NCBI GenBank assembly: GCA_016700015.1
Contig: CP064995.1
Location: forward strand, 450,001 to 482,000
Direction: 5' to 3'
Length of the DNA: 32,000 bases
Origin: Candidatus Saccharimonadota bacterium
GTDB lineage: Bacteria; Patescibacteriota; Saccharimonadia; Saccharimonadales; Saccharimonadaceae
The notes beneath the pieces were generated by a model. The model made no database searches. It was not told the origin of the DNA and was given only the letters and a program-made list of their open reading frames with translations. How positions within the stretch are numbered: the stretch's first letter is position 1; every line of letters starts with the position of its first letter. Made by a program: the position numbers and the translations under genes. Of the stretch, positions 1-32,000 are shown piece after piece.

Positions 1-1
1 T

Positions 2-337
2 GTACTTGAAGTAAACGAACTAAAGAACGTCCTCAAAGACGAATACGGCATTGAGCCAGCTGCTGCTGCAGTTGCTGTTGCTGCCGGCCCAGCTGCTGAC
101 GCTGGCGCTGCAGCTGCAGACGAAAAAACTGAATTCACCGTCAACCTGAAAGACGGTGGGGCACAAAAAGTTGCCGTCATCAAAGCAGTTAAAGAAATCA
201 CCGGCCTTGGCCTTGGTGAGGCAAAAGCACTAGTCGACAACGTACCAAGTGTTATTCTTGAAAAAGCCAGCAAAGACGACGCCGAAAACGCCAAGAAGCT
301 TCTTGAAGAAGCTGGCGCAGCTGTCGAGCTCGCGTAG
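2..337 (+). CDS. rplL: 50S ribosomal protein L7/L12, C-terminal part (5' end lies outside the window)
   Basis: Frame 2 reads [111 protein letters not shown]. It has the Ala-rich hinge followed by the conserved L12 C-terminal domain. Stop TAG at 335-337. Confidence 0.9.
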
Positions 338-345
338 TAAGTTAT

Positions 346-445
346 ACCACCCCCTAAAGCCGATGCTACGCATCGTTGTACTTTACGGGGCGACCACATT
401 TGTTGATGCAATAGCCACTCTGTAGTGATACGGGGTGGTTTTGTA
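346..445 (+). terminator. Structured rplL 3' region, putative intrinsic terminator
   Basis: ACCACCCC (346-353) pairs with GGGGTGGT (432-439) and is followed by TTTTGTATT. A nested perfect hairpin CGATGC-TAC-GCATCG lies at 361-375. The outer loop is long, so the exact fold is uncertain. Confidence 0.4.
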
Positions 446-476
446 TTGTGGGGTAGTCTCAGGTAGGTCAAAATGC

Positions 477-505
477 TTGACTTTTTATGATTGTCGTGCT
501 ATAAT
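477..505 (+). promoter_or_regulatory. Near-consensus sigma70-type promoter for the 545-1192 gene
   Basis: TTGACT (477-482), 17-nt spacer, TGc extended -10 (497-499), TATAAT (500-505). AAGGAG (535-540) lies 4 nt before GTG 545. Confidence 0.6.
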
Positions 506-544
506 GGTATATAGTAAGCCATAATCCATCTAGTAAGGAGCACC

Positions 545-1192
545 GTGGCTCGTACCAGCACAGCCCGTCGTCCGCAGTCGCCGAAGAGCATCGCTGTCGT
601 CCGCCATCGTGCGGCCGCCAACCGCGCCGCGTTCATGGCGAAGATCGTGGTGTTCGACGAGCACGGCAACCTTGTCGAAGACAGCTCACACCCGAAGGCG
701 GGTGTGAAGTACGACAAGTGGCGCAAGCAGGGCCGGGCAGAGAAGCGCGCCCGGCGCCAGGACCAGATGGCCGTCTTCACCCTCGCTGAGGGCGTGGCGG
801 ACACGGTCGACTGGCGCCCGCCGCGGGCGTATCGCAACTCGCTCACTTCCCGTGAGCGGTTCCGCATCGCCAAGTGGGAGCGCGAAGCGCGCCGCCGCGA
901 GGCAGAGTGGTGTCGGCAGGACGCCGAGATGCTCGCCGCCATGGACAAGGCGATGGCCTTTGTCGAAGACAAGGAGCCCATCGCCCCAGTCGCCCCCGAG
1001 CGCAACTTCGGCCTGGCAATGCGCCAGCGAGCCGAGCACGAACGGCATGCATGGACACCCCGGCCCGACAGGCCGCGAGTCGTGCTGCCGCCGCACCTGC
1101 GGGTGCCGGAGGACGAAGAGCGCCGCGTCACCGGCTACCGCGGTGGGCGAACTCGCCACCAGCAGGCTCGGCTCACCTCGGGCGCCTTCTAG
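545..1192 (+). CDS. GC-rich orphan protein (215 aa, Arg/Glu/Ala-rich, no recognisable domain)
   Basis: GTG start behind AAGGAG. This frame has strongly G/C-ending codons (all 10 Lys codons are AAG). A terminator hairpin follows. The competing ORFs in other frames look like high-GC artefacts. Confidence 0.6.
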   Translation: MARTSTARRPQSPKSIAVVRHRAAANRAAFMAKIVVFDEHGNLVEDSSHPKAGVKYDKWRKQGRAEKRARRQDQMAVFTLAEGVADTVDWRPPRAYRNSLTSRERFRIAKWEREARRREAEWCRQDAEMLAAMDKAMAFVEDKEPIAPVAPERNFGLAMRQRAEHERHAWTPRPDRPRVVLPPHLRVPEDEERRVTGYRGGRTRHQQARLTSGAF

Positions 1193-1200
1193 GCGCCACT

Positions 1201-1256
1201 ACGGCCCGACCGTTCCTTTCCCTACAGGGATTGGAGCGGCCGGGTCGTTTCATTTG
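1201..1256 (+). terminator. Putative intrinsic terminator of the GC-rich cassette
   Basis: ACGGCCCGACCG (1201-1212) pairs with CGGCCGGGTCGT (1237-1248) with one mismatch and one G-T pair, followed by TTCATTTG. Confidence 0.5.
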
Positions 1257-1427
1257 TGGCATAGCAAACTTACACAGAACATGGTCTAGCCACATATAAA
1301 AATTACAACGACTTTTATTTTACCTCATATTACCGTGTGGAAAATTTCGGGGTTGACACCACGCCTCGCACGCGGTATATAATGAGGGTATTACTACACA
1401 AAACAGACAAGGATTGCGAGAACTAAT

Positions 1428-1943
1428 ATGTCTGAATTACCAGAAAAACAAGTCAAGCGGCTCAAGTCGCTCATTCAGGAAGCAGAAACCAACCTAGCGG
1501 CCGCTAAAGAGCTGCTGATTAGTATTATCGGCGATGATGGAACCGTGGTCACGCCTACCAGTAGCCGCGAAGAAGTCAGTGGTAAAGTGATCGAAGGCGT
1601 GTTTGACGGCCAGGTCATGATCGGCCCAGACGGCAAAAGCTACCCCGTGCCCGCCAACTACGCAAGCAAGAGTAAGCTGGTTGAAGGTGACATACTGAAG
1701 CTCACCATCGCCGACGATGGCGGCTTTATTTACAAGCAAATCGGTCCGATCCCACGCAAGCAAGTGATTGGTACACTCGTTCAACACGACGGTGCCTACT
1801 ATGTCGAAGCGAGCGGCCGCGAGTACCACATTCTGCTTGCCAGCGTGACCTATTTCCGTATCAATATTGGCGACCAAGTCACCATCATCATTCCCGAAGA
1901 CAACCCAGACGCTACCTGGGCAGCTGTCGAAGCAGCACTCTAG
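1428..1943 (+). CDS. Hypothetical protein with an N-terminal helix and two tandem beta-rich repeats
   Basis: Clean 171-aa ORF. Upstream lie TTGACA (1353-1358) and TATATAAT (1376-1383). An internal duplication is visible in the protein. No family recognised. Confidence 0.75.
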   Translation: MSELPEKQVKRLKSLIQEAETNLAAAKELLISIIGDDGTVVTPTSSREEVSGKVIEGVFDGQVMIGPDGKSYPVPANYASKSKLVEGDILKLTIADDGGFIYKQIGPIPRKQVIGTLVQHDGAYYVEASGREYHILLASVTYFRINIGDQVTIIIPEDNPDATWAAVEAAL

Positions 1944-1956
1944 CCGCACGTCGCAT

Positions 1957-1999
1957 CACACATTTGGCACACCTGCTGTATTTGCATGTGTGTCTTTTT
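1957..1999 (+). terminator. Putative intrinsic terminator
   Basis: CACACAT (1957-1963) pairs with ATGTGTG (1986-1992), followed by TCTTTTT. Confidence 0.5.
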
Positions 2000-2048
2000 G
2001 TGGTATAAATAGTATTTAAGGGTTGTTCTTTCGAGTAGAGGAGTCGTC

Positions 2049-2213
2049 ATGGCATTGCTCATTCTTATCCTCATAGCTGGTGGATACCTTCTGGCTGCGG
2101 GCACATTCGCCAGTGCCGGGCTTGAGCGCTGGGCGACCATAGCGTTCTACACCGGCGTCGCCATGGTCTTTGCCGGTGCGTACCTGCTGATTGCCAACTG
2201 GATGGTGCTCTGA
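2049..2213 (+). CDS. Small membrane protein (54 aa, two hydrophobic segments); below the ORF-track size cutoff
   Basis: GAGGAG lies 6 nt upstream of ATG 2049. Hand translation gives MALLILILIAGGYLLAAGTFASAGLERWATIAFYTGVAMVFAGAYLLIANWMVL*. Its TGA (2211-2213) overlaps the next ATG as TGATG. Confidence 0.5.
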   Translation: MALLILILIAGGYLLAAGTFASAGLERWATIAFYTGVAMVFAGAYLLIANWMVL

Positions 2214-2500
2214 TGGTCATTCAGCGCTTGCGGCGTGCTGTACGCTGGCTGATCGGTGCGCTAAACGACACACTGATGGCCGTGCTGTTCATCGGTGTTA
2301 CCGTTCCGCTCGCGCTGATTGGCACGGCAAGCGCATTCGGCACAGCTATCGGTCTTGGACTCACCGTGCTTGGCGATGAGCGCGGGCCGCGTGTGGCATT
2401 TGGCTCACTGGCTGTTCTTGCTTGCTGCCTGGTGATTCTGGCCGGCCAGGACTACCTATACAAGAACAAGTCAAAACTGTCAGAAGAATCCCTATTCTGA
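2213..2500 (+). CDS. Small membrane protein (95 aa, two hydrophobic segments)
   Basis: The ORF is translationally coupled to 2049-2213. Hydrophobic stretches are LMAVLFIGVTVPLALIGTA and FGSLAVLACCLVILAG. A terminator follows directly. Confidence 0.6.
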   Translation: MVIQRLRRAVRWLIGALNDTLMAVLFIGVTVPLALIGTASAFGTAIGLGLTVLGDERGPRVAFGSLAVLACCLVILAGQDYLYKNKSKLSEESLF

Positions 2501-2507
2501 CCACTAA

Positions 2508-2538
2508 CTGCGCAGACTAAGCCTGCGCAGTATTTCAT
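2508..2538 (+). terminator. Intrinsic terminator
   Basis: CTGCGCAG (2508-2515), loop ACTAAGC, CTGCGCAG (2523-2530; the 8-mer is self-complementary), followed by TATTTCATT. Confidence 0.6.
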
Positions 2539-2875
2539 TGTAAAACCACCCACAACATAGTCATCGGAATTCTCTTTACTGCCCACCCCCTTTAATACAT
2601 GAGGTAAATGGCTAAGTTTATTAGCCCTGTCGGCGATTAGGCAGCCGCACTTTGATTCCCAGCGATCAACGACTAAAGACACGGAACGTCCTCTTTTTTA
2701 TTATGGGCTATGGCCGTCTAGGCAGAGGCTACTATTGATGGCGCGGGTGATTGTCCACGGTAAGGAATCTATGGGGATTAATTCAGGTAACCTACATTGA
2801 CAATAACTAAATATTCTGCTTTAATGATAATGATCGTCCTTGCTTGACCCAATCTATCACTGTGAGGAGAAGTAT

Positions 2876-3105
2876 ATGCTCGTAGTAAACTTGGTCAACC
2901 ATCCGTTGTCTTGGCTCATCCTGATTGCGCTTATTGTCGTCATAGGGGGCGCCGAGACAATCGAGGCCGCTAGCCTTGAACCGAGGAATCGGTTATCACC
3001 ATCACGCTGATCGCATATAGCTTCATTGTCAGTGCTTTCTGGGGATTCATCTTCTCCACTCACTGGCAATGGCTGGAAGCCATGGCATCCTGGACGTTCT
3101 TCTAG
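2876..3105 (+). pseudogene. Possible small two-TM membrane protein gene split by a frameshift
   Basis: GGAGAAG SD precedes ATG 2876, giving the 44-aa ORF MLVVNLVNHPLSWLILIALIVVIGGAETIEAASLEPRNRLSPSR* (stop 3008-3010). A second hydrophobic stretch, VITITLIAYSFIVSAFWGFIFSTHWQWLEAMASWTFF*, runs in another frame to TAG 3103-3105. It has no start codon of its own, and a hairpin follows immediately. Confidence 0.3.
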
Positions 3106-3106
3106 T

Positions 3107-3180
3107 GCCACCGAAAAAAGGCTCGCCGAGATAGCTTCATAGGAGCATCTCAGGCTAAGCTATTTCGGTGGCCTTTTTCG
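3107..3180. terminator. Long imperfect hairpin, possibly a bidirectional terminator or small structured RNA
   Basis: GCCACCGAAA (3107-3116) pairs with TTTCGGTGGC (3163-3172). There is an inner stem ATAGCTT (3131-3137) / AAGCTAT (3156-3162). A T-run follows on the plus strand (3173-3180), and an A-run at 3114-3119 gives a T-run on the minus strand. Confidence 0.45.
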
Positions 3181-3236
3181 TATTGTAAAATCTACGCCGA
3201 AGCGAAGCATGCGGTTAGGCTATACTGACAAGTAGA

Positions 3237-3887
3237 ATGGCAGAATTTATCAATACTATTGGAGCCATGGGTAGTGGTAAAACACTCGAAGCCATGCGCA
3301 TGCGCTACAACTTGGCGCGGAGACATTTTGGCGTTATTGCTTGCAAATCGCCAGTCGATACCAAAGCCGAAAAACGCATCGAAACACGGTTTAAAGGCAA
3401 AATCCAAGAAGATGTCGACTTTTTGCTCGAACCTGGCAACAATGCCGTAGAGCGTATGCACGCCTACGCCCAGCTGTTACATCCGCAAGCAACCCGCCTA
3501 GCGCTACTGTGCGACGAGGCGCAGTTCATTACACCCGAGCAGGCAGAACAGTTTCGCGACCTTGTTGACGAATATGGCGTGTCAGTGTACACCTATGGCA
3601 TTGAGACGGATTTCCAGCGCCGCTTCTTCCCGGGCTCACTGCGCCTTAGGGAACTCGCCGACGAAAATGTATGGCTAACGAGCATTTGCGATGGCTACCT
3701 GCCTGGGGAGTGTGGCAGTGCGGCGCGGTTTAATACCCGCCTCATAAATGGCAATTTTACTTTCGTAGGTGAACAAACTGCTATCGACGAAGAGGGAACC
3801 TTACAAACTGAGCGACCCGTCACGACGTACCGAGCCCTGTGTGGCGCCTGCTATCATTTGGCCGAGCTAGAATCGAATAGCAAATAA
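3237..3887 (+). CDS. tdk: Thymidine kinase
   Basis: P-loop GAMGSGKT, CDEAQF, YGIETDFQRRFFPGS, and C-terminal Cys pairs (CDGYLPGECG ... CGACY) typical of type II thymidine kinases. Confidence 0.85.
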   Translation: MAEFINTIGAMGSGKTLEAMRMRYNLARRHFGVIACKSPVDTKAEKRIETRFKGKIQEDVDFLLEPGNNAVERMHAYAQLLHPQATRLALLCDEAQFITPEQAEQFRDLVDEYGVSVYTYGIETDFQRRFFPGSLRLRELADENVWLTSICDGYLPGECGSAARFNTRLINGNFTFVGEQTAIDEEGTLQTERPVTTYRALCGACYHLAELESNSK

Positions 3888-3905
3888 GTACACACGAGGC
3901 GGGTC

Positions 3906-4388
3906 TCAAGTGCGCGGATACAGCCCACCCTCGGGAGGAAGGTCTTGGATAATAGCTTCGCCATTTGCAACTTTCGACTGTAAGGCTTTTAAATTCGCTT
4001 CTGCGATCAGCGCGCGCTGTTCGGCTTCGGCTGTTGCGCGGCGCCTATTGGCTACATCTACAGCTGACATACCGACAAATTCGCAGCTTGCGCAGACCGT
4101 TAGACCCGCTATTTTACGTATATTCTGGAGTGCTTCAGCTCTGGTATCATATCCCCATGCACGTCTCTCTTTGTCTGATCGTACATCTACGCCAAGTTCG
4201 GTGAGTTTTGGACAGGTTAAGATAGGCTTTACCCCCGTAGATTTAAGGACAGTATCGCCGGACTTGAATGCTTTTGTAGAAATATTAAGCGTTTCGTCAC
4301 CGCGCATTACTTCCATCCACTCAACATACTGCACTCGTTTTAGTGAACAGTTATCGAAATTACTCGTTCCGCTTCGTTTTCTCCACAT
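3906..4388 (-). CDS. Hypothetical protein (about 160 aa) with a CxxC plus two further Cys and a C-terminal coiled-coil-like tail
   Basis: The track ORF is 3906-4448. On the minus strand TATAAT (4398-4403) sits 9 nt upstream of ATG 4388 (MWRKRSG...), so the shorter leaderless start is preferred; 4448 remains possible. No family recognised. Confidence 0.55.
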   Translation of the reverse strand: MWRKRSGTSNFDNCSLKRVQYVEWMEVMRGDETLNISTKAFKSGDTVLKSTGVKPILTCPKLTELGVDVRSDKERRAWGYDTRAEALQNIRKIAGLTVCASCEFVGMSAVDVANRRRATAEAEQRALIAEANLKALQSKVANGEAIIQDLPPEGGLYPRT

Positions 4389-4503
4389 AATTATCATATT
4401 ATACATAATAGTTACATAATTAGCTAAATCATGTATTTGCATACTCATTTGTAAGCCAATTCAACAACAGTATTTCCTGGCTCAAAACGATATAATAGAA
4501 GCA

Positions 4504-5913
4504 ATGGGGCAGGCGTTATATCGAAAGTACCGCAGTAAATCGCTCGACGAAATCGTCGGGCAGTCGCACATTACCGACATTTTACGCCGGGCTATTGCTG
4601 CCGACCGTGTAGCGCACGCATATTTGTTTACCGGGCCAAAAGGCGTGGGTAAAACCAGTATCGCTCGTATTCTGGCGCATGAAATAAACCAACTGCCTTA
4701 CACCGACGAATCGACCCACCTCGACATTATAGAAATCGATGCCGCCAGCAATAATGGCGTCGATGATATTCGTGACCTACGCGAAAAAGTACAAATCGCC
4801 CCCACCAGCGCGCGTAAGAAAATCTATATTATCGACGAAGTACACATGCTCAGTAAGCAAGCTTTCAATGCACTCCTCAAAACGCTTGAGGAGCCGCCAG
4901 AGCATGTTGTATTTATTCTCGCCACCACAGATGCCGATAAACTGCCTCCCACCATTATTAGCCGCGTGCAGCGGTTTAATTTCCGTGCCGCTACCGAGAG
5001 CGATGCCGCAAAGAATTTACGCAGGATCGCTGATGCCGAACAGATTGCCATTGATGACGAAGCAATTGCACTCATTGCTCATCATGGAAACGGCAGTTTT
5101 CGTGATAGTGTGAGCATACTCGATCAACTACAGAGTCTCAGTGACGACACAATTAGCCGCGAACTTGTTGAAGGCGTACTGGGACTTGCCGATGCCGACA
5201 CGGTAGAACGACTGCTCGAGGCATCTCAGACCGGTGATCTCGCAGCCGTCGTGCGCCTTGTTGATGATAGTGAAGCGCGTGGTACTCCCGCGGGCGTGCT
5301 CACCGAACAACTGATTCGCACTATTCGCACCCGTGTCGTTACCCATCCACAGCTACTACCACTCCTCGATAAATTACTCGATGTATCGCGCAGTGCTTGG
5401 CCGCATATGAAGTTACTGGTTGCACTGGCTGGCTCGGTCCGGGCTACCAAAACGAGCACAACGGCCGCTGCGCCACCAAAGCCGCAGATCCAACCAGCCG
5501 AAAAGCCACAAGAAGTAGCGCCAGAGCCCACCCCTCCGTTGGTCAAAAAAAATGTGACTGCCGCTGCCGTCGAGCCTGTAGCATCAACAACCACAACTAC
5601 AATTACTTCAGATGAAATGGACTTTCCTCTGACTGATTTTCTAGCGGCGATGCGCAAACAATCAATCGGCGCTGCAACCTTACTCGCTCGCTGCGGGTAT
5701 AGCTACTCGAAAAATCACCTCACGATCTATGCTGGCAAACCCTTCACGAAAAAACAAATCGAAAAATCGCTTGTTCAGATTGCCGCTTCCTTACAGGAGG
5801 TCGGCATAGAAGACGCCGATATTGCTATTCTTGCCAAAACCAAACCCGCTCGTGATAGTAAAACGGCTGCCGTACTTGCTATTATGGGCGGAGGAGAAGA
5901 AGTAGTACTATAA
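4504..5913 (+). CDS. dnaX: DNA polymerase III subunit gamma/tau
   Basis: Walker A GPKGVGKTS, Walker B IIDEVHMLS, SRVQRF sensor motif, a Pro-rich linker and a C-terminal tau-type region. Confidence 0.9.
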   Translation: MGQALYRKYRSKSLDEIVGQSHITDILRRAIAADRVAHAYLFTGPKGVGKTSIARILAHEINQLPYTDESTHLDIIEIDAASNNGVDDIRDLREKVQIAPTSARKKIYIIDEVHMLSKQAFNALLKTLEEPPEHVVFILATTDADKLPPTIISRVQRFNFRAATESDAAKNLRRIADAEQIAIDDEAIALIAHHGNGSFRDSVSILDQLQSLSDDTISRELVEGVLGLADADTVERLLEASQTGDLAAVVRLVDDSEARGTPAGVLTEQLIRTIRTRVVTHPQLLPLLDKLLDVSRSAWPHMKLLVALAGSVRATKTSTTAAAPPKPQIQPAEKPQEVAPEPTPPLVKKNVTAAAVEPVASTTTTTITSDEMDFPLTDFLAAMRKQSIGAATLLARCGYSYSKNHLTIYAGKPFTKKQIEKSLVQIAASLQEVGIEDADIAILAKTKPARDSKTAAVLAIMGGGEEVVL

Positions 5914-7265
5914 TGGCCGAGAAGAAGCAAACCCCTGCAGGTAAGATCCCGCCCCAGTCACTCGATGCTGAAATGAGTTTGCTCGGAGCTGTGTTGATTG
6001 ATGAAGAAGTCCTTGCCGATATTAGCGAAGTTGTCACCGCCAAGGATTTTTATGATAAGCGGCATATGACTGTTTACGCTGCAATGATGCGTCTCTATGA
6101 GCACCACAAACCCGTCGACCTACTGACTCTTTCAGAAGAACTAAAGAAGAAAGATGAGCTCGGGGAGGTAGGTGGCAGCGCTTATTTGACCGAACTAACC
6201 AACTACGTCCCTACCGCGGCAAATGCCCGTGCCTATGCCGAACTCGTACAGCAAAAAGCCGTACGGCGTCGCTTGATTCGCGCCAGTGCACAGATTGGTG
6301 AAATGGGCTTCGACGAGGAAACAACCACTCAAGAGCTGCTTGAAAAGGCTGAAGCGGAACTTTTTAGCGTCAGCGACCAATCGCTCAAGCAAGACCTCGT
6401 GAGTATCGAAAGTATTCTGACTGAAAGTTTTGATCGTATCGAGGAATTACACCGCAATAAAGGCGCTTTGCGCGGCATTCGCACTGGGTACCGCGATCTC
6501 GACAACATGACGGCCGGCTTGCAGCGCAGCGACCTCATTATTATCGCCGCCCGCCCTGCGATGGGTAAGACGACGCTCGTCACCAACCTGGCGTATAATG
6601 TCGCTACGATCGCAAAGCTGCCAGTGTTATTCTTTAGCCTCGAGATGAGTAAGGAACAGCTCATCGACCGTATGTTAGCCGATGCCAGCGGTGTCGATAG
6701 TTGGAATATCCGCACTGGCAACCTAAGTGACGAAGATTTTAGCAAGATTAGTGAAGCCATGGGTGAAATGGCTGAAGCGCCGATTTTTATCGATGATACA
6801 CCAGGACTCAGTGTGCTCGAAATGCGCACCAAGGCTCGCCGTGCGGCGCATGATCAACCGCTCGGACTCATTGTGGTTGACTACTTGCAGCTGATGCAGT
6901 CTACCGGTGACTACAAAGGCAACCGTGTGCAAGAGGTGAGCGAAATCAGCCGCGGTCTCAAGCTGATCGCCCGCGAACTGAATGTGCCGCTGATTGCACT
7001 CAGCCAGCTAAGCCGCTTGGTAGAAAGCCGTAACCCACCCATCCCGCAGCTATCAGACCTGCGAGAGTCGGGAAGCATTGAGCAAGATGCCGATCTTGTC
7101 AGCTTTATCTACCGCCCAGGCTACTACGAGCCAGATAACCCTGACATGCAAAACATTACCGATCTTATTATTGCGAAACACCGCAACGGACCCGTCGGCA
7201 AGGTTCAGCTGTACTTCCACCCAGAGCGCCTACGCTTCATGTCGCTCGACAAACGCCGTGAATAG
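5913..7265 (+). CDS. dnaB: Replicative DNA helicase
   Basis: N-terminal PPQSLDAEMSLLGAVL, Walker A ARPAMGKTT, VVDYLQLM, SQLSR and IAKHRNGP motifs. The ATG overlaps the dnaX stop as TAATG. Confidence 0.95.
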   Translation: MAEKKQTPAGKIPPQSLDAEMSLLGAVLIDEEVLADISEVVTAKDFYDKRHMTVYAAMMRLYEHHKPVDLLTLSEELKKKDELGEVGGSAYLTELTNYVPTAANARAYAELVQQKAVRRRLIRASAQIGEMGFDEETTTQELLEKAEAELFSVSDQSLKQDLVSIESILTESFDRIEELHRNKGALRGIRTGYRDLDNMTAGLQRSDLIIIAARPAMGKTTLVTNLAYNVATIAKLPVLFFSLEMSKEQLIDRMLADASGVDSWNIRTGNLSDEDFSKISEAMGEMAEAPIFIDDTPGLSVLEMRTKARRAAHDQPLGLIVVDYLQLMQSTGDYKGNRVQEVSEISRGLKLIARELNVPLIALSQLSRLVESRNPPIPQLSDLRESGSIEQDADLVSFIYRPGYYEPDNPDMQNITDLIIAKHRNGPVGKVQLYFHPERLRFMSLDKRRE

Positions 7266-7295
7266 ATAGCCGTTATGCTATAATACCTATTAGTT

Positions 7296-8759
7296 ATGCT
7301 GAAGCATGTCACTGACTATATGTTATACCGATGGCGGTATCTTATCGGCTATGCCGTGATGGTGGCGGCTATTGGCGCCGTGTTTTACTTGGTCGGCCTG
7401 CATGTGCCTGGCGCCCTACGCCAAGCCGAGCTCGACTCGGCGATAAAGAGCGGTAGCTTGTCTATGGAAACACTCGAACCAAGTATGGTCATTGACTTGC
7501 CATATCATATTCTCCAGCGAGTAATATTTATTCTTTTCGGCGTATCAATCGTGACTATCAAGCTACCATCCATTATCATTGCTACCTTGACAACAATCGG
7601 AATTTTCTTGTTAGTGCGCACCTGGTTTCGTCGCAACGTGGCCATCATCGCAACCATCACCGCGGCAACATCGACTCAGTTCCTATTCTTACTTCAAGAT
7701 GGAACACCTCATATTATGTATAGTTTCGTCACAATATGGTTATTATTTGCCTCCACCTACGTCACACGCAACAAGGCATTCAGCACGCTATGGAAGGTTA
7801 TGACCGGGGTACTCATGGCGACAGCTCTTTATACGCCACTTGGGATCTATCTGGTTATCGCAATCCTCACGACGGCGTTCTTTCATCCACACATACGCTA
7901 TACTATTCTGCGTTTTTCGCGTCCAAGGCTATGGATTGGGATTTTTCTGGCACTCGTTTCACTGACGCCCCTTATCTACGCAGCAATCATCGATCGAAAT
8001 GTCTTGTTCACACTAATCGGTCTGCCGGTAGGTGAAATCCACTTGATGAGGAATCTTACCGAAGTTGTCCTCGACTTGTTTGGTTATACCGCACAATCTA
8101 CAACCTATTTTCTCCGCCCTGCTTATTCACTTGGGCTTTTTCTACTTATACTAGTTGGCGTATATAAACTTATTACGTATAAATATACAGCTCGAAGCTA
8201 TATCGCCCTGATACTAGGTCTCGTCATGGCGCCGCTCGTTCTGCTAAATCCAGAGCGCTTGTATGACCTCTTCCCGCTCGCTTGCCTCATGATCGCGCTC
8301 GGTGTGGCGACGCTCATCACTGATTGGTATAAGCTTTTTCCGCGTAATCCCTATGCCCGTATTGCGGGACTAGTGCCGCTTGGCGTATTGATTGTTGGTA
8401 TCGTCTACTCAGGAGTTATCCGTTTTACGGGTAACTACCTGTATAATGGCGCAATTTTGTCGCACTACAGCACCGATGTACGTCATTTACGTCATGCTCT
8501 AGCCGCAAACCAAGCTTCGCCGACGACGACAAAGCTCGTTGTCGCCAAAGAGGAGGTGGCGTTTTATGCCCTTATGGCTCATTACGACAAGCGTTTTACT
8601 GTGACGCAAATTGGTAATCCTGTTTCTGCGCCAGTCACTATACTCAGTCACAATGCCTACCGCCTCGCTAAGCCAACTACCGAACCGACGCAAATTGTTA
8701 GCAACCGCATGACAGAGAATAGTGATCGGTTCTACATCTATAAAACTGCCTCGAAATAA
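7296..8759 (+). CDS. Polytopic membrane protein, possibly a GT-C-type (ArnT/PMT-like) glycosyltransferase
   Basis: 487-aa ORF with many hydrophobic segments. Overall layout resembles GT39/ArnT-like proteins, but no catalytic motif could be confirmed by eye. Confidence 0.6.
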   Translation: MLKHVTDYMLYRWRYLIGYAVMVAAIGAVFYLVGLHVPGALRQAELDSAIKSGSLSMETLEPSMVIDLPYHILQRVIFILFGVSIVTIKLPSIIIATLTTIGIFLLVRTWFRRNVAIIATITAATSTQFLFLLQDGTPHIMYSFVTIWLLFASTYVTRNKAFSTLWKVMTGVLMATALYTPLGIYLVIAILTTAFFHPHIRYTILRFSRPRLWIGIFLALVSLTPLIYAAIIDRNVLFTLIGLPVGEIHLMRNLTEVVLDLFGYTAQSTTYFLRPAYSLGLFLLILVGVYKLITYKYTARSYIALILGLVMAPLVLLNPERLYDLFPLACLMIALGVATLITDWYKLFPRNPYARIAGLVPLGVLIVGIVYSGVIRFTGNYLYNGAILSHYSTDVRHLRHALAANQASPTTTKLVVAKEEVAFYALMAHYDKRFTVTQIGNPVSAPVTILSHNAYRLAKPTTEPTQIVSNRMTENSDRFYIYKTASK

Positions 8760-8796
8760 GGTATAATACGTCCCAACATATTACGGAGGAAAACCC

Positions 8797-9087
8797 ATGG
8801 CACTGGATCAAATGAAAATGCTAAATGATTTGCGTAAGGCACAAAAAGCACTGGCAAATGAAATTGTCGAAGTTGAAGCTGGCGACGGTGCAGTTGTCGT
8901 GCAAATTACTGGTGAGTTGAAAGTAAAAAGCATCAAAATCGACCCAGCGTATGTCGACCTAGATGATATTCACGAACTCGAGCACTGGCTCGAAATCGCC
9001 ATTCGCGACGGCATGGCAAAAGCCCAAGAAATCGCTGCAGAAAAAATGAAGCCGCTAATGGGCGGCCTGGGCAAACTTGGCCTATAG
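8797..9087 (+). CDS. ybaB: YbaB/EbfC family nucleoid-associated protein
   Basis: 96 aa with (M)KMLNDLRKAQKAL ... VEVEAGDGAVVVQITGELKVKSIKIDP ... LIAIRDGMAKAQE, the typical YbaB pattern. GGAGGA SD and TATAAT at 8762-8767. Confidence 0.85.
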   Translation: MALDQMKMLNDLRKAQKALANEIVEVEAGDGAVVVQITGELKVKSIKIDPAYVDLDDIHELEHWLEIAIRDGMAKAQEIAAEKMKPLMGGLGKLGL

Positions 9088-9107
9088 GGCCAGTGGCACC
9101 TGACTTC

Positions 9108-9722
9108 ATGAGTCAATTACTACCGAAAGCATTATTGTCGGTGATCGACGAACTGGGACGCTTACCTGGTGTCGGCGCACGAACTGCCGAGCGCTATGCG
9201 TATTTTCTATTGCGCAGTGAGCCGCGTACATCTGAACGACTGGCGCAAACGATCGCCGGGCTTCACGCTGGAGTGAGAACGTGCCCGGTAACATTTGCGC
9301 TCATCGACCCAGACCAAGAGGTGTCGCCGCTCTACACAAATGCCGACCGCAATAAGCAGCTGGTGGCAGTAGTAGAAGAACCGCTCGACATTGTTGCACT
9401 TGAGAGAACCGGTCAATACAAAGGAACCTACCATGTTCTCGGGGGGGCGATTAGCCCAATTGACGGTGTTGGCCCCGAACAACTGCATGTCGCCGAGTTA
9501 GTTGCTCGACTAAAAGCCGATAATGTAGAAGAGGTGATTATTGCCACAAATGCCAGCGTCGAGGGTGAGTCGACCGCACTCTATATTCAGCGTCAAATAA
9601 AAGAAGCTAACATCGATACCAAACTCTCGCGCCTAGCCCGTGGGATCCCGGTAGGTGTTGACCTTGAATACGCCGACCAGATTACGCTTGGTCACGCGCT
9701 TGAAGGAAGACGGACATTATAA
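9108..9722 (+). CDS. recR: Recombination protein RecR (zinc-finger cysteines absent)
   Basis: LPGVGARTAERYAYFLL helix-hairpin-helix, Toprim region VVEEPLDIVALERTGQYKGTYHVLGG, IIATNASVEGESTALYI and C-terminal ARGIPVGVDLEYAD. ATG 9108 is preferred over the track's GTG 9093. Confidence 0.85.
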   Translation: MSQLLPKALLSVIDELGRLPGVGARTAERYAYFLLRSEPRTSERLAQTIAGLHAGVRTCPVTFALIDPDQEVSPLYTNADRNKQLVAVVEEPLDIVALERTGQYKGTYHVLGGAISPIDGVGPEQLHVAELVARLKADNVEEVIIATNASVEGESTALYIQRQIKEANIDTKLSRLARGIPVGVDLEYADQITLGHALEGRRTL

Positions 9723-9723
9723 G

Positions 9724-9761
9724 AAAAACCCCGCACGTCCTAGCTGGTAGGATATGCGGGG
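9724..9761 (-). terminator. Intrinsic terminator for the minus-strand gene 9772-10089 (may also stop recR transcription)
   Basis: CCCCGCA (9729-9735) pairs with TGCGGGG (9755-9761). On the minus strand the hairpin is followed by TTTTTCTT (plus-strand A-run 9724-9728). Confidence 0.6.
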
Positions 9762-9771
9762 TATGGGAAGG

Positions 9772-10089
9772 CTAGTCAACTCGCGGCGAAGCGGTGCGAG
9801 TCTTATAGGCACCCATCCAGCCTCGAATGTTCTCTTCGGCGAGCTGGAGTAGCAGGTCTCGAATGAAAAACTCATAGTCGCTCGCCGGGTACTCGCGCTC
9901 GTGCCCCTTGTCGGTCGCACGGGCTTGCTCGAGTGCCCACCTGAAAGCCGGGGTGTGTCGTTTCTCATGATTCGTCTCGAGCTCGCCGTATGCCCACGCG
10001 ATAGTGAACCGTGGCGGACGCGAGCTCCATGTCGACACCAATGGTCGACCTGAGCGACCACGCTGTCGCTGTCTTCCAGGACGTGCCAT
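9772..10089 (-). CDS. GC-rich orphan protein (105 aa, Arg-rich N-terminus)
   Basis: Minus-strand AAGGAGGG (10095-10102) lies 5 nt upstream of ATG 10089, and a canonical terminator lies downstream. No family recognised. Confidence 0.6.
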   Translation of the reverse strand: MARPGRQRQRGRSGRPLVSTWSSRPPRFTIAWAYGELETNHEKRHTPAFRWALEQARATDKGHEREYPASDYEFFIRDLLLQLAEENIRGWMGAYKTRTASPRVD

Positions 10090-10118
10090 GTTAGCCCTCC
10101 TTCGACTCGTTCTGCTCT

Positions 10119-11175
10119 ATTCACCTCCATTCCGTTTTGAATCAGGACACCCGATGCTAGACAATACACACCATGAAGAAAGCATCAAAGGTAACGGATG
10201 CCGAGCGAAGCGAGATAGACATCCTCCATACCAAAGGCTATTCTGCACGGGCCATCGCCCGTGCATTGGGGCGCAGTCCCAATACCATTGCGACCGAGCT
10301 GCAACGCAATAGCCTCAAGGATGGGAGATACGTCGCTACCCACGCCAAACACAAAGCCTATGTACGGCGTAAGTATGCTCGCTACCAAGGCAAGAAGATT
10401 CAAGACAATGACGAGCTTCGCTCGTTCATCGTCCTGAAACTCTCTGAGCACTGGAATCCAGACGAGATAGCCGGCTATCTCAGAGCCAACTCAGCGCTTG
10501 GTATCTATGCCAGCAAGACGGCCATCTATGAATGGTTGCGCAGTGCCTGGGGACAACAGTACTGCCCGTTGCTGTACTCGAAGCGTTACCGCAAGAAACC
10601 ACGCAGACAACTCAGGGCGGGTCACGTCATGATTCCCGACCGCACTTCCGTCACAGAGCGACCGCTGGTCGCTCTAGACCGAGCCGAGACCGGTCACTGT
10701 GAATACGACAGCGTCGTGAGCAGCAAGCACCCAGGGAGCGCCTCTGCACTCGCTGTCCTTACCGAACGGTCTTCACGACTGGTACGAGCGAAGCTCGTAC
10801 CTAACCTGAAGCCAGAGCCGTACGCACACACCATCTCGCGACTCGCGAGTGGGCTGGGGGTTCGCAGTATGACGACCGATAACGGCATCGAGAACAGGCG
10901 CCACGCACTCGTCACTAATAAGACGGGCGCGCCCGTCTTCTTTACTGACCCCTATTCCTCTTGGCAAAAAGGCAGTGTCGAGAATGCCAACAAGATGCTG
11001 CGTCGCTACTTCCCGAAGGGCACCGACTTTGCTACAGTGACACAAACGGATGTTGACAATGCGCTAGCACGCATTAACAACAAGCCGAGGAAGATCCTCG
11101 GCTACAAAAGTTCATTACAAGTTGCAAAAGAGAAAGGATTAATTCTAGAGGGAGTGTCCTGATTGGGGGGTGAAT
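10119..11175 (+). mobile_element. IS30-family insertion sequence (boundaries approximate)
   Basis: A single transposase ORF. Imperfect terminal inverted repeats: ATTCACC (10119-10125) plus AATCAGGACAC (10140-10150) match the reverse complement of GTGTCCTGATT (11154-11164) plus GGTGAAT (11169-11175). The transposase stop lies inside the right repeat. Confidence 0.6.
10173..11162 (+). CDS. IS30-family DDE transposase
   Basis: N-terminal HTH (GYSARAIARALGRSPNTIATELQRNS). Catalytic region ...TTDNGIEN ... WQKGSVENANKMLRRYFPKG, with exactly 33 residues between the second D and the E by hand count, the IS30-family DD(33)E spacing. Confidence 0.9.
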   Translation: MKKASKVTDAERSEIDILHTKGYSARAIARALGRSPNTIATELQRNSLKDGRYVATHAKHKAYVRRKYARYQGKKIQDNDELRSFIVLKLSEHWNPDEIAGYLRANSALGIYASKTAIYEWLRSAWGQQYCPLLYSKRYRKKPRRQLRAGHVMIPDRTSVTERPLVALDRAETGHCEYDSVVSSKHPGSASALAVLTERSSRLVRAKLVPNLKPEPYAHTISRLASGLGVRSMTTDNGIENRRHALVTNKTGAPVFFTDPYSSWQKGSVENANKMLRRYFPKGTDFATVTQTDVDNALARINNKPRKILGYKSSLQVAKEKGLILEGVS

Positions 11176-11254
11176 TTAGGTCAAACCTAATCCTTATATT
11201 ATACTCCTATTATGCTATTTAGTCAAGTTGAACAGATGTGGTATACTAATGCTA

Positions 11255-12271
11255 ATGTACGAAAAAGTGCTTTCAACCTTTGCTCAAGCCTCGCATATTA
11301 TTGTCATTCAGGGCGAAAACCCCGACGGTGATAGCCTAGGTAGTTCTCTAGCACTTGAAGAACTGCTCGCCGAGCAAGGTAAAACCATCACATTGTACTG
11401 CGCAACCGATATGCCTAAATACCTACGTTATATACAGGGATGGGATAGAGTTGTCAGCAACTTTGCCTTCGACGCAGATTGTGCAGTTATTGTCGATACT
11501 GCGGCTGAGGCCCTGATCGAAAAAGCACTCGCGACACCTGGCGTACGGCACTTCCTTGAATCGCATCCGGTTATCGTACTCGACCATCATGGCGAGAGTG
11601 ATGAAGACAACAGCATGAATGACCTTTCCTTCAAACATGAGTTTGTCATGTCACCAAGTGCCGCCTCAACTGGTGAGATGATAGCCGAGCTTGCGAGCAT
11701 AGCCGGCTGGGCTGTAACACCGATGGCTGCCGAGCAGCTCTATATCTCTATCGCTTCCGATACCCTCGGCATGACAACACAATCGGCCACGGCGGCAACA
11801 TTTCAGGCCGTGGCGGCCCTCGTTGCTGCGGGCGCAGCTCCCTCTGAGATCGAGTTACGCCGCCGTGAGTATATGAAAAAACCTGCCGATATATTGGCGT
11901 ATAAGGCGCAGTTGATTGAGCGGATTGAGTACCATTTAGATGGCAAATTGGCGACAGTGCACATCCCCTGGGAAGATATAGCTGAATATAGTGATCGCTA
12001 TAATCCGAGCGTACTGGTGCTTGATGAGATGCGTCTTGTTGATGGTGTCGAAGTTGCCTGCGCTATTAAAACCTACCCAGACGGCAAGCTGACAGGGAAG
12101 TTGCGGTGCAATACACCAGTTGCGAGCCAAATTGCTGGTTACTTTGGTGGTGGTGGCCATAGCTATGCAGCCGGCTACAAAATCCATGAAGACTACGACA
12201 AAAGCATGCGAGAACTACTTGATGCAACCGATAAAGCACTAAAGGAATACCATGGCTCTCAAGCTTCATAA
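11255..12271 (+). CDS. nrnA: DHH/DHHA1 phosphoesterase (NrnA-like oligoribonuclease / pAp phosphatase)
   Basis: NPDGDSLGS, VLDHH and GGGHSYAAG motifs. The start is set at ATG 11255, 7 nt after TGgTATACT (11242-11247). The track start 11228 and ATG 11249 are alternatives. Confidence 0.8.
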   Translation: MYEKVLSTFAQASHIIVIQGENPDGDSLGSSLALEELLAEQGKTITLYCATDMPKYLRYIQGWDRVVSNFAFDADCAVIVDTAAEALIEKALATPGVRHFLESHPVIVLDHHGESDEDNSMNDLSFKHEFVMSPSAASTGEMIAELASIAGWAVTPMAAEQLYISIASDTLGMTTQSATAATFQAVAALVAAGAAPSEIELRRREYMKKPADILAYKAQLIERIEYHLDGKLATVHIPWEDIAEYSDRYNPSVLVLDEMRLVDGVEVACAIKTYPDGKLTGKLRCNTPVASQIAGYFGGGGHSYAAGYKIHEDYDKSMRELLDATDKALKEYHGSQAS

Positions 12272-13913
12272 CACGCTCACCGGTCATACTGATGACTTCG
12301 TGCCATTATCCGAGAATAAAGTAACGCTCTATACCTGCGGCCCTACCGTCTATGACCTTCCGCATGTCGGCAACTGGACATCATTCGTTTACTGGGATAT
12401 TCTCGTTCGTACACTACTAGCCGAGGGCTACACGGTCGAGCGCGTCATGAACATTACCGATGTTGGCCACCTTGTGAGTGATGCGGATGACGGCGAAGAC
12501 AAGCTTGAAAAGGGCGCACGTCGGGAAGGCAAAACCGCCTGGGAAATTGCAGAATTTTATGCCGAAGATTTCATGAATGGTATGGAGCAGCTGGGCATGG
12601 TCATGCCCGAACACCTCGTCAAAGCGACCGATTTCATCCCGCAACAACTCGACCTCGTACGCGTACTGAAAGAAAAAGGCTATACATACCAGACTACCGA
12701 CGGCATCTACTTTGATACTAGCAAGTTTCCAACCTATGCCGACTTCGCTCGACTCGACCTTGAGGCCCAAAAAGCGGGCGCTCGCGTGGAAGTGAACAAT
12801 GAAAAACGCCAACCCTGGGACTTTGCGCTATGGAAATTTACACCAGCGGGTGAAAAACGAGATATGCAGTGGCAAACACCCGATGACTTGTTGGAGTTGC
12901 CGCCATATGTGCCAACATCCGGCCATGAGCCGCATACTATCCAGGCAAATGGGATCGAGCGGGTGGTGCGAGAATCCGAGCATCAAGAAGAAATTGCTCA
13001 GAAGCAATTTTTCGCAGATGCTGAATCACAGCGACAGGACCCGCGAACCAGCGCAGCTACGTGGCAAGCCACAGGCGAAGCCGATGACGCAAGCGGGGAA
13101 CATAGCAATAAAGTAATGGGCTTCCCGGGCTGGCACCTTGAGTGCTCGGCGATGGCGATGAACATTTTGGGGTCAACCATCGACATTCATACCGGTGGCA
13201 TCGACCATATACCAGTCCACCACACCAACGAAATTGCCCAGAGCGAAGCGGCCAGTGGGCAAAAATTCGCCAACTACTGGCTCCATAACAACCATCTCAA
13301 GATCGATGGTGGTAAGGTAAGCAAAAGCCTTGGCAATGGCTACACGCTTCATGATCTAGCCGACCGCGGCTTTGATGCCATGGATCTGCGCATGTTCATA
13401 CTGCAAAGCCAATTTACCAACGAAGGTAACTTCACGTTCGATAACCTAGCGGCTGCAAAAAACCGGCTGAGCAATTGGCGTAGCTACGCGGCGCTGCGAC
13501 ACCAAACCCACGACAGACTCGATGACGACACAACGAAACGCAGTGACGACGGTACGGTTTCGCTGGTCGCTGGGGGCGATGCCCTGCGCGAAGCACTTGC
13601 GAATAACCTCAATACGCCAGAGGCACTGAAGATTATTGATGCCTCATTTGCTCGCCTCGACACTATCCCACTGGAGCGGATACACCAGCATGGGCTGATT
13701 AGTTTTATCGAGGCTATCGACGAACTACTCGGTCTTCAGCTCGCCGCTCATTCACCTGATATCGATGACAAAACTAAACGGCTTATATTGGAGCGCCGAC
13801 ATGCCCGAGATAACCATGATTGGCAAACGTCAGATCGACTACGTGATGAGTTACTAAAGGAAGGTATCGCTATACGCGACACGCCATACGACACTATTTG
13901 GCTCTACTCCTAG
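12252..13913 (+). CDS. cysS: Cysteine--tRNA ligase carrying a large insertion
   Basis: TCGPTVYDLPHVGN (HIGH-type), GFPGWHLECSAM and KVSKS (KMSKS-type). At 553 aa it is longer than usual because of an insert at about aa 211-288. Confidence 0.9.
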   Translation: MALKLHNTLTGHTDDFVPLSENKVTLYTCGPTVYDLPHVGNWTSFVYWDILVRTLLAEGYTVERVMNITDVGHLVSDADDGEDKLEKGARREGKTAWEIAEFYAEDFMNGMEQLGMVMPEHLVKATDFIPQQLDLVRVLKEKGYTYQTTDGIYFDTSKFPTYADFARLDLEAQKAGARVEVNNEKRQPWDFALWKFTPAGEKRDMQWQTPDDLLELPPYVPTSGHEPHTIQANGIERVVRESEHQEEIAQKQFFADAESQRQDPRTSAATWQATGEADDASGEHSNKVMGFPGWHLECSAMAMNILGSTIDIHTGGIDHIPVHHTNEIAQSEAASGQKFANYWLHNNHLKIDGGKVSKSLGNGYTLHDLADRGFDAMDLRMFILQSQFTNEGNFTFDNLAAAKNRLSNWRSYAALRHQTHDRLDDDTTKRSDDGTVSLVAGGDALREALANNLNTPEALKIIDASFARLDTIPLERIHQHGLISFIEAIDELLGLQLAAHSPDIDDKTKRLILERRHARDNHDWQTSDRLRDELLKEGIAIRDTPYDTIWLYS

Positions 13914-15046
13914 GCCTCTTCGCCCGAAAGTTTTTTAACAAGTTTAGCCAAAGGTTTTTCGTTTTCTTTGCGCTCTTCGTGGTTATTTGCTAGATACTCT
14001 TCCACCAATACTTTTAGGCAGCCGGCGATGGGAATACTGATGATTCCACCGGCAATACCAAACACGTATAGCCCTATTGTAACCGCTACTAGTACTGCAA
14101 GAGGGGAGAGTTCAATGCGACGAGCCTGAATAGTGGGTGAGATGAAATTGTTCTCGACTTGCTGATAAATCATGAAATACACTGCGAAAATAATTCCTGC
14201 CGGCACACTATTGAGAAGTAGTAGCAGCGAAACTATCGCACCGGCGATTGTTGCGCCGAACATCGGGATAAGCGCGAGCGTGAACGTGATAGCAATAGTC
14301 GGTAATGCAAGGTTAGCCGGCACTTCTGGAAAGAATAAGCTGAGAATAAATACTGTCGCCCCAGCACACAGCGCATCGATACCAGTGACCGTCAGTTGCC
14401 CGGTGACATAGCCCGATACAACACTATGCATGCGACTTACAAGGTGCTTGTGATACTTCACTTTTCGTTCGTTCCGGTACAGTCCCCATAACTTCTGTAG
14501 CCAAGTTGGCCCCTCAACTAGCATAAGGAAAGTAAGCACGAGTACAAGCAGAGTAGCCGCGAATAATGACATCGCAGAACCAAGCCCAGATATGAAGTTT
14601 CTTCCAAACCCAGCCGCCCAACGCGTGGAGTCGGCCTGGATTGACTTGACGGCTTGATCAACTTGCGGCTGTATATGATATTTATCGATGAGCGCACCGA
14701 GACCATCCCACTGTTCCGACATTGTCTTAACGAGACTAGGAGCCGAATCGATAAATTTGGCAGTTTGCTGCACGATAGGCGGCACAACAAGAAAAACAAC
14801 TGCAGCTAGAAGTGCTACAACAACTGTAAAGGCGATCGCTGTGCTAAGGGTTCGACTACGGTCTGGCAATCGACGCGCCAGCCGACTAACAGGGCCATCA
14901 AGCGCAAGAGCAAGAAAAAGTGCGACACCGAGAATTGTTAGAGCTGTTCTTGCGCTATACAGCGCTAAAATCACGAAGGCAAATCCAATGACTACAAGCC
15001 AAAAACGTACGAACGTCTTTGTATCAATCTCAATGCGTACTTTCAT
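13910..15046 (-). CDS. AI-2E family (PerM/UPF0118) transporter
   Basis: 378-aa polytopic membrane protein with the typical AI-2E layout and C-terminal IPIAG... segment. Minus-strand TATAAT (15054-15059) lies 7 nt upstream of the ATG. Confidence 0.8.
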   Translation of the reverse strand: MKVRIEIDTKTFVRFWLVVIGFAFVILALYSARTALTILGVALFLALALDGPVSRLARRLPDRSRTLSTAIAFTVVVALLAAVVFLVVPPIVQQTAKFIDSAPSLVKTMSEQWDGLGALIDKYHIQPQVDQAVKSIQADSTRWAAGFGRNFISGLGSAMSLFAATLLVLVLTFLMLVEGPTWLQKLWGLYRNERKVKYHKHLVSRMHSVVSGYVTGQLTVTGIDALCAGATVFILSLFFPEVPANLALPTIAITFTLALIPMFGATIAGAIVSLLLLLNSVPAGIIFAVYFMIYQQVENNFISPTIQARRIELSPLAVLVAVTIGLYVFGIAGGIISIPIAGCLKVLVEEYLANNHEERKENEKPLAKLVKKLSGEEA

Positions 15047-15094
15047 GTCGTGTATTATAATCCAAAATCACTTGATGCGATAGATACTCTACGT

Positions 15095-15280
15095 TTATTG
15101 TGATCCAAGCACAGCGATAATCGCCATCAATACTAATATAGTGCCAGCAAGCGCCGACACGGCGACCGTCATACGATTGGGATAGTAGTCAACCTTTACC
15201 GAAGAGGGAGACTTTTTTTTAGTAACGACATTTTTGCGAGACTTTTGCTTTGCGGACGGTAGCTTTTTTTGATTAACCAT
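15095..15280 (-). CDS. Small Lys-rich protein with a single C-terminal TM segment
   Basis: MVNQKKLPSAKQKSRKNVVTKKKSPSS...MTVAVSALAGTILVLMAIIAVLGSQ. Minus-strand TATACT (15287-15292) lies 6 nt upstream of ATG 15280. The track start 15307 is less likely. Confidence 0.45.
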   Translation of the reverse strand: MVNQKKLPSAKQKSRKNVVTKKKSPSSVKVDYYPNRMTVAVSALAGTILVLMAIIAVLGSQ

Positions 15281-15335
15281 AAGCATAGTATACGAGTGGC
15301 AGCCCAAAGACGCAAGCGATGCTATAATACTACTA

Positions 15336-17885
15336 ATGGTTTACTACACGCAGACAGTCGACGAGACACTTCATGGTCTTGATAGTAATATTGCAGGCTT
15401 GTCCGCAATTGAAGCGGAAGAGCGACTGGCACACTACGGCCCCAATAGCATTCGTGTGCGAAGTGAGCCATGGTGGGTGAAGGCCATCGAGCCGTTTCGT
15501 TCGGTCTTTATGGCAGTGCTTGTTGTTGCCATTGTCATCAGCCTACTTCACCACGCTATTGTCGACGCAATCATCATTGGGCTTATCATCACGGTGAGTG
15601 CTGGGATTTATTATGTCCAACGCTTTTCAACCGAGCGAGTGCTACGCTCACTACAAAAACATCGTGCTATTTATGTCAGTGTGCGCCGCAAATCCGAAAC
15701 ACGCCTGCTTGAAGCCTCAGCATTAGTACCGGGCGATATTATATATCTGGAAGAGGGAGACAAAGTCCCGGCCGATGCACGACTCATGGAGGTTGCGTCG
15801 CTGCGTGTCGATGAGTCGCAACTTACAGGGGAGTCACTTCCGATTAGCAAAGAAACCGTCGCTCTTCACGGCGAAAAAGAGGTGTACGAGCAATCGAATA
15901 TGATATTCCAGGGCTCATTCGTTGTCGGCGGGTCGGCGACAGCCATCGTGACGACCACAGGAAATGACACCGAATTCGGAAAAATCGCCGATCTTTCAAG
16001 CGAGGTAGGTGTCGATAGCCCGGTGCGCAAGAAGATAGATGGGCTTATCACAAAACTAATTGGCATCGTTGCTGCTGTTGCTATTGTTGCATTCGCTCTT
16101 TCACTTTACAGGGGCATTGAAGTCACCGAAGCACTGCGCTTTGTGATAGCACTGAGTGTGAGCGCTGTGCCGGAAGGTCTGCCGATTGCTATCACGGTAA
16201 TTCTCGTTCTTGGTATGCGTCGAATGGCCGCTAGACGAGCGCTCGTACGCACCATGGGCGCTATCGAATCGATCGGTACCATCACGACTATCGCCACCGA
16301 CAAAACCGGCACTCTCACAAAAAATAAACTAACTGTACGGGAGTTGTGGCATCCAAGCGGAAGTCATGACAGAGTCGCTAGAACTCTAGCAGCTGCAACA
16401 ATACCTCCGCGTCATAGCACAACCGTTCACGATCCACTCGACATAGCCTTTCAAGAGTACATTGCAGCTCATCACGAAAACGCTAGCCCTACACCCAATC
16501 ACGTCTACGAGTTTGAGCACGAACTATCGATGAGCGGTACACTCCATCATCATGGCTCAGCCTACATGCTTTCGGTAAAAGGCGCACCTGAACGAATTCT
16601 CGAAAAGAGTGATTTGACCGAAAACGAGCGAGAGAAGGCCATCATACAGCTCCATCATATGACAGGCATGGGCTACCGTGTGCTTGCCCTTGCGCACACC
16701 CAACTAAGTCATAATCTCTCATCGCTACATAGCCTCCCTAATAAGCACCGCCTGACATTCGATGGTTTTGTAGCTGTAGCTGATGTGCTACGTCCAGAAG
16801 CGCGCACGGCCATCGCTACCGCCCAGCGAGCCGGTATTACTATCCGTATGATTACGGGCGACCATTTTGAAACAGCCTTTCATATTGCTAAACAACTCGG
16901 ACTAATTTCAGGGAGAGATCAAGTATTCGACAGCCGCCGCATGTCACATATGTCTGACGACGAGCTTTCATTAGAGCTCGATAATGTGCGCGTATTCTCG
17001 CGAGTGGCGCCAGAGCACAAACACCGTATACTAGCAATTCTAAAGCGCGATAACATCACCGCTATGACTGGTGATGGTGTTAATGACGTACCGGCACTGA
17101 CAAACGCGCACGTGGGAATCGCAATGGGTTCTGGCGCACAAATCGCAAAAGACGCAGGGGATATTATCTTGCTCGATAACAACTTTCGCTCAATCATCAC
17201 TGCCGTACGTGAAGGAAGAATAGTCTATGCTAATATCAAGCGAATGGTCGTGTACTTGTTGGCGACAAGCCTTGGTGAAGTTGTTGTTTCTATCGGTTCG
17301 CTCTTGATCGGTTTACCGCTTCCCCTAGCACCAGTCCAAATTCTCTGGATAAACCTCGTCACCGACACCTGCATGGTAATTCCTCTTGGACTAGAGCCTG
17401 GTGAGCGTCATACTATGACGTCGCCACCTCGTCCAGCCGCCGCTCCGCTCCTCACTCGGTTTATGATCGGGAGAATTCTGGTAGCTGCTGGTATTATGGC
17501 GATACTAACACTTTATCTTTATAGTACCTACGCCGCCAACCAGGGGCATGACTACGCCCGAACAATTGCCTTTAGTGCACTCGTCACAATGCAGTGGGCA
17601 AACGCTTTTGTGGCCCGTAGCGACCGCGAACCACTATGGCAGCGCCTCGCAAAGCCAAATCCAGCATTCTACGTTGGTCTGATCGCTGCCGTATCGATGC
17701 AAACAATCGCAGTGTTTGGTCCACTCAGCAGCCTACTGCACGTTACCACTATCGCTCTTGGCGACCTCGCTTACGTGTCACTGGTCTCTTTTATCATCCC
17801 AATCATCGTACTCGAAATGTATAAATGGCTCGGAAGGCAATACGCTCATAAAGCCGCTTCCAGCACCATCAACTACGATCGATGA
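15336..17885 (+). CDS. Cation-transporting P-type ATPase (type II, Ca2+/Mg2+-like)
   Basis: LTGES, VPEGLP, DKTGTLT, MITGD and TGDGVNDVPAL motifs; 849 aa. Confidence 0.9.
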   Translation: MVYYTQTVDETLHGLDSNIAGLSAIEAEERLAHYGPNSIRVRSEPWWVKAIEPFRSVFMAVLVVAIVISLLHHAIVDAIIIGLIITVSAGIYYVQRFSTERVLRSLQKHRAIYVSVRRKSETRLLEASALVPGDIIYLEEGDKVPADARLMEVASLRVDESQLTGESLPISKETVALHGEKEVYEQSNMIFQGSFVVGGSATAIVTTTGNDTEFGKIADLSSEVGVDSPVRKKIDGLITKLIGIVAAVAIVAFALSLYRGIEVTEALRFVIALSVSAVPEGLPIAITVILVLGMRRMAARRALVRTMGAIESIGTITTIATDKTGTLTKNKLTVRELWHPSGSHDRVARTLAAATIPPRHSTTVHDPLDIAFQEYIAAHHENASPTPNHVYEFEHELSMSGTLHHHGSAYMLSVKGAPERILEKSDLTENEREKAIIQLHHMTGMGYRVLALAHTQLSHNLSSLHSLPNKHRLTFDGFVAVADVLRPEARTAIATAQRAGITIRMITGDHFETAFHIAKQLGLISGRDQVFDSRRMSHMSDDELSLELDNVRVFSRVAPEHKHRILAILKRDNITAMTGDGVNDVPALTNAHVGIAMGSGAQIAKDAGDIILLDNNFRSIITAVREGRIVYANIKRMVVYLLATSLGEVVVSIGSLLIGLPLPLAPVQILWINLVTDTCMVIPLGLEPGERHTMTSPPRPAAAPLLTRFMIGRILVAAGIMAILTLYLYSTYAANQGHDYARTIAFSALVTMQWANAFVARSDREPLWQRLAKPNPAFYVGLIAAVSMQTIAVFGPLSSLLHVTTIALGDLAYVSLVSFIIPIIVLEMYKWLGRQYAHKAASSTINYDR

Positions 17886-19927
17886 GTACGCTGGTAGTCA
17901 TGGAGCAATACAATATCAGACATGTCCTTACGCCGACCTAGGTGTTTTTTTATTTCAACCAATGCCTCGACCGACATACATCGCACCCCATCAATCATCT
18001 GGGCATCGCTCGACAATTTTTTGAATGACTTTCCCATCCATGTATGCATTAAATTATAGCCATCACGAGACAAAATCCGTTTGCCATTATCTTGTGTGTA
18101 TTGCTGCCAACGCTTTTCATCTCGAAACTTCGCATATGTGTCATCGCTCACTACAAGATCTATGTCAGATGTATTGCGGAGGTGAAGCGCATCAAGCACT
18201 GCTCCTCCAATGACAACATAGCTATCTGGGGGAAGATTGAGTGCCTTTACTCGCTCTATCACCGAGTGACGATGATGAGTGTGCCCAGTAATAGCAGCGT
18301 TTAGAGTTGAGAAGAGATTCTCCTCCCCAACAAGATCGGTCATGCCATAGTCATCAAACTGCTCATAAAGATTGGGCGAAACGTGGGCGAAGCCTAGTTT
18401 AATACCATCAGCGCCAAATTGACGATAAAGTTGTTTGATTTGTTCAACTGCGGTGTAGTCAATGCTGTCGATCGCCCCCGCGTCAACTACGACATAGTGT
18501 ACAGGCTCCTTGGCTTCATCAACAGCGCGGCGAAGCTGCGAACAAAAATACATTACATTTTCAAAGAATAACGAGTTTTCGAAACTATACACTAATAGTC
18601 CGCGCGGGTGATTATCTTCATGATCATGGTTAGTAATTCTCTGCTGAGCCCAGCTAGAAAGTCTACCGTCACGCAGCAAAATCTCGTCACGCGGGCGGTA
18701 CTGGCGGCTTAAACGTTCCATCAGCGATACAATCACAGCTATCAATATACCCTGTAATACTCCGAATAATGCCGTCACCACAAGGGCGATCATAGCCACA
18801 AAGAATTCAATTCTATGCATTGTCCAAATATAGCGCAGCTCCTGAAGTCGAATAAGCCGCAGCCCAATCATACACACCACTGCCGATAATGCAGCTTGCG
18901 GAACATAGCCAAATAAGTCACCGCCAAATAGTAGCACTGCACCGACAAGTACACCCATCAGTATGTTAACAAGCTGCGTGTGCCCTCCAGCCAGGTCGCT
19001 CGCAATACTTCTAGGTGGGCTGCCATTAATAGCAAAGCCGTGACTCATCGCCGAAGCAAGATTGGCTGAGCCGAGCGCAAACAAGTCTTGATTGAGTCGC
19101 AACCTGTCATCATGTTCGGCCGCCAAACTACGGATCACTGCCGAACTCTGCGCCAGTACTACTAGGGCAATCGACAGTGCAGCGGGAAGTAGCGAAACAA
19201 CTGTCCCGATATTCAGCTCGGGTATTCCAAGAGCGGGCAGGCCGCGGGGAAGTGCGCCGACAAGCTTCACGCCATAATCGGCAATATGAAATCCCCATGC
19301 AAACACGCCGGCTAACAACAACCCGCCTAGTTCTCCCGGAATCTTGGTTGCGCGCGTCAGTACAATAATGCCAACCACGAGTATCGATACGGTTACTGTC
19401 ATGCCGTTCATCGAGCCTAGATTACTAAAAACCGCACTAACATGTGCCCATAGATCACCCTTAGCACTAATTCCGAGCATTTCTGGCAGTTTGGTGACGA
19501 TAAGCTGAACACCGACTCCTGCCAAAAATCCGACCATCACAGGGCGAGATATAAGATCGGCGAGAAACCCTAGCTTGAAGGCGGCCATCATGAAAAGCAG
19601 CACTGCAGTCAAAATACTGATGAGCGTCACAGCACCCGCATACTCTGCCGTTCCCGATTGCGCCACTAGCACGGCACCTCCGGCAATCAAGGCAGCTGTC
19701 GCCGAATCAGCACCAACCACCAGGCGGCGCGTGCTGGCGAGCAGCCCAAATACAATCGGCGCAAAAAGCGCACTATAAAGACCGGTGACTGCCGGTAAAC
19801 CTACGATTACCGCGAACCCAAGTGATTCAGGAATAGCAATTGCCGTTACCAGCAGCGCCGCGATGATGTCTGATTTAAGATATTTCTTTTTGTAACTAAA
19901 AATACTAGGGGTTAGGCTAAGCCGCAT
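17873..19927 (-). CDS. SulP-family anion transporter with a STAS domain and an extra C-terminal nucleotidyltransferase-like domain
   Basis: N-terminal DIIAALLVTAIAIPESLGFAVIVGLP SulP signature region. STAS-like segment LLVYSFENSLFFENV...VVVDAGAIDSIDYTAVEQI. About 139 further residues follow, containing VIGGAVLDALHLRNTSDIDLVV. Confidence 0.85.
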   Translation of the reverse strand: MRLSLTPSIFSYKKKYLKSDIIAALLVTAIAIPESLGFAVIVGLPAVTGLYSALFAPIVFGLLASTRRLVVGADSATAALIAGGAVLVAQSGTAEYAGAVTLISILTAVLLFMMAAFKLGFLADLISRPVMVGFLAGVGVQLIVTKLPEMLGISAKGDLWAHVSAVFSNLGSMNGMTVTVSILVVGIIVLTRATKIPGELGGLLLAGVFAWGFHIADYGVKLVGALPRGLPALGIPELNIGTVVSLLPAALSIALVVLAQSSAVIRSLAAEHDDRLRLNQDLFALGSANLASAMSHGFAINGSPPRSIASDLAGGHTQLVNILMGVLVGAVLLFGGDLFGYVPQAALSAVVCMIGLRLIRLQELRYIWTMHRIEFFVAMIALVVTALFGVLQGILIAVIVSLMERLSRQYRPRDEILLRDGRLSSWAQQRITNHDHEDNHPRGLLVYSFENSLFFENVMYFCSQLRRAVDEAKEPVHYVVVDAGAIDSIDYTAVEQIKQLYRQFGADGIKLGFAHVSPNLYEQFDDYGMTDLVGEENLFSTLNAAITGHTHHRHSVIERVKALNLPPDSYVVIGGAVLDALHLRNTSDIDLVVSDDTYAKFRDEKRWQQYTQDNGKRILSRDGYNLMHTWMGKSFKKLSSDAQMIDGVRCMSVEALVEIKKHLGRRKDMSDIVLLHDYQRTHRS

Positions 19928-19958
19928 ATGCCTATAGTAGTGCGCCAGAGAAGGGCTG

Positions 19959-21452
19959 TCAATCTACCACACCGTACGAGCGCACGTAGTCAATAACTTT
20001 TTGAGCAGTAATCGGTCGACCAAATGCGGCTACCAGTCCACGAATGTCCTCCCCGGCTCGCTCGCCAAGCGTCACAATACTCGGTTCCTTCACCCCAGTG
20101 CTAAGGTCACGCTGCGGCATACCAGCACTTGCAAACAGACCGTTACACAAACAGGCGGCTTCACCGATTTTTTTCCGTGCAAATGGCCCGCGAAAACGAT
20201 TTGACATTTTGCCTATATCATCGGCAGGGCAACGCCAGTCAAGTTCATCATCTGGCGTCGCATAGGGGGTACGCAACACGCTAATATCGCAGACTCGCTC
20301 ACGACCTTTGTATACTTCTGGATCAGATAGTGTCCCTTCGACTTCAGCAACTTCAAACGGATAGCCCGTCGGCGAAACACCTTTATCACTGCGCACTTGC
20401 AGCCGACCAAGCAGGGCACTCATGACAACTTTACCGCGCTCAAGTGACGAGAGCCCGGACTCTTGACTCGCCGCAAATAAACTACCAATCTGCACACCAG
20501 CGCCGTCAAGCTGTGCGACATTCCCATACTCACTGGCGGCACCGCCAGCCATAATGACCGGCACACCCAGCTGCAAAAAGTCTTCGTAGGGGTCTTCCGG
20601 TATACTGTCAGGCATGTTGTGGCCACCGGCAATACGACGTTCATACACAATTGCTGCCGCGCCGTTGTCAACATAATGCTGTGCACCGGCAACCGTGCCG
20701 GCAATTGCCCAGAATTCTGGCTTTGACGCCGGTGAACCACCATAAGGAGCAGGATCAAAACCTATGGTTGCTTGCTGCCAGCGACTGCCCTCGGGGGCAT
20801 AATCAACCGCAATGGGGTAATCAACCCGATTACCCGCATACAGCGTGTCAATGACGGCGGGGATATCGGCTTTGACGCCCGCACCACGCGCCGTATAGTC
20901 AGCCCCACCGAGCATCGCACCATAGAGTGCTGCAGGCATCGGCAGGGGAATTTTGCCGAGGCCATTCATACCAATAAACCCATTACCCTGGGCTAGTCGC
21001 CGGGCTGTCACCACCTGTTCAAATGCATCGAGCACTGTGAGCATTTCGACAAGCGGCACACCAGCGGCAAGGTCGATGCGATTTTCAAGCACATATTTTG
21101 GCACTGGCCGATAGTGCTTGCCAAGTTTCCCTCGTACTCTTTCTAACCTGCCAGCTTCGCGGTAAAACTTGTCAAACGCATAACTGACCATTGCCTGATT
21201 GGGGAATGACGCCAGCGAAGTGCGCACGTGACCACCAAGGTCGCCGTCTTGCAGCACGCGGGCAATCCGGGTTGCACCGCCCGTTTCTGACAGAGTAGCA
21301 AACTCGCCCGCCTTAGCGACAGCACCCGCCAGGTATTTACTGGAAATATCAACCCCCATACCACCGAGGACGATAATCGGTCGTCTTAAACCTTCCGCAC
21401 GCTCGCGTCGATTACGTTCCTGTGTGATGATTGATTCGCCTGTTGCTGCCAT
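19959..21452 (-). CDS. Nitronate monooxygenase / 2-nitropropane dioxygenase family FMN oxidoreductase (long form)
   Basis: PIIVLGGMGVDIS N-terminal motif, IAGGHN and VPVIMAGGAAS, typical of NMO/FabK-like TIM-barrel flavoproteins. A Cys-containing C-terminal extension is present. Confidence 0.7.
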   Translation of the reverse strand: MAATGESIITQERNRRERAEGLRRPIIVLGGMGVDISSKYLAGAVAKAGEFATLSETGGATRIARVLQDGDLGGHVRTSLASFPNQAMVSYAFDKFYREAGRLERVRGKLGKHYRPVPKYVLENRIDLAAGVPLVEMLTVLDAFEQVVTARRLAQGNGFIGMNGLGKIPLPMPAALYGAMLGGADYTARGAGVKADIPAVIDTLYAGNRVDYPIAVDYAPEGSRWQQATIGFDPAPYGGSPASKPEFWAIAGTVAGAQHYVDNGAAAIVYERRIAGGHNMPDSIPEDPYEDFLQLGVPVIMAGGAASEYGNVAQLDGAGVQIGSLFAASQESGLSSLERGKVVMSALLGRLQVRSDKGVSPTGYPFEVAEVEGTLSDPEVYKGRERVCDISVLRTPYATPDDELDWRCPADDIGKMSNRFRGPFARKKIGEAACLCNGLFASAGMPQRDLSTGVKEPSIVTLGERAGEDIRGLVAAFGRPITAQKVIDYVRSYGVVD

Positions 21453-21511
21453 AGTGTCTCCGCCGATTTAGTAGTAATGTCCATTGTAGCGTTTTATACC
21501 AAGAAGACAAA

Positions 21512-22327
21512 TTAGCTGCGGCGGGTGCGAAGATAGTTTAAACAATCGATCATAATGAAACTTATAATCATAAGTAACAGCCACGCGCCAAGTTTATCGA
21601 AGCTGACAATATGCCAAATCTGTGACTGGCTAGGATAGAGCCATGTGTGAGTATAGGTGCCAATATTTTCTGCGATCCATATAAAAAATGCGATAAGCAG
21701 GAAACCGATAAGTATCGGCATGCTATGTTCACGAAGATTCAGCGTGTAGTAAACGCGGGTGCGCCAAAACAATACACCGATTGCCGCAAAGAGGAGTATT
21801 CTCACGTCGGGCAAATAGTGATGACTAAAGAAGTTGCCATAAATCACTATTCCCAGCAAGATCGTCCAAACCCGGGGCGGGTAGTGAGTAAAGCGCAGTG
21901 ATAGTACGCGCCACGCCCGCGCTATATAGCTACCAACAGCCGCATACATAAATCCACTAAATAACGGCACGGTACCAAGTCGTATCGTGTTTTCTTCAGG
22001 GTAAGACCATGATCCGATACCACTACTTGTCTTGAACAGCTCCATCGCAAGTCCCACAAGATGAAAAATTAGTATTGTCACCACTTCACGCGGCTGTTCA
22101 AGCCGGAATAGCAACATGCTAGCCTGAATGAGGAGGGCGATGACGAACAGCCAATCATAGCGAGCAAGGTAGGGGAGCTCGACATAATTCGTGACGATAA
22201 TAGCACTAAGAAGCAGCCCGCCAAACAGTGCCGCCCACGCCTGGCGAATGATAAAGGTCAGCAAAACCCCGCCAGGAAGCTGGCGAACATAAGCGATGAA
22301 TTGTTGCTTACGGCTAATCGTCGTCAT
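21512..22327 (-). CDS. DUF817-like integral membrane protein
   Basis: GSWSYPE and VPLFSGFMYAAVGSYIARAW motifs as remembered for DUF817. The start is set at MTTISRKQQF (22327), which avoids a long overlap with the upstream small gene. The track start is 22393. Confidence 0.6.
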   Translation of the reverse strand: MTTISRKQQFIAYVRQLPGGVLLTFIIRQAWAALFGGLLLSAIIVTNYVELPYLARYDWLFVIALLIQASMLLFRLEQPREVVTILIFHLVGLAMELFKTSSGIGSWSYPEENTIRLGTVPLFSGFMYAAVGSYIARAWRVLSLRFTHYPPRVWTILLGIVIYGNFFSHHYLPDVRILLFAAIGVLFWRTRVYYTLNLREHSMPILIGFLLIAFFIWIAENIGTYTHTWLYPSQSQIWHIVSFDKLGAWLLLMIISFIMIDCLNYLRTRRS

Positions 22328-22529
22328 CAACGTCAAAGTCAAAGAGCGCGAACCCGTACGCAACCGCCGTCGCAACAAGCAGGTAGAACCCAACCCTTTC
22401 GGTAATAAGTCCCGTCATCACCAACACCGCTGCCACGAGCGCAAGCGCCAGTCCTGACCATATCATCACTGTGCGCAGTACGTTACCGGTTTTCTGGACT
22501 GCTTGCTCGTGTACTCGTCTTTTTGGCAT
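22314..22529 (-). CDS. Small two-TM membrane protein with an acidic C-terminal tail (FDFDVDDDD)
   Basis: Minus-strand AAGGAGAGG lies 3 nt upstream of ATG 22529. A TTGCAA-17-TATGCT promoter-like pair lies upstream. It overlaps the DUF817-like start by 14 nt. Confidence 0.5.
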   Translation of the reverse strand: MPKRRVHEQAVQKTGNVLRTVMIWSGLALALVAAVLVMTGLITERVGFYLLVATAVAYGFALFDFDVDDDD

Positions 22530-22648
22530 ATACCTCTCCTTACGCTATATAGTGCTAGCATATGTCATCTGCTTGCCTGTTGCAAGCAGCGCACGCAACA
22601 CTCCAATCGACTATGTGATATGATATACTATCGTATGTCACCACCTAA

Positions 22649-22722
22649 TGGGGTGTCGTCTAGAGGTAGGACAACGGGTTTTGGTCCCGTCAGCGGGGGT
22701 TCGAGTCCCTCCACCCCAGCCA
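22649..22722 (+). tRNA. tRNA-Gln (anticodon UUG), CCA encoded
   Basis: 74-nt cloverleaf folded by hand. Acceptor TGGGGTG/CACCCCA, D stem GTC/GAC, anticodon stem ACGGG/CCCGT with loop TTTTGGT, T arm GGGGG-TTCGAGT-CCCTC, discriminator G plus CCA. The ends resemble E. coli tRNA-Gln. Confidence 0.9.
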
Positions 22723-22723
22723 T

Positions 22724-22765
22724 GAAAATTCTCGGAGATGCAATGCTCCGAGAATTTTCTTTAAT
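22724..22765 (+). terminator. Intrinsic terminator after tRNA-Gln
   Basis: Perfect 14-bp stem GAAAATTCTCGGAG (22724-22737) / CTCCGAGAATTTTC (22746-22759), followed by TTTAAT. Confidence 0.75.
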
Positions 22766-22884
22766 CGGAACAAAGCCGAAAAAGTGATAGGGCTTAGGCA
22801 GGCGAGAGGCAACCACCTAAGACTGTCTACACTGCGTATTACTCTACACATACACCAACAAGTCGAGCATGCTATACTAGCCCT

Positions 22885-23463
22885 ATGACAAAACGCTTAC
22901 GTGGTTTTACCCTTGCTGAGCTGGCTATCGTTATTGTTGTGATTGGAATTTTAGCAGCAATCGTCGTCGTGAATTATAGCGGTGCCCAAGATCGAGCTAA
23001 AAATGCTCAGACACTGAACGCAGTCGACCAATGGCTAAAAGCGCTCGAAATGTATCGAGCACGCAATGGCGCATTCCCTAATATATCGAGTTGCCTTGGT
23101 GCTAATTATGGATACAATATTGACGGCACAGGAGCATCGGGCATTGGTCAGTGTCGTCAGGACAACGTCACGACAGGCGTTGTTGATAACGCAGCGTTTG
23201 ATAGCTTGCTATCGAAGTATTTATCTGGAAACCCAACACCCGCGATGATAACTACCATTGTGACTAACCCGACGTACTGGTATCGGGGTGCTTATTATTA
23301 TGTGACCGGTGGTAATTCACGAATCGACTTTACGCTTACCGCAGCAGCCGGGAGTTGCCCAGCAAAAATTGGCGGTGATATAGCACTGTCAAATGGAGGC
23401 TATACCGGAACAAATGGTAACCTACTCTGTGCCTATATCATTGGTCCGACCACAGGCTACTAG
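22885..23463 (+). CDS. Type IV pilin-like protein (prepilin N-terminal cleavage/methylation domain)
   Basis: MTKRLRG/FTLAELAIVIVVIGILAAIVVV with G-1, F+1 and E+5. Four Cys in the globular part. Confidence 0.85.
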   Translation: MTKRLRGFTLAELAIVIVVIGILAAIVVVNYSGAQDRAKNAQTLNAVDQWLKALEMYRARNGAFPNISSCLGANYGYNIDGTGASGIGQCRQDNVTTGVVDNAAFDSLLSKYLSGNPTPAMITTIVTNPTYWYRGAYYYVTGGNSRIDFTLTAAAGSCPAKIGGDIALSNGGYTGTNGNLLCAYIIGPTTGY

Positions 23464-24028
23464 TGTTTGGTAAATAATCCGCCTAGCAGGTCGTCGACAA
23501 CATTGCCATCGCCGTTTTTGTCGAGCATCGCCGTCGCGATCGACATTAGCGGATTGCCATTTTTCGCTGTTTGGTTTTTCAAAAGATCCGATACGCCACC
23601 GGCATCGAGCCCTGCCGTCGTTTTCTTCTTAGCAAGAGCTGCCATAATAAGCGGTGCGGCAAACGAAAGGATGTTAGCGACTGTCGCCGCGTCGATACCG
23701 GTTTTTTGCGCCACCGTTTCAGCCGCGACCGACGTTTTGTCACCAAATACATGACCTAAAATATTGCCGCCATCTGGATTGCTGCTACCGCCACCAAAAA
23801 GACTCTCGATACTTTCAAGCAGGGAGCCGCTATGATCTTTTGTAAGAGCAGTATCGAGCGATGCTGCCCCATCTGGCGTCGAGCTATTGTGAGCCATTTG
23901 GCCAATAATGACCGGTAGACCTATGCTGATAACTTTTTCAACTGTGATTGATCCGTACCGGTCGACGTGCCGATCTTACCGGCGACATCACCTTTGACTA
24001 TACTGGTCACGAGTGATTGTAGGTCCAT
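23460..24028 (-). pseudogene. DUF937-like protein gene interrupted by a frameshift in a homopolymer
   Basis: AAGGAG SD and ATG 24028 open a 35-codon frame ending at TAG 23921-23923. The rest (track ORF 23460-23897 plus upstream VISIGLPVIIGQ) lies in another frame. Adding one A to the minus-strand A5 run (plus T5 at 23934-23938) restores a single ORF. Confidence 0.6.
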
Positions 24029-24037
24029 AGCATCTCC

Positions 24038-24427
24038 TTAGTGGCGAATTACTTTTTGTAGGCGTTTTGCTTGAGCAATATACTGCTGCAGTTCATCGAT
24101 CGATGGCGCCGTTCGTGGTGACTGCGCTCGAAGCGCTTCATGTAGCGCTTCTGGACGACGATAGGCAAGTTTTGGAATGGTCGTAACACCCGCGTGATAA
24201 AGTAAGTGAGCATGAGCCGGGGCAATGTCGCAAATCCGGCATAAGTCCGCTTGGTGTACGTACTGCTCAATTTCAGCCAGCCCGAGACAGGTTTCGTCTG
24301 CCAGCTTAAGCCGGCCCAGCGGAGTTGCACCGACTTCGAGTAATTGCTTCGCAGTGTGAATACCTACGGCATGAAACGCAGTTACTCGTTTTGGCGTCAT
24401 GCCTTTCATTTCAGTAATCTGTGTCAT
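24038..24427 (-). CDS. DUF4332-like helix-hairpin-helix protein
   Basis: 129 aa with two HhH-like units (MKGMTPKRVTAFHAVGIHTAKQLL and ICDIAPAHAHLLYHAGVTTIPKLA), as remembered for DUF4332. Its stop overlaps the SD of the downstream DUF937-like gene. Confidence 0.6.
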   Translation of the reverse strand: MTQITEMKGMTPKRVTAFHAVGIHTAKQLLEVGATPLGRLKLADETCLGLAEIEQYVHQADLCRICDIAPAHAHLLYHAGVTTIPKLAYRRPEALHEALRAQSPRTAPSIDELQQYIAQAKRLQKVIRH

Positions 24428-24555
24428 ACGCGAGGTACACCTCCTTTATGCGCTGTCTGTCCTATATTATACGCCTGGTCCTCAAACATAGATACAGTTT
24501 AGCCACGAAAGTGATTATTTCACTGCTTATGGTTATGGTGTATACTACGGATTGT

Positions 24556-26961
24556 ATGAACAATAACGAAAAACACTCTATGGGTCAGTACTTACGCGCG
24601 GTCAATTATTTGACAGCAGCGCAAATTTTTTTAGCAGATAACCACCTCATGACGCGTCCGATTACGTTTGATGACGTTAAAAGTCGCTTGCTGGGGCACT
24701 GGGGGAGTGGGCCGGGTATCAATTTTGCCTATGCACACCTCAGTCGTTTTGCTAAAAAATATGACCACGATATGATGTTTGTACTCGGCCCGGGACACGG
24801 TTTTCCGGCGCTGCAGGCCAATTTGTTTCTTGAAGGCACTTTAACCTTAGCTGACCCTACACTCCAGGTGAATCTCGACGGTATTCGTAGGCTATGCAGA
24901 GGTTTTAGCTGGCCGTACGGCTACCCCAGCCACTCTAACCCCGAAACTCCTGGTGTCATACTGGAGGGTGGCGAACTCGGCTACTCACTGAGTACAAGTT
25001 ATGGCGCCATCCTCGACAACCCTGGGCTCATAGTCGCTTGCCTTGTTGGTGATGGAGAAGCTGAAACCGGACCCACGGCAGGTGCCTGGCACCTAAATAA
25101 GCTTGTCAATCCACGCAAAGACGGCGTAGTACTGCCGATCTTGCATCTCAATGGCTACAAAATCAGTCAACCGACAATTTTCGGACGCATGAGTAACTAC
25201 GAACTCATGACACTTTTTAGCGGCTACGGGTACGAGCCTCGCATTGTTGACACAACAAACTGTACAGAGGGAGAAGCACATGACCGCATGGCTGAGACAC
25301 TCGACTGGGCACAGCAAATTATCGAAGAGATAAAAGCGACGACTGACACCGTTAGTCCTCGCATGCCGATGATTATCATGCGCACCCTAAAGGGCTGGAC
25401 AGGTGTCAAGAACCTACCCAATGGCGACAAGATCGAAGGCAACTGCCTCGCACACCAAGTTGTCCTCAACGAGGCCAAGACCGACCCCGAGGAGCTAAAA
25501 CTTCTCAACGAGTGGCTGGGTGGCTACAAATTCGACGAACTCTTTAGCGAAGAAAAGGGCTTTGGTGATTTTGTCAGCGATATTCTGCCTGATACGCTTG
25601 AAAAGCGCATGGGGATGAGCCGTCATGCTCACGGTGGACCTGCCGTATACAAACCGCTTAGCTTGCCACCAGTAGAGCAGTTTGCCGAGGACGCTACCGT
25701 ACCCGGAACGATGGGTAGCAGCAGCATGCGCCGCAGTGGATTGTATCTCGAAGAAGTTTTTCGTCGCAACGCCGACAGTAAAAACTTCCGCTTTATGAGC
25801 CCTGATGAAACCTACTCTAATAAACTTGATGATATCTTCAAAGCTACCAGCCGAAGTTGGCAATGGCCAATCACGAGCTGGGACAAAGACCTCTCTCAGG
25901 ATGGGCGAGTGATGGAAATGTTGTCAGAGCACAATATGCAGGGCCTTATGCAGGGCTATGTACTCACAGGCCGCCATGCTATGTTTGCTAGCTATGAAGC
26001 CTTTTTACAGGTGGTGAGCAGTATGGTCGACCAGTACGCCAAATTCCTCACACAAAGCCGTGGCGTCGAGTGGCGTGGTACCATTCCAAGTATAAACTAC
26101 ATTCTAACAAGTAGCGGGTGGCGCCAAGACCACAACGGATTCAGTCACCAGAACCCCGGGTTTATCGACGACTTACTACGTCGTCAGAGTAACTTTTCAG
26201 ATGTCTACTTCCCAGCAGACGGCAACTGTACGCTTGTAGTACTCGAAAAGATGCTCACCAGTGTGCGCCAAATCAATGCAGTTGTTGCTGGTAAGACTGT
26301 TGAGCCACGCTGGCTCACTGTCGACAAGGCCCGACAGCAAATTGATCAAGGTCTCATGATCTGGGACTTCGCGAGTGATGACAACCCCGACCTAATTATG
26401 GCAGCAGCAGGTGATTACCCTACCAAAGAAACAATGGCAGCAATCGATATCATCAAATCCGAAAGGCCAGATGTACGCATTCGCTGTGTGAATGTTAGTA
26501 GCCTTACAACCATGGGCTTCGGCACACTCAACAATACTGCCGATCAAAAGTTTTTCGACCACATATTTACCGAAAACAAGCCAGTCATTTTCAACTTTCA
26601 CGGCTACCCGCAAACTGTTAAAAGCGTGCTATTTAACTACGCTGTCGACAGTACTCGATTTGATGTGCGCGGCTATAAAGAAATCGGGAGCACCACCACC
26701 CCCTTTGATATGCATGTCCGCAACGAGACCAGCCGTTATGACCTCGTGATTGCCGCCTTTAGACAGCTCGGTCACGATGGCGTAATCCCCTTCGAAGAGG
26801 CCGAGCATTTAGCAGCTCAGTATAAAGCAAAAATTGATAAAAATACTGAATACATCAAAGCCAATGGTATTGACCTACCTGAATTGGATGCTTGGGTGTG
26901 GCCGCCTGCACGTAACCTTGAGCGTGCTCAGGAGGAAGAGTGGCACGGTCAGACGAACTAG
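24556..26961 (+). CDS. xfp: Xylulose-5-phosphate/fructose-6-phosphate phosphoketolase
   Basis: YLRAVNYLTAAQIFL, GHWGSGPG and EGGELGY motifs; about 800 aa. The start is set at ATG 24556, 9 nt after TATACT (24541-24546). The track's extension from 24421 overlaps the divergent promoter region. Confidence 0.9.
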   Translation: MNNNEKHSMGQYLRAVNYLTAAQIFLADNHLMTRPITFDDVKSRLLGHWGSGPGINFAYAHLSRFAKKYDHDMMFVLGPGHGFPALQANLFLEGTLTLADPTLQVNLDGIRRLCRGFSWPYGYPSHSNPETPGVILEGGELGYSLSTSYGAILDNPGLIVACLVGDGEAETGPTAGAWHLNKLVNPRKDGVVLPILHLNGYKISQPTIFGRMSNYELMTLFSGYGYEPRIVDTTNCTEGEAHDRMAETLDWAQQIIEEIKATTDTVSPRMPMIIMRTLKGWTGVKNLPNGDKIEGNCLAHQVVLNEAKTDPEELKLLNEWLGGYKFDELFSEEKGFGDFVSDILPDTLEKRMGMSRHAHGGPAVYKPLSLPPVEQFAEDATVPGTMGSSSMRRSGLYLEEVFRRNADSKNFRFMSPDETYSNKLDDIFKATSRSWQWPITSWDKDLSQDGRVMEMLSEHNMQGLMQGYVLTGRHAMFASYEAFLQVVSSMVDQYAKFLTQSRGVEWRGTIPSINYILTSSGWRQDHNGFSHQNPGFIDDLLRRQSNFSDVYFPADGNCTLVVLEKMLTSVRQINAVVAGKTVEPRWLTVDKARQQIDQGLMIWDFASDDNPDLIMAAAGDYPTKETMAAIDIIKSERPDVRIRCVNVSSLTTMGFGTLNNTADQKFFDHIFTENKPVIFNFHGYPQTVKSVLFNYAVDSTRFDVRGYKEIGSTTTPFDMHVRNETSRYDLVIAAFRQLGHDGVIPFEEAEHLAAQYKAKIDKNTEYIKANGIDLPELDAWVWPPARNLERAQEEEWHGQTN

Positions 26962-26962
26962 C

Positions 26963-28144
26963 ATGGCGCTGATTTTGGTAGCAAATCCAGGTAGTTCATC
27001 ACGCAAATATGCTCTCTACGATGATGGGCCGGACTTACGTGGTACCATGCACTTTGAGATTGAAGATGATCGACTCATCTGTACGCTAATAGAAGCAGGT
27101 GAAGGTGAGCGCCGACTCGATCTCGACTTTGACAAGCTGAGTGATGCAGCGACGCATGTTGAGCAACTCTTTGCACGTGAAGGCCTGCTCAAGGACGATG
27201 AACGTATAACACACATAGGCTTGCGCATCGTGGCACCAAGCAGCTACTTCATGCGTGACCATATCGTTACAGACGAAGTCGTCAATAAGCTTGAGCAGCT
27301 CTACGAGCTGGCACCGCTGCACATCGCCGCTTCACTAGGCGAGCTCAAATTTCTGCGTCAATCACTGCCTCAGGCGACAATCGTCGGCGTGTCCGACAGT
27401 GCATTTCACGCCACCAAACCACCCTATGCCTGGAACTATGGTATCGATATCCATGATAGCGACCGGCTCGATATCAAACGATTCGGCTATCACGGTATAT
27501 CGGTAGCAAGCGCCGTTGATGCGCTATGGAACAAAGGCAAGCTGCCGCCAAAAGTGGTTGTCTGCCACCTTGGTAGTGGTTCCAGCATCACCGGCGTATT
27601 CCACGGCAGGAGCATCGACACCACCATGGGCTACACGCCCCTCGAAGGCTTGCTGATGGCAACACGTAGCGGCAGTATCGACGCTGGCGCACTGCGCGCC
27701 CTGAAAAAGGGCCTAGAAATGAATGACGATCAGCTCGAAGATTACTTGCATACCAAATCCGGCCTGTTGGGCATTGCGGGGAGCGGCGATATTCGCAGCC
27801 TAATTGACAGAGAAGCCGACGGTGACCACATGGCGCACCTCGCATTGACCACTCTTGTTCACACCATTCACAAAGCTATCGGCAGTATGGTGGTCGCTAT
27901 GAACGGCTGCGACTTGCTGGTATTTACTGGTACCGTAGGGGAACGCTCAACCGTGCTGCGCAAACGCATCGTCGCGCACCTTGAATTCATGGATTTTGCA
28001 CTTGATGGTGAGCTCAACGAAGCCTGCACGTCACCAGATACGATGACCACCATCAGCCAAGCAGCCAAATCACGCCCCATCTTGGTCATTCCCGCCAACG
28101 AATCGCTGGAAATTGCCAGGCGCGTTGCCAAAACTACTGCATAA
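26963..28144 (+). CDS. ackA: Acetate kinase
   Basis: MALILVANPGSSSRKY N-terminus and RFGYHGISV motif; 393 aa. ATG 26963 lies 2 nt after the xfp stop. The track start 26834 is an in-frame extension inside xfp. Confidence 0.9.
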   Translation: MALILVANPGSSSRKYALYDDGPDLRGTMHFEIEDDRLICTLIEAGEGERRLDLDFDKLSDAATHVEQLFAREGLLKDDERITHIGLRIVAPSSYFMRDHIVTDEVVNKLEQLYELAPLHIAASLGELKFLRQSLPQATIVGVSDSAFHATKPPYAWNYGIDIHDSDRLDIKRFGYHGISVASAVDALWNKGKLPPKVVVCHLGSGSSITGVFHGRSIDTTMGYTPLEGLLMATRSGSIDAGALRALKKGLEMNDDQLEDYLHTKSGLLGIAGSGDIRSLIDREADGDHMAHLALTTLVHTIHKAIGSMVVAMNGCDLLVFTGTVGERSTVLRKRIVAHLEFMDFALDGELNEACTSPDTMTTISQAAKSRPILVIPANESLEIARRVAKTTA

Positions 28145-28161
28145 CCGGCACATTTTTTGAT

Positions 28162-28182
28162 AGCAACCATGTTGCTTTTTTA
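28162..28182 (+). terminator. Intrinsic terminator after ackA
   Basis: AGCAAC (28162-28167), loop CAT, GTTGCT (28171-28176), then TTTTTT. Confidence 0.6.
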
Positions 28183-28249
28183 TGCATTTCGTGCTGTAAT
28201 TGTACTGATGATACCGAACATCGGTATCCGTACCTGAGAGGAGGCGGCC

Positions 28250-28585
28250 ATGACCGCCCTGACCACGAAATCGCTCGCCGCGTTGCTTGCAGAGCGAGCC
28301 GAGCTCGTCGCACGCTGCGAAGGGCTGATCAAAGCGATTAGCATACGTCCAGGCTCCTTCACCTACATGAAAGATTCCACTGACGCTAGCAAGGCGTTGG
28401 TCCTGGACGCACTCGAACAGACCATCGCTCGCATCGACCGCGAGATCGCCAGTCTCGGTGACATCCAGGACACACCATCACCGCAAGATGCGCGAGAGTG
28501 GACCCAACCAGAGACAGCGTCTGCAGCAACACACCAGCTGTCCTGCGGCTGCGCCAATGAGTTGTGCACTCGCCTTAACGCATAG
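28250..28585 (+). CDS. Orphan protein (111 aa, helical/coiled-coil-like, CGC...C at the C-terminus)
   Basis: GAGGAGG lies 5 nt upstream of ATG 28250. It has its own terminator and a putative TTGCTT-17-TGTAAT promoter. No family recognised. Confidence 0.55.
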   Translation: MTALTTKSLAALLAERAELVARCEGLIKAISIRPGSFTYMKDSTDASKALVLDALEQTIARIDREIASLGDIQDTPSPQDAREWTQPETASAATHQLSCGCANELCTRLNA

Positions 28586-28591
28586 CACACA

Positions 28592-28627
28592 CCGCCCAAC
28601 CCCACCAGCGGGGAAGGGCGGCTTTTC
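28592..28627 (+). terminator. Intrinsic terminator of the 28250-28585 cassette
   Basis: CCGCCC-AA-CCCC (28592-28603), loop ACCAGC, GGGG-AA-GGGCGG (28610-28621), followed by CTTTTC. Confidence 0.55.
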
Positions 28628-28707
28628 ATATGCACGACACATATTGCGCTACGTCCCCCTCGGAGTGTGCTACAATACGTGCTAGATTAGCGTAAACGGA
28701 ACACACC

Positions 28708-30099
28708 ATGACAAACCCCTACACCTGGCTTCATGACCTTGTCGGCGATCATCAACAACACGCCCGAGCTGCGCAGCACGAAAAGAACCTTCAGCACGCC
28801 CAAAAGCACTATGGCAAATTCGGCCGTTTCATCCGCGTGCTCGGCCCGGGTGTCGTCACTGGCGCTGCCGACGACGATCCGAGCGGAATCGCTACCTATA
28901 GCCAGGCTGGGGCTGTCTTTGGTTACGGGCTGCTGTGGCTGTTCCCAATCATGTATCCGCTGCTACTCGCGGTGCAGGAAAGCTGTGCGCGCATTGGGGC
29001 GGTGACTGGTGACGGCCTGGCAGCTATTTTAAAACGCCATTATAGCAGAAAGGTACTTTTAATTGCCGTTCTGCTTGTTGTGGTTGCGAACACAGTCAAT
29101 ATCGGTGCCGATCTAGCTGCAATGGCCGCGACAACCCAGCTGTTACTGCCGAGCATACCACTTGGTTTTTTTGCTATCTTCTTTGCTATCGTCTGCGTAA
29201 TCATGCAGGTGACCGTCCCCTACAAACAATATGCCAAAATTCTTAAATGGCTGGCGATTGCACTGTTCGCTTACCCAGTAACCGCGTTTCTGGTCGGACA
29301 GCCATGGGGCGAAGTATTAACCCGAACTGTGTGGCCGCAAGTAACAATCGACAAAGAGACTATCTATATCATGGTTGGTATCCTTGGCACGACCATTAGC
29401 CCCTATTTGTTTTTTTGGAATACAAGCGAGGTTGTGGAGGGCGAGGTTGAAACGCATCGAATTGCCACCTCATCCGGCAAGGGCGTTCCTCGCATTAGCA
29501 AGGCATTTATTCGCAGCATTCGCATCGACAACGTAGTCGGCATGTCACTCGCGTCAATCTCGGCTTGGTTCATTGTCATCGCTTGCGCCTCAGTGCTCCA
29601 TGCCAATGGTATTACCAAAATCGACACTGCCGCTGACGCTGCGGCGGCACTTGAGCCACTCGTCCAAGGCTTTCCTAACGCAGGGCTAGTCGCAAAACTA
29701 CTGTTTTCTGTTGGTATCATCGGCATCGGCCTTCTTGCAGTACCAGTACTAGCAGGGTCTTCGTCATATGCAATTAGCGAAGCACTCGGCCTGCGTGAAG
29801 GGTACTACCGTAAATTTAGCAAAGCACATGGTTTTTACGGCATTATTGCACTCGCCACAGTTGCAGGTCTCATTATTAACTTCATCGGCATCGATCCTAT
29901 TCAGGCGCTCATATTTACTGCAGTATTCAATGCAGTTGCTAGTGTGCCGCTGCTATATATGATCTGGCGTGTCGGCAATAACCGCGATGTAATGGGCGAG
30001 TACAAGAACGGTAAGTGGAGTAACATCGGTGTGGTTACCGCGTTTTTGTTGATGGCAGCAGCAAGCTTTGTATTATTCTATTCTACTCTGCCACGCTAA
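28708..30099 (+). CDS. NRAMP/SLC11-family transporter with a non-canonical metal site
   Basis: GPGVVTGAADDDPSGIATYSQAGAVFGYGLLWL is the NRAMP TM1 region, but it reads DPSG where DPGN is expected. The TM6 region reads GTTISPY where AxxMPHN is expected. Confidence 0.85.
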   Translation: MTNPYTWLHDLVGDHQQHARAAQHEKNLQHAQKHYGKFGRFIRVLGPGVVTGAADDDPSGIATYSQAGAVFGYGLLWLFPIMYPLLLAVQESCARIGAVTGDGLAAILKRHYSRKVLLIAVLLVVVANTVNIGADLAAMAATTQLLLPSIPLGFFAIFFAIVCVIMQVTVPYKQYAKILKWLAIALFAYPVTAFLVGQPWGEVLTRTVWPQVTIDKETIYIMVGILGTTISPYLFFWNTSEVVEGEVETHRIATSSGKGVPRISKAFIRSIRIDNVVGMSLASISAWFIVIACASVLHANGITKIDTAADAAAALEPLVQGFPNAGLVAKLLFSVGIIGIGLLAVPVLAGSSSYAISEALGLREGYYRKFSKAHGFYGIIALATVAGLIINFIGIDPIQALIFTAVFNAVASVPLLYMIWRVGNNRDVMGEYKNGKWSNIGVVTAFLLMAAASFVLFYSTLPR

Positions 30100-30333
30100 A
30101 TATGATTGTGTCATGGTTATGATAATTTTGACAGACGAGCAAACGCCATCGTAACCTACAAGTACACCATTTCAACATGTGACAAATTCACTAGACAAGT
30201 ACAAGTGTTTCCGTTTGCATGGGTCTGTAACTGCTAGGTAAGTGTTTTCGCTGCACACAGCTTCTAGCACACCACACATAAGTGTACATGGTACCATGCG
30301 ATAGCATAGTACTATTGTGATACAATACTTGAG

Positions 30334-31635
30334 ATGAAAAACGTGCGACATGCCACCCTATCGCTCGATAAAGTAGTCGGTGGCGGACAAACCATCGGCA
30401 CGCTTGCAGATGGCCGTAAAGCACTGGTGTGGGGCGGACTACCCGGTGAAGAGGTCGAGATACAGATCACGAAGAAAAAGTCCCGTTTCGTAGAGGGGGT
30501 TGTCGCACAAGTGCTCGCAGCATCGGACGAGCGCATCGAGCCGCTTGATCCCACCAGCTACCTCAGCACAAGCCCGTGGCAGATTATGGATTTTGCAGCG
30601 GAACAACACTACAAGGCCGCGCTCATCGAAGAAGCATTTGAACTTCACGACATCGTACTGCCCAACCCAATCGAAGTCTATACAGATGGTCAAACAGTGC
30701 ATTATCGCAACAAAGTTGAATTTAGTTGGTTTGGTGATACGGGTGAGCAAGGTGATATTCTGAATCTCGCTTTTTTCCATAGAGGCAGTAAGGGAAAGAT
30801 CGTAGTGGATGACTGCTCACTGCTGCCGCCCCCAGTAATGCAACTTGCGCGCATAATTCGCGACAGCTTGCAGGCTCGTGGTGCAAGCGCAAGGCAGCTT
30901 AAAACACTCCTTATTCGCTGCGATCAGCAAGGAAATTGCGCCTGGCAGCTTTATGTCAAAGATCCAGACTTTGATTTTATCGATGCAACAACTGCGAACG
31001 CACTACCTGCGCTGGGCGGTGAAATTATATATAGCGACCCCAAAAGTCCTGCGAGTCGCATTACTCGGCGACTAGCGTCATTTGGGGCACCAGTTCTTAA
31101 TGACAGTATTTTTGGTAATCATTTTCAATACTCTCCAGAAAGCTTTTTCCAGGTCAATCTCCCTGTCTACAAAGAGGCGCTAAAGGACATGATGGACTGG
31201 ATAACTGATGGGCGACTTGTCGACCTTTATAGCGGGGTCGGAAGTATTGGTCTAAGTATCACCAAAGGTAGCGTTGACCTAGTGGAGATCGACGAACATG
31301 CCGTAAAAGAAATGAGGGTCAATATAGCGTCTCAACAACGCTCAGCAACAGCCCGCGCGATACTAGCTCCAAGCGAAAAAGCGCTTGCGTACATCACCTC
31401 TGACGCAGTCATCGTCGTTGACCCGCCTCGAGCTGGATTACACCGCGACGTTATTGACCGCCTGCTTGAAGTACGACCAGATTGCATTATTTATTTAAGC
31501 TGCAACCCAGTAACACAAGCTCGTGATATTGCTTTGCTATCTTGTGTTTACGGTATCCGCTACCACAGAGGCTACAATTTTTTTCCTCGAACTCCACATA
31601 TCGAACATCTTATCATTTTATACAAAAAACACTAG
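30334..31635 (+). CDS. RumA/RlmD-type 23S rRNA (uracil-C5)-methyltransferase with an N-terminal TRAM-like domain
   Basis: VDLYSGVGSIGLS (SAM motif I), VVDPPRAGL and IYLSCNP with the catalytic Cys. TACAAT (30321-30326) lies 7 nt upstream of the ATG. Confidence 0.85.
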   Translation: MKNVRHATLSLDKVVGGGQTIGTLADGRKALVWGGLPGEEVEIQITKKKSRFVEGVVAQVLAASDERIEPLDPTSYLSTSPWQIMDFAAEQHYKAALIEEAFELHDIVLPNPIEVYTDGQTVHYRNKVEFSWFGDTGEQGDILNLAFFHRGSKGKIVVDDCSLLPPPVMQLARIIRDSLQARGASARQLKTLLIRCDQQGNCAWQLYVKDPDFDFIDATTANALPALGGEIIYSDPKSPASRITRRLASFGAPVLNDSIFGNHFQYSPESFFQVNLPVYKEALKDMMDWITDGRLVDLYSGVGSIGLSITKGSVDLVEIDEHAVKEMRVNIASQQRSATARAILAPSEKALAYITSDAVIVVDPPRAGLHRDVIDRLLEVRPDCIIYLSCNPVTQARDIALLSCVYGIRYHRGYNFFPRTPHIEHLIILYKKH

Positions 31636-31667
31636 CATTATTGTATATATGTTTGTATAATGACCCT

Positions 31668-32000
31668 ATGAAGTACGGTGCTCGTAGGGGTTTTACGCTA
31701 GTTGAAGTGTCGGTAGTAATTGCGCTACTCTCTGTCCTGGCATCAGTAACAGTCGTATCGTTCTCGCAAGCACAGCGCCAAGCGCGTGACAAAAGCCGTG
31801 AAGCAAACGCACAAATTATCGCTGGAGCATTAGAGAAATATTATGTCGCCAATGGCGAATATCCCGGCTGCAACAGAATTTCCCTCGATGCCGCTACTGT
31901 TACGTCGCAATACCTAATTGGCGTCGACAAGTCTGTATTGCGCATGCCACAAGACACCGCACCCGACGACAACTCCATTACTTGCGGTGAGGCGACACTA
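31668..32000 (+). CDS. Type IV pilin-like protein, 3' end outside the window
   Basis: MKYGARRG/FTLVEVSVVIALLSVLASVTVV prepilin signal. TATAAT (31656-31661) lies 6 nt upstream of the ATG. Confidence 0.8.
   Translation, partial: MKYGARRGFTLVEVSVVIALLSVLASVTVVSFSQAQRQARDKSREANAQIIAGALEKYYVANGEYPGCNRISLDAATVTSQYLIGVDKSVLRMPQDTAPDDNSITCGEATL

What the first reader, a model, noticed from the sequence alone, without database searches (positions are those of the whole stretch)
477..1256. Strongly GC-rich orphan gene behind a textbook promoter, sitting directly after rplL
Seen, composition:
- Hand count of 541-660 gives 81/120 G+C. The spacer just downstream (1261-1320) is 18/60, and sampled native coding lines range from 26/60 to 35/60.
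- In the 545-1192 frame all 10 Lys codons are AAG, and Asp/Phe/Ile/Asn are almost always GAC/TTC/ATC/AAC. Neighbouring genes use AAA/GAT/ATT freely.
- The pile of six overlapping track ORFs in every frame at 499-1299 is the usual symptom of stop-poor high-GC DNA.

Seen, cassette structure:
- The compositional switch coincides with the start codon.
- The upstream 70 nt are AT-rich and carry TTGACT(477-482)-17 nt-TGc-TATAAT(500-505), then AAGGAG and GTG 545.
- A 12-bp hairpin with a T-rich tail (1201-1256) closes the unit.
- The 215-aa product is Arg/Glu/Ala-rich, with no motif I can place.

Inference: this is a gene acquired from a high-GC donor and placed under a very strong local promoter. 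It occupies the slot after rplL where many bacteria carry rpoBC. If the organism is a Saccharibacteria-like epibiont (itself an inference), an Actinomycetota host or actinophage is the obvious donor. That would make it a candidate host-interaction factor.
Basis: partly seen in the sequence, partly recalled or inferred. Interest (0 to 1): 0.7.

Follow-up and report, generated by a model that had tools for sequence, protein, structure and literature searches.

The report
Hypervariable GC-rich gene cassette after rplL
A small, strongly promoted gene just after ribosomal gene rplL in a group of Saccharibacteria is not a recent import: it is a fast-changing, recombining cassette whose unusually G+C-rich coding sequence is kept that way in every relative, and which encodes a disordered, arginine-rich, probably RNA-binding protein.

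Summary

The interpretation as a recent import from a high-GC donor is not supported.
- The gene belongs to a small family found only in Saccharibacteria. Searches of about 15 billion proteins, phages, plasmids and IMG/VR found no relatives elsewhere.
- It lies downstream of rplL in every carrier, immediately so in all but two.
- Every allele has GC3 of 0.79-0.96 in genomes of about 50% GC, although alleles differ by dS of about 1. The composition is therefore maintained.
- It is a sharply bounded hypervariable locus. Two genomes 98-100% identical in both flanks differ by 34% of residues inside it.
- Alleles are mosaics that do not follow the genome background. Promoter, 5'UTR, the N-terminal M-A-R-T and the 3' stem-loop are conserved as a scaffold.
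- The mRNA folds more stably than synonymous shuffles.

The protein is charged and largely disordered. Its best-conserved helix resembles the RNA-hairpin-binding arginine-rich motif of phage HK022 Nun (PDB top hit, E 0.015).

Function and the force that keeps GC3 high remain inferred.

The parts
2..337 (+). 3' part of rplL (L7/L12), stop TAG at 335-337. This is the left anchor: the cassette lies downstream of this gene in every carrier, immediately so in all but L012 and L024.
   Evidence: Pfam Ribosomal_L12 4.8e-26. The context is the same in all carriers.
413..450 (+). rplL intrinsic terminator (12-pair hairpin plus T tract). The insertion begins just after it.
   Evidence: Terminator scan. 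A sub-threshold Rfam Ref55 hit at 395-448 covers the same hairpin. Empty-site comparison with L022 and L026.
450..1300 (+). The whole inserted cassette (approximate limits), lying between the rplL terminator and the conserved 'ttacaacg' junction at 1303-1310 that precedes the promoter of the 171-aa gene.
   Evidence: Empty sites in non-carriers L022 and L026. Identity profiles for window vs L001 and for L018 vs L095.
477..505 (+). Cassette promoter: TTGACT, a 17-nt spacer containing an extended -10 TG, then TATAAT. It is part of the conserved scaffold TTGACWTTTTAT-N8-TGMTAYAMT.
   Evidence: 11/12 match with TG. The motif occurs once in the window (0 expected) and, among the 94 loci then held, only in carriers; L011's match lies at its second mini-cassette.
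506..544 (+). 5'UTR carrying the conserved AAGYY(A)YC motif (AAGCC at 516-520) and the RBS AAGGAG at 535-540.
   Evidence: Upstream regions compared across carriers. The signature TGCTATAAT-N4-12-AAGYY is found only in carriers plus L024.
545..1192 (+). GC-rich ORF of 215 aa (NCBI 'hypothetical protein IPM09_02545'). It has a GTG start and the conserved N-terminal M-A-R-T (one allele has M-G-R-T). pI is 11.0, Arg 17%, GRAVY -0.98.
   Evidence: Purifying selection in this frame within the conserved blocks, by my reading of the two sequences. GC3 > GC1 > GC2.
818..949 (+). Conserved Arg/Glu block (residues 92-135). It is the only confidently modelled element, a long helix with pLDDT 86-96.
   Evidence: Alignment with P0002; structure model.
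836..886 (+). Nun-type arginine-rich motif NSLTSRERFRIAKWERE (residues 98-114).
   Evidence: The only PDB hits are HK022 Nun: 1hji_B at E 0.12 for the single sequence and 0.015 for the two-sequence profile. The shuffle null gives score 55 against 17.7 +/- 4.7, maximum 47 in 20,000.
1073..1162 (+). Conserved C-terminal module PRVVLPPHLRVPEDEERRVTGYRGGRTRHQ (residues 177-206). It is shared by 7 of 9 allele types and ends in an Arg/Gly-rich basic tail.
   Evidence: Alignments. Weak similarity to the GXXG region of KH domains, E 0.2.
1201..1248 (+). 3' stem-loop with a conserved GGCCCG/CGGGCC base and a variable upper stem, followed by a weak T tail at 1249-1256. Probably a terminator and/or a 3' mRNA stabiliser.
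   Evidence: -37.9 kcal/mol, z = -6.1. Seven of the eight carrier segments folded give -32 to -44 kcal/mol; the L008 segment I chose missed its stem. 8 of 13 aligned pairs show compensatory changes.
1428..1943 (+). Right-hand neighbour: a 171-aa protein of unknown function ('MSELPEKQVK...'). In most Saccharibacteria it directly follows rplL. It has its own promoter-like TTGACA at 1353-1358.
   Evidence: 98% aa identity between the window and L001. It is the default neighbour of rplL in the GTDB survey. No family hit.

Best explanation
SHOWN.
- Window 450-1300 is a self-contained one-gene expression cassette. It has its own near-consensus promoter, a conserved 5'UTR, a GTG-Ala-Arg-Thr start, a GC-rich ORF and a long 3' stem-loop. 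It is inserted between the rplL terminator and the promoter of the next gene.
- It belongs to a family restricted to one group of Saccharibacteria and always found downstream of rplL, immediately so in all carriers but L012 and L024.
- The locus is hypervariable with sharp edges, and its alleles are mosaics of short modules that do not follow the genome phylogeny.
- All alleles share an extreme G/C-ending codon usage that the rest of the genome lacks, and that is opposite to the codon preference of the neighbouring ribosomal protein genes for several amino acids.
- Because alleles that differ by about one synonymous substitution per site all keep GC3 of 0.79-0.96, the composition is actively maintained. 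It is not the fading signature of an import.

INFERRED.
- Alleles are exchanged among related Saccharibacteria by natural transformation and homologous recombination through the conserved flanks and scaffold.
- High GC3 is kept by selection on the transcript (a stably folded, long-lived or slowly translated mRNA), possibly aided by GC-biased repair at this recombination hot spot.
- The product is an abundant, intrinsically disordered, arginine-rich protein that binds structured RNA. In the window allele this would be through a Nun/N-type arginine-rich helix (residues 98-114). It would modulate transcription or translation on specific transcripts.
- Its rapid diversification would reflect an arms race, with phage exclusion in the manner of Nun or interaction with the host as candidates.
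For: Real gene, not an artefact.
- At least 8 independent contigs carry the identical gene in the same context.
- GC3 > GC1 > GC2 in the + frame.
- In the blocks conserved between the window and L001, the differences I read from the two sequences are synonymous, including one CGG/AGG change.

Family and locus.
- Only 7 cluster representatives turned up in the exhaustive and profile searches, plus 4 more alleles and 2 GTDB loci. All are Saccharibacteria and all lie downstream of rplL.
- Most carriers form one L12 clade.

Maintained composition.
- GC is 0.65-0.70 and GC3 0.79-0.96 in every allele, against 0.50-0.53 for the loci.
- Allele pairs differ by dS of 0.57-1.18.
- G/C-ending codons make up 86-94% for all two-fold amino acids, while rplJ/rplL prefer GAA, AAA, CCA and GCT.
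- Recent changes run S>W 22 to W>S 6, so mutation pushes towards AT.

Hypervariability and recombination.
- L018 and L095 are 98-100% identical for more than 1 kb on both sides (rplL dS 0.022), but 50-80% identical inside the cassette (dN 0.23, dS 0.31).
- The window and L001 show the same pattern.
- The window's N-terminal 54 residues are absent from its nearest background, L001, and shared with distant backgrounds.
- Saccharibacteria are naturally competent and recombine through flanking homology (PMC10633639).

Scaffold.
- Promoter and UTR signatures occur only in carriers.
- The stem-loop shows compensatory changes.
- The scaffold is duplicated in L011 and carries an unrelated GC-rich ORF in L024.

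RNA structure.
- MFE z against synonymous shuffles is -1.0 to -6.4 (mean -3.6) for 9 alleles, against a mean of -0.7 for 12 native genes, Mann-Whitney p = 0.001.
- A 7-bp hairpin is nucleotide-identical in three module-B alleles.

Protein.
- pTM 0.28, with isolated helices. pI 11 and GRAVY about -1.
- The Nun ARM is the top PDB hit.
- Nun's architecture and role are taken from PMC5386594.
Against: - No expression, RNA-binding or phenotype data exist.
- The Nun similarity covers 14-17 residues, is only modestly significant (E 0.015-0.12), and is present in just two alleles, the window and L001. Other alleles have different Arg-rich stretches, and two allele types are strongly acidic overall (pI 4.1-4.5).
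- No boxB-type hairpin lies in or next to the cassette transcript.
- The excess folding is partly strand-symmetric, so it could reflect DNA-level features. The synonymous-shuffle null may behave differently in very GC-rich genes.
- Whole-gene dN/dS of 0.57-1.16 is also what weak constraint would give.
- The S>W excess in recent changes could mean slow decay instead of mutation-selection balance, and the numbers are small.
- An ancient origin from a high-GC donor cannot be excluded.
Confidence: 0.55

Rival explanations
1. One reading: a gene recently acquired from a high-GC donor (an Actinomycetota host or an actinophage) and placed behind a local promoter. Its GC content would be a transfer scar that has not yet ameliorated.
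For: The composition and codon usage look like those of a high-GC actinobacterium. Cultivated Saccharibacteria live on Actinobacteria (PMC10633639). Recent substitutions are AT-biased, as expected for amelioration.
Against: There are no homologues outside Saccharibacteria in about 15 billion proteins, in phages or plasmids by tblastn and blastn, or in IMG/VR. The same slot, scaffold and composition occur in all carriers, although alleles differ by dS of about 1. At that divergence a neutral GC3 excess should have decayed to roughly 0.55-0.68; this is my own estimate from a two-state model, not a tool result.
Confidence: 0.08
2. A recombination hot spot with GC-biased gene conversion. Frequent heteroduplex repair between alleles would drive third positions and weakly constrained residues towards G/C, giving both the high GC3 and the fast protein evolution, with no selection on composition.
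For: Mosaic alleles and sharp boundaries show recombination. The G/C bias is uniform across all codon families and runs against the translationally preferred codons, as reported for recombining bacterial genes (PMC4450053). The proteins are rich in Arg, Ala and Pro.
Against: A GC3 excess of 30-45 points looks too large for such an effect; the passages I read in PMC4450053 give no magnitude, so this rests on my own expectation. Alleles that are 50% diverged cannot form the heteroduplex that biased repair needs. The GC step coincides with the start codon instead of tapering. Biased conversion does not predict mRNA folding beyond synonymous shuffles.
Confidence: 0.2
3. A secreted effector. The disordered protein would be exported, for example by the relaxase-less type IV secretion system that Saccharibacteria need for epibiotic growth, using its Arg-rich C-terminal tail as the signal. 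It would diversify in an arms race with the host bacterium.
For: The locus is hypervariable with dN/dS near 1. A conserved basic C-terminal tail is present in 7 allele types. A T4SS is essential and appears co-opted for a non-conjugative role (PMC12102498). That positively charged C-termini act as T4SS signals is my own recollection, not something tested here.
Against: There is no signal peptide or transmembrane segment (sequence; GRAVY about -1). There is no linkage to secretion genes in 32 kb. Two allele types lack the basic tail. This reading does not explain GC3.
Confidence: 0.15
4. The functional product is a structured non-coding RNA or an antisense gene, and the + ORF is incidental.
For: Folding is unusually stable. 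A strong promoter plus a stem-loop would suit an RNA gene. A 210-aa antisense ORF exists at 499-1131.
Against: Conserved blocks change synonymously in the + frame. RBS, start codon and M-A-R-T are conserved. There is no Rfam match. The antisense ORF is the usual shadow frame, no longer than in shuffles, and its start is not conserved.
Confidence: 0.03

Closest known systems
HK022 Nun and lambda N (arginine-rich-motif transcription termination and antitermination factors of lambdoid phages)
   Same: It is a small, basic, largely disordered protein. The window allele's best-conserved helix aligns with the Nun ARM (LTSR-D/E-R-x-R-IA-R/K-W-E), which binds an RNA hairpin (PMC5386594). By my own recollection, not tested here, N-type proteins also diverge rapidly and in a mosaic fashion, and Nun is expressed from a prophage.
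   Different: It is twice the size of Nun, chromosomal and next to rplL, with no prophage genes nearby. The ARM is internal (residues 98-114) and not N-terminal. Only two alleles have it. No cognate hairpin was identified in a regulated transcript. No RNAP-binding C-terminus was demonstrated.
Phage 'morons' and other autonomous accessory cassettes (promoter, gene, terminator) inserted between conserved genes, with atypical composition
   Same: The anatomy is identical: its own promoter and terminator, insertion in an intergenic site between two conserved genes, and composition unlike the flanks. The same site holds other small ORFs in L015 and L017.
   Different: It is not in a prophage. It is conserved in position across a bacterial clade. 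The composition is GC-rich and maintained, where morons are, as I recall, typically AT-rich or drifting.
Hypervariable, recombining loci kept diverse by frequency-dependent selection
   Same: It has sharp boundaries between near-identical flanks and highly diverged mosaic alleles.
   Different: It is a single small cytoplasmic-looking protein. Its GC3 is far above the genome average, whereas, from my own knowledge and not tested here, such loci are usually AT-rich.
Genes in gBGC hot spots (higher GC3 in recombining bacterial genes)
   Same: Elevated GC3, use of non-optimal G/C-ending codons and accelerated protein evolution occur together (PMC4450053).
   Different: The magnitude appears far larger than I would expect from recombination-associated GC3 differences in bacteria. 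The step at the start codon is abrupt. There is excess RNA folding.

Membership tests
Nun/N-type ARM transcription factors | An arginine-rich alpha-helical motif with sequence similarity to known ARMs | tested here: inconclusive
   Nun is the only or top PDB hit (E 0.12 for one sequence, 0.015 for the profile). Against composition-preserving shuffles p < 5e-5. The helix is modelled with pLDDT 86-96. The match is short and confined to 2 alleles.
Nun/N-type ARM transcription factors | A cognate boxB-type RNA hairpin (nut site) in the transcript that is regulated | tested here: inconclusive
   There is no boxB-class hairpin in or near the cassette transcripts. One hairpin identical to lambda nutR boxB exists at 27698-27712, but it lies inside the acetate kinase ORF 26 kb away (sequence of nutR boxB from PMC2724277).
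Nun/N-type ARM transcription factors | A C-terminal segment that binds RNA polymerase | not testable with these tools
   The C-terminal module is conserved. It has no detectable similarity to Nun's C-terminus: the PDB search returned only weak KH-region hits.
Nun/N-type ARM transcription factors | Encoded by a (pro)phage | tested here: not met
   The neighbours are rplJ/rplL, tdk, dnaX, dnaB, recR and transporters. There is no PHROG hit and no phage or IMG/VR match.
   GC 0.70 against 0.50; z = 6.1.
   None found outside Saccharibacteria.
   The gene is present in the same slot with GC3 of 0.79-0.96 in all carriers, across dS of about 1.
Diversity-generating retroelement target | A template repeat and reverse transcriptase nearby, with adenine-specific variation | tested here: not met
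   No second copy of any cassette segment in the window or in four carrier loci, and all substitution classes are represented. No reverse transcriptase among the annotated neighbours.
Integron gene cassette | An attC recombination site and an intI integrase | tested here: not met
   The 3' stem-loop is a near-perfect GC-rich helix. By my reading of the sequences it has no conserved GTTRRRY-type core. No integrase was found in the loci. The cassette carries its own promoter.
KH-domain RNA-binding proteins | A complete KH fold of about 70 aa with a GXXG loop | tested here: not met
   No Pfam hit. There is only a 36-residue similarity at E 0.2. The region is modelled as disordered, with pLDDT 39-59.
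Intrinsic (Rho-independent) terminator | A GC-rich hairpin immediately followed by a U tract | tested here: inconclusive
   The hairpin is very stable and conserved by covariation. The U tract is weak (GUUUCAUUU), and the consensus scan did not call it.

The most novel reading that the evidence does not exclude
The cassette is built for expression in, or continual exchange with, the high-GC host cell. Its body would be kept at actinobacterial GC and codon usage because the DNA or mRNA is delivered to the Actinobacteria host (for example through the relaxase-less T4SS) and must be translated there and escape silencing of AT-rich DNA. The hypervariable ARM protein would then reprogram host transcription. 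This would be a bacterial analogue of Agrobacterium T-DNA.
Probability: 0.04. Interest if true: 0.95.

Novelty: new variant of a known kind. Interest (0 to 1): 0.66.

Why it matters
- **Warning for HGT detection.** This is a clean natural case in which a strong compositional anomaly is not a transfer scar but a trait maintained over long divergence. Composition-based HGT detection would misread it.
- **A test bed for GC-content forces.** It allows the forces that shape GC content in bacteria to be separated, namely selection on mRNA structure and biased gene conversion. The same scaffold carries many alleles, and Saccharibacteria can now be transformed.
- **A candidate for CPR biology.** It is a strongly promoted, rapidly diversifying gene of unknown role in a group of Saccharibacteria with minimal genomes.
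- **A possible extension of hairpin-guided transcription control.** If the Nun-type arginine-rich helix is functional, this kind of control would extend from lambdoid phages to the chromosome of a CPR bacterium.

Tried and rejected
- **Known families.** Pfam, PHROGs, NCBIfam, PADLOC and Rfam gave no credible hit for the protein or the DNA.
- **Structure.** The model is low-confidence (pTM 0.28). Foldseek against the PDB gave nothing, and I did not pursue further fold searches for that reason.
- **Dual coding or an antisense gene.** Alternative frames are not more open than synonymous shuffles.
- **Internal repeats as the cause of excess folding.** Only short GC-rich chance repeats were found.
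- **DGR-like hypermutation.** There is no template copy and no base-specific spectrum.
- **Remnants of the cassette in the long spacers of non-carriers L015, L017, L023 and L053.** L015 and L017 hold different small, non-GC-rich ORFs; none of the four spacers has similarity to the cassette itself, and L017's only match is to the downstream 171-aa gene promoter region.
- **Metagenome scans.** The protein motif found nothing. The scaffold promoter returned 120 mostly unrelated consensus promoters and no new cassette. The 9-sequence alignment was too divergent to scan with.
- **tblastn of the ARM block against phages.** No match, possibly because of low-complexity masking.
- **boxB-like hairpins near cassettes.** None with the GA-N-R-A loop.
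- **Literature.** I found no paper describing this gene or locus.
Full report
**1.

The ORF 545-1192 (+) is 69.6% GC. Its GC1/GC2/GC3 values are 0.73/0.52/0.84. Seventeen native ORFs in the 32-kb window have GC3 of 0.45-0.62. The richest 600-nt window there lies 6.1 sd above the rest of the sequence.

The promoter TTGACT-17-TATAAT with an extended -10 TG matches 11/12. AAGGAG lies at 535-540 and GTG at 545.

The 3' hairpin at 1201-1248 folds at -37.9 kcal/mol with z = -6.1. Its T tract is weak.

**2. It is a real protein-coding gene, in the + frame, in a Saccharibacterium**

The protein is identical to NCBI 'hypothetical protein IPM09_02545 [Candidatus Saccharibacteria bacterium]'. At least eight independently assembled contigs from different samples carry it between rplL and the same downstream gene. 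This excludes an assembly chimera.

GC3 > GC1 > GC2 is the pattern expected of a coding frame. In the two blocks conserved with the closest relative (P0002, 50% identity), the nucleotide differences I read from the two sequences are synonymous. They include a first-position CGG/AGG change.

Alternative and antisense frames are no more open than in synonymous-codon shuffles. There is no Rfam match.

**3. The family is tiny, confined to Saccharibacteria, and tied to rplL**

- An exhaustive HMMER search of 1.84 billion representatives and two profile searches of 5.8 billion clusters found 11 cluster representatives in all.
- A survey of 80 GTDB species through their L12 genes added two carriers (L016, L018) and one scaffold-only carrier (L024).
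- Every member lies downstream of rplJ-rplL, immediately so in all but two. In L012 three sulfur-metabolism genes intervene, and in L024 a gene on the opposite strand does. The gene on the far side varies: the 171-aa gene, a PALP enzyme, or ACC carboxyltransferase.
- In most Saccharibacteria rplL is followed about 200-230 nt later by the conserved 171-aa gene.
- Comparison with such empty sites places the insertion between the rplL terminator and a conserved 'ttacaacg' junction. In window coordinates this is about 450-1300.
- On an L12 tree, which has low resolution, most carriers form one clade with two non-carriers nested inside. L013 and L024 sit elsewhere.
- No relative was found in phage or plasmid records at protein or DNA level, or in IMG/VR.

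**4. The GC-richness is a maintained trait, not a transfer scar**

All alleles have GC of 0.65-0.70 and GC3 of 0.79-0.96, in loci of 0.50-0.53 GC. In L016 and L018 GC2 is native-like (about 0.4) while GC3 is 0.93-0.96. The excess therefore sits at synonymous sites.

Codon usage is uniformly G/C-ending, at 86-94% for every two-fold amino acid. The adjacent, highly expressed rplJ/rplL prefer GAA, AAA, CCA and GCT. Translational selection for the native tRNA pool is therefore not the cause.

Allele pairs differ by dS of 0.57-1.18. At that divergence a neutral excess should largely have decayed; this rests on my own two-state estimate, not a tool result.

Among three closely related alleles, recent changes run S>W 22 to W>S 6, and 7 to 0 at third positions.

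**5. The locus is hypervariable, sharply bounded and mosaic**

- L018 and L095 are 98-100% identical for more than 1 kb on each side (rplL dS 0.022).
- From the 5'UTR to just beyond the stem-loop, their identity drops to 50-80% with indels (dN 0.23, dS 0.31, 66% aa identity).
- The window and L001 behave the same way. Their flanks are 85-100% identical, the cassette body is 30-50% identical, and two islands reach about 80%.
- Alleles combine modules independently of the genome background. The window's first 54 residues have no counterpart in L001 (rplL 92% identical). They match L014, L018 and L095 instead (rplL 77-81%).
- The differences span all substitution classes, and no template copy exists. 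These are old alleles exchanged by recombination, not the product of a targeted mutator.
- Within a species the protein is invariant across many samples.
- Natural competence and recombination through flanking homology have been demonstrated in Saccharibacteria (PMC10633639). That gives a plausible route for exchange, which is an inference here.
- Whole-gene dN/dS is 0.57-1.16.

**6. What is conserved is the scaffold**

- The promoter TTGACWTTTTAT-N8-TGMTAYAMT and the signature TGCTATAAT-N4-12-AAGYY occur once in the window. Among the 99 loci fetched up to that point they occur only in carriers.
- RBS, start codon and M-A-R-T are conserved; one allele, L012, has M-G-R-T.
- Each carrier in which I framed the element correctly has a 17-20 bp 3' stem-loop (-32 to -44 kcal/mol). 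It has a conserved GGCCCG/CGGGCC base, and 8 of 13 aligned pairs show compensatory changes.
- The unit has been duplicated. L011 has a second, frameshifted mini-cassette with promoter, N- and C-terminal remnants and a hairpin copy.
- In L024 the same scaffold carries an unrelated 98-aa GC-rich ORF.
- L008 and L012 add a 21-codon GC-rich ORF before the stem-loop.

**7. The transcript is more structured than its codon usage requires**

Against shuffles that keep both the protein and the codon usage, the nine alleles give MFE z of -1.0 to -6.4, with a mean of -3.6. Twelve native genes give a mean of -0.7 (Mann-Whitney p = 0.001).

The effect is also seen in local 60-nt windows. It is stronger on the sense strand in 7 of the 9 alleles compared, but it is partly strand-symmetric. 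No discrete repeats account for it.

In module-B alleles a perfect 7-bp hairpin lies on the codons of RQPMTRA. It is nucleotide-identical in three alleles despite dS of about 0.9, and it is weakened in a fourth.

**8. The protein**

It is very hydrophilic (GRAVY -0.5 to -1.1) and Arg-rich. Its N-terminus is basic, its middle is variable and often acidic, and its tail is usually basic. pI ranges from 4.1 to 11 across alleles.

AlphaFold gives isolated helices with no globular fold (pLDDT 66, pTM 0.28). Only the helix at residues 102-142 is confident.

When the conserved block is searched against all PDB sequences, the only hits are the arginine-rich motif of HK022 Nun:
- the Nun peptide solved with lambda boxB RNA (1HJI);
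- Nun on RNA polymerase (6ALG).

The E-value is 0.12 for the single sequence and 0.015 for the window+L001 profile, where Nun is the top hit. The aligned segment is NSLTSRERFRIAKWERE against RGLTSRDRRRIARWEKR. It scores 55, while 20,000 composition-preserving shuffles average 17.7 +/- 4.7 with a maximum of 47.

Nun is a 13-kDa protein. Its ARM helix recognises a specific RNA hairpin, and its extended C-terminus jams RNA polymerase, which excludes a rival phage (PMC5386594).

The C-terminal module weakly resembles the GXXG region of KH RNA-binding domains (E 0.2). It is too short and too disordered to be a KH fold.

Other alleles lack the Nun-type sequence but carry different Arg-rich stretches.

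**9. Proposed mechanism, and what is inferred**

Shown: the cassette anatomy, its restriction to Saccharibacteria, its fixed position, its maintained GC3, its hypervariability with sharp edges, its mosaicism, the excess RNA folding, and the disordered Arg-rich product.

Inferred:
- exchange by transformation and homologous recombination;
- GC3 kept by selection on the folded transcript, with biased gene conversion as the main rival or a contributor;
- RNA-hairpin binding through arginine-rich helices, acting on transcription or translation of particular RNAs;
- diversification through conflict with phages or hosts.

I rate the descriptive core as secure and the functional part as a lead.

**10. 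Limits**

- L12 is a weak phylogenetic marker.
- The GTDB scan kept the best 80 of 254 matches.
- dN/dS between poorly alignable alleles is approximate.
- The shuffle null for folding has not been calibrated on genuine high-GC genes.
- The polarised counts are small.
- The Nun match is short.

Noticed in passing
window 27698-27712 (+): gccctGAAAAagggc is identical to the lambda nutR boxB hairpin (sequence as printed in PMC2724277), the RNA bound by the Nun and N ARMs. It is the only boxB-class hairpin in the window. An exact lambda boxB is expected 1.4e-4 times by chance. It lies inside the acetate kinase ORF 26834-28144, in frame as A-L-K-K-G, 26 kb from the cassette. It is absent from all 219 fetched loci. 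I cannot tell whether this is coincidence or a target.
   Followed up: partly
L011 7412-7705: A second, degenerate copy of the cassette. It has the same promoter, an 'MSTSTTQPQ' start, a frameshifted 'LPKHLRTEEPRRERR' C-terminal motif, and an 80%-identical copy of the stem-loop. A membrane-protein gene on the other strand separates it from the first cassette.
   Followed up: partly
L024 4607-5040: The same scaffold (promoter, AAGCCATCC UTR motif, GC-rich hairpin, 'ttacaacg' junction) carries an unrelated 98-aa GC-rich ORF, 'MAHNYTGLVK...', that the family HMM does not detect. The record is labelled Acidobacteriota although its rplL is Saccharibacteria-like.
   Followed up: partly
L008 ~6588-6653 and L012 ~3637-3702: A conserved 21-codon GC-rich mini-ORF with its own GGAGG RBS (MTQYNDAEDRETGWPDEDRPR / MTSHNDADDRRTGWPNEDYPR) lies between the main ORF and the 3' stem-loop.
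   Followed up: no
L013 2505-2900; L014 6693-7220: Further ORFs with GC3 of 0.80-0.81 lie immediately downstream of the cassette, each behind a similar TTGAC...TATAA promoter. This suggests that GC3-rich cassettes can occur in tandem.
   Followed up: no
L012 632-2931: Three sulfur-related genes (Pyr_redox_2, DsrC, DsrE-like) are inserted between rplL and the cassette in this one contig.
   Followed up: no
window 1428-1943 (+): A 171-aa protein 'MSELPEKQVK...' with no family assignment is 98% identical between genomes whose DnaX is only 70% identical, making it as conserved as L12. It is the default neighbour of rplL across Saccharibacteria.
   Followed up: partly
window 1930-2600: The small membrane-protein ORFs after the 171-aa gene (2049-2213, 2213-2500; local GC up to 0.62) are only 50-60% identical at the DNA level to L001, although the flanking genes are 85-100% identical. 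This is a second fast-evolving patch.
   Followed up: no
L015 3878-4380; L017 3872-4380: Close non-carriers hold different small ORFs of ordinary GC content, with their own promoter and terminator, in the same rplL-171aa intergenic site. The site accepts small accessory genes in general.
   Followed up: partly
L148, L172, L201 (metagenome contigs): The same consensus promoter precedes ORFs with GC3 of 0.80-0.87 in contigs of about 0.48-0.53 GC. Neither their organism nor any relation to the cassette was established.
   Followed up: no
L024, L082, L093: GTDB records labelled Acidobacteriota, Verrucomicrobiia and Magnetospirillaceae carry rplL genes 71-81% identical to the Saccharibacteria query. 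The contigs are probably mis-binned.
   Followed up: no
window 10173-11162 (+): A 329-aa ORF has an N-terminal HTH_38 domain (8.9e-17). As I recall, this domain is common in IS30-type transposases. No other mobile-element feature was examined.
   Followed up: no
window 395-448 (+): A sub-threshold Rfam hit to Enterococcus sRNA Ref55 (35.8 bits against a gathering score of 43). It coincides with the rplL terminator hairpin and probably reflects only that.
   Followed up: partly
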